A stretch of 40,334 bases of DNA from Escherichia phage AnnaIndermaur_Bas104. Numbering within the stretch: the stretch's first letter is position 1; each line of letters starts with the position of its first letter. The position numbers were made by a program, and so were the translations under genes. The stretch is taken from sequence record PQ850595.1; one strand, given 5' to 3'. This document shows, one piece after another, positions 1 through 40,334 of this stretch. The notes under the pieces were generated by a model that did no database searches, was not told where the DNA came from, and saw only the letters and a program-made list of their open reading frames with translations.

Positions 1-204
1 ATGTTGTCTTTAGATTTCAACAACGAAATCGTAAAGGCGGCTCCGATTGTCGGGACGGGTGTGGTTGATGGTGCAGCCCGTCTCTTCTTTGGATTGTCGC
101 TAAACGAATGGTTCTATGTTGCTGCTATCGCCTACACAGTAGTTCAGATTGGTGCTAAGGTAGTCGATAAAGTAATTGATTGGAAGAAAGCAAATAAGGA
201 GTAG
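1..204 (+). CDS. 17.5: holin (T7 gp17.5 homolog), 67 aa
   Basis: ORF-track protein MLSLDFNNEIVKAAPIVGTG... is near-identical to T7 gp17.5 as I recall it; RBS GGAGG lies at the window 3' end (40322-40326), implying circular contiguity. Confidence 0.9.
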   Translation: MLSLDFNNEIVKAAPIVGTGVVDGAARLFFGLSLNEWFYVAAIAYTVVQIGAKVVDKVIDWKKANKE

Positions 205-208
205 CTTC

Positions 209-478
209 ATGGAAAAGGATAAGAGCCTTATTACGTTCTTAGAGATGTTGGACACTGCGATGGCTCAGCGTATGCTTGCGGACCTTTCGGACCCTGAGCG
301 CCGCTCTCCGCAACTCTATAACGCCATTAACAAACTGTTAGACCGTCACAAGTTCCAGATTGGTAAGTTGCAGCCGGATGTTCACATCTTGGGTGGCCTT
401 GCTGGTGCTCTTGAAGAGTACAAAGAGAAAGTCGGGGATAACGGCCTTACGGATGACGATATTTACACTTTACAGTGA
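209..478 (+). CDS. 18: terminase small subunit (T7 gp18 homolog), 89 aa
   Basis: MEKDKSLITFLEMLDTAMAQRMLADLSD... matches T7 gp18; AAGGAG RBS at 196-201; ORF-track start at 176 is an upstream in-frame extension. Confidence 0.9.
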   Translation: MEKDKSLITFLEMLDTAMAQRMLADLSDPERRSPQLYNAINKLLDRHKFQIGKLQPDVHILGGLAGALEEYKEKVGDNGLTDDDIYTLQ

Positions 479-572
479 TATACTCAAGGCCACTACCTAT
501 AGTGGTCTTTATGGATGTCATTGTCTATACGAGATGCTCCTACGTGAAATCTGAAAGTTAACGGGAGGCATT

Positions 573-1016
573 ATGCTGCAATTTTTACGTAAGCTAATCC
601 CTTGGGTTCTCGCTGGGATGCTATTCGGGTTAGGATGGCACCTAGGGTCAGACTCAATGGACGCTAAATGGAAACAGGAGGTACACAATGAGTACGTTAA
701 GAGAGTTGAGGCTACGGCGAGCACTCAAAGAGCAATCAATGAAATATCGGCTAAGTATCAAGAAGACATTGCCGCGCTGGAAGGGAGCACTGATAGGATT
801 ATTTCTGATTTGCGTAGCGACAATAAGTGGTTGCGCGTCAGAGTCAAAACTACCGGAGCCTCCGATGGTCAGTGTGGATTCGAGCCTGATGGTCGAGCCG
901 AACTTGACGACCGAGATGCTAAGCGTATTCTCGCAGTGACCCAGAGGGGCGACGCATGGATTCGTGCGTTACAGGATACTATTCGTGAACTGCAACATAA
1001 GCAGGAAATCAAGTAA
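573..1016 (+). CDS. 18.5: i-spanin, Rz-like (T7 gp18.5 homolog)
   Basis: N-terminal TM segment then coiled-coil; matches T7 gp18.5; GGAGG RBS upstream. Confidence 0.85.
   Translation: MLQFLRKLIPWVLAGMLFGLGWHLGSDSMDAKWKQEVHNEYVKRVEATASTQRAINEISAKYQEDIAALEGSTDRIISDLRSDNKWLRVRVKTTGASDGQCGFEPDGRAELDDRDAKRILAVTQRGDAWIRALQDTIRELQHKQEIK
688..939 (+). CDS. 18.7: o-spanin, Rz1-like lipoprotein embedded in +1 frame of 18.5 (T7 gp18.7 homolog)
   Basis: 83-aa ORF fully nested in 18.5; lipobox-like LICVATISGC signal; same length and arrangement as T7 18.7. Confidence 0.75.
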   Translation: MSTLRELRLRRALKEQSMKYRLSIKKTLPRWKGALIGLFLICVATISGCASESKLPEPPMVSVDSSLMVEPNLTTEMLSVFSQ

Positions 1017-1025
1017 GGAGGCAAC

Positions 1026-2786
1026 GTGTCTACTCAAGCCAATCGTAATGCGCTCGTAGTGGCGCAACTGAAAGGAGACTTCGTGGCGTTCCTGTTCGTC
1101 TTATGGAAGGCGTTAAACCTTCCGGTGCCCACTAAGTGTCAAATAGACATGGCTAAGGTACTGGCGAATGGAGAAAACAAGAAGTTTATCCTACAGGCTT
1201 TCCGTGGTATCGGTAAGTCATTCATCACATGTGCGTTCGTTGTGTGGTCCTTATGGAGAGACCCTCAGTTGAAGATACTCATTGTATCAGCCTCTAAGGA
1301 ACGTGCAGACGCTAACTCCATCTTCATTAAGAACATCATTGACCTTCTACCGTTCCTAGCTGAGTTAAAGCCAAGACCCGGACAGCGTGATTCTGTAATC
1401 AGCTTTGACGTTGGCCCAGCTAAACCTGACCACTCTCCTAGTGTTAAATCAGTAGGTATCACTGGTCAGTTAACTGGTAGCCGTGCTGACATTATCATTG
1501 CGGATGACGTTGAGATTCCGTCTAACAGTGCGACTATGGGTGCCCGTGAGAAGCTATGGACTCTCGTTCAGGAGTTTGCTGCGTTACTTAAACCGCTGCC
1601 ATCCTCTCGCGTTATCTACCTTGGTACACCTCAGACCGAGATGACTCTCTATAAGGAACTTGAGGATAACCGTGGGTACACCACTATCATCTGGCCTGCT
1701 CTGTACCCAAGGACGCATGAAGAGAACCTCTATTACGCACAACGTCTTGCGCCTATGCTACGCGCTGAGTACGATGAGAACCCTGAGGCACTCGCTGGGA
1801 CTCCTACAGACCCTGTGCGCTTTGACCGTGATGACCTCCGCGAGCGTGAGTTGGAATACGGTAAGGCTGGCTTCACACTACAGTTCATGCTTAACCCGAA
1901 CCTGAGTGATGCCGAGAAGTACCCTCTGAGGCTCCGTGACGCTATCGTAGCGGCCTTAGACTTAGAGAAGGCCCCAATGCATTACCAGTGGCTTCCGAAC
2001 CGTCAGAACATCATTGAGGACCTTCCTAACGTGGGTCTTAAAGGTGATGACCTGCATACCTATCATGATTGTTCCAACAACTCAGGTCAGTATCAACAGA
2101 AGATTCTGGTCATTGACCCTAGTGGTCGCGGTAAGGACGAAACAGGTTACGCTGTGCTGTACACCTTGAACGGTTACATCTACCTTATGGAAGCTGGAGG
2201 TTTCCGTGATGGCTACTCCGATAAGACCCTTGAGTTGCTCGCTAAGAAAGCGAAGCAATGGGGAGTCCAGACGGTTGTCTATGAGAGTAACTTCGGTGAT
2301 GGTATGTTCGGTAAGGTATTCAGTCCTATCCTTCTTAAACACCACAACTGTGCGATGGAAGAGATTCGTGCTCGTGGTATGAAGGAGATGCGTATTTGTG
2401 ATACCCTTGAGCCAGTCATGCAGACTCACCGCCTTGTCATTCGTGATGAGGTCATTAGGGCCGACTATCAGTCCGCTCGTGATGTAGACGGTAAGCATGA
2501 CATTAAGTATTCACTGTTCTACCAGATGACCCGTATCACCCGTGATAAAGGCGCTCTGGCTCACGATGACCGATTAGATGCCCTTGCGTTAGGCGTTGAG
2601 TATCTCCGTGAGTCCATGCAGTTGGATTCCATTAAGGTCGAAGGTGAAGTGCTTGCTGACTTCCTTGAGGAGCACATGATGCGTCCTACAGTGTCTGCTA
2701 CCCACATCATTGAGATGTCTGTGGGAGGGGTTGATGTGTACTCTGAGGACGATGAGGGTTACGGTACGTCTTTCATTGAGTGGTGA
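1026..2786 (+). CDS. 19: terminase large subunit (T7 gp19 homolog), 586 aa, GTG start
   Basis: 586 aa, same length as T7 gp19 and near-identical; Walker A-like FRGIGKS motif; GGAGG RBS before GTG at 1026. Confidence 0.95.
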
Positions 2787-2865
2787 TTTATGCAGTAGGA
2801 TTGCATAGGGATTCATTAGAGACCACGGAAGGTCGATTTTTAAGTTATTGAATATAAAGAGAAAT

Positions 2866-2888
2866 CAATTCGACTCACTATAGGGAGA
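2866..2888 (+). promoter_or_regulatory. T7 RNAP promoter phiOR (slightly degenerate -17..-12)
   Basis: caattCGACTCACTATAGGGAGA; position upstream of 19.5 as in T7. Confidence 0.7.
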
Positions 2889-3042
2889 GGAGGGACGAAA
2901 GGTTACTATATAGATACTGAATGAATACTTATAGAGTGCATAAAGTATGCATAGTAGTGTACCTAAAGTGACCTCTAAGAATGGTGATTATATTATATTA
3001 ATATCACCTTAACTTAAAGACCAACATAAAGGGAGGAGACTA

Positions 3043-3192
3043 ATGTTCCGCTTATTGTTGAACCTATTGCGGCATAGAGTCACCTACCGCTTTCTTATGG
3101 TACTTTGTGCTGCCATTGGGTACGCATCGCTTACTGGAGACCTCAGTTCACTGGAGTCTACCGTTTGCTCTTTACTCACTTGTAGCGATTAG
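3043..3192 (+). CDS. 19.5: gp19.5 homolog, 49 aa small hydrophobic protein
   Basis: MFRLLLNLLRHRVTYRFLMVLCAAIGYASLTGDLSSLES... matches T7 gp19.5; GGGAGGAG RBS; below the 60-aa ORF-track cutoff. Confidence 0.8.
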   Translation: MFRLLLNLLRHRVTYRFLMVLCAAIGYASLTGDLSSLESTVCSLLTCSD

Positions 3193-3432
3193 GGTCTTCC
3201 TGACCGACTGATGGCTCACCGAGGGATTCAGCGGTATGATTGCATCACACCACTTCATCCCTATAGAGTCAAGTCCTAAGGTATACCCATAAAGAGCCTC
3301 TAATGGTCTATCCGTAAGGTCTATACCTAAAGATAGGCCATCCTATCAGTGTCACCTAAAGAGGGCCTTAGAGAGGGCCTAAGGAGTCCCTAGAGGGTCC
3401 TTTAAAATATACCATAAAAATCTGAGTGACTA

Positions 3433-3600
3433 TCTCACAGTGTACGGACCCAAAGTTCCCCCATAGGGGTCCCTAAAGCCCAGCCAATCACCTTGAGTCA
3501 ACTTTCAGTTGACTTTGAGGGTCCCTAAGGGTTGGGGTTGGTCCTTTGGGTTTGTCTTTGAGTGTTTCGTTGTGTCCCTATCTGTTACAACCTCCTAAAG
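3433..3600. repeat. terminal repeat (single collapsed copy) / concatemer junction between genome right and left ends
   Basis: starts TCTCACAGTGTACGGACC..., homologous to the T7 160-bp terminal repeat; right-end sequence precedes it and left-end promoters follow; exact TR limits in this phage are not determinable from one copy. Confidence 0.6.
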
Positions 3601-3707
3601 TCACCTCCTAAAGTCACCTCCTAAAGTCACCTCCTAAAGTCACCTCCTAAAGTCACCTCCTAAAGTCACCTCCTAAAGTCACCTCCTAAAGTCACCTCCT
3701 AAAGTCA
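3591..3707. repeat. perfect tandem array, 9 x 13 bp (CCTCCTAAAGTCA)
   Basis: read directly; T7 has only degenerate CCTAAAG-containing copies here. Confidence 0.9.
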
Positions 3708-3777
3708 TTCCTACCGTCTACAGCCTAAAGCCTAAACCTAAAGACCCATCAAGTCAACGCCTATCTTAAAGTATCCT

Positions 3778-3801
3778 CTAAAGACCAGCCTAAAGACCAG
3801 C
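3778..3801. repeat. 2 x 12 bp tandem repeat (CTAAAGACCAGC)
   Basis: read directly. Confidence 0.7.
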
Positions 3802-3849
3802 CTAAAGCCTATCCCATAGATGCCTTGTTGTTATCTATAAAGAGATACC

Positions 3850-3888
3850 CTTTAATCATTGTCTTTAATCATTGTCTTTAATCATTGT
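3850..3888. repeat. 3 x 13 bp tandem repeat (CTTTAATCATTGT) abutting phiOL
   Basis: read directly; single copy in T7 as recalled. Confidence 0.85.
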
Positions 3889-3891
3889 CTT

Positions 3892-3914
3892 TAATACGAC
3901 TCACTATAGAGAGA
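3892..3914 (+). promoter_or_regulatory. T7 RNAP promoter phiOL (left-end, secondary origin region)
   Basis: TAATACGACTCACTATAGAGAGA. Confidence 0.75.
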
Positions 3915-3934
3915 CTACTTAAAGAGAACTTAAA

Positions 3935-3953
3935 AGAGAGAGAGAGAGAGAGA
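3935..3953. repeat. (AG)n dinucleotide microsatellite, ~9.5 units
   Basis: agagagagagagagagaga read directly. Confidence 0.85.
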
Positions 3954-3978
3954 AATTAAAGTTTTTAAAAAAAGAGTA

Positions 3979-4007
3979 TTGACTTAAAGAGTCCTAGGGG
4001 TTACTAT
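3979..4007 (+). promoter_or_regulatory. host sigma70 early promoter A1
   Basis: TTGACT -35, 17-bp spacer, TACTAT -10; position and flanks as T7 A1. Confidence 0.75.
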
Positions 4008-4104
4008 TCATCTCGTCAACGGGACAACGGCCCAAAGCCACTCCCTGAGATACCGGAGTCAACCGGATAAGTAGGCAGCCTGTAAGCCATACGAAAAACA
4101 GGTA

Positions 4105-4134
4105 TTGACAACACGCAGTAACATGCAGTAAGAT
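4105..4134 (+). promoter_or_regulatory. host sigma70 early promoter A2
   Basis: TTGACA -35, 18-bp spacer, TAAGAT -10. Confidence 0.75.
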
Positions 4135-4212
4135 ACACAGCGTCAATCGGTAGCACACGGTGTCTTCTAGGTGACTTAAGCGCACCACGGCACATAAGGT
4201 GAAACAAAATGG

Positions 4213-4241
4213 TTGACAACATGCAGTAAACACGGTATGAT
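4213..4241 (+). promoter_or_regulatory. host sigma70 early promoter A3
   Basis: TTGACA -35, 17-bp spacer, TATGAT -10. Confidence 0.75.
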
Positions 4242-4338
4242 GTACCACATGAAACGACAGTGAGTCACCACACTGAAAGGTGATGCGGTCTAACGAAACC
4301 TGACCAAAGACGCTCTTTAACAATCTGGTAAATAGTAG

Positions 4339-4626
4339 GGATAGTGTCGTGATAGGCCAACTAACTTAAGGTAACTATCATGAAGACATTAACGCGAAAA
4401 GATATACTAGAAGCACTCAAAGGTGTAGCGATAGATGCACAATGTGTTCGGGTTAAAGTGTTAGATTATACCAATAATCCGCTTGCCCCTGAAAAAGTAG
4501 CATACAGTATCACATACAAGGAGTTTGGTGTAAGCAGGAAGGTGGTCTACTACCCGAATACTGTAGGTTTTCAATTCGTAAGATAAAGATAGCGCTGGCA
4601 TTAGCCGGCCTATCACGACACTATCC
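4339..4626 (+). mobile_element. 288-bp cassette bounded by perfect 20-bp terminal inverted repeats, carrying one 68-aa ORF; possible TAG flanking duplication
   Basis: GGATAGTGTCGTGATAGGCC at 4339-4358 is the exact reverse complement of GGCCTATCACGACACTATCC at 4607-4626; TAG on both flanks; T7 as recalled has no sequence between GGTAAATAG and CTCTTGAGTGCATGAC. Confidence 0.6.
4380..4586 (+). CDS. hypothetical protein, 68 aa (cargo of the inverted-repeat cassette)
   Basis: intact ORF with ATG and TAA; uses AUA, CUA, AGG, AGA, CGG codons that are rare in the flanking T7-like genes; no recognisable homolog from memory. Confidence 0.55.
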   Translation: MKTLTRKDILEALKGVAIDAQCVRVKVLDYTNNPLAPEKVAYSITYKEFGVSRKVVYYPNTVGFQFVR

Positions 4627-4629
4627 TAG

Positions 4630-4700
4630 CTCTTGAGTGCATGACTAGCGGATAACTCAAGGGTATCGCAAGATGCCCTTTATGATATCCACTAACAACA
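4630..4700 (+). promoter_or_regulatory. RNase III processing hairpin R0.3 (approximate limits)
   Basis: CTCTTGAGTGCATGACTAGCGGATAACTCAAGGG... imperfect hairpin conserved with the T7 R0.3 site. Confidence 0.5.
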
Positions 4701-4717
4701 CTATGAGGTAACACAAG

Positions 4718-5065
4718 ATGGCTATGTTCAACACTACTTACAGCAACGTTTTCGACTACGCTTACGAAATGCTGAAAGAAAACATCCGTTATGATGACAT
4801 CCGCAGAATTGACGACCTGCACGATGCTATTCATATGGCTGCCGATGATGCGGTCCCTCACTACTATAATGACATCTTTAGTGTAATGGCAAGCGATGGC
4901 ATTGATTTTGAATTTGAGGACTCTGGTCTTATGCCGAACACCAAGGACGTAACCCGCATTCTACAGGCTCGCATCTATGAGCAACTCACTAGCGACCTTT
5001 GGGCAGACGCTGAGGACTTACTGAACGAGTACCTTGAGGAAGTCGAGGAAGAGGAAGAAGAGTAA
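4718..5065 (+). CDS. ocr: Ocr anti-restriction protein (T7 gp0.3 homolog), 115 aa
   Basis: [29 protein letters not shown]... matches T7 Ocr; acidic, poly-Glu C-terminus. Confidence 0.9.
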
Positions 5066-5217
5066 TGACTAATAGCACGCAATATGGTCTGACCGCTCAA
5101 ACTGTGCTGTTCTATAGTGACATGGTGCGCTGCGGGTTTGATTGGTCGCTCGCAATGGCACACCTTAAGGAACTGTACGAAAACAACAAGGCAATAGCTT
5201 TGGAATCTGCTGAGTGA
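5065..5217 (+). CDS. 0.4: gp0.4 homolog (FtsZ inhibitor in T7), 50 aa
   Basis: [50 protein letters not shown], near-identical to T7 gp0.4; TAATG overlap with ocr stop. Confidence 0.8.
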   Translation: MTNSTQYGLTAQTVLFYSDMVRCGFDWSLAMAHLKELYENNKAIALESAE

Positions 5218-5279
5218 TAGACTAAAGGTCGCTCCTAGCGAGTGGCCTTTATGATTATCATTCTATGAGGATTAAACGC

Positions 5280-5450
5280 ATGACGACTGGAATCTTTATG
5301 GCAACCGTTGCAGTATTCGTAGCGATGGGATGGCGTAGCACCGCGTTGGAGCGCTCAAAGTTCCTTAAGCAACGTGATGCACTACTAGAGAAGTTTGACT
5401 CTGAGGGGCGCGGTCAGGAAGCTCTGGAGGCAATAAAGTGCTATCGCTAA
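5280..5450 (+). CDS. hypothetical small membrane protein, 56 aa (occupies T7 0.5 position, not homologous)
   Basis: GAGGA RBS 8 nt before ATG at 5280; one predicted TM segment (GIFMATVAVFVAMGW). Confidence 0.5.
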   Translation: MTTGIFMATVAVFVAMGWRSTALERSKFLKQRDALLEKFDSEGRGQEALEAIKCYR

Positions 5451-5635
5451 TTATCATCACTGGTTACGCTCTAATCCTATACGTGTTCCTTAGAGACTTC
5501 CGCAAGGGTATAAAGGCCCACAAAGCAACGCTAAGTTACTTTAAATACGGATTCCTACCACGGTTTACGGTACGTGAACACAACGGGCGCTTTAAGGCGA
5601 ACAAAGTAGGCATCTTTTACGTAGCAACTCATTAA
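5438..5635 (+). CDS. hypothetical small membrane protein, 65 aa, GTG start (occupies T7 0.6 position)
   Basis: GGAGG RBS at 5426-5430; hydrophobic N-terminus [17 protein letters not shown]. Confidence 0.5.
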
Positions 5636-5657
5636 TCACACTTGGAGAATACATAAA

Positions 5658-6737
5658 GTGAACATTACCGACATCATGAACGCTATCGACGCAATCAAAG
5701 CACTGCCAATCTGTGAACTTGACAAACGTCAAGGTATGCTTATTGACTTACTGGTAGAGATGGTCAACAGCGAAACATGCGATGGCGAGATAACCGAACT
5801 GAATCAGGCACTTGAGTTTCAAGACTGGTGGACTACCTTGAAGTGTCTCACGGCTGACGCAGGATTCAAGATGCTCGGTAATGGTCACTTCTCGGCTGCT
5901 TATAGTCACCCGTTGCTGCCTAACAGGGTGATTAAGGTGGGCTTTAAGAAAGAGGATTCAGGCGCAGCATACACCGCATTCTGCCGAATGTATCAGGGCC
6001 GTGCTGGTATCCCTAACGTCTACGATGTACAGCGTCACGCTGGATGCTATACGGTTGTACTCGATGCACTGAATGATTGCGAGCGTTTCAACAATGATGA
6101 ACATTATAAATACGCTGAGATTGCAAGCGACATCATTGACTACAAATCAGATGAGCACGATGGGCTAACTGGGTGGGATGGCGAGTTCGTCGAGACTTGC
6201 AAGCTAATCCGCAAGTTCTTTGAGGGCATCGCTTCGTTCGACATGCACAGTGGGAACATCATGTTCGATGATAATGATGTACCATACATTACCGACCCTG
6301 TATCGTTCTCACAGAAGAAAGACGGTGGCGCATTTAGCATCGACCCTGAGGAACTCATCAAGGAAGTCGAGGAGGTCGCACGTCAGAAGGAAATTGACCG
6401 CGCTAAGGAACGTAAAGCACGTCATGTGGGTCGATTGGAGGCACGCAGATTCAAACGTCGCAACCGCAAGGCACGTAAAGTACACCAAGCGAAGCACAAG
6501 CGAATGGTCGCTGCGTGGCGAATGGCTGAACGTCAAGAACGACGTAACCATGAGAGAGCTGTAGATGTACTAGGAAGAACCGATAACGCTATGCTCTGGG
6601 TCAACATGTTCGCTGGGGACTTTAAGGCGCTTGAGGAACGAATCGCAGCGCACTGGTGTAAAGCTGACCGAATGGCTATCGCTAATGGTCTTCCGCTTAA
6701 CATCGACAAGAAACTTGACGCAATGCTAATGGGCTGA
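5658..6737 (+). CDS. 0.7: serine/threonine protein kinase / host transcription shut-off (T7 gp0.7 homolog), 359 aa, GTG start
   Basis: same length as T7 gp0.7 and near-identical over the full length. Confidence 0.9.
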
Positions 6738-6807
6738 TAGTCTTATCTTACAGGTCATCTGCGGGTGGCCTGAATAGATACGATTCACTAACCGGAAGAG
6801 GCACTAA

Positions 6808-9459
6808 ATGAACACGATTAACATCGCTAAGAACGACTTCTCTGACATCGAACTGGCTGCTATCCCGTTCAACACTCTGGCTGACCATTACGGTGAGCGT
6901 TTAGCTCGCGAACAGTTGGCCCTTGAGCATGAGTCTTATGAAATGGGTGAAGCACGCTTCCGCAAGATGTTTGAGCGTCAACTTAAAGCGGGTGAGGTTG
7001 CGGATAACGCTGCCGCTAAGCCTCTCATTACTACTCTGCTCCCCAAGATGATTGCACGCATCAACGATTGGTTTGAGGAAGTGAAAGCTAAGCGCGGTAA
7101 GCGCCCGACAGCCTTCCAGTTCCTGCAAGAAATCAAGCCGGAAGCGATAGCGTACATCACCATTAAGACAACTCTGGCTTGCCTAACGAGCGTAGACAAT
7201 ACAACCGTTCAGGCTGTAGCAAGTGCAATCGGTCGAGCTATTGAGGACGAGGCGCGCTTTGGTCGAATCCGTGACCTTGAAGCTAAGCACTTCAAGAAAA
7301 ACGTTGAGGAACAACTTAACAAGCGCGTAGGGCACGTCTACAAGAAAGCATTCATGCAGGTTGTAGAAGCGGATATGCTCTCTAAGGGTCTACTTGGTGG
7401 CGAGGCGTGGTCTTCGTGGCATAAGGAAGACTCCATTCACGTTGGTGTGCGCTGCATTGAGATGCTCATTGAGTCCACCGGAATGGTTAACTTACATCGT
7501 CAAAATGCTGGCGTAGTAGGGCAAGACTCGGAGACTATCGAACTTGCACCGGAATACGCTGAGGCTATCGCAACCCGTGCAGGTGCGCTTGCTGGTATCT
7601 CTCCGATGTTCCAGCCTTGCGTAGTTCCTCCTAAACCGTGGACTGGTATTACTGGTGGTGGATATTGGGCTAACGGTCGTCGTCCTCTGGCACTGGTGCG
7701 TACTCACAGCAGGAAAGCACTGATGCGCTACGAAGACGTTTACATGCCTGAGGTGTACAAGGCGATTAACATTGCGCAAAACACCGCATGGAAAATCAAC
7801 AAGAAAGTCCTAGCGGTAGCCAACGTAATCACCAAGTGGAAGCATTGCCCTATAGAGGACATCCCAGCGATTGAACGTGAAGAACTCCCGATGAAACCGG
7901 AAGACATCGACACGAATCCTGAGGCTCTCGCTGCATGGAAACGTGCTGCTGCTGCTGTGTACCGCAAGGACAAGGCTCGCAAGTCTCGCCGTATCAGCTT
8001 AGAGTTCATGCTTGAGCAAGCCAACAAGTTCGCTAACCATAAGGCCATCTGGTTCCCTTACAACATGGACTGGCGCGGTCGCGTTTACGCTGTGTCAATG
8101 TTCAACCCGCAAGGTAACGACATGACCAAAGGACTGCTGATGCTGGCTAAAGGAAAACCAATCGGCAAGGAAGGTTATTACTGGCTGAAAATCCACGGTG
8201 CAAACTGTGCTGGTGTCGATAAGGTTCCGTTCCCTGAGCGCATCAAGTTCATTGAGGACAACCATGAGAACATCATGGCTTGCGCTAAGTCTCCACTGGA
8301 GAACACTTGGTGGGCTGAGCAAGATTCTCCGTTCTGCTTCCTCGCGTTCTGCTTTGAGTACGCTGGGGTACAGCACCACGGCTTAAGCTACAACTGCTCT
8401 CTTCCGCTGGCGTTCGATGGGTCTTGCTCTGGCATTCAGCACTTCTCCGCTATGCTCCGAGATGAGGTTGGTGGTCGCGCTGTTAACCTTCTGCCTAGCG
8501 AAACCGTTCAGGACATCTACGGGATTGTCGCTAAGAAAGTCAATTTGATTCTGCAAGAAGACGTAATCAACGGAACCGACAACGAAGTAGTTACCGTGAC
8601 TGATGAGAACACTGGTGAAATCTCTGAGAAAGTCAAGCTGGGCACTAAGGCGCTGGCTGGTCAGTGGTTGGCTTACGGTGTAACACGTAGCGTGACTAAA
8701 CGTTCAGTAATGACTCTGGCTTACGGGTCCAAAGAGTTCGGCTTCCGTCAACAAGTGCTGGAGGACACCATTCAGCCAGCAATTGATTCCGGTAAGGGTC
8801 TGATGTTCACGCAACCGAATCAGGCTGCTGGATACATGGCGAAACTGATTTGGGAAGCTGTGAGCGTTACGGTGGTAGCCGCTGTGGAGGCAATGAACTG
8901 GCTCAAGTCCGCTGCTAAGCTGCTGGCTGCTGAGGTCAAAGATAAGAAGACTGGAGAGATTCTTCGCAAGCGTTGCGCTGTACATTGGGTAACTCCTGAT
9001 GGGTTCCCAGTGTGGCAGGAATACAAGAAGCCAATTCAGACTCGCTTGAACCTGATTTTCCTCGGTCAGTTCCGCTTACAGCCAACCATTAACACTAACA
9101 AGGATAGCGAGATTGATGCACACAAACAGGAGTCCGGTATTGCTCCTAACTTTGTACACAGCCAAGACGGTAGTCACCTGCGTAAGACTGTAGTGTGGGC
9201 GCATGAGAAGTACGGAATCGAGTCTTTTGCATTGATTCACGACTCCTTCGGGACCATTCCGGCTGACGCTGCTAACCTGTTCAAAGCTGTTCGCGAAACT
9301 ATGGTGGACACCTATGAGTCTTGTGATGTACTGGCTGACTTCTATGACCAGTTCGCTGACCAGTTGCATGAGTCTCAACTGGACAAAATGCCAGCACTTC
9401 CGGCTAAAGGTAACTTGAACCTCCAAGACATCCTTAAGTCAGACTTCGCGTTTGCATAA
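6808..9459 (+). CDS. 1: single-subunit DNA-directed RNA polymerase (T7 gp1 homolog), 883 aa
   Basis: MNTINIAKNDFSDIELAAIPFNTLADHYGERLAREQLALEHESYEMGEARFRKMFERQ... near-identical to T7 RNAP; 883 aa. Confidence 0.97.
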   Translation: MNTINIAKNDFSDIELAAIPFNTLADHYGERLAREQLALEHESYEMGEARFRKMFERQLKAGEVADNAAAKPLITTLLPKMIARINDWFEEVKAKRGKRPTAFQFLQEIKPEAIAYITIKTTLACLTSVDNTTVQAVASAIGRAIEDEARFGRIRDLEAKHFKKNVEEQLNKRVGHVYKKAFMQVVEADMLSKGLLGGEAWSSWHKEDSIHVGVRCIEMLIESTGMVNLHRQNAGVVGQDSETIELAPEYAEAIATRAGALAGISPMFQPCVVPPKPWTGITGGGYWANGRRPLALVRTHSRKALMRYEDVYMPEVYKAINIAQNTAWKINKKVLAVANVITKWKHCPIEDIPAIEREELPMKPEDIDTNPEALAAWKRAAAAVYRKDKARKSRRISLEFMLEQANKFANHKAIWFPYNMDWRGRVYAVSMFNPQGNDMTKGLLMLAKGKPIGKEGYYWLKIHGANCAGVDKVPFPERIKFIEDNHENIMACAKSPLENTWWAEQDSPFCFLAFCFEYAGVQHHGLSYNCSLPLAFDGSCSGIQHFSAMLRDEVGGRAVNLLPSETVQDIYGIVAKKVNLILQEDVINGTDNEVVTVTDENTGEISEKVKLGTKALAGQWLAYGVTRSVTKRSVMTLAYGSKEFGFRQQVLEDTIQPAIDSGKGLMFTQPNQAAGYMAKLIWEAVSVTVVAAVEAMNWLKSAAKLLAAEVKDKKTGEILRKRCAVHWVTPDGFPVWQEYKKPIQTRLNLIFLGQFRLQPTINTNKDSEIDAHKQESGIAPNFVHSQDGSHLRKTVVWAHEKYGIESFALIHDSFGTIPADAANLFKAVRETMVDTYESCDVLADFYDQFADQLHESQLDKMPALPAKGNLNLQDILKSDFAFA

Positions 9460-9467
9460 CGTCAAAT

Positions 9468-9490
9468 TAATACGACTCACTATAGAGGGA
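9468..9490 (+). promoter_or_regulatory. T7 RNAP promoter phi1.1A
   Basis: TAATACGACTCACTATAGAGGGA. Confidence 0.85.
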
Positions 9491-9543
9491 CAAACTCAAG
9501 GTCATTCGCAAGAGTGGCCTTTTATGATTGACCTTCTTCCGGT

Positions 9544-9566
9544 TAATACGACTCACTATAGGGGAA
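9544..9566 (+). promoter_or_regulatory. T7 RNAP promoter phi1.1B
   Basis: TAATACGACTCACTATAGGGGAA. Confidence 0.85.
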
Positions 9567-9644
9567 CCTTAAGGTTTAACTTTAAGACCCTTAAGTGTTA
9601 ATTAAAGATTTAAATTAAAGAATTACTAAGAGAGGACTTTAAGT
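9567..9644. other. AT-rich region downstream of phi1.1A/B: probable primary origin of replication
   Basis: position and AT-rich composition equivalent to the T7 primary origin (established knowledge); not directly testable from sequence. Confidence 0.5.
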
Positions 9645-9776
9645 ATGCGTAACTTCGAAAAGATGACCAAACGTTCTAACCGTAACGCTCATGACAGCTT
9701 CGAGGCAACTAAAGGTCGTAAGTTTAATAAACCATTACGCACCCGTGCTCATAAACGCTGCTGGGAGGGCCAGTAA
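9645..9776 (+). CDS. 1.1: gp1.1 homolog, 43 aa basic protein
   Basis: MRNFEKMTKRSNRNAHDSFEATKGRKFNKPLRTRAHKRCWEGQ; matches T7 gp1.1 N-terminus. Confidence 0.8.
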   Translation: MRNFEKMTKRSNRNAHDSFEATKGRKFNKPLRTRAHKRCWEGQ

Positions 9777-9777
9777 G

Positions 9778-10050
9778 ATGGGACGTCTGTATAGTGGTAA
9801 TCTGGCAGCATACAAAGACGCTATTGAGCGCATCAAGGAGGACTACGATGTCAACGTAGTCATTGAGACTTTCCGATATATGAGCTATGCGCGGATGCGT
9901 TGGGTAGCTGGAGAGACTATTCGAGTGGTATTGCGGAATGGCGTAGAGGTAACATCCAAGAGGTTCGAGCACGATGATGAAGATGTGCGCTGTAATGCAC
10001 AGACCGAATGGTTACGCAAGGTGCATAGTGATTTGAAGCACTGGAAGTAA
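9778..10050 (+). CDS. 1.2: gp1.2 homolog (dGTPase inhibitor in T7), 90 aa, central region diverged
   Basis: MGRLYSGNLAA... and C-terminal ...DLKHWK match T7 gp1.2; ORF-track start at 9691 is an in-frame upstream extension through gene 1.1. Confidence 0.8.
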   Translation: MGRLYSGNLAAYKDAIERIKEDYDVNVVIETFRYMSYARMRWVAGETIRVVLRNGVEVTSKRFEHDDEDVRCNAQTEWLRKVHSDLKHWK

Positions 10051-10070
10051 TACGACTCAGTATAGGGATA
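10048..10070 (+). promoter_or_regulatory. T7 RNAP promoter phi1.3
   Basis: TAATACGACTCAGTATAGGGATA (same C-to-G variant as T7 phi1.3). Confidence 0.85.
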
Positions 10071-10075
10071 ACCCA

Positions 10076-10489
10076 ATGACCGACATAGAACGATTCAACA
10101 GTAAGACCGAACCATGTGGTGACTGTTTGCGTTGGACTGGTAGTATCCAGCCCAATGGTTACGGACGGTTCCGCCTGTATGGTAAGCCTGTATATGCCCA
10201 TAGGGCTTCGTACATTCTGTTCAACGGTGAGTTGAATAAGAGTGATGTAGTCCTACACTCCTGTGACAATAGGTGGTGTGTAAATCCTGCACATCTAACC
10301 AAGGGCACACAGGCAGATAACCTTAGAGACATGGCTATCAAAGGACGTGGTGCTAGAAAGATAACTAATGAGCAGGTCGATATGATACGGACGGACCCTC
10401 GCTCCGGCAGGGAGCTAGCAAGGGCACTTAATGTCGCTGCTTCAACAATACACTACATACGAAATGGCAAACTGAGGAAATACATATGA
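10076..10489 (+). CDS. free-standing HNH homing endonuclease, 137 aa
   Basis: HNH motif region YAHRASY...LHSCDNRWCVNPAHL; inserted between phi1.3 and the ligase gene where T7 has only the R1.3 leader; ATGA overlap with ligase start. Confidence 0.8.
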   Translation: MTDIERFNSKTEPCGDCLRWTGSIQPNGYGRFRLYGKPVYAHRASYILFNGELNKSDVVLHSCDNRWCVNPAHLTKGTQADNLRDMAIKGRGARKITNEQVDMIRTDPRSGRELARALNVAASTIHYIRNGKLRKYI

Positions 10490-11520
10490 TTATTAACTTT
10501 AAGACTTCACCATACAAGGCAGTATCTTTCGTAGAGTCTGCCATTAAGAAAGCTCTGGATAACGCTGGGTATCTTATTGCAGACATTAAGTACGATGGTG
10601 TGCGTGGTAACATCTGCGTAGACAATACTGCTAACTGCTGCTGGCTCTCTCGTGTGTCTAAAACGATTCCGGCGCTGGAGCACTTAAACGGGTTTGATGT
10701 TCGCTGGAAGCGTCTGCTGAGCGATGACCGTTGTTTCTACAAAGATGGCTTTATGCTCGATGGTGAACTCATGGTCAAGGGCGTAGACTTTAACACAGGG
10801 TCTGGCCTACTGCGCACCAAGTGGCTCAACAAGAATAACTTTGAGTTCGACGTTGGCGGTGTACCTCCGCTCAAGGGGTCCAAGGTTGAGTTCGCGTTGG
10901 ACACCAAACGTCTGAGTGTCAAACTGTACGCTATCCTCCCTCTGCACATCGTGGAGTCTGGTGAAGACTATGATGTCATGACGTTGCTCATGCAGGAACA
11001 CGTTAAGAACATGCTGCCTCTGCTACAGGAATACTTCCCTGAAATCGAATGGCAAGCGGCTGAATCTTACGAGGTCTACGATATGGTAGAACTACAGCAA
11101 CTGTATGAGAAGAAGCGTGAAGAAGGCCATGAGGGTCTCATTGTGAAAGACCCGATGTGCATCTACAAGCGAGGCAAGAAGTCAGGCTGGTGGAAAATGA
11201 AGCCAGAGAATGAGGCTGATGGTATCATTCAGGGTCTGATATGGGGGACCGAAGGTCTTGCTAATGAGGGCAAAGTGATTGGCTTTGAGGTGCTTCTTGA
11301 GAGTGGTCGTGTAGTTAACGCCACAAACATCTCTCGCGCCTTAATGGATGAGTTTACAGCGGCATGTGATACTGACACATACCACCTTGCCGGTATAAAC
11401 CCGTACCAAGGCTGGGCCTGCCAGATTAGCTACATGGAGGAAACACCTGACGGCTCCCTGCGTCACCCATCGTTCGTATGTTTCCGTGGCACCGAGGATA
11501 ACCCTCAAGAGAAAATGTAA
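10486..11520 (+). CDS. 1.3: ATP-dependent DNA ligase (T7 gp1.3 homolog), 344 aa
   Basis: adenylation motif KYDGVRG; near-identical to T7 ligase but ~15 aa shorter. Confidence 0.93.
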   Translation: MIINFKTSPYKAVSFVESAIKKALDNAGYLIADIKYDGVRGNICVDNTANCCWLSRVSKTIPALEHLNGFDVRWKRLLSDDRCFYKDGFMLDGELMVKGVDFNTGSGLLRTKWLNKNNFEFDVGGVPPLKGSKVEFALDTKRLSVKLYAILPLHIVESGEDYDVMTLLMQEHVKNMLPLLQEYFPEIEWQAAESYEVYDMVELQQLYEKKREEGHEGLIVKDPMCIYKRGKKSGWWKMKPENEADGIIQGLIWGTEGLANEGKVIGFEVLLESGRVVNATNISRALMDEFTAACDTDTYHLAGINPYQGWACQISYMEETPDGSLRHPSFVCFRGTEDNPQEKM

Positions 11521-11527
11521 TCACACT

Positions 11528-11556
11528 GGCTCACCTTCGGGTGGGCCTTTCTGCGT
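11528..11556 (+). terminator. early terminator TE (rho-independent, host RNAP)
   Basis: GGCTCACCTTCGGGTGGGCC hairpin followed by TTTCTGCGTTTA; identical in sequence and position to T7 TE. Confidence 0.85.
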
Positions 11557-11573
11557 TTATAAGGAGACACTTT

Positions 11574-11729
11574 ATGTTTAAGAAGGTAGGTAAATTCCTT
11601 GTGGCTTGGGCAGCTATCCTTACGTTTGCATATCTTCTGGCGGTATACCCTCAAGCAGCACTTGTAGTAGTGGGCGCTTGTTGTCTAGCGGCAGCGTGTG
11701 CTTGCGTGTGGTACTTCGTCAATTGCTAA
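11574..11729 (+). CDS. 1.4: gp1.4 homolog, 51 aa hydrophobic protein
   Basis: MFKKVGKFLVAWAAILTFAYLLAVYPQAALVVVGACCLAAACACVWYFVNC; matches T7 gp1.4. Confidence 0.75.
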   Translation: MFKKVGKFLVAWAAILTFAYLLAVYPQAALVVVGACCLAAACACVWYFVNC

Positions 11730-11749
11730 TACGACTCACTAAAGGAGGT
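11727..11749 (+). promoter_or_regulatory. T7 RNAP promoter phi1.5
   Basis: TAATACGACTCACTAAAGGAGGT. Confidence 0.85.
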
Positions 11750-11756
11750 ACACACC

Positions 11757-11849
11757 ATGATGTACTTAATGCCATTACTCATTGTCATCTTAGGATGCCT
11801 TGCGCTTCACTATACTGACGATGATGATATGCCCGATGGTCACGCTTGA
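11757..11849 (+). CDS. 1.5: gp1.5 homolog, 30 aa
   Basis: MMYLMPLLIVILGCLALHYTDDDDMPDGHA; matches T7 gp1.5. Confidence 0.7.
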   Translation: MMYLMPLLIVILGCLALHYTDDDDMPDGHA

Positions 11850-11872
11850 CGACACCACTAAGGAGATACCTT

Positions 11873-11995
11873 ATGATGTACTTAATGCCACTACTGATGC
11901 TATTCTTGGTGTCATTACTCATTCTCATCCCTGTATATGCTGTACTGCGTGATGATGATGATGACGATGATGACACACAAGATGACCACGCTTAA
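11873..11995 (+). CDS. gp1.5 paralog (tandem duplicate), 40 aa with poly-Asp tract
   Basis: MMYLMPLLMLFLVSLLILIPVYAVLRDDDDDDDDTQDDHA; same first 6 codons as 1.5; preceded by a degenerate promoter-like remnant. Confidence 0.55.
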   Translation: MMYLMPLLMLFLVSLLILIPVYAVLRDDDDDDDDTQDDHA

Positions 11996-12015
11996 TACGA
12001 CTCACTAAAGGAGGT
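11993..12015 (+). promoter_or_regulatory. T7 RNAP promoter phi1.6
   Basis: TAATACGACTCACTAAAGGAGGT. Confidence 0.85.
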
Positions 12016-12020
12016 ACTAT

Positions 12021-12281
12021 ATGTTTCGACTTCATTTCAACAAAAGCATTAAGAGTTTCACGGTTCGCCGTGCTGACCGTTCAATCGTATGTGCGAGCGA
12101 GCGCAGAGCTAAGTTGCCTCTTATTGGCAACACAGTTCCTTTGGCACCGCGCGTCCACATCATTATCACCCGTGGTGACTTTGAGAAAGCAATAGACAAG
12201 AAACGTCCGGTTCTTAGTGTGGCAGTGACCCGCTTCCCGTTCGTCCGTCTGTTACTCAAACGAATCAAGGAGGTGTTCTGA
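12021..12281 (+). CDS. 1.6: gp1.6 homolog, 86 aa
   Basis: [31 protein letters not shown]... near-identical to T7 gp1.6. Confidence 0.85.
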
Positions 12282-12820
12282 TGGGATGCATAGCTTGCTT
12301 AGAGAAAGACGACCGTTATCCACACACCTGTAATAAAGGAGCTAACAATATGACCGAACGTGAACAAGATATTATCATTAAGTTGATAGATAATAACGAG
12401 GGTCGTACTGGCGACACGTCTGGTTGCGGCCTGTTCTGTGCTGGAGTACCTTGTGGTGAGTGCCCTGTAACAAACGATGAGAACATTACCTTAGGTGAAA
12501 TCCGAGCGATGGACCCACGTAAACCTCATCTGAATAAACTTGAGGTAACTCCTACAGACGACCAGCCTTCCTCTGAGCCAATCGAAGGTGTCACTAAGCC
12601 TTCCCATTACATGCTGTTCGACGACATTGAGGCTATCGAGGTGATTGCCCGCTCAATGACTTGTGAGCAGTTCAAAGGTTACTGCTTCGGGAACATCCTT
12701 AAGTACCGACTGCGTGCTGGTAAGAAGTCCGAACTGGCTTACTTAGAGAAAGACATGGCGAAAGCTGACTTCTATGGGGAACTGTACGAGAAACATAAGG
12801 ATAAGTGCTATGACGCGTGA
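12281..12820 (+). CDS. 1.7: gp1.7 homolog (nucleotide kinase in T7), 179 aa, N-terminally shorter than T7
   Basis: GCIACLEKDDRYPHTCNKGAN...KYRLRAGKKSELAYLEKD... matches T7 gp1.7. Confidence 0.85.
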   Translation: MGCIACLEKDDRYPHTCNKGANNMTEREQDIIIKLIDNNEGRTGDTSGCGLFCAGVPCGECPVTNDENITLGEIRAMDPRKPHLNKLEVTPTDDQPSSEPIEGVTKPSHYMLFDDIEAIEVIARSMTCEQFKGYCFGNILKYRLRAGKKSELAYLEKDMAKADFYGELYEKHKDKCYDA

Positions 12821-13037
12821 AGAACTTCAAGCCGCATCGGTGAAGCGTAGAGCGCACAGGTTCTATCGGGCATACAAGGCTCTGCGCATGGGCATGCTGA
12901 TGTTCTCGTTAGGACACAGTGAATATTGTGATAGTGACCTCCTACCGTTTGCTTATAAGAAGACACCTAGTCTGATTATCAAGGTAGAGGAGTATGAATA
13001 TTCTGACGACTGTGTTATGGTGAACCGCTATGCTTAA
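12810..13037 (+). CDS. 1.8: gp1.8 homolog, 75 aa (C-terminally longer than T7)
   Basis: MTREELQAASVKRRAHRFYRAYKALRMGMLMFSLGHSEYCDSDLLPF... matches T7 gp1.8 start; ATG at 12810 overlaps 1.7 stop. Confidence 0.7.
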   Translation: MTREELQAASVKRRAHRFYRAYKALRMGMLMFSLGHSEYCDSDLLPFAYKKTPSLIIKVEEYEYSDDCVMVNRYA

Positions 13038-13078
13038 GCCTTCCGAATGGTGCCACAAGATGTGGACTGAATGTATAG

Positions 13079-13342
<264 letters not shown>

Positions 13343-13345
<3 letters not shown>

Positions 13346-13365
13346 TACGACTCACTATTAGGGGG
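13343..13365 (+). promoter_or_regulatory. T7 RNAP promoter phi2.5
   Basis: TAATACGACTCACTATTAGGGGG. Confidence 0.8.
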
Positions 13366-13412
13366 AAGCCTCCCTTTGAGAAACCAAATGAAACCTAAAG
13401 GAGATTAACATT

Positions 13413-14111
13413 ATGGCTAAGAAGATTTTCACCTCTGCGCTGGGTACTGCTGAACCTTACGCTTACATCGCTAAGCCGGACTACGGCAACGAAGAGCGTG
13501 GCTTCGGGAACCCTCGCGGTGTCTACAAAGTTGACCTGACTATTCCCAACAAAGACCCGCGCTGCCAACGCATGGTCGATGAAATCGTGAAGTGTCACGA
13601 AGAGGCTTATGCTGCTGCCGTTGAGGAATACGAAGCGAATCCACCTGCGGTAGCCCGTGGTAAGAAACCACTGAAACCGTATGAAGGCGAAATGCCGTTC
13701 TTCGATAACGGTGACGGCACGACTACCTTTAAGTTCAAATGCTACGCGTCTTTCCAAGACAAGAAGACCAAAGAGACCAAGCACATCAATCTGGTTGTGG
13801 TTGACTCCAAGGGTAAGAAGATGGAAGACGTTCCGATTATCGGTGGTGGCTCTAAGCTGAAAGTCAAATACTCTCTGGTTCCGTACAAGTGGAACACCGC
13901 TGTAGGTGCAAGCGTTAAGCTGCAACTGGAATCCGTAATGCTGGTCGAACTGGCTACCTTTGGTGGCGGTGAAGATGATTGGGCTGACGAAGTTGAAGAG
14001 AACGGCTATGTTGCCTCTGGTTCTGCCAAAGCGAGCAAACCACGCGACGAAGAAAGCTGGGACGAAGATGACGAAGAGTCCGATGAAGTAGACGAAGACG
14101 GAGATTTCTAA
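13413..14111 (+). CDS. 2.5: single-stranded DNA-binding protein (T7 gp2.5 homolog), 232 aa
   Basis: MAKKIFTSALGTAEPYAYIAKPDYGNEERGFGNPRGVYKVDLTI... acidic C-terminal tail ...DEDGDF; matches T7 gp2.5. Confidence 0.95.
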   Translation: MAKKIFTSALGTAEPYAYIAKPDYGNEERGFGNPRGVYKVDLTIPNKDPRCQRMVDEIVKCHEEAYAAAVEEYEANPPAVARGKKPLKPYEGEMPFFDNGDGTTTFKFKCYASFQDKKTKETKHINLVVVDSKGKKMEDVPIIGGGSKLKVKYSLVPYKWNTAVGASVKLQLESVMLVELATFGGGEDDWADEVEENGYVASGSAKASKPRDEESWDEDDEESDEVDEDGDF

Positions 14112-14567
14112 GTGGCTGGCGCATACGCTGCGCGTGGTATCCGAAAGGTCGGGACATTCCGTTCCGGCCTAGAAGATAAGGTCTCTAAGCAGCTAGAGGG
14201 TAAGGGCATTCAGTTCGACTATGAACTATGGAAAATCCCTTACGTTGTCCCTGCGAGCAACCATGTGTATACTCCAGACTTCCTGCTGCCTAACGGAATC
14301 TTTATTGAAACCAAGGGTTTATGGGAGAGTGACGACCGAAAGAAACACTTATTGGTTCGCGAACAGTTCCCCGAACTGGACATCAGACTGGTGTTCTCAA
14401 GCTCACGCACCAAGCTGTATAAAGGGTCTCCGACCAGTTATGGCGAGTTCTGCGAAAAGCACGGTATTCTGTTTGCTGACAAATTAATTCCTGTAGAATG
14501 GCTCAAAGAACCCAAAAAGGAGGTGCCATTTGACAAGCTGAAACAATCGAAGGGAGGAAAGAAATAA
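14112..14567 (+). CDS. 3: endonuclease I, Holliday-junction resolvase (T7 gp3 homolog), 151 aa, GTG start
   Basis: MAGAYAARGIRKVGTFRSGLEDKVSKQLEGKGIQFDYELWKIPYV... matches T7 gp3; no gene 2.8 between 2.5 and 3. Confidence 0.9.
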   Translation: MAGAYAARGIRKVGTFRSGLEDKVSKQLEGKGIQFDYELWKIPYVVPASNHVYTPDFLLPNGIFIETKGLWESDDRKKHLLVREQFPELDIRLVFSSSRTKLYKGSPTSYGEFCEKHGILFADKLIPVEWLKEPKKEVPFDKLKQSKGGKK

Positions 14568-15022
14568 TGGCTCGTGTACAGTTTAAACAACGTGAATCTA
14601 CTGACGCAATCTTTGTTCACTGCTCGGCTACCAAGCCAAGTCAGAATGTAGGTGTCCGTGAGATTCGTCAGTGGCATAAAGAGCAAGGTTGGCTTGATGT
14701 CGGGTATCACTTTATCATCAAGCGCGATGGTACTGTAGAGGAAGGCCGAGATGAGATGGCTGTAGGCTCTCACGCTAAGGACTACAATCACAACTCTATT
14801 GGTGTCTGCCTTGTAGGTGGTATCGACGATAAAGGTAAGTTTGACGCTAACTTTACGCCAGCCCAAATGCAATCCCTCCGCTCACTGCTTGTCACACTGC
14901 TGGATAAGTACGAAGGCGCTGTGCTTCGCGCGCATCACGATGTGGCACCTAAGGCTTGCCCTTCGTTCGACCTTAAGCGTTGGTGGGAGAAGAATGAACT
15001 TGTAACTTCTGACCGAGGGTAA
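14567..15022 (+). CDS. 3.5: lysozyme / N-acetylmuramoyl-L-alanine amidase, RNAP inhibitor (T7 gp3.5 homolog), 151 aa
   Basis: MARVQFKQRESTDAIFVHCSATKPSQNVGVREIRQWHKEQGWLDVGYHFII... matches T7 lysozyme. Confidence 0.95.
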   Translation: MARVQFKQRESTDAIFVHCSATKPSQNVGVREIRQWHKEQGWLDVGYHFIIKRDGTVEEGRDEMAVGSHAKDYNHNSIGVCLVGGIDDKGKFDANFTPAQMQSLRSLLVTLLDKYEGAVLRAHHDVAPKACPSFDLKRWWEKNELVTSDRG

Positions 15023-15025
15023 AAC

Positions 15026-15112
15026 ATGATTATTCACGAAATGGGTTTATACGATTTGATTTATCATCTTGCTTTCTTACTGGCAATGGTGTACGTACTG
15101 ACCCGTAATTAA
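15026..15112 (+). CDS. small hydrophobic ORF, 28 aa (hypothetical)
   Basis: ATG 4 nt after gene 3.5 stop; MIIHEMGLYDLIYHLAFLLAMVYVLTRN; stop overlaps phi3.8; no strong RBS, so speculative. Confidence 0.3.
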   Translation: MIIHEMGLYDLIYHLAFLLAMVYVLTRN

Positions 15113-15132
15113 TTGAACTCACTAAAGGGAGA
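15110..15132 (+). promoter_or_regulatory. T7 RNAP promoter phi3.8
   Basis: TAATTGAACTCACTAAAGGGAGA, same variant as T7 phi3.8. Confidence 0.8.
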
Positions 15133-15164
15133 CCACAACGGTTTCCCTTTGTTCGCAATGTTGA

Positions 15165-16938
<1,774 letters not shown>

Positions 16939-16941
<3 letters not shown>

Positions 16942-16961
16942 TACGACTCACTAAAGGAGAC
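16939..16961 (+). promoter_or_regulatory. T7 RNAP promoter phi4.3
   Basis: TAATACGACTCACTAAAGGAGAC. Confidence 0.85.
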
Positions 16962-16966
16962 ACATC

Positions 16967-17179
16967 ATGTTAAAACTGATTAAGAAGTTAGGCCAACTGC
17001 TGGTTCGCATGTACAACGTGGAAGCCAAGCGTCTGAACGATGAGGCTCGTAAAGAGGCCACACAGTCACGCGCTCTGGCTATTCGAGCCAACGAACTGGC
17101 TGACAGCGCATCCACTAAAGTTACCGAAGCTGCCCATGTAGCAAACCAAGCTCAGCAACTTTCCAAATTCTTTGAGTAA
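16967..17179 (+). CDS. 4.3: gp4.3 homolog, 70 aa
   Basis: MLKLIKKLGQLLVRMYNVEAKRLNDEARKEATQSRALAIR... matches T7 gp4.3. Confidence 0.85.
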   Translation: MLKLIKKLGQLLVRMYNVEAKRLNDEARKEATQSRALAIRANELADSASTKVTEAAHVANQAQQLSKFFE

Positions 17180-17198
17180 TCAAACAGGAGAAACCATT

Positions 17199-17468
17199 AT
17201 GTCTAACGTAGCTGAAACAATCCGTCTATCCGATACCGCTGACCAGTGGAACCGTCGAGTCCACATCAACGTGCGCAACGGTAAGGCGACTATGGTTTAC
17301 CGCTGGAAGGACTCTAAGTCCTCTAAGAATCACACTCAGCGTATGACGTTGACAGATGAGCAAGCACTGCGTCTGGTCAATGCGCTTACCAAAGCTGCCG
17401 TGACAGCAATTCATGAGGCTGGTCGCATCAATGAAGCTATGGCTATCCTCGACAAGATTGATGGCTAA
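17199..17468 (+). CDS. 4.5: gp4.5 homolog, 89 aa
   Basis: MSNVAETIRLSDTADQWNRRVHINVRNGKATMVYRWKDSK... matches T7 gp4.5; AGGAG RBS; ORF-track start at 17172 is an upstream extension. Confidence 0.85.
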   Translation: MSNVAETIRLSDTADQWNRRVHINVRNGKATMVYRWKDSKSSKNHTQRMTLTDEQALRLVNALTKAAVTAIHEAGRINEAMAILDKIDG

Positions 17469-17512
17469 GAGTGGTATCCTCAAGGTCGCCCGAGTGGTGG
17501 CCTTCATGAATA

Positions 17513-17535
17513 CTATTCGACTCACTATAGGAGAT
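17513..17535 (+). promoter_or_regulatory. T7 RNAP promoter phi4.7
   Basis: CTATTCGACTCACTATAGGAGAT. Confidence 0.75.
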
Positions 17536-17541
17536 ATTACC

Positions 17542-17949
17542 ATGCGTGACCCTAAAGTTATCCAAGCAGAAATCGCTAAGTTGGAAGCGGAACTGGAGGA
17601 CGTTAAGTGCCATGAAGCTAAGACTCGCTCCGCTGTTCACATCTTGAAGAACTTAGGCTGGACTTGGACAAGACAGACTGGCTGGAAGAAACCAGAAGTT
17701 AACAAACTGAGCCACAAGGTGTTCGATAAGGACACTATGACCCACATCAAGGCTGGAGATTGGGTTAAGGTTGACACTGGAGTCGGTGGTGGTTATGGCT
17801 ATGTACGCTCAGTTAATGGTAAATTTGCACAAGTGTCATACATCAACGGTGTTAACCCGCAAGGTGCAATCGTTGCCTATAAGACCGATATGATTCACAC
17901 AGATTTCTTGACAGTTGTCTCATATGCAGAGATTGTTAAGTTACAATAA
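17542..17949 (+). CDS. 4.7: gp4.7 homolog, 135 aa
   Basis: MRDPKVIQAEIAKLEAELEDVK... matches T7 gp4.7; start placed at the Met after phi4.7. Confidence 0.85.
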   Translation: MRDPKVIQAEIAKLEAELEDVKCHEAKTRSAVHILKNLGWTWTRQTGWKKPEVNKLSHKVFDKDTMTHIKAGDWVKVDTGVGGGYGYVRSVNGKFAQVSYINGVNPQGAIVAYKTDMIHTDFLTVVSYAEIVKLQ

Positions 17950-17967
17950 TCAATAGGAGAAATCAAT

Positions 17968-19926
17968 ATGATCGTTTCTGACATCGAAGCTAACGCCCTC
18001 TTAGAGAGCGTCACTAAGTTCCACTGCGGGGTTATCTACGACTACTCCACCGCTGAGTACGTAAGCTACCGTCCGAGTGACTTCGGTGCGTATCTGGATG
18101 CGCTGGAAGCCGAGGTTGCACGAGGCGGTCTTATTGTGTTCCACAACGGTCACAAGTATGACGTGCCTGCATTGACCAAACTGGCAAAGTTGCAATTGAA
18201 CCGAGAGTTCCACCTTCCTCGTGAGAACTGTATTGACACCCTTGTGCTGTCACGCTTGATTCACTCTAACCTGAAAGACACCGATATGGGTCTCCTGCGT
18301 TCCGGTAAGTTGCCGGGGAACCGCTTTGGGTCTCACGCTTTGGAGGCGTGGGGTTATCGCTTAGGCGAAATGAAGGGTGAATACAAGGACGACTTTAAGC
18401 GTATGCTTGAAGAGCAAGGTGAAGAATACATTGATGGAATGGAGTGGTGGAACTTCAACGAAGAGATGATGGCCTATAACGTTCAGGACGTTGTGGTCAC
18501 TAAAACTCTCCTTGAGAAGCTACTCTCTGACAAACATTACTTCCCTCCTGAGATTGACTTTACGGACGTAGGATACACTACGTTCTGGTCAGAATCCCTT
18601 GAGGCCGTTGACATTGAGCATCGTGCTGCATGGCTACTCGCTAAGCAAGAGCGCAATGGGTTCCCGTTTGACACGAAAGCAATCGAAGAATTGTACGTAG
18701 AGTTAGCTGCTCGCCGCTCTGAGTTGCTCCGTAAATTGACCGAAACGTTCGGCTCGTGGTATCAGCCTAAAGGTGGCACCGAAATGTTCTGCCATCCGAG
18801 GACTGGTAAGCCATTGCCTAAATACCCTCGCATTAAGATACCTAAAGTTGGTGGTATCTTTAAGAAGCCTAAGAACAAGGCACAGCGAGAAGGCCGTGAG
18901 CCTTGCGAACTGGACACCCGCGAGTACGTTGCTGGTGCTCCTTATACGCCAGTTGAGCACGTAGTGTTTAACCCATCGTCTCGTGACCACATTCAGAAGA
19001 AACTCCAAGAGGCTGGGTGGGTCCCCACGAAGTACACCGATAATGGTGCGCCTGTGGTGGACGATGAGGTACTCGAAGGAGTACGTGTAGATGACCCTGA
19101 GAAGCAAGCTGCCATCGACCTCATTAAAGAGTACCTGATGATTCAGAAGCGAATCGGACAGTCTGCTGAGGGAGACAAGGCGTGGCTTCGTTACGTTGCT
19201 GAGGACGGTAAGATTCATGGTTCTGTTAATCCCAACGGCGCTGTTACTGGGCGCGCTACTCACGCTTTCCCTAACCTCGCACAAGTACCCGGTGTCCGTT
19301 CTCCTTATGGTGATAAGTGCCGCGCTGCTTTTGGCGCTGAACATCACCTAGACGGTATTACTGGTAAGCCTTGGGTTCAGGCTGGCATCGACGCATCCGG
19401 TCTGGAGCTACGCTGCTTGGCCCACTTCATGGCTCGCTTTGATAACGGTGAGTACGCTAGAGAGATTCTTCATGGCGACATCCACACTAAAAACCAGCTA
19501 GCTGCTGAATTACCTACCCGTGATAACGCAAAGACGTTCATCTATGGGTTCCTCTATGGTGCTGGCGATGAGAAGATTGGGCAGATTGTTGGTGCTGGTA
19601 AAGAGCGCGGTAAGGAACTCAAGAAGAAATTCCTTGAGAACACCCCCGCGATTGCAGCACTCCGCGAGTCTATCCAACAGACGCTTGTCGAGTCCTCTCA
19701 GTGGGTAGCTGGTGAGCAACAAGTCAAGTGGAAACGCCGCTGGATTAAAGGTCTGGATGGTCGTAAGGTACACGTTCGTAGTCCTCACGCTGCCTTGAAT
19801 ACACTACTGCAATCTGCTGGTGCTCTTATCTGCAAACTGTGGATTATCAAGACCGAAGAGATGCTAGTAGAGAAAGGCTTGAAGCATGGCTGGGATGGGG
19901 ACTTTGCGTACATGGCATGGGTGCAT
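17968..19926 (+). CDS. 5: DNA polymerase (T7 gp5 homolog), exon 1 (codons 1-653)
   Basis: near-identical to T7 gp5 up to ...FAYMAWVH; reading frame then diverges (KLSHCAH-stop) and T7 homology resumes at 20528. Confidence 0.9.
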
Positions 19927-20527
19927 AAACTATCTCATTGTGCACATTAAATCTGGTGAACTCGGTGAAACCCTTCTGGGGCAATACCGAGCCAAGCCAT
20001 AGGGAGGATATATGAGAGGCAAGAAGTTAATCCTTGCGGCCACAGAGAGTGGTTGTATCATCCCTACGTCGCACAAACTTAATGCTGATGGTTATTTCCG
20101 AAAGAAGACGAACGGTGTCCTAGAGATGTATCACAGGACAGTCTGGAAGGAACACTACGGAGATATACCAGAAGGGTATGAAGTAGACCACAAGTGTAGG
20201 AACAGGGCGTGCTGTAACGTAGAGCACCTCCGGTTACTAGAAGGTTCTGAGCATACAGTCAAGACAAACATGGAACGCTACGCTGACCGTAAAGAGTCCG
20301 CGAAGGAATACTGGTTGGAGACTGGATGTACAGGAACACACTTAGGTGAGAAGTTTGGTGTAACGTTCTCTGCCGCTTGTAAGTGGATTAGAGAGTGGAA
20401 GGCGTAGAGACTATCCGAAAGGAGTAGGGCCGAGGGTGAGATTCCCTCGTTACCCGAAGCGCCAGACAGTCAACTCAAAGGCTGATGATATAGTCCGACA
20501 CTCCTAGTAATAGGAGAATACAGAAAG
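19927..20527 (+). mobile_element. group I self-splicing intron (601 nt) in DNA polymerase gene, with HNH homing-endonuclease ORF
   Basis: exon 1 ends in U; exon 3' GUGCAU can pair with intron GUGCAC (19940-19945) to form P1 with U-G at the splice site; intron ends in G; exon1+exon2 = 704 codons, exactly T7 gp5 length. Confidence 0.8.
20012..20407 (+). CDS. intron-encoded HNH homing endonuclease, 131 aa
   Basis: HNH motif EVDHKCRNRACCNVEHL; GGGAGG RBS; lies wholly inside the intron. Confidence 0.85.
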   Translation: MRGKKLILAATESGCIIPTSHKLNADGYFRKKTNGVLEMYHRTVWKEHYGDIPEGYEVDHKCRNRACCNVEHLRLLEGSEHTVKTNMERYADRKESAKEYWLETGCTGTHLGEKFGVTFSAACKWIREWKA

Positions 20528-20683
20528 GATGAGATTCAAGTAGGTTGCCGTACCGAAGAGATTGCTCAGGTGGTCATTGAGACCGCACAAGAAGCAATGC
20601 GCTGGGTTGGAGACCACTGGAACTTCCGGTGTCTTCTGGATACCGAAGGTAAGATTGGTCCGAATTGGGCAGTATGTCACTAA
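20528..20683 (+). CDS. 5: DNA polymerase (gp5), exon 2 (51 codons)
   Basis: DEIQVGCRTEEIAQVVIETAQEAMRWVGDHWNFRCLLDTEGKIGPNWAVCH matches the T7 gp5 C-terminus. Confidence 0.85.
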   Translation, partial: DEIQVGCRTEEIAQVVIETAQEAMRWVGDHWNFRCLLDTEGKIGPNWAVCH

Positions 20684-20702
20684 TTCTATAGGAGAAATTA
20701 TT

Positions 20703-20999
20703 ATGGCTATCACTAAGAAATTTAAAGTGTCCTTTGATGTTACCCTTAAGCTGGACAGCGAGACCGAAGAACTGATGCTGGAAAAGATTCTGGACTTAGC
20801 CCATCGTGCTGGTGCTGGTGAGGAGATTGCTCCTATGGACCGAGAGTTGCTAGTTCAGGCCCTGACACATGGTCCAGACGGTGCTGCCACATTTGCTGTA
20901 CGACAAGGTATCCGCAATGCTGTCAAGGAGATGTTCGAAGAGTCTGGTGATAAATCACTGTTCAAAGTATCTCCTGCAACTGTACGGGAGGTGTTCTGA
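20703..20999 (+). CDS. 5.5: gp5.5 homolog (H-NS-binding protein in T7), 98 aa
   Basis: MAITKKFKVSFDVT...KSLFKVSPATVREVF matches T7 gp5.5; AGGAG RBS; gene 5.3 absent. Confidence 0.85.
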   Translation: MAITKKFKVSFDVTLKLDSETEELMLEKILDLAHRAGAGEEIAPMDRELLVQALTHGPDGAATFAVRQGIRNAVKEMFEESGDKSLFKVSPATVREVF

Positions 21000-21208
21000 T
21001 GTCTGACTACTTGAAAGTGCTGCAAGCAATCAAAAGTTGCCCTAAGACTTTCCAGTCCAACTATGTACGGAATAATGCGAGCCTCGTAGCGGAGGCCGCT
21101 TCCCGTGGTCACATCTCGTGCCTGACCACTAGTGGACGTAACGGTGGTGCTTGGGAAATCACTGCTTCTGGTACTCGTTTTCTTAAACGAATGGGAGGGT
21201 GTGTATAA
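20999..21208 (+). CDS. 5.7: gp5.7 homolog, 69 aa
   Basis: MSDYLKVLQAIKSCPKTFQSNYVRNNASLVAEAASRGHISCLTTSGRNGGAWEITASGTRFLKRMGGCV matches T7 gp5.7. Confidence 0.85.
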   Translation: MSDYLKVLQAIKSCPKTFQSNYVRNNASLVAEAASRGHISCLTTSGRNGGAWEITASGTRFLKRMGGCV

Positions 21209-21366
21209 TGTCTAGCGACCTTGTGACTATTCCACGCGATGTGTGGAACGATATGCAGGGCTACATCGACTCTCTGGAACGTGAGAACGATAGCCTTAAG
21301 AATCAACTAATGGAAGCTGACGAATACGTAGCGGAACTAGAGGAGAAACTTAATGGCACTTCTTGA
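21208..21366 (+). CDS. 5.9: gp5.9 homolog (RecBCD inhibitor in T7), 52 aa
   Basis: MSSDLVTIPRDVWNDMQGYIDSLERENDSLKNQLMEADEYVAELEEKLNGTS matches T7 gp5.9. Confidence 0.8.
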   Translation: MSSDLVTIPRDVWNDMQGYIDSLERENDSLKNQLMEADEYVAELEEKLNGTS

Positions 21367-22255
21367 CCTTAAACAATTCTACGAGTTACGTGAAGGCTGT
21401 GACGACAAAGGCATCCTTGTTATGGATGGGGACTGGCTGGTCTTCCAAGCGATGAGCGCTGCTGAGTTCGATGCCTCATGGGAGGAAGAGATTTGGCACC
21501 GATGCTGTGACCACGCTAAGGCCCGTCAGATTCTTGATGATTCCATTAAGTCCTATGAGACCCGTAAGAAGGCTTGGGTAGGTGCTCCGATTGTACTTGC
21601 GTTCACCGATAGTGTTAACTGGCGTAAAGAACTGGTTGACCCGAACTACAAGGCTAACCGTAAGGCCGCTAAGAAGCCTGTAGGTTACTTTGAGTTCCTT
21701 GATGCCCTCTTTGAGCGAGAAGAGTTCTATTGCATCCGTGAGCCTATGCTTGAGGGTGATGACGTTATGGGAGTTATTGCTTCCAATCCGTCTGCCTTCG
21801 GTGCTCGTAAGGCGGTAATCATCTCGTGCGATAAGGACTTTAAGACCATCCCTAACTGTGACTTCCTGTGGTGTACCACTGGTAACATCCTGACTCAGAC
21901 CGAAGAGTCCGCTGACTGGTGGCACCTCTTCCAGACAATCAAAGGTGACATCACCGATGGTTACTCAGGGATTGCCGGATGGGGTGATACCGCCGAGGAC
22001 TTCTTGAATAACCCGTTCATAGTTGAGCCTAAAACGTCTGTGCTTAAGTCTGGCAAGAACAAAGGCCAAGAGGTTACTAAATGGGTTAAACGCGACCCTG
22101 AGCCTCATGAGACGCTTTGGGACTGCATTAAGTCCATTGGCGCTAAGGCTGGTATGACCGAAGAGGATATTATCAAGCAGGGCCAGCTGGCTCGCATCCT
22201 TCGGTTCAACGAGTATAACTTTATTGACAAGGAGATTTACCTGTGGAGACCGTAG
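21353..22255 (+). CDS. 6: 5'-3' exonuclease (T7 gp6 homolog), 300 aa
   Basis: 300 aa, near-identical to T7 gp6. Confidence 0.95.
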   Translation: MALLDLKQFYELREGCDDKGILVMDGDWLVFQAMSAAEFDASWEEEIWHRCCDHAKARQILDDSIKSYETRKKAWVGAPIVLAFTDSVNWRKELVDPNYKANRKAAKKPVGYFEFLDALFEREEFYCIREPMLEGDDVMGVIASNPSAFGARKAVIISCDKDFKTIPNCDFLWCTTGNILTQTEESADWWHLFQTIKGDITDGYSGIAGWGDTAEDFLNNPFIVEPKTSVLKSGKNKGQEVTKWVKRDPEPHETLWDCIKSIGAKAGMTEEDIIKQGQLARILRFNEYNFIDKEIYLWRP

Positions 22256-22356
22256 CGTATATTGGTCTTGGTCTTTGTGGTCTCGGAGTGTGCCTCATTT
22301 CGTGGGGCCTTTTGGACTTAGCCAGAATAATCAAGTCGTTACACGACACTAAGTGA
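22243..22356 (+). CDS. 6.3: gp6.3-like small protein, 37 aa, GTG start
   Basis: AAGGAG RBS 8 nt upstream of GTG at 22243; 37 codons as T7 gp6.3; hydrophobic; sequence identity not verified. Confidence 0.5.
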   Translation: METVAYIGLGLCGLGVCLISWGLLDLARIIKSLHDTK

Positions 22357-22376
22357 TAAACTCAAGGTCCCTAAAT

Positions 22377-22399
22377 TAATACGACTCACTATAGGGAGA
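22377..22399 (+). promoter_or_regulatory. T7 RNAP promoter phi6.5 (class III consensus)
   Basis: TAATACGACTCACTATAGGGAGA. Confidence 0.9.
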
Positions 22400-22453
22400 T
22401 AGGGGCCTTTATGATTATTACTTTAAGATTTAACTCTAAGAGGAATCTTTATC

Positions 22454-22708
22454 ATGTTAACACCTATTAACCAATTACTTAAGAACCCTAATGATGTTCC
22501 AGACGTGCCTCGTGCAACCGCTGAGTATCTACAGGTTCGATTCAACTATGCGTATCTCGAAGCGTCTGGTCATATAGGACTTATGCGTGCTAATGGTTGT
22601 AGTGAAGCCCACATCTTGGGTTTCATTCAGGGCCTACAGTATGCCTCTAACGTCATTGATGAGATTGAGTTACGCAAGGAACAACTAAGAGATGATGGGG
22701 AGGATTGA
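22454..22708 (+). CDS. 6.5: gp6.5 homolog, 84 aa
   Basis: [42 protein letters not shown]... matches T7 gp6.5. Confidence 0.85.
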
Positions 22709-22712
22709 CCTT

Positions 22713-22979
22713 ATGTGTTTCTCACCGAAAGTTAAAGTTCCGAAGATGGATACCAATCAGATTCGAGCCGTTGAGCCAGCGCCTCTGACCAAAGAAGTGT
22801 CAAGCGTGGAGTTCGGTGGGTCCTCTGATGAGACGGATACCGAAGGAACCGAAGTGTCTGGACGCAAAGACCTCAAGGTCGAACGCGATGATTCCGTAGC
22901 GAAGTCTAAAGCCAGTGGTACTGGTTCCGCTCGTATGAAATCTTCAATCCGTAAGTCCGCATTTGGAGGTAAGAAGTGA
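22713..22979 (+). CDS. 6.7: gp6.7 homolog (virion protein), 88 aa
   Basis: MCFSPKVKVPKMDTNQIRAVEPAPLT... matches T7 gp6.7; GGAGG RBS upstream of ATG at 22713. Confidence 0.8.
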   Translation: MCFSPKVKVPKMDTNQIRAVEPAPLTKEVSSVEFGGSSDETDTEGTEVSGRKDLKVERDDSVAKSKASGTGSARMKSSIRKSAFGGKK

Positions 22980-23380
22980 TGTCTGAGTTCACATGTGTGG
23001 AGGCTAAGAGTCGCTTCCGTGCAATCCGGTGGACTGTGGAACACCTTGGGTTGCCTAAGGGATTTGAAGGACACTTCATAGGTTACAGCCTCTACGTGGA
23101 TGAAGTAATGGATATGTCTGGTTGTCGTGAAGAGTACATTCTGGACTCTACCGGAAAACATGTAGCGTACTTCGCGTGGTGCGTAAGCTGTGACATTCAC
23201 CACAAGGGAGACATTCTGGACGTTACGTCAGTTGTTATTAATCCTGAGGCAGACTCTAAGGGCTTACAGCGATTCCTAGCGAAACGCTTTAAGTACCTTG
23301 CAGAACTCCACGATTGCGATTGGGTGTCTCGTTGTAAGCATGAAGGCGAGACAATGCGTGTATACTTTAAGGAGGTATAA
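22979..23380 (+). CDS. 7: gp7 homolog (host-range protein), 133 aa
   Basis: MSEFTCVEAKSRFRAIRWTVEHLGLPKGFEGH... near-identical to T7 gp7. Confidence 0.85.
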   Translation: MSEFTCVEAKSRFRAIRWTVEHLGLPKGFEGHFIGYSLYVDEVMDMSGCREEYILDSTGKHVAYFAWCVSCDIHHKGDILDVTSVVINPEADSKGLQRFLAKRFKYLAELHDCDWVSRCKHEGETMRVYFKEV

Positions 23381-23383
23381 GTT

Positions 23384-23704
23384 ATGGGTAAGAAAGTTAA
23401 GAAGGTAGTGAAGAAAGTCACCAAGCCAGTTACGAAAGCTGTGAAGAAAGTTACCAAGGAAGTGACTCGTCCTATTAAACAGGTCGCTGGTGCGCTGGCA
23501 GGTGGTGCTGGTGAAGCACAGGTGGTTGAAGTTCCACAACCAACAGCCGCTGCTACTCCTGCTGCACAAATTGTTGACGTACCTGAGAAAGAGGTTTCCA
23601 CTGAGGACGAAGCACAGACCGAAAGCGGACGCAAGAAAGCTCGTTCTGGCGGTAAGAAGTCCTTGAGTGTAGCCCGTAGCTCCGGTGGCGGCATCAACAT
23701 TTAA
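23384..23704 (+). CDS. 7.3: gp7.3 homolog (tail-associated protein), 106 aa
   Basis: MGKKVKKVVKKVTKPVTKAVKKVTKEVTRPIKQ... lysine-rich; matches T7 gp7.3. Confidence 0.85.
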   Translation: MGKKVKKVVKKVTKPVTKAVKKVTKEVTRPIKQVAGALAGGAGEAQVVEVPQPTAAATPAAQIVDVPEKEVSTEDEAQTESGRKKARSGGKKSLSVARSSGGGINI

Positions 23705-23718
23705 TCAGGAGGTGACAC

Positions 23719-25329
23719 ATGGCTGAGAAGCGTACAGGTCTAGCCGAGGAAGGCGCAAAGTCGGTCTATGAGCGATTAAAGAACGACCGTGCTCCTTATG
23801 AGACTCGTGCCCAAAACTGCGCTCAGTACACCATTCCGTCCCTCTTCCCAAAGGATTCCGATAACTCATCCACAGACTACACAACTCCGTGGCAAGCTGT
23901 GGGTGCTCGCGGTCTCAATAACTTGGCCTCCAAGCTCATGCTGGCTCTCTTCCCGATGCAAACGTGGATGAAACTTACCATCTCTGAGTATGAGGCCAAA
24001 CAGTTACTGAACGACCCCGATGGACTCGCTAAGGTCGATGAGGGTCTCTCGATGGTAGAGCGTATCATCATGAACTACATTGAGTCTAACAGCTACCGAG
24101 TGACTCTCTTTGAGGCTCTCAAACAGTTAGTCGTAGCGGGTAACGTCCTGCTGTACCTACCGGAGCCGGAAGGGTCAAACTATAATCCCATGAAGCTGTA
24201 CCGATTGTCTTCTTATGTGGTCCAACGAGACGCATTCGGCAACGTTCTGCAAATGGTGACTCGTGACCAGATAGCTTTTGGTGCTCTCCCTGAGGACATC
24301 CGTAAGGCTGTAGAAGGTCAAGGTGGTGAGAAGAAACCTGATGAGACCATTGATGTGTACACTCACATCTACTTGGACGAAGAGTCAGATGAATATCTCC
24401 GCTACGAAGAGGTTGAAGGTATGGAGATACAAGGCTCCGATGGGGCGTATCCTAAAGATGCTTGCCCATACATCCCGATTCGAATGGTTCGTCTGGACGG
24501 TGAATCCTACGGTCGTTCGTACATTGAGGAATACTTAGGTGACTTACGGTCCCTTGAGAATCTCCAAGAGGCTATCGTCAAGATGTCCATGATTAGCTCT
24601 AAGGTTATCGGCTTAGTGAATCCTGCTGGTATCACCCAGCCACGCCGACTGACCAAAGCTCAGACTGGTGACTTCGTTACTGGTCGTCCAGAAGACATCT
24701 CGTTCCTCCAACTGGAGAAGCAAGCAGACTTTACTGTAGCCAAGGCTGTAAGTGACGCTATTGAGGCTCGACTTTCGTTTGCCTTTATGTTGAACTCTGC
24801 GGTTCAGCGCACAGGTGAACGTGTGACCGCCGAAGAGATTCGGTATGTCGCTTCTGAACTTGAAGATACTTTAGGTGGTGTCTACTCTATCCTTTCTCAA
24901 GAATTACAATTGCCTCTGGTACGAGTGCTCTTGAAGCAACTACAAGCCACGCAACAGATTCCTGAGTTACCTAAGGAAGCCGTAGAGCCAACCATTAGTA
25001 CAGGTCTGGAAGCAATCGGTCGTGGTCAAGACCTTGATAAGCTGGAGCGTTGTGTCGCTGCGTGGGCTGCTCTTGCTCCTATGCGTGATGACCCTGACAT
25101 CAACCTTGCGATGATTAAGTTGCGCATTGCGAACGCTATCGGCATTGACACTTCTGGTATCCTTCTTACCGAAGAACAGAAGCAACAGAAGATGGCTCAG
25201 CAGTCTATGCAAATGGGTATGGATAGTGGTGCTGCTGCGCTTGGTCAAGGTATGGCTGCACAGGCTACGGCTTCACCTGAGGCTATGGTTGCTGCTGCTG
25301 ATTCCGTAGGTTTACAGCCTGGCATTTAA
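23719..25329 (+). CDS. 8: head-to-tail connector / portal protein (T7 gp8 homolog), 536 aa
   Basis: 536 aa as T7 gp8, near-identical. Confidence 0.95.
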   Translation: MAEKRTGLAEEGAKSVYERLKNDRAPYETRAQNCAQYTIPSLFPKDSDNSSTDYTTPWQAVGARGLNNLASKLMLALFPMQTWMKLTISEYEAKQLLNDPDGLAKVDEGLSMVERIIMNYIESNSYRVTLFEALKQLVVAGNVLLYLPEPEGSNYNPMKLYRLSSYVVQRDAFGNVLQMVTRDQIAFGALPEDIRKAVEGQGGEKKPDETIDVYTHIYLDEESDEYLRYEEVEGMEIQGSDGAYPKDACPYIPIRMVRLDGESYGRSYIEEYLGDLRSLENLQEAIVKMSMISSKVIGLVNPAGITQPRRLTKAQTGDFVTGRPEDISFLQLEKQADFTVAKAVSDAIEARLSFAFMLNSAVQRTGERVTAEEIRYVASELEDTLGGVYSILSQELQLPLVRVLLKQLQATQQIPELPKEAVEPTISTGLEAIGRGQDLDKLERCVAAWAALAPMRDDPDINLAMIKLRIANAIGIDTSGILLTEEQKQQKMAQQSMQMGMDSGAAALGQGMAAQATASPEAMVAAADSVGLQPGI

Positions 25330-25349
25330 TACGACTCACTATAGGGAGA
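25327..25349 (+). promoter_or_regulatory. T7 RNAP promoter phi9 (class III)
   Basis: TAATACGACTCACTATAGGGAGA. Confidence 0.9.
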
Positions 25350-25428
25350 CCTCATCTTTGAAATGAGCGATGGCAAGAGGTTGGAGTCCTCGGTCTTCCT
25401 GTAGTTCAACTTTAAGGAGACAATAATA

Positions 25429-26352
25429 ATGGCTGAATCTAATGCAGACGTATATGCATCTTTTGGCGTGAACTCCGCTGTGATGTCTGGTGGTTCCATT
25501 GAGGAACATGAACAGAACATGCTGGCTCTTGATGTTGCTGCCCGTGATGGCGATGATGCAATCGAGTTAGCGTCCGACGAAGTGGAAACAGAACGTGACC
25601 TGTATGACAACTCTGACCCATTCGGTCAAGAGGATGACGAAGGTCGCATTCAGGTTCGTATTGGCGATGGCTCTGAGCCGACCGATGTGGACACTGGTGA
25701 AGAAGGCTTTGAGGACACCGAAGGTTCCGAAGAGTTTACACCGCTGGGTGAGACTCCAGAAGAACTGGTAGCTGCCTCTGAGCAACTTGGTGAGCACGAA
25801 GAGGGCTTCCAAGAGATGATTAACATTGCTGCCGAGCGTGGTATGAGCGCCGAGACCATCGAGGCCATCCAGCGTGAGTACGAGGAGAACGAAGAGTTGT
25901 CCGCTGAGTCCTACGCTAAGCTGGCTGAAATTGGCTACACTAAGGCTTTCATTGACTCGTACATTCGTGGTCAAGAAGCTCTGGTGGAGCAGTACGTAAA
26001 CAGTGTCATTGAGTACGCTGGTGGTCGTGAACGTTTTGATGCACTGTATAATCACCTTGAGACGCACAACCCTGAGGCTGCACAGTCGCTGGACAATGCG
26101 TTGACCAATCGTGACTTAGCGACAGTTAAGGCTATCATCAACTTGGCTGGTGAGTCTCGCGCTAAGGCGTTCGGTCGTAAGCCAACTCGTAGCGTGACTA
26201 ATCGTGCTATTCCGGCTAAACCTCAGGCTAACAAGCGTGAAGGCTTTGCGGACCGTAGCGAGATGATTAAAGCTATGAGCGACCCTCGGTATCGCACAGA
26301 TGCCAATTATCGTCGTCAAGTCGAACAGAAAGTAATCGACTCGAACTTCTGA
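25429..26352 (+). CDS. 9: capsid assembly (scaffolding) protein (T7 gp9 homolog), 307 aa
   Basis: acidic protein, 307 aa as T7 gp9, near-identical. Confidence 0.93.
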   Translation: MAESNADVYASFGVNSAVMSGGSIEEHEQNMLALDVAARDGDDAIELASDEVETERDLYDNSDPFGQEDDEGRIQVRIGDGSEPTDVDTGEEGFEDTEGSEEFTPLGETPEELVAASEQLGEHEEGFQEMINIAAERGMSAETIEAIQREYEENEELSAESYAKLAEIGYTKAFIDSYIRGQEALVEQYVNSVIEYAGGRERFDALYNHLETHNPEAAQSLDNALTNRDLATVKAIINLAGESRAKAFGRKPTRSVTNRAIPAKPQANKREGFADRSEMIKAMSDPRYRTDANYRRQVEQKVIDSNF

Positions 26353-26365
26353 TAGACTCTGAAAT

Positions 26366-26388
26366 TAATACGACTCACTATAGGGAGA
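26366..26388 (+). promoter_or_regulatory. T7 RNAP promoter phi10 (class III) with strong leader and RBS
   Basis: TAATACGACTCACTATAGGGAGA followed by CCACAACGGTTTCCCTCTAGAAAT...AAGGAG. Confidence 0.9.
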
Positions 26389-26446
26389 CCACAACGGTTT
26401 CCCTCTAGAAATCATTCTTGTTTAACTTTAAGAAGGAGACATACAT

Positions 26447-27478
26447 ATGACTACTATGACTGGTGGACAGCAACTGGGTACTAACCAAGGTAAAGGTGCA
26501 AGTGCTTCTGATAAACTGGCGTTGTTCTTGAAGGTATTTGGTGGTGAAGTTCTGACTGCATTCGCTCGTACCTCTGTGACCACTTCTCGCCACATGGTCC
26601 GTTCCATCTCCAGCGGTAAATCCGCTCAGTTCCCTGTACTGGGTCGCACTCAGGCAGCTTACTTGTCTCCGGGCGAGAACCTCGATGATAAACGTAAAGA
26701 CATCAAACACACCGAGAAGACCATCACCATTGATGGCCTCCTGACGGCTGACGTTCTGATTTACGATATTGAGGACGCGATGAACCACTATGACGTTCGC
26801 TCTGAGTATACCTCTCAGTTGGGTGAATCTCTGGCTATGGCTGCTGATGGTGCGGTTCTGGCTGAGATTGCTGGCCTGTGTAACTTGGCGGGCGCCTCTA
26901 ATGAGAACATTGATGGCTTGGGTACTGCTACCGTAATTGAGACCACTCAGGACAAGGCGGCACTTGCCGACCAAGTTGCTCTGGGTAAGGAGATTATTGC
27001 GGCTCTGACTAAGGCTCGTGCGGCTCTGACTAAGAACTATGTTCCGGCTGCTGACCGTGTGTTCTACTGCGACCCAGATAGCTACTCTGCGATTCTGGCA
27101 GCACTGATGCCTAATGCTGCAAACTACGCTGCTCTGATTGACCCTGAGAAGGGTTCTATCCGCAACGTTATGGGCTTTGAGGTTGTAGAAGTTCCGCACC
27201 TCACCGCTGGTGGTGCTGGCACTACTCGTGATGATACTACTGGTCAGAAGCATGCCTTCCCTGCCACTAAGAGTGGTAACGACAAGGTTGCTAAGGACAA
27301 CGTTATCGGCCTGTTCATGCACCGCTCTGCGGTAGGTACTGTTAAACTGCGTGACTTGGCTCTGGAGCGCGCCCGCCGTGCTAACTTCCAAGCAGACCAG
27401 ATTATCGCTAAGTATGCAATGGGCCACGGTGGTCTGCGACCAGAAGCTGCTGGTGCAGTGGTTTTCAAGGGGAAGTAA
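26447..27478 (+). CDS. 10: major capsid protein 10A (T7 gp10A homolog), 343 aa
   Basis: MTTMTGGQQLGTNQGKGASASDKLALFLKVFGGEVLTAFARTSV... near-identical to T7 gp10A. Confidence 0.97.
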   Translation: MTTMTGGQQLGTNQGKGASASDKLALFLKVFGGEVLTAFARTSVTTSRHMVRSISSGKSAQFPVLGRTQAAYLSPGENLDDKRKDIKHTEKTITIDGLLTADVLIYDIEDAMNHYDVRSEYTSQLGESLAMAADGAVLAEIAGLCNLAGASNENIDGLGTATVIETTQDKAALADQVALGKEIIAALTKARAALTKNYVPAADRVFYCDPDSYSAILAALMPNAANYAALIDPEKGSIRNVMGFEVVEVPHLTAGGAGTTRDDTTGQKHAFPATKSGNDKVAKDNVIGLFMHRSAVGTVKLRDLALERARRANFQADQIIAKYAMGHGGLRPEAAGAVVFKGK

Positions 27479-27636
27479 TGCTGGGAGTGGCCTCAACGGT
27501 CGCTGCTAGTCCCGAAGAGGAGAGTGTTACTTCAACAGAAGAAACCTTAACGCCAGCACAGAAGGCCGCACGCACCCGCGCTGCTAACAAGGCCCGAAAG
27601 GAAGCTGAGTTGGCTGCTGCCACCGCTGAGCAATAA
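26447..27636 (+). CDS. 10: minor capsid protein 10B, produced by -1 frameshift near the 3' end of 10A (predicted)
   Basis: the -1 frame stays open from the end of 10A to TAA at 27634-27636 and encodes ...AARTRAANKARKEAELAAATAEQ as in T7 10B; exact shift site not determined. Confidence 0.6.
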
Positions 27637-27643
27637 CTAGCAT

Positions 27644-27684
27644 AACCCCTTGGGGCCTCTAAACGGGTCTTGAGGGGTTTTTTG
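27644..27684 (+). terminator. T7 RNAP late terminator Tphi
   Basis: AACCCCTTGGGGCCTCTAAACGGGTCTTGAGGGGTTTTTTG, identical to the canonical Tphi hairpin. Confidence 0.9.
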
Positions 27685-27704
27685 CTGAAAGGAGGAGGAA
27701 CTAT

Positions 27705-28295
27705 ATGCGCTCTTACGATATGAACGTTGAGACTGCCGCTGAGTTATCCGCTGTGAACGACATTCTGGCATCTATCGGGGAACCTCCGGTATCGACGCTG
27801 GAAGGTGATGCTAACGCAGACGTGGCGAACGCTCGACGTATTCTCAATAAGATTAACCGACAGATTCAGTCTCGTGGCTGGACGTTCAACATTGAGGAAG
27901 GTGTAACGCTCTTACCTGATGTTTACTCCAACCTGATTGTATACAGTGATGACTATTTATCCTTAATGGCTACTTCCGGTCAATCCATCTACGTCAACCG
28001 AGGTGGCTATGTGTATGACCGAACGAATCAAACAGACCGCTTTGACTCTGGCATTACTGTGAACATTATACGTCTTCGAGACTACGATGAGATGCCTGAG
28101 TGCTTCCGCTACTGGATAGTAACCAAGGCTTCCCGTCAGTTCAACAACCGATTCTTTGGGGCACCAGAAGTAGAGGGTGTACTCCAAGAAGAGGAAGATG
28201 AGGCTAGACGCCTCTGTATGGAGTACGAAGTGGACTACGGTGGGTACAATATGCTGGACGGCGATGCGTTCACTTCTGGTCTACTGACTCGCTAA
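27705..28295 (+). CDS. 11: tail tubular protein A (T7 gp11 homolog), 196 aa
   Basis: 196 aa as T7 gp11, near-identical. Confidence 0.95.
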
Positions 28296-28315
28296 TAATC
28301 AATAAGGAGGCTCTA

Positions 28316-30703
28316 ATGGCACTCATTAGCCAATCAATCAAGAACTTGAAGGGTGGTATCAGCCAACAGCCTGACATCCTTCGTTATCCAGACCAAGGGT
28401 CACGCCAAGTTAACGGTTGGTCTTCGGAGACCGAGGGCCTCCAAAAGCGTCCACCTCTGGTTTTCCTTAAGACACTGGGAGGAAGCGGTGACTTAGGGCA
28501 AGCACCTTTAATCCACTTGATTAACCGTGATGAGAACGAACAGTATTACGCTGTGTTCACTGGTACAGGAATCCGTGTGTTTGACCTTGCTGGTAACGAA
28601 AAGCAGGTACGCTATACCACTGATGGTTCTACGTACATACAAACGCAGAACCCTAGGAATGACCTAAGGATGGTAACGGTGGCTGACTATACGTTCATCG
28701 TAAACAGAAACATCCGTGTCACGCGAAATACCAACGCAGTGAACCTAGCAGGATTTAACCCTAAGAAGGACGCATTAATCAACGTTCGTGGCGGTCAGTA
28801 TGGTCGTACCTTACAGATTATGATTAACGGTGGTTTACAAGCCTCCTATCAGATTCCTGATGGTTCACAGCCAGCACACGTTAATAACACGGACGCTCAG
28901 TGGTTAGCAGAAGAGTTGGCTCGCCAGTGTAGAGCAAATGCTCCGGGATGGGCCTTCAATGTTGGGCAGGGTTTTATCCACATCATAGCACCTGCGGGTC
29001 AACAGATTGATTCCCTGATGACGAAGGATGGCTATGCTGACCAATTGATTAACCCTGTTACTCACTACGCTCAGTCATTCTCTAAGTTGCCACCTAACGC
29101 TCCTGACGGGTACATGGTGAAAATCGTAGGGGATTCTTCCAAGTCTGCTGACCAGTACTACGTTCGCTATGACGCTACTCGTAAAGTCTGGGTTGAAACA
29201 TTAGGCTGGAATGTTAACAATCAGCTTCTGTATGAAACGATGCCTCACGCATTGGTTCGCGCTTCTGACGGTAACTTTGAGTTCAGGTGGATTGAGTGGA
29301 GTCCTAAAACCTGTGGTGATGATGACACAAACCCGTGGCCTTCCTTCATGGACTCCACAATCAACGATGTGTTCTTCTTCCGTAACCGTTTAGGTTTCCT
29401 TAGTGGAGAGAATATCATCTTGAGTAGAACCGCTAAGTACTTCAACTTCTACCCAGCGTCAATCGCAAACTTAAGTGACGATGACCCTATCGACGTAGCT
29501 GTGAGTACCAACCGAATCGCAATCCTTAAGTACGCCGTTCCGTTCTCTGAGGAGTTACTCATCTGGTCCGATGAAGCACAATTTGTCCTGACTGCTTCCG
29601 GTACTCTCACGTCGAAGTCAGTTGAGTTGAACCTAACGACTCAGTTTGACGTACAGGACCGAGCGAGACCTTATGGGATTGGTCGCAATGTCTACTTTTC
29701 TAGTCCGAGGTCCAGCTTCACGTCCATCTACAGATATTACGCTGTGCAGGACGTAAGTTCCGTTAAGAACGCTGAGGACATTACAGCACACGTTCCTAAC
29801 TATATCCCCAATGGTGTGTTCAGTATATGCGGTAGTGGTACGGAAAACTTCTGTTCTGTACTATCTCATGGGGACCCAAGTAAAATCTTCATCTACAAAT
29901 TCCTGTACCTGAACGAAGAGTTGAGACAACAGTCGTGGTCTCATTGGGACTTTGGGGAAAACGTACAGGTTCTGGCTTGTCAGAGTATCAACTCAACTAT
30001 GTATGTGATTCTTCGCAATGAGTTCAATACGTTCCTAGCTAAAATAGCTTTTACTAAGAATGCCATTGACTTACAAGGTGAACCATATCGTGCCTTTATG
30101 GATATGAAGGTTCGCTACACGATTCCTAGAGGAACATACAACGATGACTCATTCACTACCTCTATTCATCTTCCAACCATTTATGGCGCTAACTTCGGGA
30201 GAGGCAAAATCACTGTACTCGAACCTGATGGTAAGATAACAGTGCTTGAGCAGCCTGCTGCGGGGTGGAATAGTGACCCTTGGCTGAGACTCAACGGTAA
30301 CTTAGAGGGACGAACGGTGTACATTGGGTTCAACATTAACTTCGTCTATGAGTTCTCTAAGTTTCTCATCAAGCAGACTGCCGACGATGGGTCAACCTCA
30401 ACGGAAGACATTGGTCGCTTGCAGTTACGCCGAGCGTGGGTTAACTATGAGGAGTCTGGTACGTTCGACATTTATGTTGAGAACCAATCGTCAAACTGGA
30501 AGTACACAATGGCTGGTGCCCGCTTAGGCTCTAACGCTCTGAGGGCTGGGCGATTGAACTTAGGGACAGGACAATACCGATTCCCTGTGGTTGGTAACGC
30601 CAAGTTCAATACAGTGTCTATCTTGTCTGACGAGACTACCCCGCTGAACATCATTGGGTGTGGCTGGGAAGGTAATTACTTACGTAGAAGTTCAGGTATT
30701 TAA
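28316..30703 (+). CDS. 12: tail tubular protein B (T7 gp12 homolog), 795 aa
   Basis: near-identical to T7 gp12. Confidence 0.95.
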   Translation: MALISQSIKNLKGGISQQPDILRYPDQGSRQVNGWSSETEGLQKRPPLVFLKTLGGSGDLGQAPLIHLINRDENEQYYAVFTGTGIRVFDLAGNEKQVRYTTDGSTYIQTQNPRNDLRMVTVADYTFIVNRNIRVTRNTNAVNLAGFNPKKDALINVRGGQYGRTLQIMINGGLQASYQIPDGSQPAHVNNTDAQWLAEELARQCRANAPGWAFNVGQGFIHIIAPAGQQIDSLMTKDGYADQLINPVTHYAQSFSKLPPNAPDGYMVKIVGDSSKSADQYYVRYDATRKVWVETLGWNVNNQLLYETMPHALVRASDGNFEFRWIEWSPKTCGDDDTNPWPSFMDSTINDVFFFRNRLGFLSGENIILSRTAKYFNFYPASIANLSDDDPIDVAVSTNRIAILKYAVPFSEELLIWSDEAQFVLTASGTLTSKSVELNLTTQFDVQDRARPYGIGRNVYFSSPRSSFTSIYRYYAVQDVSSVKNAEDITAHVPNYIPNGVFSICGSGTENFCSVLSHGDPSKIFIYKFLYLNEELRQQSWSHWDFGENVQVLACQSINSTMYVILRNEFNTFLAKIAFTKNAIDLQGEPYRAFMDMKVRYTIPRGTYNDDSFTTSIHLPTIYGANFGRGKITVLEPDGKITVLEQPAAGWNSDPWLRLNGNLEGRTVYIGFNINFVYEFSKFLIKQTADDGSTSTEDIGRLQLRRAWVNYEESGTFDIYVENQSSNWKYTMAGARLGSNALRAGRLNLGTGQYRFPVVGNAKFNTVSILSDETTPLNIIGCGWEGNYLRRSSGI

Positions 30704-30732
30704 TTAAATGTTCTCCCTGTGGTGGCTCGAAA

Positions 30733-30755
30733 TTAATACGACTCACTATAGGGAG
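30733..30755 (+). promoter_or_regulatory. T7 RNAP promoter phi13 (class III)
   Basis: TAATACGACTCACTATAGGGAGA. Confidence 0.9.
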
Positions 30756-30783
30756 AACAATACGACTACGGGAGGGTTTTCTT

Positions 30784-31200
30784 ATGATGATTATAAGACC
30801 TACTAAAAGTACAGACTTTGAGGTATTCACTCCGGCTCACCATGACATTCTTGAAGCTAAGGCTGCTGGTATTGAGCCGAGTTTCCCTGATGCTTCCGAG
30901 TGTGTCACGTTGAGCCTCTACGGGTTCCCTCTAGCTATCGGTGGTAACTGTGGGGGCCAATGCTGGTTCGTTACTAGCGACCAAGTGTGGCGACTTAGTG
31001 GAAAAGCTAAGCGAGAGTTCCGTAAGTTAATCATGGAGTATCGCGATAAGATGCTTGAGAAGTATGATACTCTTTGGAATTACGTATGGGTAGGCAATAC
31101 GTCCCACATTCGTTTCCTCAAGACTATCGGTGCGGTATTCCATGAAGAGTACACACAAGATGGTCAATTTCAGTTATTTACAATCACGAAAGGAGGATAA
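30784..31200 (+). CDS. 13: internal virion protein A (T7 gp13 homolog), 138 aa
   Basis: MMIIRPTKSTDFEVFTPAHHDILEAKAAGIEPSF... near-identical to T7 gp13. Confidence 0.93.
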   Translation: MMIIRPTKSTDFEVFTPAHHDILEAKAAGIEPSFPDASECVTLSLYGFPLAIGGNCGGQCWFVTSDQVWRLSGKAKREFRKLIMEYRDKMLEKYDTLWNYVWVGNTSHIRFLKTIGAVFHEEYTQDGQFQLFTITKGG

Positions 31201-31204
31201 CCAT

Positions 31205-31795
31205 ATGTGTTGGGCAGCCGCAATTCCTATCGCTATATCTGGCGCTCAGGCTATCAGTGGTCAGCACACTCAGGCCAAAATGATTGCCGCTCAGACCGCT
31301 GCTGGTCGTCGTCAAGCCTTTGAACTTATGAAGCAGACGAACATCCAGAATGCTGACCTATCGTTGCAAGCTAGAAGTAAACTTGAGGAAGCGTCCTCTG
31401 AGTTGACCGCTCAGAACATGCAGAAGGTCCAAGCTCTGGGGTCTATCCGAGCGGCTATCGGGGAGAGTATGCTTGAGGGTTCCTCAATGGACCGCATTAA
31501 GCGAGTCACAGATGGACAGTTCATTCGGGAAGCCAATATGGTGACTGAGAACTATCGTCGTGACTACCAAGCAATCTTCGCACAGCAACTTGGCGGTACT
31601 CAAGGTGCTGCAAGCCAGATTAGAGAAATCTATAAGGGCGAACAGAAGCAGAAGAGTAAGCTACAGATGGTTCTGGACCCACTGGCTATCATGGGGTCTT
31701 CCGCTGCGAGTGCTTACGCAGACGGTAAGTTCGACTCTAAGCCCACAACTAAGGCACCTATTGTTGCCGCTAAAGGAACCAAGACGGGGAGGTAA
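31205..31795 (+). CDS. 14: internal virion protein B (T7 gp14 homolog), 196 aa
   Basis: MCWAAAIPIAISGAQAISGQHTQAKMIAAQ...; 196 aa as T7 gp14; ORF-track start at 31130 is an upstream extension. Confidence 0.9.
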   Translation: MCWAAAIPIAISGAQAISGQHTQAKMIAAQTAAGRRQAFELMKQTNIQNADLSLQARSKLEEASSELTAQNMQKVQALGSIRAAIGESMLEGSSMDRIKRVTDGQFIREANMVTENYRRDYQAIFAQQLGGTQGAASQIREIYKGEQKQKSKLQMVLDPLAIMGSSAASAYADGKFDSKPTTKAPIVAAKGTKTGR

Positions 31796-31801
31796 TGAAC
31801 T

Positions 31802-34063
31802 ATGAGTAAAATTGAATCTGCCCTTCAAGCGGCACAACCGGGACTCTCTCGGTTACGTGGTGGGGCTGGCGGTATGGGCTATCGTGCAGCAACCACTCAA
31901 GCTGGACAACCAAGGTCAAGCCTATTGGACACCATTGGTCGGTTCGCTCAGGCTGGTGCTGATATGTATACCGCTAAGGAACAACGAGCACGAGACCTAG
32001 CTGACGAACGCTCCAACGAGATTATCCGTAAGCTGACCCCAGAGCAACGTCGAGAAGCTCTCAACAATGGGACCCTTCTGTATCAGGATGACCCATACGC
32101 TATGGAAGCACTGCGAGTCAAGACTGGTCGTAACGCTGCATACCTTGTTGACGATGACGTTATGCAGAAGATCAAAGAGGGTGTCTTCCGTACTCGTGAA
32201 GAAATGGAAGAGTATCGTCACACTCGTCTTCAAGAGGGCGCTAAGACATACGCTGAGCAGTTTGGTATTGACCCTGATGACGTTGACTATCAGCGTGGTT
32301 TCAACGGGGACATCACCGAGCGTAACATCTCGCTGTATGGCGCACATGATAACTTCTTGAGCCAGCAAGCTCAGAAGGGTGCCATCATGAACAGCCGAGT
32401 GGAACTCAACAGCGTCCTTCAAGACCCAGATATGCTTCGTCGCCAAGACTCTGCGGACTTCTTTGAGAAGTACATCGACAACGGTCTGGTTACTGGAGCA
32501 ATCCCGTCTGACGCTCAGGCTACACAGCTTATAAGCCAAGCGTTCAGTGACGCTTCTAGCCGTGCTGGTGGTGCTGACTTCCTGATGCGAGTCGGTGACA
32601 AGAAGGTAACGCTTAACGGAGTCACTACGACCTATAAGGAACTTATGGGTGAAGAGCAGTGGAATGCCCTTATGGTGACAGCCCAGAGAGCACAATACGA
32701 CAACGATGCGAAACTGAACGAGAAGTTTCAACTAGATGTCAACTCTGCGTTGTTCATGGATGACCCTCGTGTTGGTTGGGAGAAGCTCCAAGGAATAAAA
32801 GCTGAGTTAGATAAACACCAGCCCGGAGAGCAGATGACCCCTCAACGCGCCACACTTATAGAGGCACAGCAGCAACTACGAGCCAAGATGGTAGAGTGGG
32901 CCAAGAACGAGGCCAAAGCACTTGATAAGGCTCAGAAGGCCGATAATAAGTTTAGGGTTATTGATGCTCAGTATCAAAAGCGAATCAATGGGGAGTGGGT
33001 CTCTACTGACTTTAAGGATATGCCTACAAACGATAACACTGGGGATTTCGAACACAGCGACATTGTAAACTACGCTAACAAGAAGCTGGCTGACATAGAC
33101 GCTATGGACATCCCAGACGGAGCAAAAGATAGACTCAAACTACAGTACCTTCAAGCAGACTCTAAGGACGGTCCTTTCAGGACTGCGATAGGAACGATGG
33201 TTCAGGATGCTGCTCAGGAGTGGTCTTCTTCTGTGATGAATGGTAAGTTAGCGGACAAGACTCCAGCGATGGATGCCTTACGCAGAATCCGCAACGCAGA
33301 CCCATACCTCATAGCGTCACTGTACCCTGAGCAAGCTGAGCTATTCTTGACAATGGACTTGGCCGACCGACAGGGTGTTGATGTGCAGGAGTTGATTGAC
33401 GCTGACCGTCAGATTGCCACACGTTCTAAGGAGCAACGATTCGAAGATGATAAAGCCTTTGAGCAAGCTCTTAATGACTCTAAAGTTCCAGAGATAGCAA
33501 ATATGCCGACAGAACTAAGGGGACTTGCTCGTAAGATTTATGACTCGGTTAAGTATCGTACCAACAACGCTAACATGGCTATGACCGAGATGCAGAAGTT
33601 CCTTAAGGAGTCCACTACTACCTTTAATGACGATAGCTCAGACAGTGAGGGAGCCATTGGGGTAATTCCGAGGAACTATCTACAGGTAAACGATGACCCT
33701 AAATCTTGGAAGCAAGGTAAGGATATTATCGACGCTGCTCTTAAAGGAATCATAGCGGCTAACCCAAGTATGGCCTCTGAGAAGATGACAGTCTCGGTAA
33801 TCGGGAAGTCTATCTACATCATGCCAACTACAGGGACTGGCCCACGGGTTCGTTACGACAAGGAGATGTTGTCCAAGGTCTGGAAGGAAACACAAGAGCG
33901 TCTCGCAACGGAAGCCGTTGAGAAGGCCCGTGATAAAGCTATGGCTGATGCCAACAAGCGAGCACCTATAGTTGCCGCTACGAAGGCCCGTGAAGCTGCT
34001 GCTAAACGAGTCAGAGAGAAACGTAAACATACTCCTAAGTTCATTTACGGACGCAAGGAGTAA
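31802..34063 (+). CDS. 15: internal virion protein C (T7 gp15 homolog), 753 aa
   Basis: near-identical to T7 gp15 over most of its length. Confidence 0.93.
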   Translation: MSKIESALQAAQPGLSRLRGGAGGMGYRAATTQAGQPRSSLLDTIGRFAQAGADMYTAKEQRARDLADERSNEIIRKLTPEQRREALNNGTLLYQDDPYAMEALRVKTGRNAAYLVDDDVMQKIKEGVFRTREEMEEYRHTRLQEGAKTYAEQFGIDPDDVDYQRGFNGDITERNISLYGAHDNFLSQQAQKGAIMNSRVELNSVLQDPDMLRRQDSADFFEKYIDNGLVTGAIPSDAQATQLISQAFSDASSRAGGADFLMRVGDKKVTLNGVTTTYKELMGEEQWNALMVTAQRAQYDNDAKLNEKFQLDVNSALFMDDPRVGWEKLQGIKAELDKHQPGEQMTPQRATLIEAQQQLRAKMVEWAKNEAKALDKAQKADNKFRVIDAQYQKRINGEWVSTDFKDMPTNDNTGDFEHSDIVNYANKKLADIDAMDIPDGAKDRLKLQYLQADSKDGPFRTAIGTMVQDAAQEWSSSVMNGKLADKTPAMDALRRIRNADPYLIASLYPEQAELFLTMDLADRQGVDVQELIDADRQIATRSKEQRFEDDKAFEQALNDSKVPEIANMPTELRGLARKIYDSVKYRTNNANMAMTEMQKFLKESTTTFNDDSSDSEGAIGVIPRNYLQVNDDPKSWKQGKDIIDAALKGIIAANPSMASEKMTVSVIGKSIYIMPTTGTGPRVRYDKEMLSKVWKETQERLATEAVEKARDKAMADANKRAPIVAATKAREAAAKRVREKRKHTPKFIYGRKE

Positions 34064-34089
34064 CTCAAGGCTACATAAGGAGGCCCTAA

Positions 34090-37000
34090 ATGGTTAAGTA
34101 CGATAAGAACGTACCAAGTGAGTATGATGGTCTGTTCCAGAAGGCGGCTGATGCCAACGGGGTCTCTTATGACCTTTTACGTAAAGTCGCTTGGACAGAA
34201 TCACGATTCCAGCCTACAGCAAAATCTAAGACTGGACCATTAGGCATGATGCAGTTTACCAAGGCAACCGCTAAGGCCCTTGGTCTGCGAGTTACCGATG
34301 GTCCAGATGATGACCGACTGAACCCTGAGTTGGCTATCAATGCTGCTGCCAAGCACCTTGCTGAACTGGTGAATAAATTTGATGGGGACGAACTCAAAGC
34401 TGCCCTTGCGTACAATCAAGGTGAGGGACACTTAGGGAGTCCACAACTTGAGGCATACACAAAAGGTGACTTCTCAGCTATCTCCGAGGAGGGGCGTAAC
34501 TACATGCGTAACCTCATGGATGTAGCTCGGTCGCCAATGAGTGGTCAGTTAGAAGCATTCGGAGGAATCACCCCAAAGGGTAAAGGCATCCCTTCTGATG
34601 TTGGTTTGGGGGACATTCAGGTCGAAGGGAAGCGTAAAGTAACAGATGCTATCCCAGAGTCAACTGGATTTAACATTAAAGGTATCGAACAGGAGGCTCC
34701 GGCGAAATCATTCGCTACGGACTTTTGGGACCATCATAAACAGGAACTATCTGAGTATGACGACCGCTCAACATTCTTCGGATTCAAAGATGCTGCAAGT
34801 GCAGAAATTGACAACTCAGTACTAGGCATGGCCTTCCGTGCTGGTCGCCTCGATAATGGTTTTGATGTGTTTAAGGATGTTATCACACCTACGCGTTGGA
34901 ACTCTACTGTCTGGACTCCTGAGGAATTAGAGCGGATTCGCACAGAGGTTAAGAACCCAGCGTATCTCAATGTTGTTACAGGTGGTTCCCCTGAGAACCT
35001 TGATGACCTAATTAGATTAGCCAACGAAAACTACGAGAATGACCTAAAGAAAGCTGATGCAGGTATCGGTGCACAGCTTTCCGCTGGCGTTGTTGGTTCA
35101 GCATTCGACCCACTATCATATGTACCACTGGTTGGTGTAACAGGTAAGGGCTTTAAGCTAATCAATAAGGCTCTTGTGGTTGGCGCTGAGAGTGCCGCTA
35201 TTAACATGGCCTCAGAAGGGATGCGAACGTCTATAGTTGGTGGAGACGCTAATTACACTGGTGCGGTACTAGGCGGCCTTGTATTTGGGGCAGGAATGTC
35301 TGCAATCAGTGACGCTATCTCCGCTGGGCTTAGACGCAGCAAGCCTGAGGCTGAGTTTAACAATGAGTTCGTTGGGCCGTTAATGCGAATGGAAGCTCGC
35401 GAGACTGCCTTTAACGCCAACTCTGTGGACACGTCTAAGATGAACACAGACAGCGTTAAATTCGACCGAGAGTACAGTGGGGTTGACTACGCACCATTGG
35501 ACACCGAGCCGGGTGCAGTTGTCCTACCTCAAGGTCAAATCCTCAGTGACACTAACCCACTGAACCCACAGACATTAAGTGAGTTTGAGGCGATAAACCC
35601 TGAGCGTGCAGCCAGAGGTATCTCCTTAGGTGGGTTCACTGAGATTGGCCTTAAGACACTACGTTCTGAGAACGCGGCGGTTCGCTCCATTGCACGTGAC
35701 CTAGTGCGCTCTCCAACTGGTATGGAATCAGGGTCTAACGGTAAGTTCGGTTCTACCGCTGATGACATCCATAGTAGAGTATCATCCAACGATAACCGCG
35801 ATTGGAACCTCTACTATGATAAGATGAACGAAGTCTTGAAAGACCCTGAGTTCACAACAGGTGCGCCTAAGATGAGCAAAGCAGAGGCCGTTGAGTTCAT
35901 TGACCGCAAAATTGGACTGGCAATAGAGCACCCTGAGTTACAGGTAAACTTGTCTCCTAAAGAGCTAGACCTGATGCGCCACGTTAAGGGCCACTATGAC
36001 CTCAAGCGTGAACTCATGGAAAACCCTGCTGTGTTCGGGAATCCAAAAGCGGTTAGTATCTTCCCCGGCAGTAACTACAAAGGTACGTACATTCCGCGAG
36101 TGTATGACACCCAATCGAAGAATTTTTATATTCAACTTTTGGGGAGTCGAGAGGCTTTTCAGGAGGCTATCGCTGGAAGTTCCCTTGCGTCCTACTATCT
36201 GCGTCCAGAAGTTAAGGCACGTATCGACGAGCACCTGATGGAAGTTAACGGACTTAAGTCACCTAAAGACGTAACGCACGAAATGGTGCGAAAGCACGCT
36301 ATGGACAAGGCATATGGTATCTCCCATAGTGACCAGTTCTCAGCGTCTTCTATTGTTGATGAGAACATCACTGGTCTTGTCGGTATTGAAAATAATAACT
36401 TTCTGGAAGCACGTAACCTCTTTGATACTGACGTACCTATTACATTACCTGATGGCTCTACGTTCTGCGTAGATGACATTCGAGTGTTCAGCCAGCGTAT
36501 CCTTATGCCAGCGTATGACCGTCGTGTGAATGGTGATATTGCCATCATGGGTAGCTCTGGTAAAACTACCAAGGAACTCAAGGATGAAATTATGGAACTA
36601 AGTAAGCAGGCAGAAGGTAATGGGCAGTTGAAGGGTGAAGTAGAAGCTCTCAAGGATACCGTGAAGATTCTAACTGGTCGCGCCCGTCGCAGCCCAGAAG
36701 GTGCTTTAGGGACAGCTTTACGCTCTCTGAATGACCTGACGTTCTTCGCCAAGAACTTCTATATGCCTCTCCAGAACTTCACGGAGATTGCTGGTATGTT
36801 GGTCAAAGGTAATGTCTCTGCGATGACTCATGGAATCCCTATGATTAACGATTGGGTTAACCGTAGGAAACCAATGCGGGCCTCTGAGATTAAAGAACTC
36901 CACAGTATGGTGTTCGGGAAGGAACTCGACCAGCTAATGCGCCCTAGTCGTGAAGACCACATTCGCAGACTCAGGGAGTCTACAGACACCAACGCTGTGT

Positions 37001-38064
37001 TGGCTAATGTGGTTGGTACTCTTCGTTTCAGCACTCAGGAGTTAGCGGCTCGTTCACCGTGGACTGTTATGCTAAATGGAACCACTAACTACATCCTAGA
37101 TGCTGCCCGTCAAGGTGTCCTTGGGGATATTGCCAGTGCAGCACTATCAGGGACTGGTGCTAAGTTTGGTAAGGCAAACTATCTTAAGTCTGCCTCAATC
37201 AGTCCTGAGCAGTGGGATGGTATCAAGCAATTATTTCGGGACCACACAACTAGGGATTCTAACGGTAAGTTCACAATCAAGGACAAAAGGGCGTTCACCT
37301 ACGACCCACGCACGATGGATTTGTGGAGGCTTGCTGACAAAGTGGCTGGAGAGACTATGCTGCGCCCGCATAAGATTTCCTCTCAAGATTCCGTTGCGTA
37401 TGGGGCAGGAGTAAAGATGGTGATGCAATTTAAGAACTTCGTTATCAAGTCGCTTAACGCCAGATTCGTCCGTAGCTTCTATGAGGCCACAAAGAACAAC
37501 CGTGCGTTAGACCAAGCGTTAACTCACATTGTTGCCTGTGGGCTTGCTGGTGGATACTACGTTGGACAGGCGCACCTAAAGGCCGCTGCCTTGCCTGAGG
37601 ACAAACGTAAGGAGTACCTCAAGATGGCACTAGACCCGAAGATGATTGCCCATGCGTCTATCTCCCGTAGCTCACACTTAGGTTCGCCACTTAGCATCTA
37701 CGATATGATCGCTGGGGTGTTTGGTGATGATACCTATAAATACACACGCTCCACGATACTACCTAAGCAACCAGATGAACGAGATCGCACAAAAGCGGTC
37801 ACAGGTCGGCAGGTGACTGGTATGATTAGTGGTGCTTTAGGTGAGCAGATTCCTGCTTTGGGGTTCGCAGGGCAGGTTGGTGGTACAGCGCTTAATGCCG
37901 TATCACTACTGAAAGCACCTAACAAGGCTACCGAGATGGAGTTCCGTACAGGGATGTTTAATACCATGCGTGAGATTGTTCCTAACGACCCTATCACGCA
38001 GCAACTCATTATGAAAATTTATGAGGCCAATGGTATCTACATCAAGGAGACACCTAGGAAATAA
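34090..38064 (+). CDS. 16: internal virion protein D with N-terminal lytic transglycosylase domain (T7 gp16 homolog), 1324 aa
   Basis: SLT-like N-terminus ...WTESRFQPTAKSKTGPLGMMQFT...; length and sequence as T7 gp16. Confidence 0.95.
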   Translation: MVKYDKNVPSEYDGLFQKAADANGVSYDLLRKVAWTESRFQPTAKSKTGPLGMMQFTKATAKALGLRVTDGPDDDRLNPELAINAAAKHLAELVNKFDGDELKAALAYNQGEGHLGSPQLEAYTKGDFSAISEEGRNYMRNLMDVARSPMSGQLEAFGGITPKGKGIPSDVGLGDIQVEGKRKVTDAIPESTGFNIKGIEQEAPAKSFATDFWDHHKQELSEYDDRSTFFGFKDAASAEIDNSVLGMAFRAGRLDNGFDVFKDVITPTRWNSTVWTPEELERIRTEVKNPAYLNVVTGGSPENLDDLIRLANENYENDLKKADAGIGAQLSAGVVGSAFDPLSYVPLVGVTGKGFKLINKALVVGAESAAINMASEGMRTSIVGGDANYTGAVLGGLVFGAGMSAISDAISAGLRRSKPEAEFNNEFVGPLMRMEARETAFNANSVDTSKMNTDSVKFDREYSGVDYAPLDTEPGAVVLPQGQILSDTNPLNPQTLSEFEAINPERAARGISLGGFTEIGLKTLRSENAAVRSIARDLVRSPTGMESGSNGKFGSTADDIHSRVSSNDNRDWNLYYDKMNEVLKDPEFTTGAPKMSKAEAVEFIDRKIGLAIEHPELQVNLSPKELDLMRHVKGHYDLKRELMENPAVFGNPKAVSIFPGSNYKGTYIPRVYDTQSKNFYIQLLGSREAFQEAIAGSSLASYYLRPEVKARIDEHLMEVNGLKSPKDVTHEMVRKHAMDKAYGISHSDQFSASSIVDENITGLVGIENNNFLEARNLFDTDVPITLPDGSTFCVDDIRVFSQRILMPAYDRRVNGDIAIMGSSGKTTKELKDEIMELSKQAEGNGQLKGEVEALKDTVKILTGRARRSPEGALGTALRSLNDLTFFAKNFYMPLQNFTEIAGMLVKGNVSAMTHGIPMINDWVNRRKPMRASEIKELHSMVFGKELDQLMRPSREDHIRRLRESTDTNAVLANVVGTLRFSTQELAARSPWTVMLNGTTNYILDAARQGVLGDIASAALSGTGAKFGKANYLKSASISPEQWDGIKQLFRDHTTRDSNGKFTIKDKRAFTYDPRTMDLWRLADKVAGETMLRPHKISSQDSVAYGAGVKMVMQFKNFVIKSLNARFVRSFYEATKNNRALDQALTHIVACGLAGGYYVGQAHLKAAALPEDKRKEYLKMALDPKMIAHASISRSSHLGSPLSIYDMIAGVFGDDTYKYTRSTILPKQPDERDRTKAVTGRQVTGMISGALGEQIPALGFAGQVGGTALNAVSLLKAPNKATEMEFRTGMFNTMREIVPNDPITQQLIMKIYEANGIYIKETPRK

Positions 38065-38084
38065 TACGACTCACTATAGGGAGA
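38062..38084 (+). promoter_or_regulatory. T7 RNAP promoter phi17 (class III)
   Basis: TAATACGACTCACTATAGGGAGA. Confidence 0.9.
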
Positions 38085-38136
38085 GGCGAAAGAATCTTCT
38101 CCCTGTAGTCTCTTAGATTTACTTTAAGGAGGTCAA

Positions 38137-39927
38137 ATGGCTAACGTAATTAAAACCGTTTTGACTTACCAGTTAGATGGCTCCAAGCGTGATTTTAATA
38201 TCCCGTTTGAGTATCTAGCCCGTAAGTTCGTAGTGGTAACTCTTATTGGTGTAGACCGCAAGGTCCTTACGATTAATACAGACTACCGTTTTGCTACGCG
38301 TACTACCATCTCACTAACCAAGGCTTGGGGTCCGGCAGATGGCTACACGACCATCGAGTTGCGTCGAGTAACCTCCACGACCGACCGATTGGTTGACTTT
38401 ACGGACGGCTCAATCCTACGTGCGTATGACCTTAACGTAGCTCAGATTCAAACTATGCACGTAGCAGAAGAGGCCCGTGACCTTACCGCCGATACTATCG
38501 GTGTTAATAATGATGGTCACTTGGATGCCCGTGGTCGTAAGATTGTGAACCTAGCGTTCGCTACTGGCGACTATGATGCTGTTCCTCTGAAGCAGATTAA
38601 GGAACGTGAGAACTCTGCGTGGAACGCTGTTATTAAATCTGACGAACACGCTAACCGCTCCAACAGGGAAGCCAACCGCTCACGCGACGAAGCTGACCGC
38701 GCGAAACGTGAAGCTGACCGCTCAACCCAACAGGCAGGTGTCTCTACGTCACAGGCAGTTGAGTCCAAAACGCAAGCTGACCGTTCCAACTCTGAGGCCA
38801 ACCGTGCTAAAGGTTATGCCGATAGTATGACCACAAGCGTCGCTGAGGCCAAGAAGCAAGCTGACCGCTCTAACTCTGAGGCCAATCGTGCCCGTGATGA
38901 GGCCAATCGTGCTGCCGGAGAAGTGACTAAAGCTGCTGCTGAGGTTGTCAAGGCTGCTGCACATGTTGGGACCGCTAAGGGACATGCTGACCGAGCCAAC
39001 ACTGAGGCAAACCGTTCCAAAGGCGAGGCTGACCGTGCTAAGGCCGAGGCCGATAAGTTGGGCAACATGAATGGCCTTGCTGGTGCTGTAGAGAGAGTTC
39101 AGGGTAATAGTGTATCATGGAAAGGAGAAGGCTCTTGGGTTGGAGGTCCTGTATACAGACTTCCAACGAACAACGCATTTAGGTTCCGTATGGGTATTTG
39201 GGAAGAAGGCGACTTCCTTAAGTCTGACTTCGCCATGGACCGACCGGACGGTATAGGGTTCATAGAGTATTCAGCGGACAAGACTGGGCAACATCGTCAC
39301 CAGATGCGACTTAATCAGTTAACAATAGCTGGTGGTGTGTTAGAGTCAGATGCTGATGGTCTCATAGCTCACGCTTTCGCTGACCAGTACAACACTAAAG
39401 CTCCTTTCTTCCAACAGATTAATGTACAATCTACAAGCTCATATCATCCAATAATAAAGCAACGAACTTTCCAAGCTGGACGATGGGCAGGATGCTGGTC
39501 TATCGGCACATTACTGACTGGAGCGCATCCATCATTCCACATACATATGAGAGACGAAGCTGGAAATGATAAACTTTGGGCGTTCAATACTAATGGAGAC
39601 TTCCACGCCAATGGGGAGATTTGGGCAGATGGTGGACGTGTGGTTGTACGGAATGGCTCTTTAAACCCTGAGGGTAGAGTTTGGGGTACTGCGTATAATA
39701 ACGGATACCTAGATGACTGGATTCGGGCAAACTGGCCAGGCGATGTTTATTGGGGTCCTCAACGCTGGCAACAGAAGTGGGGAGGTTATGCAGACATTTA
39801 TGCTGGTGCTGGGGAAGCCTGCTCTGGTATAACCGCCGATGGTAGCGGTAACGTTGCGGGTGCATTCTTCCGAGCGCTTTGGCTTGGGTATCACAATGGT
39901 AATAGACGATTAGTTGCTTCCCAATAA
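38137..39927 (+). CDS. 17: tail fiber protein, mosaic: T7 gp17-like N-terminal tail-attachment domain plus heterologous coiled-coil and C-terminal receptor-binding region, 596 aa
   Basis: first ~150 aa (MANVIKTVLTYQLDGSKRDFNIPFEYLARKF...GHLDARGRKIVNLA) match T7 gp17; the remainder shows no resemblance to T7 gp17 as I recall it. Confidence 0.9.
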   Translation: MANVIKTVLTYQLDGSKRDFNIPFEYLARKFVVVTLIGVDRKVLTINTDYRFATRTTISLTKAWGPADGYTTIELRRVTSTTDRLVDFTDGSILRAYDLNVAQIQTMHVAEEARDLTADTIGVNNDGHLDARGRKIVNLAFATGDYDAVPLKQIKERENSAWNAVIKSDEHANRSNREANRSRDEADRAKREADRSTQQAGVSTSQAVESKTQADRSNSEANRAKGYADSMTTSVAEAKKQADRSNSEANRARDEANRAAGEVTKAAAEVVKAAAHVGTAKGHADRANTEANRSKGEADRAKAEADKLGNMNGLAGAVERVQGNSVSWKGEGSWVGGPVYRLPTNNAFRFRMGIWEEGDFLKSDFAMDRPDGIGFIEYSADKTGQHRHQMRLNQLTIAGGVLESDADGLIAHAFADQYNTKAPFFQQINVQSTSSYHPIIKQRTFQAGRWAGCWSIGTLLTGAHPSFHIHMRDEAGNDKLWAFNTNGDFHANGEIWADGGRVVVRNGSLNPEGRVWGTAYNNGYLDDWIRANWPGDVYWGPQRWQQKWGGYADIYAGAGEACSGITADGSGNVAGAFFRALWLGYHNGNRRLVASQ

Positions 39928-39936
39928 GGAGACATT

Positions 39937-40320
39937 ATGCGTAAATTTACTAACTGGACATACGAAGTAACTACCGCTTACGGCGGTATCGCCACTTATG
40001 ACGTGACGGCCTCTTGTGGGACCGATTGGTATGAACTCATGGTTGAACTTGAGGACCGACCTGAGAGATGGGTAGTCGGTATTGATAAGAACGGATTCAT
40101 CTCATGGTTCTCCGATGGAACTGTTAACGGCACTTATGCGCCACCTGAGGGCGGTCTGGTGATTGTCACCGATGAGTTCGACCCTGAGTGGCAACGTGTT
40201 AAACTTTGGAACGGGGAGTCCTTCGAGGATATCCCTAATCCACCTAAACGTACACCTGAGGAAATCCAAGCAGACCTTGAGGCTCTGATGGTTGAACTTC
40301 GTGGGCTTAGGGGGGGATAA
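39937..40320 (+). CDS. hypothetical protein, 127 aa; candidate tail-fiber assembly chaperone (weak Tfa-like resemblance)
   Basis: intact ORF with AAGGAG RBS 6 nt upstream, inserted between gene 17 and 17.5; acidic, no TM; PEGGLVIVTDE...LWNGESF loosely resembles the lambda Tfa / P2 gpG N-terminal region as I recall it. Confidence 0.45.
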   Translation: MRKFTNWTYEVTTAYGGIATYDVTASCGTDWYELMVELEDRPERWVVGIDKNGFISWFSDGTVNGTYAPPEGGLVIVTDEFDPEWQRVKLWNGESFEDIPNPPKRTPEEIQADLEALMVELRGLRGG

Positions 40321-40334
40321 TGGAGGTAAACTAA

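Follow-up and report, generated by a model that had tools for sequence, protein, structure and literature searches.

Between the terminal repeat and the early promoters at the left genome end, the phage carries three perfect tandem arrays and a dinucleotide tract. We regard these, with a probability of about three in four, as copy-number variants that arose by slippage or unequal recombination in a tolerant non-coding leader. The DNA analysed (the window, 40,334 nt) is a circularly permuted Teseptimavirus (T7-type) genome with a single copy of the terminal repeat, and its nearest records are the Escherichia phages EmilieLinder_Bas103 (98.3% identity over 20 kb) and JeanTinguely (97.9%). Among relatives the arrays vary by whole units, and units have also been gained and lost in laboratory T7 lines; the slippage or recombination mechanism and the near-neutrality of the changes are what we infer. 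Arrays were called with Tandem Repeats Finder, and direct reading of the sequence and a separate repeat search gave concordant results. The region is laid out as follows:

2866 to 2888, + strand: T7-type promoter CAATTCGACTCACTATAGGGAGA, a member of the promoter repeat family (2865-2898), between gene 19 and gene 19.5
3043 to 3192, + strand: gene 19.5 (phrog_2193 match, E=1.9e-24)
3433 to 3579, + strand: terminal repeat, 147 bp, one copy in the window, boundary placed by homology
3580 to 3586, + strand: ATCTGTT, class II pause/termination signal for T7 RNA polymerase, bordering the concatemer junction on its right
3590 to 3707, + strand: main array, 9.1 copies of the 13-mer ACCTCCTAAAGTC, 100% match (Tandem Repeats Finder)
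3708 to 3777, + strand: degenerate CCTAAAG/CTTAAAG units (Tandem Repeats Finder row 3718-3743 and motif positions)
3729 to 3757, - strand: leftward E. coli promoter A0 (-35 TTGACT, 3757-3752; -10 TAGGCT, 3734-3729)
3778 to 3807, + strand: 12-mer array, 2.5 copies of CTAAAGACCAGC, 100% match (Tandem Repeats Finder)
3850 to 3895, + strand: phiOL-proximal 13-mer array, 3.5 copies of CTTTAATCATTGT, 100% match (Tandem Repeats Finder)
3892 to 3914, + strand: phage promoter phiOL, TAATACGACTCACTATAGAGAGA, annotated at the homologous place in T7, 13a and T3
3935 to 3953, + strand: (AG)9.5 microsatellite, 100% match, in the leader of phiOL and 26 nt before the -35 of A1
3979 to 4007, + strand: early E. 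coli promoter A1 (consensus scan; homologous to T7/13a annotations)
4105 to 4134, + strand: early E. coli promoter A2 (consensus scan; homologous to T7/13a annotations)
4213 to 4241, + strand: early E. coli promoter A3 (consensus scan; homologous to T7/13a annotations)

The first-pass annotation had placed the arrays at the genome left end, adjoining the terminal repeat and phiOL, and alignment to relatives confirmed this position. The left end itself, TCTCACAG, lies at window position 3433, and in the alignments the linear records of T7, 13a and Yanou begin with it. In five phages whose repeat end is annotated or known, the terminal repeat stops one base before ATCTGTT (T7, 160 bp; T3, 231 bp; phiA1122, 148 bp; 13a, 170 bp; Yanou, 159 bp), and we therefore assign positions 3433-3579 to the repeat in the window; an end inside the first 13-mer unit conflicts with the annotated records. 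A repeat search of the window found no second copy. The terminal repeat itself differs by one 12-nt unit, GTGTTGCTTTGA, between the window (147 bp) and Bas103 (159 bp). Relatives have terminal repeats of between 146 and 170 bp. The right half of the terminal repeat consists of degenerate repeats of the TTTGAGTGT type.

On the far side of the junction, the last gene before the right genome end is gene 19.5, whose homologue is annotated as 'protein Gp19.5' in AV103. The promoter that precedes it is presumably the counterpart of T7 phiOR, a name we use by analogy; a promoter at that position would drive transcription through the concatemer junction.

The 13a record annotates a 'concatemeric junction' at the place homologous to the ATCTGTT of the window. 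According to the literature, a class II signal requires the exact ATCTGTT on the non-template strand, directly preceded by A, C or T, and the polymerase is expected to stop 6-8 nt downstream of it. The context in the window, CCCT-ATCTGTT, conforms to this rule and predicts a functional signal, with a stop, from the published distance, at 3592-3594, within the first repeat unit. The 40-kb window has a single ATCTGTT on the transcribed (+) strand against five on the - strand, a skew that could reflect avoidance, within genes, of a stop signal for the polymerase. The signal has been described as tolerating no base change. Three deposited evolved T7 clones (MZ375281, MZ375276 and MZ375272) carry substitutions within it (positions ~143-150 of the records; T7 nt 161-167), either A161C or T162C plus T167A, and an independent T7 evolution line also altered base 161 (PMC3737178). 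These changes would amount to recurrent loss of the signal, and they raise the question whether T7 passaged in the laboratory can do without the junction pause or even pays a cost for it.

The main array starts 3 nt past ATCTGTT. Nine perfect copies of a 13-mer had been reported at 3591-3707, and Tandem Repeats Finder reproduced them almost to the base (3590-3707, 9.1 copies, 100% match); nine identical 13-mers cannot arise by chance. A0 lies in the ~185 nt that separate this array from phiOL downstream. Two copies of the 12-mer had been placed at 3778-3801 and three copies of the second 13-mer at 3850-3888, abutting phiOL; both arrays are present, but those ends fall 6 and 7 nt short of the actual ones (3807, 2.5 copies, and 3895, 3.5 copies, respectively). 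The last half unit of the latter overlaps the upstream edge of phiOL (TAATACGACTCACTATAG, 3892-3909). The (AG)n tract described at 3935-3953 was recovered at identical coordinates as (AG)9.5. A scan of all 40,334 nt yielded only three perfect tandem arrays of 24 nt or longer, at 3590, 3778 and 3850, all contained in 306 nt. Elsewhere in the window, imperfect tandem or dispersed repeats occur at 23395-23458 (a 33-nt unit in 1.9 copies) and at 38760-39057 (67-nt repeats with 64-78% identity).

The stretch that holds the arrays encodes nothing that we could detect. Within 3193-3994 no open reading frame (ORF) of at least 40 aa was found on either strand, and a search of 2800-4800 against Rfam returned no match at E up to 1, so that the array was dropped both as coding sequence and as a known RNA family. 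The 13-mer unit carries TAA on the + strand and TAG/TGA on the - strand, and its 13-nt period runs through all three frames. A hairpin or other structured element was dropped as well: the + strand RNA forms no structure (minimum free energy 0 kcal/mol, a worse folding than all 200 shuffles), the - strand folds with z = -0.35, and only weak inverted repeats are present. Further downstream, a 68-aa ORF at 4380-4586 (phrog_16587, unknown function) lies between promoter A3 and the ocr gene (4718-5065). Bas103 and JeanTinguely match the window only from ~4627 on and are without this ORF at that spot; Yanou matches the window from 4400.

The arrays occupy the place of a feature common to the whole T7 group. 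In T7 and its relatives a single long array of degenerate units, repeating every ~13 nt, runs from ATCTGTT to ~40 nt before phiOL, and the order terminal repeat, ATCTGTT, array, phiOL is common to the window, T7, 13a, Yanou and phiA1122. In 26 Teseptimavirus sequences, 224 of the 297 AAAG-to-AAAG intervals between ATCTGTT and phiOL measure 12-13 nt, and most others are about double that. All heptamers lie on the + strand in the representatives examined. All 13 CCTAAAG heptamers that the window has between ATCTGTT and phiOL are on the + strand, at spacings of 13 (eight times), 26, 13, 28, 12, 12 and 12 nt; genome-wide, the heptamer occurs 26 times on the + strand and three times on the - strand, where ~2.5 would be expected per strand. 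Other genera show a similar layout with a motif of their own: CCTTATG after ATCTGTA in BA14, CCATAAG and CCTACAG in K1F, and CCYTAAAG in T3. Dunn and Studier reportedly named the T7 array of short repeats SRL in 1983; a recent preprint terms the stretch an "unassigned long intragenic sequence". Our literature search found neither a description of expansion of these repeats nor an assigned function.

Position, co-oriented heptamers spaced 12-13 nt apart and non-coding character are all found in the window, and its arrays are therefore the known T7-group left-end repeat array with parts of it homogenised. They match the T7 array (nt ~171-340) in place, heptamer, orientation and period, and A0 is embedded in the array in both phages. 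The T7 units are degenerate, however, with at most 2.5 perfect copies of any one, whereas the window has 9.1, 2.5 and 3.5 perfect copies in addition to (AG)9.5, and the distance from ATCTGTT to phiOL is 312 nt in the window against 227 nt in T7. T7 had been described in the first-pass annotation as having degenerate CCTAAAG units, a single phiOL-proximal 13-mer and no (AG)n tract, which is what its sequence contains, and the proposal built on this, that the arrays are homogenised and expanded forms of the degenerate T7 repeats, is borne out by comparison with T7 and other relatives. By this comparison, the main array corresponds to an expanded form of the first units of the T7 array.

The promoters around the arrays are preserved. 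A0 has a 17-nt spacer and a start near 3722 (minus-strand reading), is intact, and lies at a position homologous to T7 A0 (start 224, hexamers at T7 231-236 and 254-259) and to the 13a annotation; a consensus promoter scan missed it because its -10 is weak. Its transcript would enter the main array after ~15 nt. Likewise, the neighbouring 13-mer expansion has left phiOL intact.

We then compared copy numbers among relatives. Perfect copies of the junction-proximal 13-mer number 16.8 in PHB20, 10.1 in Bas103, 9.1 in the window, 5.0 in the IMG/VR contig 2974600872, 4.5 in JB01, 3.9 in ESh1, 3 in PVN09 and at most 2 in T7 and most others; 13a has 2.8 and 3.1 copies of two variants, ~6 units in all. 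The same 13-mer stands in the same register directly after ATCTGTT in Bas103 (PQ850602), PHB20 (MN481366) and 13a (EU734174), none of which combines all four expansions of the window. The closest comparison is with Bas103 and JeanTinguely, which together with the window form a trio ~98% identical over 20 kb and share a distinctive right flank, ATTCCTACCGTCTACAG, yet have 10, 2 and 9 units, respectively. Bas103 has both flanks as in the window, but only one phiOL-proximal 13-mer, (AG)3 and a terminal repeat 12 nt longer. A second such comparison is that of PHB20 with the IMG/VR contig, which share both flanks and differ by 16+1 against 4+1 units (17 vs 5).

The differences within the trio are for the most part whole units. 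Gaps in the main array measure 13, 91 (7 x 13) and 104 (8 x 13) nt, and elsewhere they amount to 12 nt inside the terminal repeat and to 12-13-nt units in the middle array. The phiOL-proximal 13-mer differs by two units, aligned as a 24-nt gap (some gaps of 24-25 nt, about two units, occur), and the (AG) tract differs by dinucleotides; gaps of 1-2 nt are also present, mostly in the poorly aligned stretch between phiOL and A1. Over a wider set of relatives, the 12-mer array ranges from 2 to 4.8 copies. The phiOL-proximal 13-mer is found once in T7, Bas103 and Yanou and as two imperfect copies in 13a, JB01, ESh1 and PHB20, where it has been duplicated independently. Single-copy relatives such as Yanou have a CTTTAAT on either side of it, direct repeats that make it a ready substrate for slippage. 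At the site of (AG)9.5 the closest relatives have (AG)3. A tract of ~(AG)14 lies directly at phiOL +1 in the Yersinia pestis phages phiA1122 (~375-402) and YpP-Y (904-932) and is a second, independent purine microsatellite in the phiOL leader. The suggestion that the region is hypervariable between isolates thus held when copy numbers were compared, the range being 2 to 17 units.

Gain and loss of units can also be followed in T7 itself, whose array is homologous to that of the window phage. In one evolution line, 'a 13 base duplication at base 183' went to fixation (PMC3737178). If the left-end numbering of that construct is taken to equal wild type, the first unit (171-183) closes with base 183, the A of ATCTGTT is base 161, and base 235 falls within the A0 -10. 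Conversely, the deposited mutant clone T7_250L has lost exactly 13 nt, one unit. Two others, T7_220S and T7_200S, have lost 119 and 145 nt, A0 included, in deletions that join two CCT/CCTAAAG repeats. The terminal repeats of evolved clones show 18-nt and 11-nt microhomology deletions, which fit the readiness with which T7 deletes between short direct repeats. If these clones are viable isolates, a property we take solely from the titles of their records ('clone', 'complete genome'), most of the array is dispensable in the laboratory, and clones lacking it suggest that its length matters little. T7_250L, T7_220S and T7_200S all retain the first one and a half units beside ATCTGTT, which may accordingly be needed. 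More than 40 T7 records are identical across the array region, although many may be reference-guided, and the T7 units are imperfect.

Taken as copy-number variants, the arrays could have arisen in a simple manner. Identical adjacent units, or 7-nt direct repeats such as CTTTAAT...CTTTAAT, would serve as substrate for strand slippage or unequal recombination during phage DNA replication, by which whole units would be gained or lost. Such changes in length would be tolerated because nothing is encoded there and because ATCTGTT, A0, phiOL and A1 stay intact; drift would then leave perfect, recently expanded arrays whose lengths differ between near-identical phages. In this respect they resemble variable-number tandem repeats (VNTRs) and microsatellites that change by replication slippage, with perfect units, whole-unit changes and near-identical genomes that differ, and close relatives do differ by whole units (9/10/2; 17 vs 5). 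Other classes of repeat fit less well. Phase-variation loci switch a phenotype, and the window array has no such layout: its parts are neither in ORFs nor in the -35/-10 spacers of A0, A1 or phiOL. The units run head to tail with no spacers, unlike a CRISPR array. Origin iterons are direct repeats to which a dedicated initiator protein binds, beside an AT-rich unwinding region. At T7-type origins priming depends on transcription by T7 RNA polymerase from a phage promoter, no initiator protein taking part, and the layout of the main array appears unlike that of iterons.

Drift in length need not mean that the units are without function. Heptamer, orientation and spacing are conserved in diverged phages, so that the units are probably under some selection, and by this sequence conservation the heptamers themselves probably have some function. 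Their number might matter quantitatively as well. It is unlikely, in our estimate, that the array is a cis-element with a dosage effect, in which added units would reinforce the concatemer-junction cut or set its timing; the units would be read by the small terminase gp18, by gp19 when it completes packaging, or by RNA polymerase halted together with lysozyme at ATCTGTT. Several observations argue for such an element: the array begins 3 nt after the pause signal, with the expected stop inside its first unit, CCTAAAG has a strict strand bias (26 + vs 3 -) and a regular spacing of 12-13 nt, BA14 and K1F carry genus-specific heptamers at the same place, and the first unit is kept in every sequence examined, deletion clones included. 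Published work also puts the paused polymerase, gp18 and gp19 at the junction, maps packaging specificity to within 5% of the termini, and describes the T7 Pac signal as PacB plus PacC; our literature search for pacB/pacC coordinates gave nothing usable.

What speaks against a dosage effect is the copy number itself, which ranges from 2 to 17 and is unconstrained even between ~98% identical genomes, together with the evolved T7 clones without 119-145 nt of the array; in addition, our literature search found no protein reported to bind these repeats. A precedent for short oriented repeats adjoining a concatemer cut site exists in phage lambda, where the R sites of cosB and the 7-bp cosQ are recognition repeats for terminase. 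The T7-group repeats resemble them in this arrangement, but evolved T7 clones lacking most of the array exist, which is indirect evidence against a requirement for most of it. The more ambitious proposal that the heptamer array is a dosage-sensitive signal helping to define the concatemer cut or the duplication of the terminal repeat, read by terminase translocating to the left end or by the polymerase-lysozyme complex at ATCTGTT, with the 2-17 variation tuning packaging between strains, we find very unlikely. The first-pass annotation had likewise raised functional tuning of copy number, which the data do not favour, given that no value is conserved across the range of 2 to 17 and that T7 clones lack one unit or 119-145 nt. 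Its statement that the region acts in concatemer processing and packaging is documented, in the literature consulted, for the junction and the pause signal, but not for the repeats.

Right next to the terminal repeat, the locus interrupts or corrupts short-read assemblies, so that copy numbers and genome lengths in public records need caution. We consider it improbable that the copy numbers or expansions are products of short-read assembly, and still less probable that the expansion is wholly spurious. There are nevertheless grounds for suspicion. In metagenome ERZ1036441 the assembly of a T7-like genome is broken in two at the same 13-mer array, inside which NODE-724 ends (last 60 nt) and NODE-383 begins (first 55 nt), and an IMG/VR contig also starts inside the array. 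In the IMG/VR and metagenome scans, loci with at least three tandem units numbered only one and two, respectively, all at a contig end. Artefactual repeats near the terminal repeats of T7-like short-read assemblies have been confirmed by Sanger sequencing in published work, and the 131-nt array of Bas103 would be the floor that a k=127 de Bruijn assembler reports for longer arrays. The published artefacts, however, are duplications of ~79 bp and not 13-mer arrays, and the array of the window, at 118 nt, is shorter than both k=127 and a 150-nt read and hence resolvable in principle. Moreover, expanded arrays occur in independent records from several laboratories (Bas103, PHB20, JB01, ESh1 and the end-annotated 13a), and gain and loss of units is documented in T7 laboratory lines. 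The possibility of an assembly artefact, raised at the outset, is thus countered for the expansion by independent records and remains a reasonable caveat for the exact count: the expansion is corroborated, and the number nine is provisional pending the reads.

Finally, the array could act as RNA, a reading we hold to be highly improbable. Within the 13-mer unit, TCACCTCCT is identical to a nine-base stretch of the 16S rRNA 3' tail, and RNA from A0 would therefore carry AGGAGGTGA; the leftward transcript would hold 8-9 perfect Shine-Dalgarno sequences of this kind and possibly act as a decoy for the 30S subunit, while a rightward transcript would bear anti-Shine-Dalgarno mimics. We found AGGAGGTGA eight times on the - strand of the array (3591-3700) and in one other copy in the window, on the + strand, and in the reverse complement of the array the copies have no start codon following. 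A0 is intact and would reach the array after ~15 nt, the + strand RNA is wholly unstructured, and published work describes a sigma-70 TGnTA promoter that overlaps the junction signal of T7, with TGTTA present in the window. Against this, the arrays of T3, BA14 and K1F are without the CCTCC extension, T3 has its A0 within the terminal repeat, from where the array would not be transcribed, A0 and most of the array have been lost from evolved T7 clones, and the resemblance to the 16S tail was spotted after the fact. A more speculative form of the same reading would make the A0 RNA, with its start-codon-less Shine-Dalgarno sequences, an early decoy for ribosomes.

T7 primase recognises GGGTC, TGGTC and GTGTC, and as its sites were found on the - strand in the 12-mer units (3733, 3773 and 3785) and nowhere in the 13-mer array, an array of primase sites cannot explain the main array.

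The arrays mark the most length-variable spot in Teseptimavirus genomes, which could serve as a marker for strain typing. Copy numbers in public records may be floors at this assembly-breakpoint locus. If copy number does affect processing of the junction, the natural alleles provide a ready-made test series. Natural and laboratory evidence indicates that the length of the array is largely unconstrained, while its first unit and the heptamer, orientation and spacing are conserved, and this narrows where a function of the repeats is to be sought.

Follow-up and report, generated by a model that had tools for sequence, protein, structure and literature searches.

The early operon of phage AnnaIndermaur_Bas104 opens with a short segment that is bounded by perfect inverted repeats and holds a single small gene. 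Such an arrangement raises the question of whether the repeats are the ends of a mobile DNA element or act in the RNA transcribed from them. The window considered here is the whole 40,334-nt stretch of sequence record PQ850595.1 (Escherichia phage AnnaIndermaur_Bas104); the genome is circularly permuted and T7-like, of the Teseptimavirus type.

An insert at the head of the early operon

Three sites resembling σ70 promoters lie on the + strand upstream of the segment (3979..4241; 9-11 of 12 positions matched in a promoter scan). Their first hexamers start at 3979, 4105, and 4213, and they correspond to T7 A1, A2, and A3, which are annotated at homologous positions in T7 (V01146). With three A1-A3-like promoters upstream, the cassette becomes the leading cistron of the early RNA that host RNA polymerase (RNAP) transcribes. 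A predicted NusB/NusE binding signal, boxA (GCTCTTTAACAA; 4312..4323, + strand), matches the gamma-proteobacterial BoxA consensus and belongs to the resident T7-type leader, outside the insert. Immediately 3' of the cassette is the resident T7-type R0.3 RNase III hairpin (4630..4706, + strand), which is intact and is followed by ocr (gene 0.3; 4718-5065, + strand), assigned from the ORF list and from Pfam ocr in the homologues of relatives. A further canonical RNase III hairpin site that serves for comparison lies at 5212-5261. An Rfam search of 3800-5400 returned no family at E <= 1.

The inverted repeat is formed by GGATAGTGTCGTGATAGGCC (4339-4358) and GGCCTATCACGACACTATCC (4607-4626), which are perfectly complementary over 20 bp; a repeat finder lengthens the arms to 26 nt at 92% (4339-4364 and 4601-4626). 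Between the arms are 248 bp with a single sense ORF (4380-4586, 68 aa). TAG stands beside both arms (4336-4338 and 4627-4629), and a further TAG at 4333-4335 is part of AAATAG. These coordinates reproduce the preliminary description, which had reported a perfect 20-bp repeat around 248 bp with one 68-aa ORF and TAG on both sides. The arms are unique in the window: the 18-mer arm core, with up to three mismatches allowed, occurs at only two sites, both of them the arms (0.02 expected), and a scan of the 40-kb window found this pair as the sole inverted repeat of at least 20 nt with more than 90% complementarity and a span of at most 1.2 kb.

From arm to arm the unit measures 288 bp (4339-4626). 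The insert itself is 294 bp (4336-4629) with a junction ambiguity of 3 bp, which comparison of empty and filled sites places at the left-junction TAG (4336..4338). It splits the T7 A3-to-R0.3 leader precisely where GGTAAATAG meets CTCTTGAG. In T7 (V01146), Bas103, and Yanou the site is empty, and GGTAAATAG is followed by CTCTTGAGTGCATGAC (in a longer reading of the right side, CTCTTGAGTG) with nothing between. The T7 leader given in the preliminary description was correct, these three genomes reading straight through it, and alignment to T7-like genomes confirmed the boundaries of the 294-bp indel. A search with the 1.3-kb region matched 283 phage records. In 282 of them coverage of the query stays at or below about 78%, which is consistent with absence of the 294-bp insert; Yanou, the only record with more than 80% coverage, has the ORF at another site and this site empty.

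The cassette is a real and inherited feature. The identical junction is present in eight separately assembled metagenome contigs from different samples, and the exact 68-aa protein is encoded on at least 24 metagenome contigs. An assembly artefact was rejected, since the junction recurs in independent assemblies and the frame formed by the arms and their surroundings is also found in the sequenced isolates SP6 and K1-5.

The arms form a long-range helix in the sense RNA

In the early transcript the 5' arm (4339..4364, + strand) is the leader strand and the 3' arm (4601..4626, + strand; core 4607-4626) the trailer strand of a long-range helix, with a perfect 20-nt core (5' strand 4339-4358), a 2x2 internal loop, and four more pairs (CUAA). 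Counted as 20 contiguous pairs, a G·U, and the 4-bp extension, the duplex of the window has an interaction energy of about -49 kcal/mol. The preliminary description had pointed to the fold of the early transcript, and both the minimum free energy (MFE) and the centroid fold of 4300-4720 keep the long-range stem beside the intact R0.3 hairpin (z = -3.7).

Thirty distinct units were aligned without gaps and the pairs of the proposed helix counted. Pairing is maintained in 93.9% of cells across the 30 units, many of which are related, so that cell counts overstate the number of independent events; double-sided changes are found in 17 of 25 pairs. None of 500 column shuffles reached the observed pairing and covariation, and sliding the 3' partner by 1-3 columns lowered pairing to 24-42%. 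The variation is spread over nine stem positions and several phage subfamilies. Position 12 offers a series, with U-A in the window, U·G in L034, and C-G in L028; position 1 changes from G-C to A-U (L037), position 3 is A-U, C-G or U-A, and position 11 is G-C or U-A.

The cells that depart from Watson-Crick pairing differ sharply with the strand on which they are read: 48 G·U and 5 mismatches on the sense strand vs 2 G·U and 51 mismatches on the antisense strand. This asymmetry is the decisive point between RNA and DNA, since a repeat that acts as DNA, whether as a transposase site or as a cruciform, gives no reason for such a bias. Because the arms covary and their G·U pairs are confined almost wholly to the sense strand, they are selected as an RNA helix of the sense transcript. 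RNAalifold, applied to the 5'UTR, linker, and 3'UTR, recovered the same 20 pairs independently. One of two options in the preliminary description, an RNA duplex that makes the cistron an RNase III module, fits these data; the duplex is observed and its cleavage is what we infer.

Two further features of the RNA accompany the helix. A local 6-bp hairpin (GCUGGC-AUUA-GCCGGC; 4594..4609, + strand) immediately precedes the CUAUCA core of the 3' arm; it overlaps the innermost 3 bp of the long helix and competes with them. Every one of 22 units has this hairpin, three of them with its strands exchanged, and RNAalifold recovered it in part. The 7-bp inner core of the helix, GAUAGGC / GCCUAUC, is invariant. 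Such invariance goes beyond the known needs of RNase III and could mark the site of another protein or reflect recent common ancestry.

A boxA-linked frame with exchangeable cargo

The two parts of the cassette are found separately in other phages. BLAST with the cassette matched only Yanou and Lelliottia phage phD2B: in Yanou only the ORF is present, without arms and located behind gene 0.4 and R0.5, and in phD2B only the two arms, which enclose a different ORF of 61 aa. The frame was further recovered, by pattern scans and by look-ups of protein context, in IMG/VR contig L005, SP6, K1-5, and ULINTec4; it is also found in PhiM1, Klebsiella phage H01, Cronobacter phage Peggy, an Edwardsiella phage, Enterobacter phage Entb_48, and several T7-like and T3-like metagenome contigs. 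BLAST with the SP6 unit matched 158 phage records, mostly via the frame rather than the ORF. Scans with the arms alone were more restrictive. An exact 18-mer scan of the viral collection found only phD2B and one IMG/VR contig, a degenerate scan found SP6 and L042 along with chance matches in L040 and L041, and 18-mer scans of metagenomes and GTDB genomes gave single unpaired matches only (L006-L008), which were treated as chance. An exact 20-mer in an alphaproteobacterial metagenome-assembled genome (MAG) is among these. Every unit is in the sense orientation, within an early operon and beside boxA, and copies are confined to the early operons of Autographiviridae. The search for other copies that the preliminary description had put forward thus succeeded in part: the frame recurs in SP6-like early operons, but no copy was found at unrelated sites, in E. 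coli genomes, or on plasmids.

Twenty-five units share one order: boxA, 5' arm, ribosome-binding region, small ORF, short hairpin, 3' arm, and boxA. On the 5' side, boxA (GCTCTTTAACAA) is followed after a spacer of 0-3 nt by a 20-nt 5' arm, the outer part of which is variable and the inner part of which, KUGAUAGGCU, is conserved. After the arm come (A/U)ACUAAC...AAGGUNACUAUC AUG, an ORF of 36-81 aa, and the stop codon; on the 3' side are G(A/G)UAG...GCUGGC-N4-GCCAGC, the 3' arm, and boxA again. Across the 25 units the frame contains at least 15 apparently unrelated ORFs, as judged from translations compared by inspection. Units often stand in tandem and then share boxA copies (two in ULINTec4, three in L038).

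Of the 19 units analysed, 18 have 0-3 nt between boxA and the start of the helix; the exception is the window unit, in which boxA and the 5' arm are 15 nt apart. A generic scan that made no use of the arm sequence gave the same picture: most boxA copies in the surveyed early regions are followed 0-3 nt later by a strand with an 18/18 complement 195-660 nt downstream. The helices linked to boxA in this way include arm families unrelated in sequence to that of the window, such as a perfect 30-bp duplex in SP6 (939-970 / 1490-1521), which brackets genes at 998-1477, and a perfect 29-bp duplex in phD2B (1004-1034 / 1555-1585); each spans about 580 nt. These other families keep the length and perfection of the duplex, not the core sequence. 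A boxA comes after most canonical units of SP6, K1-5, phD2B, ULINTec4, L005, L018, and L019, some terminal units being without one; none comes after the window unit, which the R0.3 hairpin follows directly. The series of boxA copies and helices means that the early operon of phages of the SP6/K1-5/phD2B type is a string of units, each consisting of boxA, a long-range helix, and one or more ORFs.

Other signals were considered for the unit and rejected. The sole promoter-like match (4317-4345) is weak (9/12), spans boxA and the arm in a way that depends on the atypical 15-nt spacing of the window, and was judged incidental; a role as terminator or attenuator was set aside on the absence of a U-tract. 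The preliminary description does not mention boxA, how widely the frame is distributed in SP6-like phages, or that its cargo can be swapped.

Resemblance to rRNA operon leaders and RNase III sites

The BoxA consensus of gamma-proteobacteria is GYTCTTTAANA, which the phage boxA matches (PMC5725501). For the boxA of T7, a paper that cites Savalia 2010 reports a function in antitermination and a phenotype on mutation (PMC3709561). In rRNA (rrn) operons, the sequences that flank 16S and 23S form leader-trailer helices that are cleaved by RNase III, and each helix is preceded by its own set of boxB, boxA, and boxC (PMC10250234, PMC4807359). A current model for these operons has NusB/E-bound boxA tether the 5' strand to the polymerase as the product is looped out, so that the trailer can pair with this strand on emerging (PMC10250234, PMC4807359).

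The phage units share several features with this system. A boxA of the consensus type immediately precedes the 5' strand of a long-range helix; that helix encloses the product, and covariation, with many wobble pairs, maintains it; most units of the canonical phage arrays are succeeded by a new boxA, much as 16S and 23S have one each; and host RNAP transcribes both. The differences are equally clear. The phage unit encloses a small protein-coding cistron with its own Shine-Dalgarno sequence, whereas rrn encloses a structural RNA; the helix is 20-30 bp long in the phage units and 25-44 bp in rrn; and the distance from boxA to the helix is 0-3 nt, as against 18-19 nt from boxA to boxC in rrn. 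Phage units also have no boxB or clear boxC and no sequence similarity to the rrn flanks, and their cargo is exchangeable. A lambda-type nut site (boxA plus boxB) likewise places boxA in a phage early transcript, and hence recruits host Nus factors, but the units described here have neither a boxB hairpin nor an N protein, their boxA is reiterated, and its partner is a long-range helix and not a small hairpin.

A second resemblance is to the RNase III sites of T7 (R0.3, R0.5, R1, R1.1, and R1.3). Like the cassette, these are intercistronic, occupy the same operon, and stand directly upstream of a translation-initiation region (TIR). They have a lower-stem motif, GUGAUAG...UAUCAC, in common with the arms, and in both cases the upstream or excised message would be left with a stable hairpin at its 3' end. 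The link to R0.5 is closest: the inner core of the arms, GUGAUAGGCU / CUAUCAC, is the lower-stem motif of R0.5, and in other T7-like phages the same TIR and ORF, without arms, begin exactly at the 3' edge of the canonical R0.5 hairpin. The T7 sites, however, are local hairpins of ~50 nt with an internal loop and are usually cut once, whereas the strands of the cassette are 248 nt apart around a whole cistron and make an uninterrupted 20-bp duplex, for which cutting of both strands would be expected. The cassette is intercistronic as the T7 sites are, but it is split and long-range where they are local hairpins with an internal loop. Functionally it is thus like the leader-trailer units of rrn and like the RNase III sites of T7, yet it is a strict member of neither family, because an mRNA is bracketed and the duplex is split and long-range.

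Excision of the cistron or an uncut helix

We consider it likely that the 288-bp unit is an RNA-level expression cassette, from which the cistron is cut out by RNase III with folding aided by Nus factors and boxA. The 5' and 3' arms would pair in the early transcript of host RNAP as a helix of about 20-25 bp, which would enclose a single small cistron with the ribosome-binding region belonging to it and a short 3' hairpin. NusB/NusE and other Nus factors would, by binding boxA, keep the 5' arm at the site where RNA leaves the polymerase, so that the helix could form co-transcriptionally once the 3' arm emerges. Host RNase III would then cut both strands of the two-turn duplex and release a discrete mRNA of about 0.27 kb, the ends of which would be protected by the residual helix and the 3' hairpin, and the next boxA would re-arm the polymerase. 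Cleavage by RNase III is suggested by the length of the duplex, its context, and analogy, and the assistance of Nus factors is likewise a proposal. In the window, boxA is 15 nt away and no boxA follows, so the Nus tether may work less well there.

In E. coli transcripts, RNase III typically makes a double cut in perfect duplexes that extend over two or more helical turns (20-30 bp), which are standard substrates of the enzyme (PMC6212723), and the arms of the window reach the length of dsRNA on which the enzyme acts, about two helical turns or more. This argues against a less probable alternative, in which the helix is real but is left uncut: by pairing the ends of the cistron it might, for example, shield the message from RNase E and exonucleases, or it might tune or insulate translation of the small ORF, or bind a phage or host protein at the GAUAGGC / GCCUAUC core. 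Covariation shows selection for pairing only, the rrn leader-trailer helix matters independently of RNase III (PMC10250234), and a weak conserved pairing between the 4 nt that precede AUG and GAUA/GGUA downstream of the stop codon would suit a helix of this kind. Against it are also the placement of the unit, which is that of the canonical R0.5 hairpin relative to the TIR, and the other arm families, in which duplex length and perfection are kept and the core sequence is not. On balance the uncut helix seems unlikely, and excision by RNase III is the reading adopted below.

Acquisition of the cassette and DNA-level explanations

The cassette probably entered the T7-like lineage by recombination, as its sequence context suggests. 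Acquisition is favored over loss because the site is empty in all isolate genomes examined, the GC content of the cassette is low (41.7% vs 48.4% for the window), and the armless gene is at another locus in relatives; the earlier proposal of a horizontally acquired insert in a T7-type leader is thereby sustained. T7-like contigs hold the gene in at least two independent configurations: in the L019 type boxA is duplicated on both sides and the arms carry GGCUAG, and in the window type the arms carry GGAUAG and the second boxA is absent.

The right junction is TAGCTCTT (4627..4634), 8 nt that are common to the T7-type recipient and the donor-type flank. The window reads CC-TAGCTCTT-GAGTG, as against CC-TAGCTCTT-TAACAA in the donor-type flank of phD2B, ULINTec4, and UAB78, a flank that forms the start of a downstream boxA; the T7-type recipient reads AAATAGCTCTT-GAGTG. 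From these sequences TAGCTCTT is the probable crossover point, and the 8 nt shared by recipient and donor flank point to microhomology recombination and not to target duplication. TAG is indeed present on both flanks, as the suggestion of a 3-bp target duplication has it, but it is at least in part microhomology, since TAGCTCTT is shared with a donor-type boxA flank. The left junction, AAATAG-TAG-arm, has an extra TAG beyond what simple recombination at boxA explains. A search for donors whose arm is immediately preceded by TAG gave no matches, one for an empty site reading AAATAGTAGCTCTTG gave 27 matches that were all chance, and a AAATAGTAGCTCTT empty site was searched for and not found.

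Because the frame is conserved and the ORF exchangeable, the frame would also provide homology for shuffling small early genes between phages. It has to be asked whether this might be all that it does, with the arms as conserved DNA linkers for modular recombination, their complementarity incidental, and no function in RNA. The frame is kept around many different ORFs, the same ORF is found in different frames, and T4-like phages do shuffle ORFs via conserved promoter/stem-loop (PeSL) motifs (PMC2839356, PMC4122927). PeSL cassettes resemble the present one in that short conserved regulatory motifs surround small variable ORFs of unknown function in early or hyperplastic regions (PMC2839356, PMC4122927), and modular shuffling by recombination is plausible in both; a PeSL, however, is a promoter with a terminator stem-loop, which is a local hairpin, whereas the cassette has boxA and a long-range helix of its flanks and neither promoter nor terminator. 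Homology for recombination needs no complementarity from flank to flank, and it leaves the compensatory double changes, the G·U strand asymmetry, and the fixed 0-3 nt boxA spacing unexplained. Linkers without a role in RNA are accordingly very improbable.

Least probable of the readings weighed here is the other option of the preliminary description, a non-autonomous transposon like a miniature inverted-repeat transposable element (MITE), with 20-bp terminal inverted repeats, a passenger ORF, mobilization in trans, and a 3-bp TAG duplication. The cassette does share with MITEs a small size, terminal inverted repeats, lack of a transposase, and a clean empty site in relatives; TAG on both flanks and a left junction that goes beyond boxA recombination would also be in keeping with transposition. 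TAG/TAG, however, is found only in the window lineage, and the other 24 units have no target-site duplication but boxA flanks with variable spacers of 0-3 nt. Dispersed copies are likewise lacking, with none in 5,426 E. coli genomes, 72,556 plasmids, and 100,044 species genomes, where lone unpaired 18-mer matches look like chance. Unlike the ends of a MITE, the arms covary instead of staying identical and differ by G·U in one strand only, their orientation and context are fixed (boxA alongside, sense-oriented, in early operons), and unrelated arm sequences build the same architecture; no transposase candidate was seen. That the cassette, at under 300 bp, is not a conventional insertion sequence was upheld. 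Homing by an HNH endonuclease was rejected, HNH genes being more than 1 kb away in some relatives and absent from most.

The cargo gene

The cargo gene of the window (4380..4586, + strand) encodes a 68-aa product that is a member of a real, conserved protein family, phrog_16587. The family is of unknown function in PHROG, and its invariant motifs are KV.DY..N..APEKVAY and YYPNTVGFQ. The gene is preceded by a conserved TIR, AACUAACUUAAGGUAACUAUC (4359..4379, + strand), with the Shine-Dalgarno sequence AAGG at 4368-4371. This TIR is common to units with unrelated ORFs and to the armless gene copy behind R0.5 in other T7-like phages.

A Pfam search with the 68-aa protein gave no match. Its AlphaFold2 (AF2) model has one helix packed on a four-stranded sheet (pLDDT 88); a fold search of the PDB with the model returned no significant match, and the sole fold relative is ORF24 of Vibrio phage ICP1, which is uncharacterised. 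Position and size hint at an early host-interaction protein, which is a guess.

Early operons as possible arrays of processed units

It is possible, and we advance it tentatively, that the early operons of Autographiviridae (chiefly SP6/K1-5-like, sporadically T7-like) are rrn-mimicking arrays with Nus-tethered folding and excision by RNase III, in which the frame serves as the unit of horizontal exchange for small genes of host takeover or anti-defence. Each unit of such an array would comprise boxA, the leader/trailer helix, a standard ribosome-binding region, one or more small ORFs, and the 3' hairpin. In the searchable literature, outside of which the original SP6 and K1-5 genome papers fall, boxA-linked long-range stems in T7-like or SP6-like phages are not described.

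If this reading is correct, the unit would be a natural standard mRNA expression cassette built from the logic of host rRNA processing, and phages would have copied for protein-coding cistrons a boxA/leader-trailer logic thought to be dedicated to rRNA. It would account for the repeated boxA of SP6/K1-5-type early regions, and it would supply a non-essential system of 300 nt for the debated model in which boxA is anchored by Nus factors and a distant 3' strand finds its 5' partner. The conserved frame would be a route by which small early genes pass between phage subfamilies, and for the design of phages and synthetic operons it could be a natural part that combines insulation with processing. 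It would also provide an annotation rule for delimiting small early genes. The frame is without annotation in every database record examined, and several small early genes are mis-called or missed in these records.

Exchange and relatives of the 68-aa gene

The 68-aa gene also occurs without inverted repeat arms. Many T7-like phages carry it together with the same ribosome-binding region directly behind R0.5, a canonical early-region RNase III hairpin of T7; these armless copies lie in loci L009-L017 and in phage Yanou (L001), at about 1440-1700. When armless and cassette versions are compared, homology begins at the 3' edge of the R0.5 hairpin and stops just past the stop codon. These limits identify the translation-initiation region plus ORF as the exchanged module.

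The fold of the cargo protein (encoded at 4380-4586 of the window) is confidently predicted. Its one clear relative, at 36% identity and TM 0.82, is ORF24 of Vibrio phage ICP1, itself uncharacterised. Contigs of 90-105 kb (P0009, P0011, and P0014) encode homologues that are more remote in sequence.

A second arm family and tandem arrays

A second family of arms, unrelated in sequence to the first, forms perfect or near-perfect long-range duplexes of 29-30 bp; examples are found in SP6 (939-970/1490-1521), phD2B (1004-1034/1555-1585), K1-5 (723-774/1176-1227), and Klebsiella phage H01 (1104-1143/1533-1572). In each case the duplex starts 1-2 nt after a boxA, the NusB/NusE binding signal. Each duplex encloses two or three small genes as a block of approximately 470-660 nt. 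The sequence of these arms varies from phage to phage, and each arm retains complementarity to its own partner.

At three loci, bracketed single-ORF units are arranged in tandem arrays of two or three: ULINTec4 (1683-2269), L038 (1443-2387), and L050 (2504-3239). Consecutive units of ULINTec4 have boxA copies in common, so that a new boxA follows each helix; the later units of L038 and L050 lack an adjoining boxA. GenBank records, that of an Edwardsiella phage among them, omit several small ORFs of these arrays or place them on the wrong strand.

Unconnected features

Genes for HNH endonucleases are present near the genome end, ~1.2-1.4 kb upstream of the cassette, in some cassette-bearing relatives (positions 1-250 of loci L029, L031, and L032); because they do not adjoin the cassette and are missing from most relatives, no linkage is drawn. 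In an alphaproteobacterial metagenome-assembled genome (JANQMY010000434.1; 890-909 of locus L008), a 20-mer is identical to part of the 5' arm; it has neither a boxA nor a complementary partner in its vicinity, and is judged to be a chance match given the 298 Gb searched.

Other repeats and promoter-like sites in the window

At 4317-4345 the tail of boxA and the first bases of the 5' arm together form a weak σ70-like match (9/12; TTAACA, 17 nt, GATAGT), which exists only because the boxA-arm spacing of the window is atypical (15 nt). Upstream, three to four tandem copies of the 13-bp unit CTTTAATCATTGT (3850-3895) directly precede TAATACGACTCACTATAG (about 3892-3909), a promoter of the T7 class that corresponds to phiOL; a (GA)n run comes after it (3936-3953). 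A T7-type RNase III-like hairpin, CCTTTATGATTATTAC, at 22355-22432 contains a phage promoter within its loop, and the 3' arm of an imperfect 21-nt inverted repeat at 30709-30759 is itself a phage promoter, CGACTCACTATAGGGAGAACA.

Follow-up and report, generated by a model that had tools for sequence, protein, structure and literature searches.

An accessory early gene of a T7-like Escherichia phage and the candidate expression cassette that appears to have carried it

The early transcript of phage T7 is divided into its mRNAs at local hairpins that are RNase III sites, and the 3' hairpin stays on each mRNA. In rrn operons, a boxA lies 5' of the leader strand of a payload-enclosing helix of more than 17 bp that includes the RNase III site; for these operons a model of tethering by boxA and NusB has been put forward (PMC10250234). 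The gamma-proteobacterial BoxA consensus is GYTCTTTAANA (PMC5725501). In early or hyperplastic regions of T4-type phages, variable small ORFs with no assigned function are flanked by an early promoter and a terminator-like stem-loop (PeSL), conserved motifs through which modules appear to be shuffled (PMC2839356, PMC4122927). The locus described here, from Escherichia phage AnnaIndermaur_Bas104 (PQ850595.1), has points of likeness to each of these systems. It was analysed in the window, i.e. the whole stretch of 40,334 nt, which is a circularly permuted T7-like genome carrying terminase, a left-end repeat region, promoters, ocr, 0.4, a 0.7-type kinase and RNA polymerase. The nearest record is Escherichia phage EmilieLinder_Bas103, with 97.4% identity over 6 kb. 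The early region around the gene is laid out as follows.

3979-4007, + strand: sigma-70 promoter A1 equivalent, by consensus scan, collinear with T7 A1 (V01146)
4105-4134, + strand: sigma-70 promoter A2 equivalent, by consensus scan, collinear with T7 A2 (V01146)
4213-4241, + strand: sigma-70 promoter A3 equivalent, by consensus scan, collinear with T7 A3 (V01146)
4380-4586, + strand: 68-aa cargo gene, member of PHROG 16587, ATG to TAA
4630-4690, + strand: resident R0.3-type leader hairpins, directly 3' of the cassette, near-identical in Bas103 and T7
4718-5065, + strand: intact ocr (gene 0.3 homologue), from the Bas103 annotation; PF08684 matches the equivalent genes in related contigs

The A1, A2 and A3 equivalents have 9-11/12 consensus matches and would drive early transcription through the cassette. 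A sequence scan found no terminator-like site between A1-A3 and the ORF. The hairpins at 4630-4690 we take to be the R0.3 RNase III-site region of the T7 map. A weak sigma-70-like match (TTAACA-17-GATAGT, 9/12) at 4317-4345 overlaps the boxA and 5' arm described below and is probably due to chance. Farther to the left, 5' of the promoters, the left end contains perfect tandem repeats at 3590-3707 (13-nt unit ACCTCCTAAAGTC, 9.1 copies), 3778-3807 (12-nt unit, 2.5 copies) and 3850-3895 (13-nt unit CTTTAATCATTGT, 3.5 copies), and these are followed at about 3893-3953 by the T7-type promoter-like sequence TAATACGACTCACTATAG and a (GA)n run.

The gene lies in an insertion that was delimited by comparison with Bas103 and T7. 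On its left is the leader CGCTCTTTAACAATCTGGTAAATAG and on its right are the CTCTTGAGTG... hairpins preceding ocr, and its parts follow the order boxA, 5' arm, leader with Shine-Dalgarno sequence, ORF, GC hairpin and 3' arm.

4312-4323, + strand: boxA GCTCTTTAACAA of the resident T7-type leader, at the same place in T7 and Bas103, 15 nt 5' of the arm
4336-4629, + strand: cassette insertion of 294 bp, from alignment with Bas103 and T7, which both lack it, and from megablast flank limits
4339-4358, + strand: 5' arm GGATAGTGTCGTGATAGGCC, one strand of the predicted long-range helix; the repeat extends imperfectly to 4364
4359-4379, + strand: conserved leader AACTAAC..AAGGTAACTATC with Shine-Dalgarno sequence at 4368-4372, shared by 28 cassettes whose cargo ORFs are unrelated
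4588-4609, + strand: GATAG motif (4588-4592) and hairpin GCTGGC-ATTA-GCCGGC (4594-4609), abutting the 3' arm
4607-4626, + strand: 3' arm GGCCTATCACGACACTATCC, the other strand of the predicted long-range helix; the repeat begins imperfectly at 4601

The boxA fits the consensus GYTCTTTAANA. The two arms are the core of a 26-nt inverted repeat (4339-4364 and 4601-4626) that is 92% complementary and includes 20 bp of perfect match. They are of the GATAGTGTCG type, as in the cassettes of L024, L029 and L031. The trinucleotide TAG stands at 4333-4335 and again at 4627-4629, and the left side has an extra copy so that the left junction reads TAG TAG GGATAG. In donor-like cassettes (e.g. L029) the 3' arm is followed by TAGCTCTTTAACAA, and the T7-type leader has AAATAGCTCTTGAG. 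Judged from these sequences, the right junction would fall within the 8 nt that they share, TAGCTCTT (4627-4634), and this position would account for the missing second boxA here. The 3' arm was considered as a T7 promoter (ACGAC..ACTAT) and rejected as a chance likeness, since two central bases are missing.

The GC hairpin has the same shape in every cassette examined, with a varying stem sequence and a stability of -6 to -13 kcal/mol. The cassette contains four copies of the motif GATAG/CTATC, one within the 5' arm (4347-4351), one before the ATG (4375-4379), one before the GC hairpin (4588-4592) and one within the 3' arm (4610-4614), and cassettes carrying unrelated cargo have kept it in the form GRTAG. 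With these copies, either end of the mRNA could fold into a different local hairpin, e.g. once the long helix has been cleaved. Elsewhere in the early region, the end of gene 0.4 and the start of the R0.5-type hairpin (window 5212-5262; L001 1400-1455) read GAGTGATAGRCT. The cassette 5' arm shares a 9-nt identity, TGATAGGCT, with the end of gene 0.4 and the R0.5 lower stem; the identity may be fortuitous, or it may reflect where the arm came from.

Arm-only searches of public contigs returned phage contigs with the same flanks around quite different ORFs. Matches to the 5' module were obtained in 147 phage records, the majority from SP6-, K1E- and PhiM1-type phages and their relatives in Klebsiella, Proteus and Edwardsiella. 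At least nine different small cargos have these flanks in SP6, K1E, PhiM1-like and other Autographiviridae, SP6 gene 0.2 being one of the genes so bracketed. Across 28 cassettes from phage and metagenome contigs, the cargo belongs to at least eight PHROGs besides 16587, with no function assigned. Every cassette examined belongs to the early region, is sense-oriented and has its own conserved ribosome-binding site, and a boxA is found upstream of every cassette in the other genomes. Copies that precede ocr consist of boxA GCTCTTTAACAA, 5' arm, ACTAAC..AAGGTnACTATC-ATG, ORF, GC hairpin and 3' arm, and most of them end with another boxA. K1E (L037 1663-2240) and vB_EcoP_D (L038 4689-5380) carry tandem cassettes with gp2.5 and gp2.8 directly 5' of ocr. 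Each tandem cassette has its own covarying arms and is preceded by a boxA, with boxA copies between the two. An additional copy of the 5' arm is present in vB_EcoP_D at 5119. In the 43.9-kb IMG/VR contig L030, the cassette at 1988-2310 contains a 43-aa ORF resembling Rmf (ribosome modulation factor) and a second small ORF; the match of the former to Pfam RMF (E = 6e-6, 26.6 bits) is just under the 27.9 cut-off.

Whether the arms act as DNA or as RNA can be judged from their pattern of change. If the insertion were a MITE-like element, the inverted repeats would be terminal repeats served by a transposase in trans, TAG would be the target duplication and the ORF a passenger. Its outline agrees with such an element, since the 26-nt inverted repeat bounds the 294-bp insertion and TAG flanks it left and right, the same ends enclose different cargo in other genomes, and the flanking boxA copies resemble a direct repeat. 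The arm, however, occurs once in the window and not at all in 185,579 bacterial and archaeal genomes, and no transposase is present. The apparent direct repeat is a predicted boxA that is also present in uninserted genomes, and its left and right copies differ. An extra conserved hairpin abuts the 3' arm, and the placement of the cassettes, with ribosome-binding sites of their own, is uniformly early and sense-oriented.

Among 19 distinct arm pairs, 99.2% of the alignment cells form standard pairs, and 6/19 arm positions have changed on both sides. None of 500 shuffles reached any of the covariation measures, and controls in which the partner was slid paired at 24-44%. Departures from Watson-Crick pairing number 26 cells, and in 23 of these the transcribed strand has G·U; one arm position is U·G in most sequences. 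A G·U pair on the sense strand is A·C on the other strand, which argues for an RNA helix and against transposon ends. A transposable origin is highly improbable. RNAalifold, applied to nine full cassettes, predicts the long-range helix together with the adjacent GC hairpin. In the transcript 4305-4660 a 21-bp helix is found in both the MFE and the centroid folds (z = -2.96), and across cassettes the helix is 19-21 bp long and encloses the gene. No Rfam family was found within 3800-5400. Pairing and covariation together point to an RNA leader-trailer helix, and by analogy with rrn operons this helix is probably an RNase III site.

The cassette can be set beside each of the described systems. 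Like an rrn operon, it has a consensus boxA just 5' of a payload-enclosing long-range helix, here about 20 bp in length, and it would be transcribed by host RNA polymerase. It differs in that the payload is an mRNA of 40-90 codons (170-310 nt) rather than rRNA, and in that the helix is 19-21 bp instead of the 27-44 bp of rrn. No boxB or boxC was identified in the cassettes. The T7 RNase III sites (R0.3, R0.5, R1, R1.1, R1.3) likewise separate cistrons of the host-polymerase early transcript, and the placement is related, as the R0.3 hairpins directly follow the cassette and the R0.5 hairpin directly precedes those copies of the gene that have no arms. The T7 sites, however, are local hairpins with an internal loop, whereas the cassette strands are about 250 nt apart and bracket a gene. 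PeSLs share the arrangement of conserved flanks around variable small early ORFs; the cassette has at least nine cargos, and the same cargo gene is found at two genomic sites (before ocr and after 0.4). In contrast to PeSLs, the cassette contains neither a promoter, apart from the weak 9/12 match, nor a terminator-like site, and has boxA and a long-range helix instead. The phage families also differ, the cassettes occurring in Autographiviridae and PeSLs in T4-type phages.

Because a boxA and an enclosing helix of more than 17 bp occur together as in rrn, Nus-assisted transcription followed by RNase III excision may be proposed. Host RNA polymerase starting at A1-A3 would transcribe boxA and then the cassette. 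BoxA would recruit NusB/NusE, giving protection from Rho and, in the manner of rrn operons, holding the 5' arm. On emergence of the 3' arm the leader-trailer helix would form, and host RNase III would then cut it to release a monocistronic mRNA with its 3' end capped by the GC hairpin. In keeping with excision, copies of the gene that have no arms sit right behind a resident RNase III-type hairpin.

The original prediction had placed a 68-aa ORF of foreign origin and deviant codon usage at 4380-4586, downstream of A1-A3 and upstream of ocr, and each of these statements held. It did not extend to the flanking inverted repeat as a component of a widespread RNA-level cassette. The ORF runs from ATG to TAA on the + strand with a Shine-Dalgarno sequence, AAGGT, at 4368-4372, 7 nt 5' of the ATG. 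The promoter matches lie 5' of it and ocr (4718-5065) lies 3'. In comparisons with nine relatives its dN/dS is 0.02-0.12 at dS up to >1, indicating that it is protein-coding. The ORF is a real, conserved small phage gene. The listed rare codons are all present (ATA twice, CTA, AGG, AGA, CGG and CGA), and the 7/68 rare codons compare with 2.3 expected from the large genes of the phage (binomial P = 0.009). A CAI-like index of 0.587 is lower than that of 99% of same-sized windows of the large genes, and the GC content is 39% vs 48% for the window. Since the insertion is missing from Bas103 and T7, and since GC content and codon use deviate, the data support the view that the gene is foreign cargo in the early region transcribed by host RNA polymerase, where it is the first cistron in this genome.

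A related claim, that no homologue could be recognised, was wrong. The protein matches the profile of PHROG 16587 with E = 1.1e-18, residues 4-68 aligning with positions 2-70 of 70. This is an uncharacterised phage family for which the family profile, searched against a set of 5.8 billion proteins, gave 102 homologues, all stand-alone and 45-82 aa long. Tblastn found matches in 55 phage records, with identities of 97% in Cedecea phage Yanou, about 60% in Klebsiella przondoviruses and 36% in ORF24 of Vibrio phage ICP1; phages 121Q, A73 and phiNV3 also carry the gene. A scan of 185,579 genomes of bacteria and archaea gave no copy, which marks the family as one of virulent phages. Literature searches by accessions, PHROG id and peptide strings found nothing on the protein.

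The position of the gene is variable. In most T7-like relatives, a 97-99% identical protein is encoded third, after 0.4. In the commonest close variant, P0001 (position taken from 24 metagenomic contigs), as well as in Yanou, the gene follows 0.3 and 0.4 directly behind an R0.5-type hairpin and has no inverted repeat, and the cassette leader is kept in the copies located after 0.4. Other T7- and T3-like contigs have the gene before ocr or a SAM lyase with the inverted repeat, as here. In the Klebsiella przondoviruses it is found just before the 0.7-type kinase, and in phages of 88 kb and 142 kb it is inside long arrays of small unannotated ORFs. The location after 0.4 in most relatives means that being the first gene is not conserved. 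The expectation that this would be the first phage protein made after DNA entry applies to the present genome, where the gene is the first cistron, and not to the relatives in which it is third. The constant positional feature is the early/ORFan region. Some T7-like relatives with the gene have a SAM lyase, either besides ocr (L010, 1883-2341) or in place of it (L023, 904-1398), indicating that the anti-restriction slot adjoining the cassette is itself modular.

ICP1 ORF24 is 36% identical over the full length, and the TM-score between the models is 0.84. No boxA/arm cassette surrounds ORF24 as far as examined. In several ICP1 isolates (e.g. HQ641354.1 9183-9323, MH310934.1 9101-9241) the ORF24 homologue is unannotated and matches residues 23-68 only, as if the locus were variable and the allele there had been shortened or had received a different N-terminus.

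The AlphaFold2 model of the protein (m14a0b4448b27, built with 62 homologues) has a pLDDT of 82.8. It predicts a helix at 6-14 and strands at 21-29, 40-48, 51-58 and 63-66, i.e. a helix on a four-stranded sheet that would be a generic fold of cystatin/PepSY/VirB8-like type. The protein differs from cystatin, PepSY and VirB8-NTF2-like folds in having four strands, 3-16% identity and no QxVxG or PW motifs. The modelled resemblance is therefore at the level of a common small fold rather than demonstrated homology. As had been expected, there is no transmembrane segment (maximum Kyte-Doolittle 19-residue mean 0.95), and hydrophobic segments are absent from the family as a whole. The protein has a pI of 9.56 and a net charge of +5, and is predicted to be cytoplasmic and basic. 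From Vibrio to Escherichia phages, residues that are invariant or nearly so cluster in DYxNNPLAPE and YYPNTVGFQ. These conserved loops join strands 1-2 and 3-4, which puts both at the same end of the sheet, where by analogy with cystatin-type inhibitors we infer that they could form a binding wedge.

Of the profile and structure searches that had been recommended, the profile search gave the PHROG 16587 match and nothing usable in Pfam, PDB sequences or PADLOC, and the structure search found ICP1 ORF24 and no characterised protein among viral models. For the window protein there was no Pfam match even at E <= 10, and neither the protein nor the family profile had a usable match among PDB sequences or in PADLOC. 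Pfam DUF2790 has weak matches in 11/62 family members (best E = 0.0013) and none in the window protein. Foldseek against the viral models of BFVD returned ICP1 ORF24 alone.

Several candidate identities were rejected. Phmmer matches to intimin/invasin-type proteins of 1,200-3,900 aa suggested a Big_1 Ig-like domain of about 90 residues. They span 25-48 residues per repeat and are restricted to a short strand-turn-strand motif of these giant inverse autotransporter repeats, and for this reason Big_1 homology was rejected. An Ocr/ArdA-type DNA mimic is excluded since the protein is basic; there is also no Pfam ocr/ArdA match. The anti-BREX protein OrbA of ICP1 was considered because the ICP1 homologue is in a variable early region. 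OrbA is reported to have no homologues outside ICP1 (PMC11580459), whereas PHROG 16587 is widespread and its ICP1 member is ORF24; the rejection is by reported distribution.

The positive charge also bears on whether the protein might bind RNA or another nucleic acid, acting on phage or host transcripts (processing, stability, translation) instead of inhibiting a host protein. The charge is conserved (median pI of the family 9.4, with 94% of members above pI 8), as are the surface aromatics Y30, Y42, Y57, Y58 and F64, and the gene is associated with an RNA-structured cassette. We consider this function improbable. In the reading that we prefer, of which this is the weaker part, the two near-invariant hairpin loops would form a wedge to bind and block a conserved host protein, be it a defence enzyme or a housekeeping factor.

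Position next to ocr had led to the hypothesis of an anti-defence factor, which would be made first after DNA entry and would neutralise immunity (R-M, BREX, CBASS, retron, TA) before the remaining genome enters. The gene is the first cistron in this genome, is accessory and patchily distributed, stands beside ocr or SAM lyase in several backbones, and belongs to a family limited to virulent phages; in K1E-type phages cassettes are stacked directly 5' of ocr. Position is nevertheless the whole of this evidence, and it varies, the gene being found after 0.4, by the kinase or in ORFan arrays. No similarity to any characterised anti-defence protein was found (Pfam, PDB sequences, PADLOC, BFVD, and OrbA by report), and the basic protein is no DNA mimic. 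Phages of Vibrio, Pseudomonas, Klebsiella and Escherichia have nearly the same loops, which is unusual for an arms-race factor; a conserved host target would explain this no less well than a defence system that evolves fast. The Rmf-like ribosome factor in one sister cassette is cargo of the host-takeover type, and the sequence is missing from the searched supplements of a large phage accessory-gene screen. An anti-defence role is possible but unsupported, and we regard it as doubtful.

Taken together, the evidence somewhat favours the view that the gene is a genuine accessory early gene of the lytic-phage-only family PHROG 16587 that arrived as cargo of a self-contained early-expression cassette. 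A broader proposal is put forward more speculatively and could well be wrong. Autographiviridae may hold unrecognised portable rrn-like cassettes for early genes that are boxA-tethered, Nus-protected, RNase III-excised and stabilised by a hairpin, that stack in tandem, and that pass from one phage subfamily to another through recombination at boxA and arms, and the cargo in this case may be a new loop-wedge inhibitor of a host enzyme or defence protein.

If the cassette is a Nus/RNase III element, it shows how T7- and SP6-type phages add small early genes with their neighbours undisturbed, and, if true, it extends the rrn leader-trailer/boxA mechanism to mRNAs. The order boxA, arm, leader ... 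hairpin, arm would then also provide a simple sequence signature by which genomes and metagenomes can be mined for early accessory genes, among which functions in host takeover and anti-defence are most abundant. The cargo family described here is widespread in lytic phages of Escherichia, Klebsiella, Vibrio and Pseudomonas, strongly constrained and uncharacterised, and Bas104 and Bas103 form a natural isogenic pair that makes it tractable for functional work.

Follow-up and report, generated by a model that had tools for sequence, protein, structure and literature searches.

What is a 137-aa open reading frame (ORF) doing between the φ1.3 promoter and the DNA ligase gene of a T7-like phage, at a place where T7 itself has no gene, and how did it come to be there? 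The window, by which we mean the whole 40,334-bp stretch of DNA analysed here, represents the entire genome, in circularly permuted form, of a T7-like phage of the Teseptimavirus type, most similar among database genomes to Escherichia phage EmilieLinder_Bas103 (98.0% identity over 96% of the first 25 kb) and then to JeanTinguely (97.4%). The sequence-only reading had described a 137-aa ORF with an HNH motif in the φ1.3 leader, whose stop codon overlaps the ligase start as ATGA. The ORF call at 10076–10489, the motif LHSCDNRWCVNPAHL at residues 60–74 and the promoter at 10048–10070 bore out the first statement, and the TGA at 10487–10489 and the ligase ATG at 10486–10488 the second. The locus contains the following elements.

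10048..10070, plus strand: φ1.3-type T7 RNA polymerase promoter, TAATACGACTCAGTATAGGGATA, with 2 mismatches to the 23-nt T7 consensus (0 expected by chance) and 1 difference from T7 φ1.3.
10076..10489, plus strand: free-standing HNH (His-Me finger) gene of the homing-endonuclease type, 137 aa, ATG start; from the ORF, Pfam HNH_3, PHROG, identity to T7 gp7.7 and gp2.8, dN/dS and an AlphaFold (AF2) model.
10474..10478, plus strand: GAGGA, Shine-Dalgarno element for the ligase within the last HNH codons, from the sequence.
10486..11520, plus strand: gene 1.3, ATP-dependent DNA ligase, 344 aa, start overlapping the HNH stop; the ORF aligns with the annotated ligases of T7, Bas103, ESh1 and others.

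The ORF at 10076–10489 was judged real, and the chance-ORF reading was excluded, because it matched Pfam HNH_3 (PF13392; 33.2 bits, gathering cut-off 24.8, E 3.9e-8, residues 39–84 with all 46 model positions covered) and the PHROG HNH families (top match PHROG 59, E 1.9e-31), had 68 database homologues, and showed dN/dS ratios of 0.15–0.24 among its closest relatives (0.24 against ESh1, 0.21 against WW2, and 0.15 between ESh1 and WW2). By this codon comparison the ORF is under purifying selection. Its G+C content (0.471 versus 0.484) gave no sign of recent foreign origin. The exact 137-aa sequence was not on record in the databases and contig index searched, and the best protein cluster was 98% identical to the window allele. 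Taken together, these results make it almost certain that the window carries an intact HNH nuclease gene at this position.

The protein was mapped onto the DNA as follows.

10076..10195, plus strand: N-terminal beta-hairpin region, residues 1–40, with a CxxC pair, from the model secondary structure and invariant columns.
10124–10126, plus strand: Cys17, invariant, predicted fourth zinc ligand, from the invariant column and codon coordinates.
10196..10339, plus strand: His-Me finger catalytic core, residues 41–88, with Cys63, Cys68 and His73 as predicted zinc ligands.
10256–10258, plus strand: His61, predicted general base.
10319–10321, plus strand: Asn82, predicted metal ligand.
10361..10468, plus strand: C-terminal three-helix helix-turn-helix, residues 96–131, predicted DNA-binding module.

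The AF2 model of the 137-aa protein was confident throughout (pLDDT 91.7) and displayed the beta-beta-alpha fold of the HNH_3/His-Me finger nucleases; as modelled, its nuclease core, of the beta-beta-alpha-metal type, is preceded by an N-terminal beta region and followed by a helix-turn-helix at the C terminus. Alignment with 62 database homologues revealed ten invariant residues (C17, Y29, G30, H42, H61, C63, C68, P71, H73 and N82), all of which are present in the full-length window ORF. The active-site His and Asn were thus intact on proper alignment, with His61 and Asn82 invariant among the 63 homologues aligned. The I-PpoI-type zinc-loop family zf-His_Me_endon (PF05551) scored 23.8 bits, below its cut-off of 27, so that the protein resembles this family at the sequence level and is not filed as a member of it; a search of NCBIfam assigned the protein to no family.

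The best fold matches of the model were the homing endonucleases I-HmuI (PDB 1U3E, Bacillus phage SPO1) and I-PpoI (PDB 1A73, Physarum, His-Cys box/His-Me finger). In profile searches of PDB sequences, H61 and N82 aligned with His75 and Asn96 of I-HmuI, and H61, C63, C68, H73 and N82 stood in exact register with H98, C100, C105, H110 and N119 of I-PpoI, although the sequence matches to solved structures were weak (E 0.01–0.07). We take the aligned residues of both enzymes to have the catalytic, metal-binding and zinc-binding roles given in the structural literature. I-HmuI, which nicks one strand, is intron-encoded and has no Cys3His zinc motif, in contrast to the free-standing window gene, which has one; the similarity is marginal (E 0.01), and Asp74 of I-HmuI is replaced by Leu60 in the window protein, as in I-PpoI-type sites. 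The match to I-PpoI covers only the core motif: that enzyme, encoded in a eukaryotic nuclear intron, is a dimer that makes double-strand cuts and has a second zinc site and no helix-turn-helix. On these alignments, the HNH protein is a combination of the modular build of I-HmuI (nuclease plus helix-turn-helix) with the Cys3His zinc motif of I-PpoI.

HNH proteins encoded beside terminase genes are known as packaging cofactors, according to work cited in PMC8861465, which raises the question of whether the ORF product assists the DNA-packaging terminase, as its counterparts do in HK97-like phages. The HNH gene, however, lies in the class II replication region with genes 1.2 and 1.3, far in the gene order from terminase genes 18 and 19 (gene 19 is at 1149–2786 of the permuted genome), and thus lacks adjacency to terminase or portal genes; close relatives, including T7, do without it, and its HNH_3 plus helix-turn-helix architecture is that of homing endonucleases. 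Either such a packaging role or a chance ORF, the latter excluded above by homology and selection, is very improbable.

Free-standing HNH genes related to the one at this locus are found in T7 itself. By BLASTP, the window protein was 40.6% identical to T7 gp7.7 over 128 residues (E 3e-26) and 40% identical to gp2.8 over 120 residues (E 1.5e-22); by this measure the two are its closest T7 paralogues. Both are collinear with the window protein over its full length and share with it the C-x(n)-HxCxNxxCxNxxHL-x(7)-N core and the C-terminal helix-turn-helix, but their recognition helices differ from that of the window protein, so their targets presumably differ as well. A BLASTP search with the 137-aa protein gave no direct match to gp3.8 at E values up to 10 and none to gp5.3. 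Comparison with the T7 proteins proposed by the sequence-only reading was therefore productive for gp7.7, and additionally for gp2.8, and yielded no direct match for the other two.

That reading had also placed genes 3.8, 5.3 and 7.7 in the T7 HNH family and reported them missing from their usual positions. Their absence was confirmed: homologues of gp3.8, gp5.3 and gp7.7 at the T7 positions were not found in the window, and tblastn with gp2.8, gp3.8, gp5.3 and gp7.7 of T7 matched only two places in it, ORF 10076–10489 and ORF 20012–20407. The family assignment required correction, since gp5.3 is a PD-(D/E)XK endonuclease candidate (Pfam PDDEXK_5, E 1.1e-10), whereas gp2.8, gp3.8 and gp7.7 are HNH_3 proteins by Pfam, gp3.8 being related to the other two. 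The T7 HNH list is thus 2.8, 3.8 and 7.7, with 5.3 removed, and the same three are treated as the homing endonucleases of T7 in a preprint (10.1101/2025.09.07.674715). T7 gp5.3 (NC_001604, 16483–16839; 6284–6640 in locus L009) carries the annotation "hypothetical protein", and the window contains no homologue of it. The sites of gp7.7 (between genes 7.3 and 8) and gp2.8 (between 2.5 and 3) differ from that of the window gene and are both empty in the window, where genes 2.5 and 3 directly abut (14111/14112) and genes 7.3 and 8 are separated by 14 nt; between genes 3.5 and 4 there are 157 nt.

The second tblastn match lies in a split gene with the following parts.

17968–20686: DNA polymerase gene 5, split after ...AWVH; exon 1 is 17968–19927, and exon 2 runs from 20529 (DEIQVGCR...) and ends ...PNWAVCH.
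About 19928–20528: group I intron splitting gene 5, length about 601 nt; Rfam RF00028 at 36.8 bits (local E 1.2e-7), short of the gathering score.
20012–20407: intron-borne HNH_3 ORF, 131 aa.

It was the embedded ORF that kept the RF00028 score under the gathering level; at gathering thresholds Rfam returned nothing in the whole window, and the intron was visible only in the search by local E-value. The same intron was found in Bas103, phage 13a and others of the 39 matching records at 96–99% identity, and these records are often annotated with a split polymerase and an HNH endonuclease. The expectation that the endonuclease genes of this genome sit at sites other than those of T7 was thus upheld, but the neighbourhood of gene 5 is not free of them, as an HNH ORF lies within the intron that splits this gene. 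The T3 gene 5.3 endonuclease, in the work of Bonocora and Shub (2004, 2009), reportedly spreads as a free-standing gene into the empty sites of relatives. T3 gene 5.3 and I-TslI resemble the window gene in being HNH endonuclease genes from T7-like phages, but their target is DNA polymerase gene 5, and their relative in the window is the intron ORF 20012–20407, which shares only 31% identity over 51 residues with the product of ORF 10076–10489. Bonocora and Shub 2004 and I-TslI (phage PhiI/W31) are both cited in PMC3428280, and the gene 5 intron corresponds to the T7-like polymerase introns of Bonocora and Shub cited there.

How the gene is joined to its neighbours was addressed by aligning the junctions of non-carriers (T7, Bas103 and AV103) and carriers (ESh1, WW2, 64795_ec1, Yanou and PDP351P2). 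In T7 (NC_001604), the interval from φ1.3 (6409) to the ligase (6475) contains no ORF and folds as a strong hairpin (−23 kcal/mol, z −3.25), in line with the earlier statement that the T7 leader holds only the R1.3 RNase III site. This hairpin is the R1.3 site of the T7 literature. The window promoter has its predicted +1 at 10065, leaving a leader of 11 nt before the HNH ATG, and in the carriers the gene starts a few bases past promoter position +6. No structured RNA replacing R1.3 was detected in the window leader (z 0.02 and −0.19), and no R1.3-like leader sequence matched anywhere in the window at ≤3 mismatches. Judged by these junctions, the HNH gene has taken the place of the R1.3-hairpin segment of the leader and is not a pure insertion, and the term "inserted" used by the sequence-only reading should be amended to that extent. 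At the downstream end, GAGGA at 10474–10478 stands where non-carrier genomes have the native AGGAGA ribosome-binding site of the ligase; the HNH ORF reads through this position and supplies GAGGA instead, by which the ligase is set up for translational coupling.

Two further observations concern the leader and the ligase start. With R1.3 lost, an ATGA overlap and an internal GAGGA, processing of the ligase mRNA and initiation of its translation must differ from those of T7 in all carriers. In clade B carriers (described below), the promoter +1 region reads AGGAGG and doubles as the Shine-Dalgarno element of the endonuclease gene.

The distribution of the gene was patchy. It is absent from close relatives, namely Bas103 (98% identical), JeanTinguely, AV103 and T7, and present at the same junction in WW2, ESh1, L060 and others; among T7-like ligase loci in IMG/VR, 7 of 49 carried an HNH gene. 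About 23 GenBank phages have a same-site gene at ≥58% aa identity, and some 20 of the records are annotated as HNH endonuclease, so the gene is not unique to this genome, as had been implied. The nearest are those of Yersinia phage vB_YenP_WW2 (UYE95489, 90.5% aa identity) and Shigella phages ESh1 and ESh3 (89%), followed at 58–67% by 64795_ec1 gp06 (Escherichia), Yanou ORF12 (Cedecea), Patroon (Klebsiella) and E-2 (Enterobacter). They share with the window the order φ1.3, HNH gene and overlapping ligase start, the length of 137–138 aa and the domains, and carry the annotation "HNH endonuclease" or "endonuclease"; the window allele differs from every record, and the carriers vary in their gene 1.2 backbone. 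The same-site genes fall into three related clades, A, B and C, 61–74% identical to one another, and a fourth, Klebsiella-phage clade is at about 40% as distant as T7 gp7.7. From this distribution, the φ1.3–ligase site is a recurrent landing place for HNH genes. The window gene adds a new allele to a lineage already known and annotated, an ordinary finding that would not surprise a specialist; as one more allele at a recurrently invaded hot spot of T7-like phages, it carries little weight for basic biology.

Comparison of the window with Bas103 and with the other carriers delimited two features around the gene.

9710..10524, plus strand: recombinant patch comprising the gene 1.2 body, φ1.3, the HNH gene and the first 13 ligase codons in a Bas103-like backbone, from SNP mapping and binned identity.
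10486..10524, plus strand: HNH-linked ligase 5′ tract of foreign origin, MIINFKTSPYKAV versus MMNIKTNPFKAV of non-carrier Teseptimaviruses, from SNPs and the carrier alignment.

By SNP mapping, the window hardly differs from Bas103 as far as 9681 and then between 10525 and about 11166, with dense differences at 9710–10524; within this patch, identity to Bas103 was 76–92% or the sequence was absent, compared with about 100% outside it. The best match within the patch was L060, a metagenomic phage contig (Logan ERR9710127, 39,696 bp) that carries the same gene in the same place (95% aa identity), at 92–100% per 100-nt bin. Against ESh1 and WW2, the HNH gene was 88–94% identical and gene 1.2 just upstream only 43–66%, a discordance that points to separate histories for these two genes. 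Another mosaic patch at 11166–11506, within the 3′ portion of the ligase gene, was 78–84% identical to Bas103 and 96–99% to L060. No endonuclease or other mobile gene is attached to it, which indicates that ordinary recombination also shuffles this region and could have delivered the HNH cassette. The patch pattern around the HNH gene fits horizontal acquisition with co-converted flanks. Patchy site occupancy and flank co-conversion are the expected signatures of intronless homing (review PMC3984707). The assignment to the free-standing, homing-endonuclease type of HNH gene was sustained by the domain, the fold, the conserved catalytic residues, the presence and absence of the gene in near-identical genomes, and the recombinant patch.

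The ligase flank deserves separate consideration. Differences from Bas103 in the 5′ part of the ligase gene all fell at 10488–10524, the next being at 10581, and the tract 10486–10524 is identical in the other clade A carriers ESh1, WW2 and L060. The 17 non-carrier Teseptimavirus genomes read MMNIKT(N/S)PFKA(V/T), and all clade A carriers read MIINFKTSPYKAV. Similar xFKT..PYKAV variants of the ligase 5′ part were also observed, among the 49 IMG/VR loci, in other genera that lack the HNH gene, and the 5′ variant is better read, on this comparison, as a hitch-hiking donor flank than as proof of a recoded target. We had considered the dense synonymous changes in ligase codons 2–13 as a recoding of the target for self-immunity and dropped this candidate in view of those non-carrier genera. 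Likewise, a linkage of the divergent ligase codons 13–35 to the HNH gene in clade B was abandoned when the same allele was found in the non-carrier L020.

Active homing by the gene at 10076–10489 appears likely on the genomic evidence, and the following cycle is proposed. The HNH gene would be transcribed with the class II genes from φ1.3 and upstream promoters, and its translation would probably be modest, because the sole Shine-Dalgarno-like element upstream of its ATG is GGGA at +1 to +4, the very 5′ end of the φ1.3 transcript. Upon co-infection with a non-carrier, a monomer would bind, by its N-terminal strands and helix-turn-helix, an extended asymmetric site at the junction of leader and ligase start or close to it; we infer that the target lies within the R1.3 leader or the non-carrier ligase 5′ sequence. 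His61 would activate a water molecule, with one Mg2+ held by Asn82, and a nick or cut would follow, nicking being suggested by analogy with I-HmuI and by the many phage HNH_3 enzymes that nick. The T7 recombination machinery would then use the carrier genome as template to mend the break, so that the gene is copied across together with short flanks (intronless homing). The carrier itself would be immune, the non-carrier leader and ligase 5′ sequence being gone from its genome; the latter had no match at ≤3 mismatches anywhere in the window. Translation of the ligase would be coupled to the HNH ORF via the ATGA overlap and the internal GAGGA. Our search of the literature on the locus, its carriers and the biochemistry of T7 gp7.7 and gp2.8 found no cleavage assay or characterisation of this lineage.

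A homing endonuclease gene that has become locally fixed could also persist as an inactive, decaying relic. The homing cycle predicts degeneration after fixation (PMC3984707), and the ribosome-binding site before the HNH ORF is weak. In the closest carrier, L060, the HNH gene (3001–3414) has the substitutions D64A and D81G beside the zinc-loop and metal-binding residues next to the active site, at positions that are both conserved in the window; these may be an early sign of decay in the L060 lineage. The window ORF, however, is of full length with its ten invariant residues intact, its dN/dS ratios of 0.15–0.24 and confident AF2 model argue against decay, and non-carrier alleles are common among close relatives, so that targets are still available. 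We consider decay in the window quite improbable.

Purifying selection also extends to the helix-turn-helix domain, which is compatible with a protein kept mainly for the benefit of the phage, either masking DNA ends from a break-sensing defence of the GAPS4 type independently of nuclease activity or cutting competing co-infecting phages. A catalytically dead T7 gp3.8 and another HNH endonuclease blunt GAPS4 defence, and T7 without 2.8, 3.8 and 7.7 is outcompeted by the wild type only under active GAPS4 (preprint 10.1101/2025.09.07.674715); gp7.7 and gp2.8 are homologous to the window protein along its entire length. The effect on GAPS4, however, is direct for gp3.8 and bas24_0090, and 2.8 and 7.7 contribute only within the triple deletion. 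The window sequence itself is silent on defence systems, a purely DNA-binding role would not need the strictly conserved catalytic residues, and occupancy of 7 of 49 loci is typical of selfish elements. We regard a mainly phage-serving role as rather unlikely, although it is compatible with homing. Equally tentative, and probably not correct as a whole, is the proposal that the cassette is more than a passenger: deletion of R1.3, the supplied ligase ribosome-binding site and the ATGA coupling would have rewired ligase expression and made loss of the gene costly (addiction), and the protein may in addition mask DNA ends from break-sensing defences, like T7 gp3.8 with GAPS4.

The window and Bas103 constitute a natural, near-isogenic pair of which only one has the gene, suitable for measurements of homing, marker exclusion and possible anti-defence effects of a T7-family HNH endonuclease. 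When T7-like therapeutic phages are engineered or mixed, spread of the HNH locus is to be expected in co-infections.

Elsewhere in the window, tail-fibre gene 17 and holin gene 17.5 flank a 127-aa ORF at 39937–40320, whose position suggests a link to the tail fibre; the ORF gave no Pfam or PHROG match. It is 97–98% identical in a few T7-like phages (JB01, C5 and 04922B) and 46–53% identical in others, and an ORF of a 171-kb phage genome (ST2) is about 46% identical to it.

Follow-up and report, generated by a model that had tools for sequence, protein, structure and literature searches.

A second, remodelled copy of gene 1.5 behind a decayed promoter in a small lineage of T7-like phages

In phage T7, a single gene 1.5 (annotated at 7791-7880; NP_041965, 29 aa) is followed directly by the promoter phi1.6, and T7 together with about 170 other records carries one gene 1.5 between phi1.5 and phi1.6. 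In the DNA analyzed here, a stretch of 40,334 nt from Escherichia phage AnnaIndermaur_Bas104 (PQ850595.1) that is called the window below, the same interval holds two small ORFs, at 11757-11849 (copy 1) and 11873-11995 (copy 2). This raises the question of where the second ORF came from and whether it is still a gene. The original prediction, which had placed both ORFs at exactly these positions and described the T7 arrangement correctly, considered copy 2 a recent tandem duplication of the cassette formed by promoter and gene 1.5. The explanation that we favor, and hold to be probable as a whole, is that the promoters mediated a duplication of this cassette, that the promoter in the middle then decayed, and that copy 2 was remodelled as a membrane peptide.

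A 24-kb query from the window showed 98.7% identity to EmilieLinder_Bas103, 96.8% to JeanTinguely and 95.4% to Cedecea phage Yanou, and 92-95% to other Teseptimavirus genomes. Judged by this similarity, the window is a Teseptimavirus genome, and the gene order around the locus is that of T7: DNA ligase (10486-11520), a TE-like hairpin, gene 1.4 (DUF5464, PF17552; 11575-11729), phi1.5, the two small ORFs, phi1.6, gene 1.6 and gene 1.7. Promoters were scored with a position weight matrix (PWM) built from the 16 T7-type promoters of the window genome, whose own scores were 29.4-40.6 bits. Both phi1.5 (TAATACGACTCACTAAAGGAGGT; 11727-11749, plus strand) and phi1.6 (11993-12015, plus strand) reached 34.3 bits and lie in the same places as the annotated T7 promoters of these names. 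Extended by two bases (11727-11751 and 11993-12017), they are exact 25-nt direct repeats. The +1 of phi1.5 is predicted at G11744, and the transcript would carry the Shine-Dalgarno sequence GGAGG at its 5' end. Downstream, the cassette is bounded by gene 1.6 (12021-12281, plus strand), which is syntenic with T7 gene 1.6 and matched phrog_1777 (E=1.1e-41) and PF06726 (E=5.9e-23). The Pfam name of the latter, 'Bladder cancer-related protein BC10', is an odd label for a T7 protein, and the Vi06 annotation has the same match.

Copy 1 (11757-11849, plus strand; 30 aa, MMYLMPLLIVILGCLALHYTDDDDMPDGHA) is the orthologue of T7 gene 1.5 in the same position. It matched the whole phrog_12128 profile (E=6.9e-20) and showed 86.7% amino-acid identity to T7 gp1.5. 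When copy 1 was used as a tblastn query, one place per genome was found in 172/172 matching phage records, the two-copy phages included. Its variable sites fall 1/1/7 on codon positions 1/2/3, with omega of ~0.12 (P=0.003). In EmilieLinder_Bas103 neither copy retains the second ATG of the ATGATG pair, which reads ATA in copy 1 and ACG in copy 2, so that it is the first ATG that is conserved as the start codon. A lipoprotein reading of gp1.5, with IVGC of the T7 protein as a lipobox ([LVI][ASTVI][GAS]C), was rejected: none of the proteins has a basic n-region, the Cys is absent from Vi06 and from copy 2, and ILGC of the window copy 1 falls outside the pattern.

The relationship of copy 2 (11873-11995, plus strand; 40 aa, MMYLMPLLMLFLVSLLILIPVYAVLRDDDDDDDDTQDDHA) to copy 1 was found in the DNA. 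Local alignment of the two cassettes scored 50, compared with a mean of 15.7 (sd 2.5) and a maximum of 26 for shuffled sequences, and the predicted tandem duplication of promoter plus gene 1.5 is thereby supported. The first 17 nt of the two ORFs are identical (ATGATGTACTTAATGCC), and the bases that follow differ at one position (GCCATTACT vs GCCACTACT); the shared start had been described with two varying positions, only one of which differs. The ends of the copies match at 12/15 nt, encoding (M/T)(P/Q)D(G/D)HA, with common 3' ends TGACGATGATGA...CACGCTT. The T-P and T-Q variants of this C-terminal motif are also present in the orthologous gp1.5 of Pila, Yanou and Vi06. A divergent C-terminus, which had been part of the same claim, was not what we found, since the final residues and the region of the stop have been kept and the divergence is internal.

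Where gene 1.5 is single, its stop is the TAA with which phi1.6 begins. In the window, copy 1 ends on a TGA that occupies the place of this TAA and is followed by a gapped promoter match, and the stop of copy 2 (11993-11995) is the TAA of phi1.6 itself. Copy 2 thus lies where a member of the gp1.5 family is expected, between phi1.5 and phi1.6 and with its stop overlapping the TAA of the next promoter. The starts of the two copies are 116 nt apart, and phi1.5 and phi1.6 of T7 are spaced by 117 nt, indicating that the repeated unit is one promoter-plus-gene cassette. Start, end and period therefore all connect copy 2 to gene 1.5 at the DNA level, and the same two-copy arrangement was seen in seven independent assemblies.

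At the protein level the connection is lost. BLASTP of copy 1 against copy 2 gave no alignment, the phrog_12128 profile did not match copy 2 at E<=1, and a Pfam search of copy 2 returned nothing significant. As neither BLASTP, tblastn nor PHROG links the two copies anywhere, the homology had to rest on DNA. The failure of BLASTP and of the gp1.5 PHROG is what speaks for copy 2 being an unrelated gene, a chance ORF or an assembly artefact. However, homology in the DNA, seen in start, end, period and promoter relic alike, stands far above the shuffle controls, and no other family matched copy 2 among 1.84 billion representative proteins. The candidate of a distinct known gene was dropped, its matches being weak ones, with E no better than 1e-3, to three PHROGs without an assigned function, and the seven concurring assemblies rule out an artefact. 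Taken together, such an origin is so improbable that we give it hardly any weight.

The internal divergence of copy 2 could be followed in some detail. Compared with copy 2, the first 33 nt of copy 1 agree at 27/33 positions at offset 0 and at 26/33 positions at offset +24; in a codon-resampling control for the +24 register (mean 11.9, sd 2.5), 0/20000 replicates reached 26. Because the start of copy 1 matches in two registers, copy 2 holds an in-frame 24-nt internal tandem repeat (11873-11920, plus strand), whose units are 11873-11896 (MMYLMPLL) and 11897-11920 (MLFLVSLL); the repeat finding lists a third repeat copy at 11897-11931. The repeat extends the uncharged N-terminal run from 17 residues in copy 1 to 25 in copy 2. 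The middle was rewritten from ILGCLALHYT in copy 1 to IPVYAVLR in copy 2, from which the Gly-Cys is gone, and the Asp run has 4 codons in copy 1 and 8 in copy 2. This Asp8 tract (11951-11974, plus strand) is a GAT/GAC triplet repeat, reported by Tandem Repeats Finder as an array with period 3, 8 copies and 90% matches at 11950-11973. It had been predicted as an eight-codon tract at the end of the ORF; the tract is indeed present, but near the end, with TQDDHA following. Its length is D8 in the window and D6 in five relatives (a clean 6-nt indel), and the Logan contig has DDDYDG. All these variants are in frame, so that they change length only and provide no on/off switch. Copy 2 has 40 aa in the window and 38 in relatives, compared with 29-30 aa in the gp1.5 family (34 in Vi06). 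The internal repeat, the rewritten middle and the longer Asp run explain why copy 2 is invisible to protein methods. In PDP351P2, two neighboring substitutions (GAC to GGT, aligned to window 11985-11986) give the end of copy 2 the same sequence as that of copy 1, GATGGTCACGCT, which suggests gene conversion between the paralogues.

The spacer ahead of copy 2 (11847-11872, plus strand; TGACGACACCACTAAGGAGATACCTT, within which CGACACCACTAAGGAG is located at 11850-11865) holds the position of a cassette promoter, as CACGCTT--GACGACACCACT-AAGGAG. It aligns to phi1.6 only with gaps (CACGCTT--GACGAC-A-CCACT-AAGGAGATAC). The gapped alignment, stop-codon overlap included, scored 17, which 0/2000 shuffles reached; for the core alone the count was 2/5000. 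Unlike the 23-bp class II promoters phi1.5 and phi1.6, the spacer has indels within -17 to -1, and its best ungapped PWM register in 11835-11860 scored -18.5 bits, compared with at least 29 bits for real promoters; 378 window positions scored equally well or better. The same promoter indels were present in 7/7 two-copy genomes. By its sequence, then, the middle promoter is dead, a relic rather than a T7 RNA polymerase promoter. The Shine-Dalgarno sequence AAGGAG (11860-11865), 7 nt before the ATG of copy 2, was intact in all seven genomes, and the decayed promoter copy that had been proposed ahead of the second ORF was thus confirmed, with its ribosome-binding site intact. Sigma-70 promoters and terminators were also sought in the spacer, and their counts were not above shuffle expectation. 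Since the Shine-Dalgarno sequence survives and the promoter is dead, copy 2 should be translated as a second cistron of transcripts begun at phi1.5 or further upstream.

The geometry of the locus points to a route by which the cassette was doubled. An ancestor of a small Teseptimavirus sub-lineage duplicated the T7 promoter and gene 1.5 in tandem, and the most likely mechanism is unequal homologous recombination between phi1.5 and phi1.6, the near-identical promoters on either side of the gene. The exchange may have taken place between two co-infecting phages with different 1.5 alleles, and its product would have been phi1.5 - 1.5 - promoter - 1.5' - phi1.6. Unequal exchange between the 25-nt repeats of phi1.5 and phi1.6 predicts exactly the observed period and junctions. 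In classical T7 genetics, short direct repeats are known as sites between which the phage deletes or duplicates DNA. Here too, identical repeats of 25 nt enclose the unit, whose period is the same as the distance between them, although, in difference from the classical duplications, no intermediate with three intact promoters was found. A search of the open-access literature on the mechanism of T7 short-repeat recombination yielded no useful source. Afterwards the promoter in the middle decayed by two small deletions, one insertion and substitutions, while its Shine-Dalgarno sequence survived. In copy 2, an in-frame duplication of 24 nt extended the 17-residue hydrophobic segment to 25 residues, the Gly-Cys, lipobox-like in copy 1, was lost, and the Asp tract would have grown by triplet slippage.

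A variant of the tandem cassette duplication, rather than an alternative to it, is that copy 2 came in from another T7-like phage as a divergent 1.5 allele, through heterologous unequal crossover at the promoter repeats in co-infection. In the compared region (11856-11898), the leader of the relic (GGAGATAC--CTTATG) and the initial 26 nt of copy 2 (...GCCACTACTGAT) agree with the phi1.5 leader and the 1.5 allele of N30, KKE5P, Pila and Vi06 and are unlike the resident copy 1 (GGAGGTACACACCATG; GCCATTACTCAT), and the TQ motif before the C-terminus is also found in Vi06 gp1.5. On the other side, unit two of the internal repeat (TCATTACTCATTCTCATC) belongs to the resident, T7-like type, and no phage with a copy-2-like 1.5 alone was found in GenBank phages, IMG/VR, JGI metagenomes or protein collections. 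The informative stretches are very short, for which reason the two-phage cross remains a lead; we regard capture as possible, if on the unlikely side.

The distribution of copy 2 bears on the age of the duplication, however the allele was obtained. As a blastn query, 11840-12000 was matched over its full length only in JeanTinguely (Bas64), EmilieLinder (Bas103), PDP351P2, vB_EcoP_SYGE1 and JacobBurckhardt (Bas65), at 91-96% identity. A single relative of copy 2, the Logan orthologue, was returned both when 5.8 billion proteins were searched and when 1.84 billion representative proteins were scanned with HMMER; it sits on a 39.7-kb T7-like contig that also has the two-copy layout. In IMG/VR and JGI metagenomes, scans with degenerate patterns gave no instance of copy 2. 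The two-copy genomes are thus the window, five GenBank phages and one Logan contig, seven in all; the original prediction had proposed a check of related phages for copy number, and Yanou and AV103 turned out to carry one copy.

The duplication had been called recent, and this part of the prediction has to be given up. The same copy 2 and the same promoter indels are present in Bas103, JeanTinguely, JacobBurckhardt, PDP351P2, SYGE1 and the Logan contig; four of these genomes were compared with the window and were only 92-99% identical to it, and the two copies are no longer connected by BLASTP, tblastn or the gp1.5 PHROG profile. The shared promoter indels in seven genomes indicate that both the duplication and the promoter decay predate their divergence. 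Overall similarity interleaves the copy numbers, with one copy in Yanou (95.4%) and AV103 (94.4%, both over 24 kb) and two in SYGE1 (94.2%) and JacobBurckhardt (92.3%), a pattern consistent with the mosaic recombination typical of these phages. On these comparisons, copy 2 is an old, lineage-restricted and remodelled paralogue of a tiny accessory gene.

Whether copy 2 is still a live gene was judged from its variation. The ORF is open in 7/7 genomes and full-length in 6. It has undergone 8 non-synonymous and 7 synonymous changes where neutrality predicts ~3.7:1 (omega ~0.31, one-sided P=0.026), and its hydrophobic core has 2/48 variable sites compared with 13/72 in the rest of the ORF (P=0.026). 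These results showed weak purifying selection on copy 2. The same duplication could nevertheless have left copy 2 as a functionless, decaying relic that stays open by its shortness and the small number of mutations. The variable sites are distributed over the codon positions as 4/5/6, nearly flat, at a rate close to that of the non-coding spacer (4/26). A CAA to TAA change in SYGE1 creates a premature stop by which the last 7 residues are lost, and D-to-Y and D-to-G changes disrupt the Asp tract of the Logan contig. Copy 2 has also diverged past profile detection, and it is confined to seven genomes, with close relatives such as Yanou and AV103 lacking it. Against such decay stand, besides the excess of synonymous changes and the nearly invariant core, the lack of frameshifts, the retention of the Shine-Dalgarno sequence and its spacing in 7/7 genomes while the promoter part of the spacer decayed, and the comparison of the window with JacobBurckhardt, its most divergent relative, in which 3/3 differences are synonymous. 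We find a functionless relic doubtful. The absence of copy 2 from most close relatives marks it as dispensable, and, the evidence being mixed, we read it from its sequence as a dispensable accessory ORF on which constraint is relaxed but non-zero.

The low variability of the hydrophobic core could reflect an RNA structure instead of the peptide. A long, imperfect mRNA hairpin was predicted at 11904-11982 (plus strand; MFE -30.5 kcal/mol, z=-3.04, 0/200 shuffles), in which codons of the hydrophobic segment pair with Asp and Thr-Gln codons. The folding of copy 1 and of T7 gene 1.5 was not significant. The D8 tract, unique to the window, strengthens the hairpin to -30.5 kcal/mol from -26.6 kcal/mol in Bas103 and JeanTinguely (D6). 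If the hairpin served class II transcripts as a signal for processing, stability or pausing, the conserved feature would be an RNA element. Besides the folding energy, it fits this idea that the plus strand folds better than the minus strand, that the 5' arm is invariant in the seven genomes, and that 2/3 main-stem substitutions keep G-U pairing. The third substitution, though, breaks a pair, no compensatory change was found among the seven sequences, and covariance models of Rfam gave no match at E<=1 on either strand of 11400-12400. Much of the pairing is moreover a by-product of GAU (Asp) codons complementing AUC/AUU-rich hydrophobic codons, and weaker versions occur, without statistical support, in ordinary 1.5 genes. 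An RNA element is in our view very improbable, and the predicted hairpin, of uncertain significance, is recorded here as unexplained rather than as a feature.

With copy 2 taken as a weakly constrained coding sequence, its product could be compared with gp1.5. The 25-residue uncharged run has a mean Kyte-Doolittle hydropathy of 2.46 (2.78 in the best 17-residue window) and is, by sequence, long enough to span a bilayer; the net charge of copy 2 is -9. A small peptide that crosses the membrane once and carries a strongly acidic tail is the probable product. Proteins of the gp1.5 family have 29-30 residues, with a hydrophobic head of 17 residues and an acidic tail, and copy 2 lies outside this size range. 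Like T7 gene 1.5, copy 2 has the MMYLMPLL start, the D-x-H-A end, a stop overlapping phi1.6, a hydrophobic head with an acidic tail, and the cassette period. Unlike T7 gene 1.5, it has 40 aa, an extra hydrophobic repeat of 8 residues, no Gly-Cys, D8 in place of D3-4 and no promoter of its own, and it is missed by the family profile, BLASTP and tblastn. Gene 1.4 offers another comparison: like copy 2 it is tiny, hydrophobic, non-essential, of unknown function, and gained, lost or replaced among relatives, but the two are unrelated in sequence, and gp1.4, a basic protein rich in Cys, contrasts with the strongly acidic copy 2.

When 53 T7 genes were screened, Gp1.5 inhibited the growth of E. coli in minimal medium, and two stringent-like RNA polymerase backgrounds relieved this inhibition; two-hybrid assays gave no consistent interaction of Gp1.5 with RelA, SpoT or RpoZ (PMC13483052). 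Copy 2 is most likely a non-essential accessory factor under weaker constraint than gp1.5. A more specific role, in which it would be a neofunctionalized host-directed membrane peptide that owes an activity distinct from that of gp1.5 to its longer transmembrane segment and its slippage-tunable poly-Asp tail, appears improbable to us; if true, copy 2 could extend or modify the host takeover by gp1.5, its level of expression perhaps being set by the hairpin in its mRNA. Because gp1.5 is genetically tied to stringent-response physiology (PMC13483052), the long-form paralogue is a ready-made structure-function variant.

The locus provides a natural example of repeated T7 promoters as recombination substrates that duplicate a promoter-gene cassette, and of a redundant promoter that decays while the ribosome-binding site stays. 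It also illustrates how quickly an ORF of 30 residues can drift past protein-level recognition through an internal repeat and triplet expansion. In practical terms, ORFs annotated as 'hypothetical protein' in Bas64, Bas65, Bas103 and SYGE1 can be labelled gp1.5 paralogue. The significance is modest; this is a real but ordinary gene duplication, and the general understanding of T7 biology is unchanged.

Several further observations were made in the surrounding region. The slot of gene 1.4 varies: gene 1.4 is present in the window, Bas103, T7 and AV103; JeanTinguely and JacobBurckhardt have a putative HNH homing endonuclease instead; and in PDP351P2, SYGE1, the Logan contig, N30, KKE5P and Yanou gene 1.4 is missing, and the TE hairpin is followed directly by phi1.5. 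Another HNH endonuclease ORF (137 aa; 10076-10489, plus strand; PF13392, E=3.9e-8) lies between gene 1.2 and the ligase, whose start it overlaps by 4 nt, and the same ORF was found on the Logan contig. A minus-strand ORF at 11785-11976, poly-Ser and antisense to the Asp tract, was dismissed as a mirror image of the repeat; all annotated genes of this region in T7 and related records are on the plus strand. The map of the window is a circular permutation of that of T7, with an ORF of 586 aa (1026-2786) preceding the early region, in which ORFs of 115 aa (4718-5065), 359 aa (5658-6737) and 883 aa (6808-9459) follow. By size and order, we take these four to be the large terminase subunit, gene 0.3, gene 0.7 and RNA polymerase, respectively. 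From the position of the ligase at 10486, compared with 6475 in T7, and from the permuted ORF order, the genome ends should fall near 2900-3900.

Follow-up and report, generated by a model that had tools for sequence, protein, structure and literature searches.

The DNA polymerase intron of T7-like phages is a textbook case for the view that introns and homing endonucleases evolved separately toward the same conserved target and then united. Guanosine-dependent self-splicing was reportedly demonstrated by Bonocora and Shub in 2004 for the introns of the coliphages ΦI and W31, and the same authors are said to have found in 2009 that the enzyme encoded by a free-standing gene, gene 5.3, cleaves the same polymerase site as the one the intron occupies. 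His881-Asp882 of E. coli Pol I is the VHDE of motif C, the same motif as at the junction described here. A published table gives the ΦI and W31 polymerase introns as 601 nt long, with a 131-aa HNH ORF, I-TslI (PMC1995217). The passages of a second source that deal with these introns place them in subgroup IA2, with the ORF in P6a and the insertion at site 881 by the numbering of E. coli Pol I, and refer to a first description, from 2004, with self-splicing in its title (PMC3428280).

We analysed the genome of Escherichia phage AnnaIndermaur_Bas104 (Bas104; PQ850595.1) over a stretch of 40,334 nt, referred to below as the window. It is a T7-like coliphage genome whose gene order is that of Escherichia phage JeanTinguely (Bas64) throughout. 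A sequence-only reading had proposed that a group I intron with an HNH homing-endonuclease ORF interrupts the DNA polymerase gene, gene 5. We put the probability of this reading at roughly 96%: the insert is most probably a group I intron with an HNH ORF, which would be removed by self-splicing and be mobile by homing. All features of the locus given below lie on the plus strand.

The interruption of gene 5

Exon 1 of gene 5 (17968..19926, 653 codons), delimited from the list of open reading frames and the spliced translation, ends in ...FAYMAWVH and matches Pfam DNA_pol_A with E=4e-36; its final base, U19926, is the 5' splice site. Exon 2 (20528..20683), comprising 51 codons and the stop codon at 20681-20683, starts with DEIQVGCRTEE and so opens with the catalytic Asp654-Glu655 of motif C. 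When 17968-19926 and 20528-20683 were joined, the result was 653 + 51 = 704 codons, the length of T7 gp5 as had been counted in the sequence-only reading, and residues 1-704 of the spliced product aligned on residues 1-704 of T7 gp5 (PDB 6n7w) with zero gaps. That reading had the T7 gp5 homology stopping at 19926 and resuming in frame at 20528. Both positions stand, and the resumption is in frame only after removal of the 601 nt: this length is no multiple of three, so that until then the two exons lie in different genomic frames, and the unspliced frame of exon 1 continues for seven extra codons (KLSHCAH) before it meets TAA at 19948-19950. The insert (19927..20527) begins with AAACUAUC and ends with ...ACAGAAAG, the terminal (omega) G at 20527 being its last base, and the predicted spliced junction is ...GGGUGCAU|GAUGAGAUU. 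A 601-nt sequence that follows a U and ends in G was part of the earlier observation, as were a P1 helix with a U-G pair and a 131-aa HNH protein; every element of it is confirmed by the results given here and in the two sections that follow.

The insertion site, ...AWVH|DEIQ, corresponds to T7 His653|Asp654, i.e. site 881, and both the length of 601 nt and the 131-aa ORF in P6a are those of the ΦI/W31 element. Whether the site and the endonuclease family were those of the described T7-like polymerase introns had been left undecided; by site 881, 601 nt and 131 aa they are the same. The Bas104 and ΦI/W31 introns are thus alike in host gene, site, intron and ORF length, IA2 subgroup, location of the ORF in P6a and HNH family. 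The ΦI and W31 records (AY769989, AY769990) are partial; phage 13a (EU734174) served as the nearest comparable sequence. The introns of 13a and JeanTinguely (MZ501081) share the junction of Bas104 and are 99.2-99.3% identical to its intron over 601 nt; five bases differ in 13a, all in the ORF, and four in JeanTinguely, and outside the ORF interior the intron RNAs of 13a and Bas104 do not differ. Over the 1.2 kb around the intron, identity is 99.5% with JeanTinguely and 97.4% with 13a. The matching features, together with 13a as a proxy (99.2%), suggest that the Bas104 intron is the same element as that of ΦI/W31. The gene 5 intron has been known since 2004, and close relatives already carry its annotation: in the records of both 13a and JeanTinguely, gene 5 is a two-piece joined CDS with the endonuclease inside.

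The intronless T7 site reads GGGTACAT|GATGAAATC, compared with GGGTGCAT|GATGAGATT in Bas104. The differences, at -4, +6 and +9, are synonymous, and all three fall inside the P1 or P10 pairings described below.

Ribozyme structure and covariation

In a local scan, the group I intron model of Rfam (RF00028) gave a full-length match, from model position 1 to 253 and window position 19917 to 20517, with 36.8 bits and E=1e-7; in a scan of the whole window, the group I model was the sole match at E<=0.1 (E=5.6e-6). A covariance-model search was the check that the sequence-only reading had proposed, and its outcome bears the proposal out, though at a score below the RF00028 gathering cut-off of 50 bits, so that the intron is seen only in E-value mode. 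An Rfam search of the whole window at gathering threshold accordingly gave zero matches. The ORF-bearing homologous introns scored 31-45 bits against the same model, as compared to 58.9 bits for an ORF-less relative in Salmonella phage Arash, and in the Bas104 match the aligner had about 400 nt of ORF to skip. That the ORF-less relative passes fits the idea that a 396-nt ORF insert costs the ORF-bearing copies score. The shortfall of the Bas104 intron fits this ORF insert and a missing P2, not a defective core.

The intron's secondary structure was drawn by hand and its pairings were verified by script. In the P1 hairpin (19921..19945), exon GUGCAU and intron AA (19921-28) pair with the internal guide sequence UUGUGCAC (19938-19945). 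GTGCAC at 19940-19945 lies opposite exon GUGCAU, as had been noticed, with U19926 facing G19940, and P1 runs two A-U pairs into the intron beyond this exon-guide helix. The P1 loop (AUCUCA, 19932-37) pairs in turn with exon 2 (UGAGAU, 20530-35) to form a P10 of 6 bp. The U·G pair in P1, the terminal G and P10 are the splice signals of a group I intron. The 5' half of the ribozyme core (19952..19999) contains the whole of P4 (19961-67 with 19985-91) and P5 (19971-73 with 19979-81) and the 5' strands of P3 (19952-58 with 20460-66), P6 (19992-93 with 20401-02) and P6a (19997-99 with 20396-98). The 3' half of the ribozyme (20396..20527) extends from P6a' and P6' to the omega G and includes P7 (20409-13 with 20491-95), P7.1 (20414-23), P7.2 (20427-55), P8 (20467-84) and P9 (20501-16, with a GUAA loop). 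All helices of the conserved P3-P9 core could be placed, including the P3/P7 pseudoknot; P5 (3 bp), P6 (2 bp) and P6a (3 bp) are all short. A P2 helix was looked for in the intron and none was found, because only six bases (19946-19951) separate P1 from P3. When the ORF was deleted, the intron had a folding z-score of -2.5, and its minimum-energy structure recovered P4-P5, P7.1, P7.2, P8 and P9. Introns of subgroup IA2 have two additional helices between P7 and P3', namely P7.1 and P7.2, which are connected by G-U-A (PMC3428280). In Bas104 the GUA at 20424-26 joins P7.1 to P7.2, and the same layout is present in 11/11 homologues; together with the Rfam match and the covariation described below, this makes the insert a group I intron of subgroup IA2.

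Covariation was assessed in a MAFFT alignment of 11 sequences from which the ORF interiors had been removed, and which was not fitted to the drawn structure. The same-site homologues were those of Bas102, K1F, ECBP2, PAS59, Vibrio phage Vp_R1, Edwardsiella phage DT115P1 and three IMG/VR contigs; Arash contributed a related ribozyme from another polymerase site. A copy in Citrobacter phage NS1 was excluded because of a mutated P7' and of non-polymerase sequence beyond its 3' end. Across the 11 introns, standard pairs occupied 91.3% of the pair cells, versus 33-46% when the 3' partners were slid by 1-3 columns. Both sides had changed in 27 of the 64 pairs, a number equalled by none of 500 shuffles. 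P3 was 95.9% paired, with both-side changes in five of its seven pairs; P4, P5 and P6 were 100% paired across the homologues, and so were P7 and P9, here with both-side changes present. The terminal G does not vary among the aligned sequences. At the 5' splice site, 10/10 homologues have the U·G pair, and both-side changes occur in three of the eight pairs of P1. P1 co-varies with the exon: ECBP2 has the exon sequence ACAUGCAU versus GGGUGCAU and the guide sequence GUGCAUGU versus GUGCACAU. P10 co-varies in Bas102, where a C->U change in the loop goes with a synonymous GAG->GAA change in the exon. The weak helices in the MAFFT alignment were P6a, the inner part of P7.2 and P8 (55-79% paired). 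We read this as misalignment of hairpins of differing length; folded individually, P7.1-GUA-P7.2, P8 and P9 form in 11/11 homologues despite their sequence differences. With its P3-P9 core drawable and compensatory changes across 11 homologues, the interruption of gene 5 by a group I intron, as first proposed, is upheld.

From this anatomy and the published work on the same element, splicing in Bas104 would proceed as follows. The intron would fold within the gene 5 transcript, with U19926 presented by P1 in its pair with G19940, and a free guanosine bound in P7 would attack after U19926. Exon 2 would be aligned by P10, and the freed 3'-OH of U19926 would then attack after G20527, so that CAU|GAU would be joined and the 704-aa polymerase restored.

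The same results bear on the possibility that gene 5 is split and never spliced, a free-standing homing-endonuclease cassette having separated it into parts that encode polypeptides of 653 and 51 aa, which would assemble after translation. Genes split by homing endonucleases are generally known to exist in other phages, and separate polymerase CDSs stand at the homologous loci in the records of ECBP2, PAS59, DT115P1 and K1F (gp5.4). We nevertheless consider such an arrangement very improbable in Bas104. The start of exon 2 has neither an in-frame start codon nor a ribosome-binding site, the ATG at 20529 being out of frame and followed by a stop after 4 codons, and the break would fall between His653 and the catalytic Asp654. 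In addition, the endonuclease gene is flanked by a conserved, co-varying group I core, for which a plain cassette would have no need.

The HNH endonuclease

The 131-aa ORF predicted in the sequence-only reading is an HNH homing-endonuclease gene of the I-TslI type (20012..20407), situated in the terminal loop of P6a. A Shine-Dalgarno sequence, GGGAGG (20002..20007), could be read 4 nt upstream of its start codon; for translation, the enzyme would have a ribosome-binding site of its own in the P6a loop. No T7 promoter for the endonuclease was found inside the intron, the nearest promoter-like sites being at 10048 and 22377. The gene is interlocked with the ribozyme, since its last codons, UGG AAG GCG UAG, double as the 3' strands of P6a (20396-98) and P6 (20401-02). 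Pfam HNH_3 matches the product with E=1.5e-17 and 63.4 bits, versus a cut-off of 24.8, and a large protein collection yielded 152 homologues of similar length; no identical entry to the exact sequence was found among 15 billion proteins. The residues that are invariant in 31 family members (C15, H41, H60, C62, H72, H81 and N86) are all kept in Bas104, and at N64, C67, C68 and N69 the conservation among these members is 90% or more. The HNH_3 domain is intact, its metal-binding and catalytic residues being conserved. An AF2 model (mean pLDDT 88, pTM 0.57) has a nuclease half rich in beta structure and, after it, four helices; among PDB structures the best match, a weak one, is I-HmuI (1u3e; E=5.5e-3, TM 0.36, 20% identity), and a sequence search of the PDB returned a chance match to a chaperonin alone.

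The Bas104 enzyme has R74 and M87 where both 13a and JeanTinguely have Q and R, at positions that are variable in the wider family. These two changes, which are found in neither relative, could be taken as a sign that the intron has decayed, either into a relic that no longer splices or into one with a dead endonuclease, which would leave the polymerase gene non-functional or the element immobile. Homing endonuclease genes are generally known to decay commonly after fixation, and the P7' of the NS1 copy is mutated. We regard decay in Bas104 as slightly less probable even than an unspliced split gene: outside the ORF interior, the RNA is the same as in 13a, a phage that has been isolated (propagated), all helices are intact, and the ORF is full-length with every invariant family residue present. 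Moreover, the polymerase is essential, and a non-splicing copy could presumably not persist in a propagating phage. An intein, or a ribosomal bypass of the 601 nt, has a negligible probability and was rejected: the continuity of the flanking coding sequence once the insert is removed is all that speaks for either, whereas the insert length is not a multiple of three and the exon frames differ, which also excludes simple read-through, the polymerase frame meets the TAA at 19948-50 seven codons into the insert, Pfam finds no Hint domain in the ORF (HNH_3 is the sole family above cut-off, plus a sub-threshold zf-His_Me_endon), and 601 nt is far beyond the ~50-nt translational bypass generally known from T4 gene 60. 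The preferred reading is thus a group I intron with an intact HNH gene, and its sequence, taken together with the published ΦI/W31 work, leads us to infer that both splicing and endonuclease activity operate in Bas104.

If the homing steps known from the literature on ΦI also apply to Bas104, the HNH enzyme would, in mixed infections, cut or nick gene 5 alleles that lack the intron, close to the insertion site. Recombinational repair would then copy the intron, with short flanking exon stretches, into the recipient.

Mobility and comparison with related elements

Copies of the intron with at least 78% identity were found by megablast in 39 phage records. In BUCT788 and the Kayfunavirus PDP351P3, the introns are 96.5-96.7% identical to that of Bas104 and the flanking exons just 56-73%; in Bas102, the exons are 94-97% identical and the intron 86.9%. 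This disagreement between intron and exon similarity indicates that the intron moves between phages, the identities being decoupled in the way that homing would predict. The lineage was found in the Studiervirinae (Teseptimavirus, Kayfunavirus), the Gordonclarkvirinae, the Grimontviridae (Vp_R1), an Edwardsiella autographivirus and uncultured IMG/VR contigs. On balance we favour the view that a single lineage of intron plus endonuclease moves between distant phage groups, always into the His|Asp of motif C in family A polymerases, and that this breadth and the very recent Teseptimavirus-to-Kayfunavirus transfers may be undocumented.

A copy of the intron in K1F is mentioned in the literature (PMC4925675). 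The introns of K1F and other Kayfunavirus members, ECBP2, PAS59 (Gordonclarkvirinae), Vp_R1 and DT115P1 share with Bas104 the His|Asp site, the ribozyme architecture and the endonuclease family, at 65-80% nucleotide identity; the endonucleases of K1F, SU7 and PE006 are 58-77% identical to that of Bas104 in amino acids. The same-site introns differ from that of Bas104 in the lengths of P5, P7.2 and P8, Vp_R1 has a longer 3' tail, and a P2 hairpin, which Bas104 lacks, is present in the introns of DT115P1 and of one IMG/VR contig (L047). In the records of ECBP2, Vp_R1, PAS59, DT115P1 and BUCT788, the polymerase is given as a truncated CDS and not as a join, and some of these five records add a separate small CDS named 'DNA polymerase' or 'hypothetical'. 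The annotation of gene 5 in Bas104 must be a joined CDS (17968..19926, 20528..20683); reading the gene as a truncated polymerase with an orphan 51-aa ORF is an error, one found in many related public records.

Other copies depart further from this pattern. The NS1 copy (MN715150.2; locus L005, 396-1003) has the mutated P7' sequence GATATACTCC and, after the 3' splice position, sequence unrelated to polymerase; it lies near the start of the record and may be degenerate, rearranged or an assembly artefact. The Arash relative of the Bas104 ribozyme (OQ632216; locus L010, 1060-1330) is a 271-nt group I intron without an ORF, the removal of which joins ...GAKSVTF|GLLYG, motif B of a family A polymerase whose halves are annotated separately in the record as 'DNA polymerase nu' and 'DNA polymerase theta'. 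Its P6a loop keeps an AGGAGG and an ATG, which may be what remains of an ORF since lost. A scan of IMG/VR with TGAAYTCGGTGAA...AATACCGAGC, which covers P4 and the start of P6, returned at least 120 viral contigs, most of them with other phage group I introns, many without an ORF. Among the matches listed, only L029, L047, L053 and L125 belong to the Bas104 intron family; the P4/P6 motif marks phage IA2 introns in general and not this family.

Bas104 and JeanTinguely, whose genomes are otherwise 95-99% identical, differ in their sets of homing endonucleases: the two other homing-endonuclease genes of JeanTinguely, located after the large terminase gene and after the ligase gene, are absent or replaced in Bas104 (2792-3020 and 11359-11724). 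Elsewhere in the window, a free-standing HNH_3-like ORF of 137 aa (10076-10489, plus strand; motif …HSCDNRWCVNPAHL…) lies between gene 1.2, which ends at 10050, and the ligase gene, which starts at 10486. A T7-type promoter (10048-10070) immediately precedes it, the 408-nt stretch in which it lies is absent from JeanTinguely, and it is weakly paralogous to the intron endonuclease (tblastn E=0.003).

In T3 and phiYeO3-12, gene 5.3 encodes a free-standing HNH enzyme just downstream of an intronless gene 5. The T3 product is homologous to the intron endonuclease (47% identity over residues 6-94, E=2e-30); with 101 aa, it is without the C-terminal ~35 residues, which are helical in the model of the Bas104 enzyme and whose codons overlap P6a' and P6'. 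The cut made by free-standing endonucleases of this kind is at the sequence where the intron inserts, an arrangement termed 'collaborative homing' (PMC10448857). In the window, gene 5 stops at 20683 and gene 5.5 starts at 20703, with no gene 5.3 at 20684-20702 between them; T7 carries an unrelated 118-aa gene 5.3 at the position where T3 and phiYeO3-12 have the free-standing homologue. In the three genomes compared (the Bas104 window, T7 and T3), intron-borne and free-standing copies never occur together. Free-standing homologues with 36-45% identity are also present in two members of the Zobellviridae, Klebsiella phage Klyazma (locus L011, 601-1020) and Pseudomonas phage PSA11 (locus L012, 610-1017), in both immediately downstream of the polymerase gene and overlapping its end, an arrangement like that of T3 gene 5.3.

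The polymerase introns of SPO1, SP82 and Bastille, with the enzymes I-HmuI, I-HmuII and I-BasI, are likewise group I introns with an HNH ORF in a family A polymerase gene. They differ from the Bas104 intron in their site (674 versus 881; PMC3428280), in their greater length (853-915 nt), in their longer enzymes (174-188 aa) and in their Gram-positive hosts. Set against these systems, only two points are mildly new, namely the breadth of the intron family across phage groups and the unannotated ORF-less relative in Arash. The movement of a single lineage across such distant groups, if true, would extend the picture drawn by Bonocora and Shub without changing it. The Bas104 intron raises no new question; it is a further copy of a well-studied mobile element.

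Follow-up and report, generated by a model that had tools for sequence, protein, structure and literature searches.

The window, by which we mean the whole 40,334-nucleotide stretch of Escherichia phage AnnaIndermaur_Bas104 (sequence record PQ850595.1), carries on its plus strand a T7-type gene 10 locus, delimited by a class III promoter on one side and by the terminator Tphi on the other. Its features are:

26367..26389, + strand: phi10, a T7-type class III promoter (TAATACGACTCACTATAGGGAGA), found by direct reading of the sequence
26447..27478, + strand: gene 10A, major capsid protein, zero frame; an ORF of 343 aa (36.2 kDa) with its stop TAA at 27476-27478
27460..27466, + strand: slippery heptamer G_GTT_TTC, in register, with zero-frame codons Val339 (GTT) and Phe340 (TTC)
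27466..27636, + strand: 10B-specific region in the -1 frame, 56 codons (QGEVML...ATAEQ) and a TAA at 27634-27636
27480..27510, + strand: predicted RNA hairpin, inner stem 27486-27492 / 27498-27504, obtained in both MFE and centroid folds
27644..27685, + strand: terminator Tphi, found by terminator scan; stem-loop 27644-27679, with CCCC at 27646-27649, then a T run

The promoter phi10 is a member of promoter repeat family D2, occupies a position equal to that of the annotated phi10 in T7 and 13a, and drives transcription of gene 10. The product of gene 10A is a T7-type major capsid protein (Pfam Gp10A-like, PF21703, E 1.6e-113), residues 1-342 of which match the T7 capsid protein structure chain 2xvr_A with an E-value of 3.8e-203. 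When positions 26340-27720 were compared with phage records, 348 of them matched, the closest being that of Escherichia phage EmilieLinder_Bas103 (99.5%), while T7 is 93.4% identical over this gene 10 interval.

Comparison with the Bas103 record identifies the window as a T7-like coliphage genome in circularly permuted form, the start of which lies near the holin gene. The 13-nt unit ACCTCCTAAAGTC is repeated in tandem about ten times at 3564-3746, a stretch flanked by the terminase end of the genome and the ocr-like early region. This is presumably a genome-end or concatemer-junction repeat region, and the assembly would therefore be circularly permuted, starting at the holin gene. Relative to Bas103, the genome is mosaic: identity is mostly 93-99%, falls to just 80% at 33920-35447, and megablast gave no match to Bas103 in two stretches, 35447-38012, the region of the internal virion proteins, and 39035-40334, that of the distal tail fibre and the assembly protein. 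Judging from this pattern, modules for host range or for proteins of ejection appear to have been exchanged at 33920-38012 and 39035-40334. Finally, the DNA polymerase gene contains, at 19917-20517 on the plus strand, a stretch that matches the Rfam group I intron model RF00028 over its full length (36.8 bits, E 1.7e-7); the match lies below the gathering score of 50 and was missed by the gathering scan. In the Bas103 record, the polymerase is annotated as two joined pieces enclosing an HNH endonuclease CDS.

We then examined the reading frames at the end of gene 10A. The heptamer G_GTT_TTC is located 16 nt upstream of the 10A stop, with three codons between, an offset identical to that in T7. 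The initial annotation had correctly noticed a GGTTTTC near the end of 10A, but had placed it at 27448-27454, 12 positions away from where it actually lies (27460-27466). In the -1 frame (codon starts equal to 1 modulo 3), the nearest stop on the upstream side is at 27409-27411; the frame is then open over 27412-27633 and terminates at the TAA at 27634-27636. Beyond the initial T of the 10A stop it runs for 53 codons or, counted from the ATG at 27478, for 52 codons, which agrees with the length and the stop first read from the sequence. In the +1 frame, a stop follows after 10 codons. Taken alone, the open -1 frame is statistically ordinary and not significant, as 15% of shuffles of 27478-27633 contain no in-frame stop. 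Thus, the case for a frameshift rests on homology and comparison.

Besides GGTTTTC, the 22-codon overlap of the two frames contains a single further sequence that resembles a heptamer under relaxed criteria, AATGGGC at -58; it was rejected as a slip site because P-site re-pairing is impossible there. Right after the heptamer, the codons AAG_GGG generate a G_GGG at 27469-27472, which T7 does not have (AAA_GTG). This clade-specific G_GGG is a possible weak single-tRNA -1 slip site that could allow minor slippage. Slippage at this point would alter 10B at the junction residue only, which would be K instead of Q.

When the two frames are fused at the heptamer, the predicted full 10B has 396 aa and a mass of 41.6 kDa. 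Its tail ends ...QGEVMLGVASTVAASPEEESVTSTEETLTPAQKAARTRAANKARKEAELAAATAEQ*, is identical to the T7 10B tail at 52 of 56 residues and matches PHROG 12582 (E 2.3e-27). The -1 frame had been described at the outset as encoding the T7 10B-specific tail, with a translation ending ...KARKEAELAAATAEQ*, and both parts of this description hold. In Pfam, the tail matched no family, the single hit being below threshold and attributable to chance. Among solved structures, none was found with the 10B tail apart from PDB 8rcx, where residues 22-63 of chain A ("HTH-type transcriptional regulator VirS") match 10B residues 355-396 (E 9.4e-9). This match is probably due to vector-derived sequence from the gene 10/Tphi region and does not reflect a biological relationship. 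AlphaFold, run on the tail as a single sequence, models residues 1-29 as coil and residues 30-55 as one helix with pLDDT above 90. The tail is thus predicted to consist of an acidic, Ser/Thr-rich flexible linker followed by an alpha-helix that bears the conserved basic motif LTPAQKAARTRAANKA. This basic helix may be a functional surface module, involved for example in adhesion, like the Ig-like tail of T3-like phages. T7 tolerates the loss of 10B (PMC11482910) and, by analogy, 10B here would be a minor, dispensable capsid subunit with its extra C-terminal tail exposed on the shell.

Next, the locus was compared with those of its relatives, using a set of 83 loci: 80 IMG/VR loci containing 10A relatives (78-96% protein identity), T7, 13a and Bas103. 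Beyond the 10A stop, the -1 frame runs for 38-93 codons in 82 of the 83 loci and for 16 codons in the remaining one, while the +1 frame runs for just 2-17 codons. There are 77 distinct -1 ORFs among these loci, and each of them includes the shift site within its open stretch. GTT_TTC is present in register, 13-25 nt upstream of the stop, in 78 of the 83 loci. Its Val codon is invariably GTT, a codon that accounts for ~41% of the Val codons in these genes; the third positions flanking GTT_TTC have 2-4 alleles. In 51 of 54 contexts, a G immediately precedes GTT, though the amino acid specified by the codon to which this base belongs can be V, L, A or I. Judged by these counts, the heptamer is conserved at synonymous sites, beyond what the protein requires. 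Alternative heptamers are found at the equivalent place in T3-type loci (C_CCA_AAG) and in one further locus, L083 (G_GTA_AAG).

Natural variants of the heptamer were observed near locus position 2514-2530, A_GTT_TTC in L007 and L018 and C_GTT_TTC in L017. The tail of L059 is shortened to 16 codons by a premature stop. Together with L083, these four loci are possible natural tests of the first heptamer base and of the tail.

Three types of tail are encoded downstream of the shift site: a T7 type with LTPAQKAARTRAANKA, a T3 type, and a tail of ~92 residues in a clade of IMG/VR contigs that we term "Klebsiella-type", a label that is our own guess. Within the T7-type tail block LTPAQKAARTRAANKA (16 codons, 25 nucleotide versions), all 16 third positions are variable, as against 6 first and 4 second positions. 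This concentration of the variation at third positions points clearly to purifying selection on the -1 frame protein across the relatives.

We also asked what RNA structures accompany the shift site. The predicted hairpin at 27480-27510 is separated from the heptamer by a spacer of 13 nt, longer than the usual 5-9 nt. Compared with gene-internal windows, the 60 nt 3' of the heptamer fold more stably in most clades (mean z -2.05, 58 distinct sequences), and the z-score for the 60 nt after the shift site in this phage is about -2.3. RNAalifold, applied to the region from the heptamer to Tphi in 14 T7-clade sequences, yielded no compensatory pairs, only one-sided compatible changes (G-U to A-U). 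A role of such a hairpin as local frameshift stimulator is plausible for the family, and the 27480-27510 hairpin is a possible candidate for it in this phage. In the Klebsiella-type clade, a strong hairpin is present ~19-20 nt 3' of G_GTT_TTC (L029-L082, for example L033:2511-2590). Compensatory changes occur there at two pairs, with A-U/G-C in 7 of 24 and C-G/U-A in 5 of 24 sequences, the stem variants being GGGTGG/CCACCT, GGACGG/CCGTCT and GGGCGG/CCGCCT. Because some of these pair changes alter the encoded tail residues, the RNA structure itself appears to be under selection in this clade. We propose only tentatively the broader reading, in which hairpins in the tail-coding RNA 6-20 nt 3' of the heptamer are selected stimulators in all T7-like clades (here the 27480-27510 hairpin in addition to the Tphi effect) and the LTPAQKAARTRAANKA helix serves as a surface module; on balance, we regard it as rather doubtful.

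The 10B stop is located 7 nt upstream of the Tphi stem (27644-27679), confirming that the 10B frame ends just before Tphi, and the CCCC of Tphi lies 180 nt 3' of the heptamer. In the alignment with T7, the stretch that begins at the 10B stop and takes in the Tphi stem, with its CCCC, and the T run shows complete identity. A long-range pairing of this CCCC with a GGGG near the shift site was considered and dropped, as no consistent partner could be seen by eye: the GGGG at 27469-27472 here corresponds to GTGGAG in T7 and to ACGGAG, GCGGAG or ACGAAG in other relatives. The Rfam gathering scan of the whole window returned no frameshift element and no other family. On the far side of Tphi, the gene 11 ribosome-binding region at 27691-27703 reads AGGAGGAGGAACT, where T7 and Bas103 both have AGGAGGAACT; a 3-nt (AGG/GGA) duplication is thus present here relative to both.

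Together, these results make it very probable that gene 10 of this phage undergoes the programmed -1 ribosomal frameshift of T7-like phages. For the conserved T7-type frameshift originally proposed at this locus, all sequence-level features are present, and expression of 10B would follow by analogy. On the capsid mRNA running from phi10 to Tphi, most ribosomes would terminate at the TAA at 27476-78 and release 10A (343 aa). A minority would slip by -1 while decoding G_GUU_UUC (27460-27466), in a tandem slip: the tRNA-Val in the P site would exchange GUU for GGU, and the tRNA-Phe in the A site UUC for UUU. Reading would then resume at CAA (27466-68), from which translation would continue for 56 codons to the TAA at 27634-36, just 5' of Tphi. 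The product would be 10B, with 396 aa and the junction ...AVVF|QGEVMLGV..., and the local hairpin at 27480-27510 might contribute to slippage.

This scheme draws on published work on related phages. G_GUU_UUC is the shift site of T7 gene 10, and the CCCC of a terminator ~200 nt 3' of it is involved in frameshifting efficiency in a manner that is not explained (PMC5009743). About 10% of translations of T7 gene 10 yield 10B, and in a plasmid that carries GGTTTTC but not its native 3' context, shifting is under 1% (PMC1635266), indicating that efficiency depends on context. In phage Kvp1, a -1 shift at TTTTCA has been confirmed by mass spectrometry (PMC2579914). For the phage studied here, we infer slippage, its level of ~10% and the involvement of the Tphi CCCC from these T7 and Kvp1 experiments.

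Could the tail be made in another way? One alternative is that the ORF at 27478-27636 (52 codons) is a separate "head protein" gene, translated from its own ATG by coupling or re-initiation and never fused to 10A by a frameshift. Exactly this ORF is a stand-alone CDS called "head protein" in the Bas103 record, and PHROG 12582 is a 52-residue profile of the stand-alone ORF. In addition, a purine-rich AAGGGGAAG is located 2-10 nt upstream of the ATG at 27478, and this ATG overlaps the 10A stop (TAATG, 27476-27480), so that a free 52-aa peptide could instead be made from it. However, the start is not conserved: ATG/TAATG is found in 18 of 38 distinct T7-type tails and is absent from the other 20, most of which have no ATG anywhere upstream of the conserved motif while their tail is still under purifying selection. 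The -1 frame, by contrast, is always open back through the heptamer, which counts against a separate gene, and the synonymous-site conservation of the heptamer is not something that a separate gene would require. Moreover, the T7 annotation gives 10B as a CDS joined by frameshifting, and mass spectrometry identified Kvp1 Gp10B as a frameshift product. We therefore hold a separate gene to be very unlikely, and the stand-alone "head protein" calls appear to be an error introduced by automatic gene calling.

It is very improbable that 10B arises by transcriptional slippage, in which the phage RNA polymerase would slip on the T run of GGTTTTC and generate mRNAs with a 1-nt deletion. The shift site does include a homopolymeric T4 run, but this run is only 4 long, and productive transcriptional slippage generally requires considerably longer runs. 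C_CCA_AAG and G_GTA_AAG, used in other clades, are classic tandem-tRNA slip motifs and contain no long homopolymers, and the G before GTT, which is selectively kept, is relevant to re-pairing of the P-site tRNA and not to polymerase slippage. Transcriptional slippage is a recognised source of frameshifted products, but T7 gene 10 is treated as a case of ribosomal frameshifting (PMC5009743). Lastly, the dispensability of 10B in T7, the L059 tail cut to 16 codons and the non-G first heptamer base in L007, L017 and L018 could be taken to mean that the tail frame is an inherited relic without meaningful expression, its heptamer present but inefficient in context, a view that is hardly credible given that heptamer, tail and Tphi are all intact here, that the stretch from 10B stop to T run does not differ from that of T7, and that purifying selection clearly acts on the tail block throughout the family.

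With programmed -1 ribosomal frameshifting as the preferred reading, the T7-type gene 10 frameshift is intact in this phage; it is a known mechanism and usual in this group of phages. In practical terms, the annotation should join 26447..27466 with 27466..27636 as ribosomal slippage, instead of listing a separate 52-aa "head protein". The comparison also brings more data to an old question, namely that tail and shift site are selected across genera though 10B is dispensable in the laboratory.

How does this locus compare with known frameshifting systems? In E. coli dnaX, the heptamer is A_AAA_AAG. There, the bacterial ribosome likewise performs a -1 tandem slip on a heptamer and produces a fixed ratio of two products, with an upstream Shine-Dalgarno element and a closely spaced 3' stem-loop, at a level of ~50% (PMC1635266). 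For the gene 10 site, unlike dnaX, a comparable Shine-Dalgarno element or close stem-loop is not established, the known stimulator in T7 being the distant terminator element.

Nearer to this phage are T3 and phiYeO3-12, whose homologous capsid gene has a -1 frameshift close to its end, from which a minor protein with a longer C-terminus results (PMC5009743, PMC2579914). Their shift takes place on lysyl codons (PMC2579914), unlike here, and the T3-type loci of our comparison set have C_CCA_AAG and a tail of 84-93 codons. The T3 extension is Ig-like, whereas that of T7 is not (PMC5009743). Kluyvera phage Kvp1 is a more distant relative, likened to this phage through the published description of its site: its Gp10B results from a -1 shift at a matching TTTTCA-containing site in the capsid gene and was identified by mass spectrometry in a 43.6-kDa band (PMC2579914).

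The closest parallel is T7 10A/10B itself, the frameshift of Condron, Atkins and Gesteland (1991) as cited in PMC5009743 and PMC1635266. Both phages share the gene, the heptamer G_GUU_UUC, its distance of 16 nt from the 10A stop and the 53-codon extension, and the T7 record V01146 lists a joined CDS for 10B at the equivalent place. They differ by four substitutions in the tail and in the length of 10A (345 aa in T7, 343 aa here). The zero-frame codons that follow the heptamer are AAG GGG AAG here and AAA GTG GAG in T7, so that the junction would read QGEV in this phage and QSGV in T7. These differences are details only and, judged by its sequence, this phage is a member of the T7 10A/10B frameshift family.

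Follow-up and report, generated by a model that had tools for sequence, protein, structure and literature searches.

The tail fibre of phage T7, gp17, is a protein of 553 amino acids (aa) in which an N-terminal adaptor (7BOZ, 8E4G) is followed by a coiled-coil shaft and a distal region solved as 4A0T (aa 371–553), and it needs no separate helper gene. In other phages, the fibre tip travels with its own chaperone, a cassette principle that is already established for the Mu, P2 and lambda fibres, for example. The Mu fibre gpS and its tail-fibre assembly protein, Tfa (gpU; Pfam family Caudo_TAP, PF02413), are represented by 5YVQ (chains A and B), and Tfa proteins are laid out as a variable N-terminal domain and a conserved C-terminal part (PMC9608196). 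Closer to the phage studied here, Escherichia phage EmilieLinder (Bas103) combines a fibre with a separate Mu-like Tfa and depends on the O16 O-antigen (PMC11990801).

We analysed a stretch of 40,334 nucleotides from Escherichia phage AnnaIndermaur_Bas104 (PQ850595.1), referred to as the window, in which all features described below lie on the plus strand. Its closest backbone relatives are Cedecea phage Yanou and EmilieLinder (96–97% identity), and its gene order is T7-like: gp16 (34090–38064), a promoter (38062–38084), gene 17 (38137–39927, including the stop codon) and the holin gene 17.5 (1–204; 67 aa, translation MLSLDFNNEIVKAAP…), which forms the right-hand flank of the cassette described below. 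The window is circularly permuted, with the gene 17.5 ATG as its first base, and alignments to T7, C5 and Yanou continue across its ends. Gene 17 was identified from the open reading frame list and from matches of its product to Pfam PF03906 and to the tail fibre family phrog_4242 (E 4.6e-193). It encodes 596 aa, as the initial annotation had stated, compared with 553 aa in T7. The promoter, a perfect match to TAATACGACTCACTATAGGGAGA, is the phi17 equivalent and drives gene 17 and the genes that follow; the window contains ten such T7-class sites, with none expected. Between this promoter and the window end we found no terminator-like site, and the T7 promoter consensus was not matched again between gene 17, the 127-aa open reading frame that follows it (ORF127) and gene 17.5.

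The first module of the fibre, the tail-attachment or adaptor domain (aa 1–140; 38137–38556), is 96–100% identical to those of T7, C5, JB01, N30, Yanou and EmilieLinder. PF03906, the T7 tail fibre N-terminal domain, spans aa 1–155 (E 1.6e-66), and the solved T7 chains 7BOZ, 8E4G and 8DSP were matched by the adaptor. Identity to T7 gp17 is 98% over aa 1–140, 24% over aa 141–300, 19% over aa 336–505 and 18% over aa 536–596. This collapse is located at nucleotides ~38540–38588: the earliest differences appear at ~38539, and DNA homology to T7, C5 and N30 stops at 38585–38588. The initial annotation, which had recognized a T7-type adaptor and placed a breakpoint near 38560, was therefore accurate on both points, and where it had asked whether gp17 might diverge uniformly from T7, we found a sharp identity breakpoint.

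The second module, the shaft (aa 141–300; 38557–39036), extends to aa ~317 and is of the allele type found in Yanou, EmilieLinder and JeanTinguely. It is 93–95% identical to the shafts of Yanou and EmilieLinder, so that adaptor and shaft together match these two phages at 93–100%, but only 21–24% identical to those of T7, C5, JB01 and N30, with a gap of 42–47 residues in the alignment. The shaft is 42 aa longer than that of T7, which would add roughly 6 nm if it forms a canonical coiled coil. Its DNA is built of 21-nucleotide periodic repeats, and ten [EQ]A[DN]R motifs occupy a single heptad register between aa 178 and 297, a regular EA(D/N)R heptad that sets this shaft apart from that of T7. 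On this pattern the proximal rod is predicted to be an alpha-helical coiled coil, as expected of a T7-type gp17. The shaft had been called heterologous; it is indeed a divergent allele, 24% identical to its T7 counterpart, but it is a longer version of the same kind of heptad coiled coil and not a foreign fold.

The third module, the tip (aa ~319–596), is 87–93% identical to the tips of C5 and JB01 and 76–78% identical to those of the N30 group, whereas the tips of Yanou and EmilieLinder are unrelated (25–28%). The C5, JB01 and N30-group fibres, of 554 aa, carry this tip on a short T7-like shaft, unlike the long Yanou-type shaft of the window. Within the tip, the beta-rich proximal part (module 3a; aa ~319–505; 39090–39651) is 87–89% identical to C5 and JB01, 86% to N30 and 19–27% to T7 and Yanou. 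The tip region also matched phrog_1699 (E 1.8e-11), and gp17 aa 374–515 are ~33% identical to the distal fibres of T-even phages, reaching ~33–45% against internal segments of gp37 from Cronus and from Tequatro-, Mosig- and Winklerviruses. The gp17 fibre is much shorter than a T-even distal fibre, and no HxH iron-needle or gp38-adhesin features were noticed in it. The distal end (module 3b; aa 506–596; 39652–39924) shares 80–93% identity with C5 and JB01 but just 61–63% with N30. It consists of a GxxWGTxY…YLDDWIR connector helix (aa ~525–532), which aligns with T7 aa ~443–463, and a small beta head domain (aa ~533–596; ~64 aa), and is presumed to be the receptor- and chaperone-binding end. It is homologous (E 1e-9) to the C terminus of the distal fibre of the T4-like Erwinia phage Cronus (Tevenvirinae), a relationship that covers gp17 aa 462–595.

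Several comparisons point to a remote relationship between this tip and that of T7. A profile of the tip family matched 4A0T with an E value of 1.7e-10, and a restricted profile, from which partly T7-like rows had been removed, matched T7 aa 386–479 at 1.2e-4. A structural model of the tip, a monomer model of a trimer with mean pLDDT 70 and pTM 0.34 (pLDDT low at tip residues 86–123 and ~74–89 in module 3b), retrieved the Mu fibre 5YVQ_A as its top solved match (E 6.7e-7), followed by T7 gp17 4A0T, with low TM-scores for both; the Foldseek match to 4A0T had an E value of 0.015. The tip is likely to be remotely homologous to the T7 pyramid domain and connector (T7 aa 386–479) and may share their fold (aa 371–464 in 4A0T). 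The T7 tip domain, the LPS-binding beta-sandwich at aa 465–553, gave no significant alignment with aa 536–596 (18% identity, 17 gaps), and no T7 counterpart of the last ~60 aa of gp17 was detectable by sequence. The proposal that the distal region does not resemble T7 consequently holds for its type and for these last ~60 residues, but probably not for the part that aligns with T7 aa 386–479. The peptide cited in its support (HANGEIWADGG...DDWIRANW) is present and starts at aa 490. The richness in Trp, Gly and His is likewise real (5.0, 13.6 and 3.2%), but the distal part of T7 gp17 is almost alike (4.2, 12.9 and 2.8%), which rules out composition as a marker of foreign origin.

Shaft and tip meet at a conserved junction (…ADRAKAEADKLGNMNGLAGAV…; 39028–39089; aa ~305–318) with the motif EADKLGNxNxLAG, which in T7 reads EADKLxNxNGLAGA. 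DNA homology to Yanou stops at 39089, and homology to C5 and JB01 starts at 39028/39046. This second sharp breakpoint had been overlooked when everything beyond the adaptor was described as a single heterologous block of shaft plus receptor-binding region. Of 121 gp17 homologues, 103 have the junction motif, irrespective of shaft or tip type. These 103 proteins comprise 8 types of shaft and 26 types of tip; the shaft of the window occurs with 12 tip types and its tip with 4 shaft types, and the two are paired only in the window and in one metagenome relative. The gene 17 product is a genuine mosaic of three separately inherited modules, every one of which is already present in deposited genomes. 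An exchange of a host-range module, as initially suggested, fits this mosaic, but it involved two modules with different nearest relatives and not one block.

Relative to Yanou, the exchanged cassette comprises the tip and the following gene (39090–40331). Yanou matches the window at 96% identity on both sides, ending at 39089 and resuming at 40332, and between these points it carries an unrelated tip and a 175-aa Tfa of the canonical Caudo_TAP type; EmilieLinder likewise has a different tip and a 175-aa Caudo_TAP helper in the same place, so that in all three phages a fibre gene and a separate helper precede the holin gene. A metagenome contig from ENA (L009; 40,016 bp) carries the same flanks, the 127-aa gene and a fibre of 596 aa that is 94% identical to that of the window and consists of the same three modules. 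The cassette DNA (39090–40320) had no match among 5,426 complete E. coli genomes, and no prophage donor was found there. Full-length gp17 retrieved 1107 homologues in a word-indexed protein search, compared with 464 candidates and no significant match for the tip alone, a null result that reflects a limit of the tool.

The helper gene, ORF127 (39937–40320), begins 9 nucleotides after the gene 17 stop codon and has a GGAG ribosome-binding site; it has no counterpart in T7. The initial annotation passed over this gene, from which more can be learned than from any other part of the cassette. Its product is 97–98% identical to a 'hypothetical protein' encoded downstream of gp17, before the holin gene, in C5 and JB01, and 45–46% identical to the helper of the N30 group. 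It accompanies this tip type wherever the tip was found (C5, JB01, N30 and L009). The two also covary: N30 identity is 86% at aa 336–505, 61–63% at aa 506–596 and 45% in the helper. ORF127 gave no match in Pfam, PHROG or NCBIfam, and none of 22 family members matched Caudo_TAP at E<=1. However, profile alignment by hhalign linked the ORF127 family to Yanou ORF48, a 175-aa Caudo_TAP Tfa (PF02413 at E 2.5e-10), with 94.4% probability and an E value of 8.7e-8 over 97 columns that include the DWYEL motif; the two proteins are 29% identical. The AF2 model of ORF127 (pLDDT 91.6) had Mu Tfa, 5YVQ_B, as its top and sole credible PDB match (probability 1.0, TM 0.53/0.64), with a Foldseek E value of only 9.4e-3, and the proteins it matched in BFVD carry tail fibre assembly annotations (E 5e-4 to 7e-3). 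Tip and helper thus independently recovered the two partners of the same Mu complex as their top solved matches. The Mu fibre belongs to a myovirus baseplate, and gp17 carries a podovirus adaptor.

Consistent with a Tfa-like function, the ORF127 family is most conserved in its C-terminal helix (aa 107–125; RTKEDIxADLxxLxxELKxL) and variable in its N-terminal domain, a pattern that corresponds to the Tfa layout (PMC9608196) and to the two-part arrangement of Mu Tfa, with its variable fibre-binding domain and conserved C-terminal helix. ORF127 differs from Mu Tfa in being ~50 aa shorter, in its conserved motif and in lacking a Caudo_TAP match. The canonical two-helix C-terminal Tfa domain is absent from ORF127, which has a single helix instead, and the hhalign match to the Yanou Tfa stops at aa 139 of 175, short of the Yanou C-terminal end. 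In its arrangement, the single helix is analogous to the canonical Tfa oligomerization domain. From profile and model comparisons, we infer that ORF127 is a short relative of the Mu/lambda-type Tfa proteins and predict that it acts as a chaperone of the tail fibre.

The word-indexed protein search with ORF127 returned one near-identical match only, an exhaustive search of representatives defined a family of 26 representatives, and tblastn revealed ORF127-like reading frames in further T7-like phages of Klebsiella, Erwinia, Pantoea and Serratia. Most T-even phages have gp38 and gp57A and not a member of the ORF127 family. In Cronus, a homologue (40% identical) lies at the gp38 position, after the distal fibre and before the holin gene; no search revealed similarity between ORF127 and gp38, so that position alone is common to them. 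The gp38 adhesins are proteins of ~250 aa that are bound at the gp37 tip and contain glycine-rich motifs and hypervariable loops. Escherichia phage ST2 (OM982647, 171 kb), a candidate second T4-like carrier, was dropped as an apparent mixed assembly, with T7-like genes under a Kagunavirus label.

These observations are best explained if homologous recombination within conserved linker segments joined the three modules of the fibre and the tip was acquired together with ORF127, a reading that we consider probable with good confidence. A single swap, in which shaft and receptor-binding region came as one block from one donor, would account for the comparison with T7 alone, where identity drops at aa ~141 and does not return to a high level. 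The per-segment identities rule against it: the shaft is shared with phages whose tips are unrelated, the tip with phages whose shafts are T7-type, DNA homology changes partner at the junction, and within the set of 103 homologues this pairing is confined to the window and a single relative from a metagenome. We regard a single swap as very improbable. An assembly chimera, in which two co-occurring T7-like phages collapsed at the conserved junction, is less probable again. The shared stretch of ~60 nucleotides could let an assembler switch templates, and the ST2 record demonstrates that clearly mixed entries exist, but the independent contig L009 with the same modules, helper gene and flanks led us to reject this explanation; moreover, the reading frames are intact, and a tip just 87–93% identical to that of any isolate is no copy of a known co-assembled phage. 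As for rapid divergence of gp17 outside a constrained adaptor, with no recombination at all, fibre tips do evolve fast, but each module has counterparts of more than 87% identity in different phages, the boundaries at the DNA level are sharp and the tip comes with a whole additional gene. The boundaries and the per-module identities rule out this explanation, and its probability is close to nil.

A separate question is whether the helper leaves the fibre once assembly is complete. ORF127 could stay on the mature tip as part of the receptor-binding surface, an adhesin-like role of the kind played by Mu/P2 Tfa or T2-type gp38. Mu virions retain Tfa, which remains attached to the distal fibre (PMC9608196), and the Cronus homologue occupies the gp38 position; the covariation of the helper with the distal 90 aa is compatible with either role. 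On the other hand, glycine-rich or hypervariable segments like those of gp38 adhesins are absent from ORF127, and the family is small and most conserved in its C-terminal helix. We consider retention unlikely, at perhaps one chance in a handful. A broader version is somewhat more doubtful still: that the 127–136-aa family is a distinct minimal Tfa-like class (a fibre-binding domain and one helix), retained on the fibre head and aiding receptor recognition, which with the ~90-aa head forms a portable 'head plus cap' unit exchanged between T7-like podoviruses and T4-like myoviruses such as Cronus.

Under the preferred reading, a recombinant fibre whose tip came with a chaperone, the near-invariant T7-type adaptor would plug the fibre trimer into the tail, and the trimeric heptad coiled-coil rod, in the allele of the closest backbone relatives Yanou, EmilieLinder and JeanTinguely, would carry a beta-structured C5/JB01-type tip, made up of a proximal beta region, a region related to the T7 pyramid and connector, and a small distal head. 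The N-terminal alpha/beta domain of the helper may bind the nascent fibre at its distal head while the conserved C-terminal helix of the helper gathers three chains, such that trimerization and folding would begin distally, in line with the account given for Mu Tfa. Once folded, the tip would determine the surface structure to which the phage adsorbs. We propose that every tip depends on a helper of its own and that the two therefore move as a unit, flanked by the EADKLGNxN junction on one side and the holin gene on the other, and a T4-like myovirus appears to use the same distal-domain and helper pair. It is plausible, as initially predicted, that this tip uses a receptor other than that of T7. 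Our literature search found no report on the receptor of C5/N30/JB01/AV103-type tips; the fibre of vB_EcoP_S37A differs from this tip type (PMC13611991).

In terms of annotation, C5, JB01 and N30 each encode a 'hypothetical protein' downstream of gene 17 to which the name Tfa-like tail-fibre chaperone can be given, and this naming probably extends to the reading frames that tblastn matched in T7-like phages of Klebsiella, Erwinia, Pantoea and Serratia. For engineering, T7-type fibres could be retargeted at exact splice points that are used in nature, one at aa ~140 and the other at the EADKLGNxN junction (aa ~305–318). The helper gene should accompany this tip in any transfer; a swap of the fibre into T7 without that gene would probably fail. 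Module exchange of this kind is well known, for example from EmilieLinder in the BASEL collection, and the case, instructive but ordinary, leaves current understanding unchanged. For phage biology, it adds another clear example of tip-plus-chaperone cassettes that are common to different phage morphotypes.

The window is a circularly permuted T7-like genome (Teseptimavirus) of ~40.3 kb whose first base opens the start codon of the holin gene 17.5 (1–204) and whose last stretch (40321–40334) runs 14 nt past a small ORF downstream of gene 17. Its 20–50-nt ends have no second copy elsewhere in the window; this representation therefore either has the T7-type direct terminal repeat collapsed or lacks it. 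Over 15000–38136, the closest backbone is that of Cedecea phage Yanou (97% identity, 97% of the stretch aligned), followed by EmilieLinder/Bas103 (96% identity, 87% aligned). Gene 17 (38137–39927, + strand, 596 aa) lies behind a perfect match to the T7 class III promoter (38062–38084), and the small ORF, ORF127 (39937–40320, 127 aa), starts 9 nt past its stop codon with a GGAG ribosome-binding site. No terminator-like site was seen between this promoter and the window end, and the two genes form a single transcription unit. Ten T7-class promoter matches with at most three mismatches (chance expectation 0) lie on the + strand at 2866, 3892, 9468, 9544, 10048, 22377, 25327, 26366, 30734 and 38062. 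Five are perfect, and the set would imply an RNA polymerase with promoter specificity identical to that of T7.

Residues 1–155 of gp17 are the T7 tail-fibre N-terminal domain (Pfam, E 1.6e-66). Identity to T7 gp17 is 98% over aa 1–140 and then drops to 24% (aa 141–300), 19% (aa 336–505) and 18% (aa 536–596), a sharp breakpoint rather than gradual divergence. DNA homology to T7 and to phages C5 and N30 ends at 38585–38588, with substitutions beginning at ~38539, in agreement with the initial annotation, which had placed the break at about 38560. The length that it gave (596 aa versus 553 aa in T7) was also correct, and the distal peptide that it quoted is found from aa 490 onward. The Trp/Gly/His richness that it took as a sign of foreign origin is real (5.0/13.6/3.2%) but uninformative on origin, because the distal part of T7 gp17 has the same composition (4.2/12.9/2.8%). 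Upstream, the 3′ part of gene 16 (34090–38064) and the 5′ part of gene 17 have ~72–76% DNA identity to T7, C5, JB01 and N30, whereas the adaptor protein is 96–100% identical. Relative to its neighbour gene 16, the adaptor thus appears to be under much stronger constraint or to have been homogenised by recombination.

Beyond the adaptor, the shaft and receptor-binding region had been treated as one heterologous block. This did not hold, as the two parts have different nearest relatives and a second breakpoint lies between them. Residues 141–300 are 93–95% identical to Yanou and EmilieLinder and 21–24% identical to T7, C5, JB01 and N30, from which they also differ in length by 42–47 residues. 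Conversely, aa 336–596 are 87–93% identical to C5 and JB01 and 19–28% identical to T7, Yanou and EmilieLinder. The Yanou DNA match (96%) extends to 39089 and resumes at 40332; the C5 and JB01 matches (94–95%) begin at 39028/39046 and continue through the window end into the holin, terminase and Rz genes. The nearest partner therefore switches within a conserved junction segment of ~60 nt, which encodes …EADKLGNMNGLAGAV….

Of 121 gp17 homologues, 103 carry this junction motif, irrespective of flanking sequence. Single-linkage grouping of the 103, a sample biased towards relatives of the query, gave 8 types of shaft and 26 of tip at ≥50% identity. In all, 12 of the tip types occur on the window's shaft type, and 4 of the shaft types carry its tip type; within this biased sample, the combination of the two was restricted to the window and P0002, a homologue from a metagenome contig. 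P0002 argues against an assembly chimera, since it comes from an independent 40,016-bp ENA contig that encodes a 596-aa fibre 94% identical to gp17 with the same neighbours.

The shaft DNA carries 21-nt periodic repeats, and ten [EQ]A[DN]R motifs (aa 178–297) keep a single heptad register throughout, which predicts a continuous coiled coil like that of the T7 rod. Compared with that rod, it is a different allele, longer by 42 aa, which would add about 6 nm if the coiled coil is canonical. The 21-nt heptad units span 38648–39056 and include a 67-nt repeat pair (38760–38826 and 38844–38910; 84-nt spacing, 78% identical), which suggests that the extra length may have arisen by internal duplication of heptad blocks.

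For the tip, a profile of 32 homologues matched T7 gp17 at the junction and at T7 aa 387–480 (PDB 4A0T, E 1.7e-10; hhalign 99.4%). That alignment included partly T7-like rows; a repeat search with the 24 rows remaining still matched T7 aa 386–479 (E 1.2e-4). The conserved core, …G(R/N)(V/I)xGTxWGGxYLDxxxR…, corresponds in T7 to what we take, from the domain limits of 4A0T, to be the connector helix together with the last part of the pyramid domain. The AlphaFold model of the tip is moderate (mean pLDDT 70; ~74–89 over the last 80 residues, poor at tip residues 86–123). Among solved structures it is closest to the phage Mu tail fibre (5YVQ_A, E 6.7e-7), with T7 gp17 (4A0T, E 0.015) second; TM-scores are low, as expected when an intertwined trimer is modelled as a monomer. 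Residues 374–515 resemble internal segments of T-even gp37 (33–45% identity; phrog_1699, E 1.8e-11). Together, these matches indicate that the tip is probably related, at a distance, to the distal fibres of T7 and Mu in its architecture, and within it only the terminal head (~aa 533–596) has no detectable T7 counterpart.

ORF127 was not mentioned in the initial annotation, and T7 has no gene at this position. It is 97–98% identical in C5 and JB01 and 45% in N30, and tblastn found homologues in T7-like phages of Klebsiella, Erwinia, Pantoea, Citrobacter and Serratia. It matched no Pfam, PHROG or NCBIfam model, and an exhaustive search returned only 26 representatives at E ≤ 0.001, 21 of them 113–136 aa long and the other five longer, with weak partial matches. 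Within the family, the N-terminal ~100 aa vary except for a DWYxLM motif, and conservation is highest in a C-terminal helix, RTKEDIxADLxxLxxELKxL. This is a shortened mirror of the Tfa layout, in which a variable N-terminal fibre-binding domain precedes a conserved, helical C-terminal domain for oligomerisation (PMC9608196). The family profile matched the 175-aa helper of Yanou, a member of Pfam Caudo_TAP (probability 94.4%, E 8.7e-8). The sole credible PDB match of the ORF127 model (pLDDT 91.6) was the Mu Tfa chaperone 5YVQ_B (prob 1.0, TM 0.53/0.64), and in BFVD family members ranked first, ahead of entries that bear the annotation tail fibre assembly protein. The tip and helper models thus led, each independently, to chains A and B, respectively, of one solved complex. 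We conclude that ORF127 is remotely related to Tfa proteins and predict that it works like them; as the Caudo_TAP model does not recognise it and it has no canonical C-terminal domain, we class it as Tfa-like rather than placing it in Caudo_TAP.

Tip and helper were inherited together. Relative to Yanou, the replaced segment (39090–40331) comprises both, and Yanou and EmilieLinder instead carry another tip with a canonical Tfa. N30 is 86% identical to the window over aa 336–505, 61–63% over aa 506–596 and 45% in the helper; the helper thus covaries with the distal ~90 aa, as expected of touching partners. N30, CQ615 and AV103 all keep the proximal tip (86%) with a diverged distal 90 aa (61–63%) and helper (45%), so a third exchange boundary probably lies inside the tip near aa ~505–530, around the GxxWGTxY…YLDDWIR connector. 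Among the metagenomic homologues P0081, P0083, P0044 and P0058, some match the tip only over its last ~88 aa (41–44% identity) and others only over its first ~195–229 aa, which points to possible sub-modular exchange.

The T4-like Erwinia phage Cronus (Tevenvirinae; L005:3508-5393) has a 130-aa ORF127 homologue (40%) in the gp38 position, and the C terminus of the 494-aa distal fibre encoded just before it (aa 336–493) is homologous to gp17 aa 462–595 (E 1e-9). A head-plus-helper unit thus appears to be common to podoviruses and myoviruses. We found no DNA match to the cassette in 5,426 complete E. coli genomes. The phage ST2 record (OM982647.1, 171 kb) was discarded as evidence of distribution: it is labelled Kagunavirus yet carries T7-like holin and small-terminase genes, with an ORF127 homologue beside unrelated genes, and looks like a mixed or chimeric assembly.

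In the mechanism that we propose, the N-terminal domain of ORF127 would bind the distal head of the fibre and its helix would gather three fibre chains. The β-structured tip would then fold with its distal end first, in line with the proposal made for Mu Tfa, and the folded head would set the receptor. ORF127 may also stay on the virion, a rival reading that is less likely. We found no receptor in the literature for this tip type. The initial annotation had predicted a receptor other than that of T7, which is plausible, given that the T7 tip domain is replaced and that a phage closely related in backbone and carrying a different cassette of tip and Tfa depends on the O16 O-antigen (PMC11990801).

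gp17 thus belongs to the T7 gp17 family by its adaptor, position and rod, but not by its tip domain. Exchange of tip modules among T7-type fibres has already been described, also for tips that come with a separate Mu-like Tfa gene, and each module of this fibre is present in deposited genomes. What is new is the exact position of the breakpoints, the rarity of this shaft and tip combination, and the recognition of a short, previously unannotated Tfa-like family that is also found in a T4-like phage.

Follow-up and report, generated by a model that had tools for sequence, protein, structure and literature searches.

The window analysed here is the whole stretch of 40,334 nucleotides from Escherichia phage AnnaIndermaur_Bas104. 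Its last genes are a tail fibre gene and a small open reading frame directly behind it, and the reading of this small gene involves the following genes and signals:

38062..38084, plus strand: perfect T7 class III promoter, the phi17 equivalent, 5' of the fibre gene and with 0 mismatches to TAATACGACTCACTATAGGGAGA
38137..39927, plus strand: gp17-like tail fibre gene, 596 aa, with Phage_T7_tail at aa 1-155
39926..39931, plus strand: AAGGAG, the ribosome-binding site for the small gene as seen in the sequence, 5 nt 5' of the ATG
39937..40320, plus strand: short Tfa-like gene, ATG to TAA, 127 aa
40322..40327, plus strand: ribosome-binding site GGAGGT of the holin gene, read from the sequence
1..204, plus strand: class II holin gene, gp17.5-like, next after the small open reading frame across the record junction

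The AAGGAG motif overlaps the stop codon of the fibre gene (39925-39927), and the ATG of the small gene lies 9 nt past the end of the gp17-like fibre gene. The small open reading frame is followed by only 14 nt before the window ends, and the holin ATG is position 1 of the window, which makes the record a circularly permuted complete genome in which the small gene is found between fibre and holin only across the record junction. Read across that junction, the position before the holin given by the first-pass annotation is correct. The same annotation had described a gene with its own ribosome-binding site, lacking in T7 between genes 17 and 17.5, acidic, and placed directly after a heterologous fibre C-terminus, and these observations hold as well: the AAGGAG motif is present, T7 has only a 58-nt gap at that place, the 127-aa protein has a pI of 4.3 with 23 D+E against 11 K+R and is also hydrophilic (GRAVY -0.48), and homology to T7 gp17 stops at residue 330 of the fibre.

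Between the promoter at 38062..38084 and the end of the window no further phage promoter was found, nor was any terminator-like site found in 37900-40334, which suggests that the fibre gene and the small gene are probably co-transcribed, late. Throughout the window, the T7 RNA polymerase promoter consensus has 10 matches, all on the plus strand, where none would be expected by chance. They start at 2866, 3892, 9468, 9544, 10048, 22377, 25327, 26366, 30734, and 38062; half of them (22377, 25327, 26366, 30734, and 38062) are perfect, and the pattern fits T7-specificity promoters.

Judging from its conservation, the 127-aa open reading frame is a real gene and not a chance one, because homologues occur in about 63 phage records and about 21 protein clusters, with 14 columns that are invariant across 12 diverse homologues. 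The phage records, searched by tblastn, hold homologues of 30-98% identity, and belong mostly to Studiervirinae of Escherichia, Klebsiella, Erwinia, Pantoea, Serratia, Yersinia, and Citrobacter. The clusters, of 109-136 aa, were obtained when 1.84 billion representative proteins were scanned exhaustively with HMMER; a few long multi-stretch matches in that scan, to Big_2, invasin, and UDPGT proteins, were set aside as spurious, since they are unrelated repeat proteins. A word-indexed protein search with the 127-aa open reading frame returned one near-identical match. By these searches, the short-Tfa family is small and phage-restricted. The five closest homologues are all annotated as 'hypothetical protein', and several distant members of the short family already bear an automatic annotation as tail fibre assembly proteins.

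The genetic neighborhood is conserved. The order gp17 fibre, small gene, holin is present in every T7-like locus opened, and the same order is seen in those metagenomic contigs that reach the holin, and the shorter contigs at least have a gene ending just 5' of the small-gene homologue. Homologues are also found in the T4-like Erwinia phages Cronus and IT22 (OP586623). In Cronus, the homologue (locus 6001..6393) is flanked by the distal long-fibre gene, which it follows directly, and by the holin gene; this is the place of gp38.

Some of the records with homologues show peculiarities of their own. The homologue of Escherichia phage CICC 80001 (KM242061/NC_027387, 1268..1519) matches aa 1-85 only, with a BFVD entry of 109 aa, and appears to be without the conserved C-terminal helix, by truncation, frameshift, or sequencing error. 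In Klebsiella phage GlastosBack, the annotated coding sequence of the homologue (2908..3387) has its start within the fibre gene, 93 nt before the conserved one at locus position 3001; the annotated start codon is probably mis-called. Escherichia phage ST2 (OM982647.1) is a 171 kb 'partial genome' filed under Kagunavirus, in which a T7-like block of fibre fragment, short Tfa, class II holin, and small terminase adjoins T4-type annotations, 'discriminator of mRNA degradation' and 'immunity protein' among them. This record is probably chimeric, assembled from several phages.

Two parts can be distinguished in the small protein:

39937..40236, plus strand: N-terminal alpha/beta domain, aa 1 to about 100, predicted to have the fold of the Mu Tfa fibre-binding domain
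40249..40311, plus strand: amphipathic C-terminal helix, aa 105-125, with heptad core I110, L114, L117, L121, and L124

The assignment of the N-terminal domain does not come from Pfam. A search with Caudo_TAP (PF02413), the check that had been suggested beforehand, gave no match for the window protein or for 12 homologues, even at E<=1; the gathering threshold of this profile is 22.1 bits, and lambda Tfa, Mu U, and P2 G, run as positive controls, reach 127-148 bits. The open reading frame and its homologues likewise had no relevant match in the rest of Pfam or in NCBIfam. In PHROGs, the window protein alone matches phrog_136, 'tail fiber assembly protein', only marginally (E 0.024), and nine of the 12 homologues match the same profile with a best E of 8.7e-13. 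Mu U and P2 gpG belong to this family and match it at E 1e-81.

The relationship becomes clearer when profiles are compared with hhalign. The small-protein family aligns with a diverse canonical Tfa profile, consisting of Mu U, U', P2 G, EmilieLinder Gp60, and Yanou ORF48, with a probability of 91% and an E of 9.7e-7, and this alignment pairs aa 19-99 of the small protein with Tfa residues 28-108. In it, GTDWYEL corresponds to G(K/N)(N/D)WYE, and PEGGLVIVTDEF corresponds to PEGFSVVE(I/V)PDIT. When the target is a single sequence (Mu U, P2 G, or lambda Tfa) or a Mu U alignment of low diversity, the comparisons are weak (E 0.03-0.3) and collinear. Against lambda Tfa (phrog_105), the family profile aligned over only 12 columns (E 0.31), and a lambda-type Tfa identity was rejected, the N-terminal part of lambda Tfa being another family that gives no alignment. 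The likeness of PEGGLVIVTDEF to Tfa proteins that had been noticed by eye thus stands for the Mu/P2 gpG type, with the hhalign E value just given, and falls for lambda Tfa.

The predicted structure leads to the same family. An AlphaFold2 model built on 22 family sequences (pLDDT 91.6) consists of a beta-rich N-terminal domain and a helix at aa 107-125. The top Foldseek match of this model, with a probability of 1.00, is chain B of 5YVQ, the Mu Tfa, to which the small protein is 16% identical, and every other match has E>1. The modelled N-terminal domain has a central beta-sheet flanked by helices, as in Mu/P2-type Tfa. In BFVD, past the members of its own family, several of the matches carry a tail-fibre assembly annotation and are 137-199 aa long, and others are tail proteins that are unnamed or have a different name. 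A search of the PDB by sequence profile had a nanobody as its sole match (E 0.52), which was discarded as chance.

Canonical Tfa proteins combine a variable fibre-binding N-terminal domain with a conserved C-terminal oligomerisation module, and it is this conserved C-terminal domain that is held to drive fibre oligomerisation. The domain, of about the last 70 aa, is absent from the short family, as the first-pass annotation had already remarked: the family matches to phrog_136 end at profile positions of about 120-133 of 178, and Caudo_TAP, which spans residues 40-175 of Mu U, is unmatched. The amphipathic C-terminal helix, 20 residues long, gives no hhalign alignment to the canonical C-terminal domain. 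It is instead the best-conserved segment of the family, with a mean pairwise identity of 62% against 34% for aa 1-100, and the C-terminal part has R105, D113, L114, L117, E120, and L121 as invariant residues. At the level of sequence, the short protein repeats the canonical layout, with a variable N-terminal domain followed by a conserved C-terminal, putative oligomerisation module. Whether it deserves to be regarded as a distinct 'minimal Tfa' class, in which the helix would do the job of the roughly 70-residue Caudo_TAP C-terminal region or that function would be dispensed with, is a tentative proposal, to which somewhat less than even confidence is given.

The fibre encoded upstream is of mixed origin. 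Pfam Phage_T7_tail matches aa 1-155 with an E of 1.6e-66, and homology to T7 gp17 is confined to aa 1-330, equivalent to T7 aa 1-288, so the C-terminal part is heterologous. Two further features lie in this distal half and the small gene:

39721..39924, plus strand: fibre tip, aa 529-596, related to the Mu S tip and proposed as the docking site of the chaperone
39090..40331, plus strand: cassette exchanged with respect to Yanou, comprising the fibre distal half and the small gene, with blastn boundaries

A profile of the tip aligns end to end with Mu S 436-504, the last 69 residues of that protein (hhalign E 3.9e-5, probability 71%), and both have the motifs DV.LG.Q, GHV.TG, and (Y/F)(I/V)RP(V). 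With moderate confidence, the partner fibre can be said to end in a Mu S / P2 H-type tip. A single-sequence structure model of the tip reached a pLDDT of only 31 and was discarded. As PMC9608196 summarises North et al. 2019, the 5YVQ structure has Mu Tfa bound to this C-terminal tip of Mu S.

The small gene and the fibre tip travel together. The last 117 aa or so of the fibre were found in 30 phage records, and all 30 also hold the small gene, which is the outcome of the co-occurrence check that had been proposed for a fibre chaperone. A word-indexed protein search with the fibre tip gave no match; the tip HMM, in turn, matches the extreme C-termini of proteins located 5' of the homologues in metagenomic loci. 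Across 11 loci, the pairwise identities of small protein and fibre tip rise and fall together (Pearson/Mantel r 0.85, permutation p 2e-4), and the correlation of the small protein with the fibre N-terminus is not significant (Spearman 0.17). The long fibre of Cronus has only its C-terminal 100 aa or so in common with the window fibre, at 31% identity; the presence of short Tfa in Cronus and IT22 with only this last part of the fibre in common indicates transfer of tip plus chaperone between podoviruses and myoviruses.

Other parts of the fibre gene have features of their own. The rod, at about aa 170-330 (window 38640..39130), contains degenerate repeats of 7 aa (21 nt), of the type (E/Q)A(N/D)RS/(E/D)A(D/N)RA, with a TRF array at 38990..39050, and internal 48-nt repeats of the gene were detected by blastn at 38760-38807 and 38844-38891. 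This rod is about 42 aa longer than that of T7, as window aa 1-330 correspond to T7 aa 1-288, and the repeats and the extra length suggest expansion and contraction of the rod by repeat slippage. Further downstream, the profile of aa 447-530 or thereabouts (about 39475..39726) weakly matches residues 57-142 of 4a0t (E 0.0019). This entry is the C-terminal crystal fragment of T7 gp17, in which those residues correspond to gp17 positions of about 383-467, and the weak match implies that the distal half may be a mosaic of a T7-like domain and then a Mu-S-like tip.

The limits of the exchanged segment can be read from two relatives. The nearest relative, Cedecea phage Yanou, is about 96-97% identical over the genome, and its homology, at 95-96.5% identity on both sides of the segment, ends at 39089 and returns at 40332. 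Phage C5, which carries the short gene, has homology beginning at 39028, and its small gene differs by only 7 codons, 3 synonymous and 4 non-synonymous, a number too small for this comparison to be informative. The left crossover therefore lies at about 39028-39089, and these homology limits define the exchanged unit as the fibre distal half plus the chaperone gene. In Yanou, the slot is occupied by a canonical 175-aa Tfa (ORF48), which follows a fibre of the same length class with a different tip.

The same canonical Tfa arrangement is found in EmilieLinder (Bas103), whose fibre N-terminus is 92% identical to that of the window fibre over aa 1-336. EmilieLinder Gp60 is presented in PMC11990801 as a Mu-like Tfa that, by prediction (S7 Fig), joins the fibre in a heterohexamer. 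The 175-aa Tfa proteins of EmilieLinder and Yanou sit between gp17 and the holin, as the short gene does, and a WY motif is common to both forms (DENGNDWYEL in the canonical Tfa, SCGTDWYEL in the short protein). Unlike the short protein, they have the full length of a canonical Tfa, share 28-31% identity with Mu U and U', and pair with a different tip that is closer to Mu S'. The short protein is thus the positional equivalent of a canonical Tfa, and the window holds the alternative cassette with the short form.

Among the known systems, the closest are Mu Tfa (gene U, gp50; 5YVQ chain B) and P2 gpG. Like them, the short gene lies directly 3' of its cognate fibre gene and is swapped with the fibre tip. 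In contrast to them, the protein has 127 aa instead of 175, is without the conserved C-terminal W..Y..L..VD region, and belongs to a podovirus with a T7-type fibre. A similar modular logic is found in gp25 of cyanophage Pam3, a simplified Tfa-like chaperone that was solved as a 3:3 complex with the fibre gp24 and that combines a variable fibre-binding N-terminal beta domain with a conserved C-terminal helical trimerisation module (PMC9608196). However, Pam3 gp25 is not among the structural matches of the short protein, and its helical domain has several helices instead of one.

The homologues of Cronus and IT22 occupy the position of gp38, which is a chaperone in T4 and an adhesin in T2 and S16. 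The short protein is much shorter than those of the gp38 adhesin family, to which it has no Pfam match, and has the fold of the Tfa N-terminal domain. A gp38-type adhesin or chaperone was rejected as a candidate, no gp38 family being present among the Pfam or PHROG matches. Lastly, the C-terminal intramolecular chaperones of T5 pb1 and of MeretOppenheim (Bas102), a sibling Teseptimavirus, address the same problem, the folding of a trimeric fibre from its C-terminus. Those chaperones act in cis and are cleaved off, whereas here the chaperone is a separate gene; no intramolecular chaperone Pfam domain was found in the window fibre.

Taken together, the small gene very probably encodes a shortened Mu/P2-type Tfa that is made late with the fibre and inherited with the tip as a cassette, and that would bind a Mu-S-like tip with its N-terminus and trimerise through its helix. 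In this mechanism, the phi17-type promoter would drive late transcription of the fibre gene and the small gene as a unit. The N-terminal alpha/beta domain would then dock on the Mu-S-like C-terminal tip of gp17, probably with one chaperone per fibre chain, and the conserved heptad helix would gather three copies of the chaperone. The three fibre C-termini would in this way be kept in register, so that trimer folding could begin at the tip. Fibre distal half and small gene would form one recombination cassette altering host range.

A reading that keeps the same fold and partner is that the small protein is a permanent component of the virion, which stays on the fibre tip and takes part in the recognition of the O-antigen receptor. 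Mu Tfa does stay on mature virions and contributes to host recognition, as North 2019 is reported in PMC9608196, the structural match of the small protein is exactly the fibre-bound domain of Mu Tfa, and the N-terminal domain co-varies with the tip. Nevertheless, the simplified Tfa-like chaperone Pam3 gp25 is absent from virions (PMC9608196), and the short form is without much of the canonical Tfa protein, so that retention in the virion is somewhat less likely than not. A transient 'cap' would be a different matter: the chaperone would block receptor binding on new fibres, sparing the progeny from O-antigen-rich debris, and would be shed later. Such a cap is the subject of a proposal on Alteromonas phages (PMC10579305) and has been brought up for glycan-targeting phages as well (PMC11990801), and the BASEL phages Bas102-104, of which Bas104 is a Teseptimavirus, depend on the O16 O-antigen; the small protein has no sequence link to the Alteromonas chaperones, though, and the idea seems improbable.

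Readings outside the Tfa family fare worse. The first-pass annotation had weighed a possible fibre chaperone against an unrelated inserted gene, such as a moron or a defence or counter-defence gene that merely happens to lie between fibre and holin. The 'hypothetical protein' annotation of all five closest homologues and the lack of any Pfam or NCBIfam match would suit such an insertion. Against it, fold and profile homology point to Tfa, the gene is adjacent to a fibre gene across podoviruses and T4-like myoviruses, its divergence co-varies with that of the tip, and it replaces a canonical Tfa in the same slot. These results speak for the chaperone and make an unrelated insertion very improbable. 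Some homologues, in HZP2 (MK542821/NC_048164), VAC1 (MZ428229), VR4605 (OM103160), and Emp27 (MN013074), are labelled as 'ssDNA-binding protein'. Yet searches of Pfam, PHROGs, and NCBIfam turned up no SSB family, the modelled fold is the one known from the N-terminal domain of Tfa, and in the related phage EmilieLinder a gp2.5-type ssDNA-binding protein is encoded separately, with the early and middle genes. Since neither family nor fold fits, the label looks like a propagated annotation error, and an ssDNA-binding role can be given next to no credence.

Tfa genes beside fibre genes are textbook knowledge, and the small gene is an expected, fairly ordinary kind of phage gene, a shortened version of a known Tfa family. 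A Mu-like Tfa in a Teseptimavirus has also been published already (PMC11990801), and the short Tfa reveals no new kind of system. The new point is a modest one, namely that a single heptad helix stands where the conserved canonical C-terminal domain would be, and this compact variant is useful for asking which parts of a Tfa are really needed. The assignment offers a predicted function for about 60 'hypothetical' proteins, and corrects the ssDNA-binding labels on homologues.

T7-type phages are the main chassis for host-range engineering via fibre swapping. For this use, the locus indicates that some gp17 tips come with a predicted obligatory partner gene, and that the natural exchange unit is the fibre distal half together with the chaperone, 39090..40331; a tip swap without the chaperone would probably yield misfolded fibres. 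If the 'minimal Tfa' proposal is true, an N-terminal domain and a short coiled coil would be sufficient to nucleate the trimer folding of a Mu-S-type tip, and the gene would provide a very small, portable chaperone module for the engineering of T7-type fibres.
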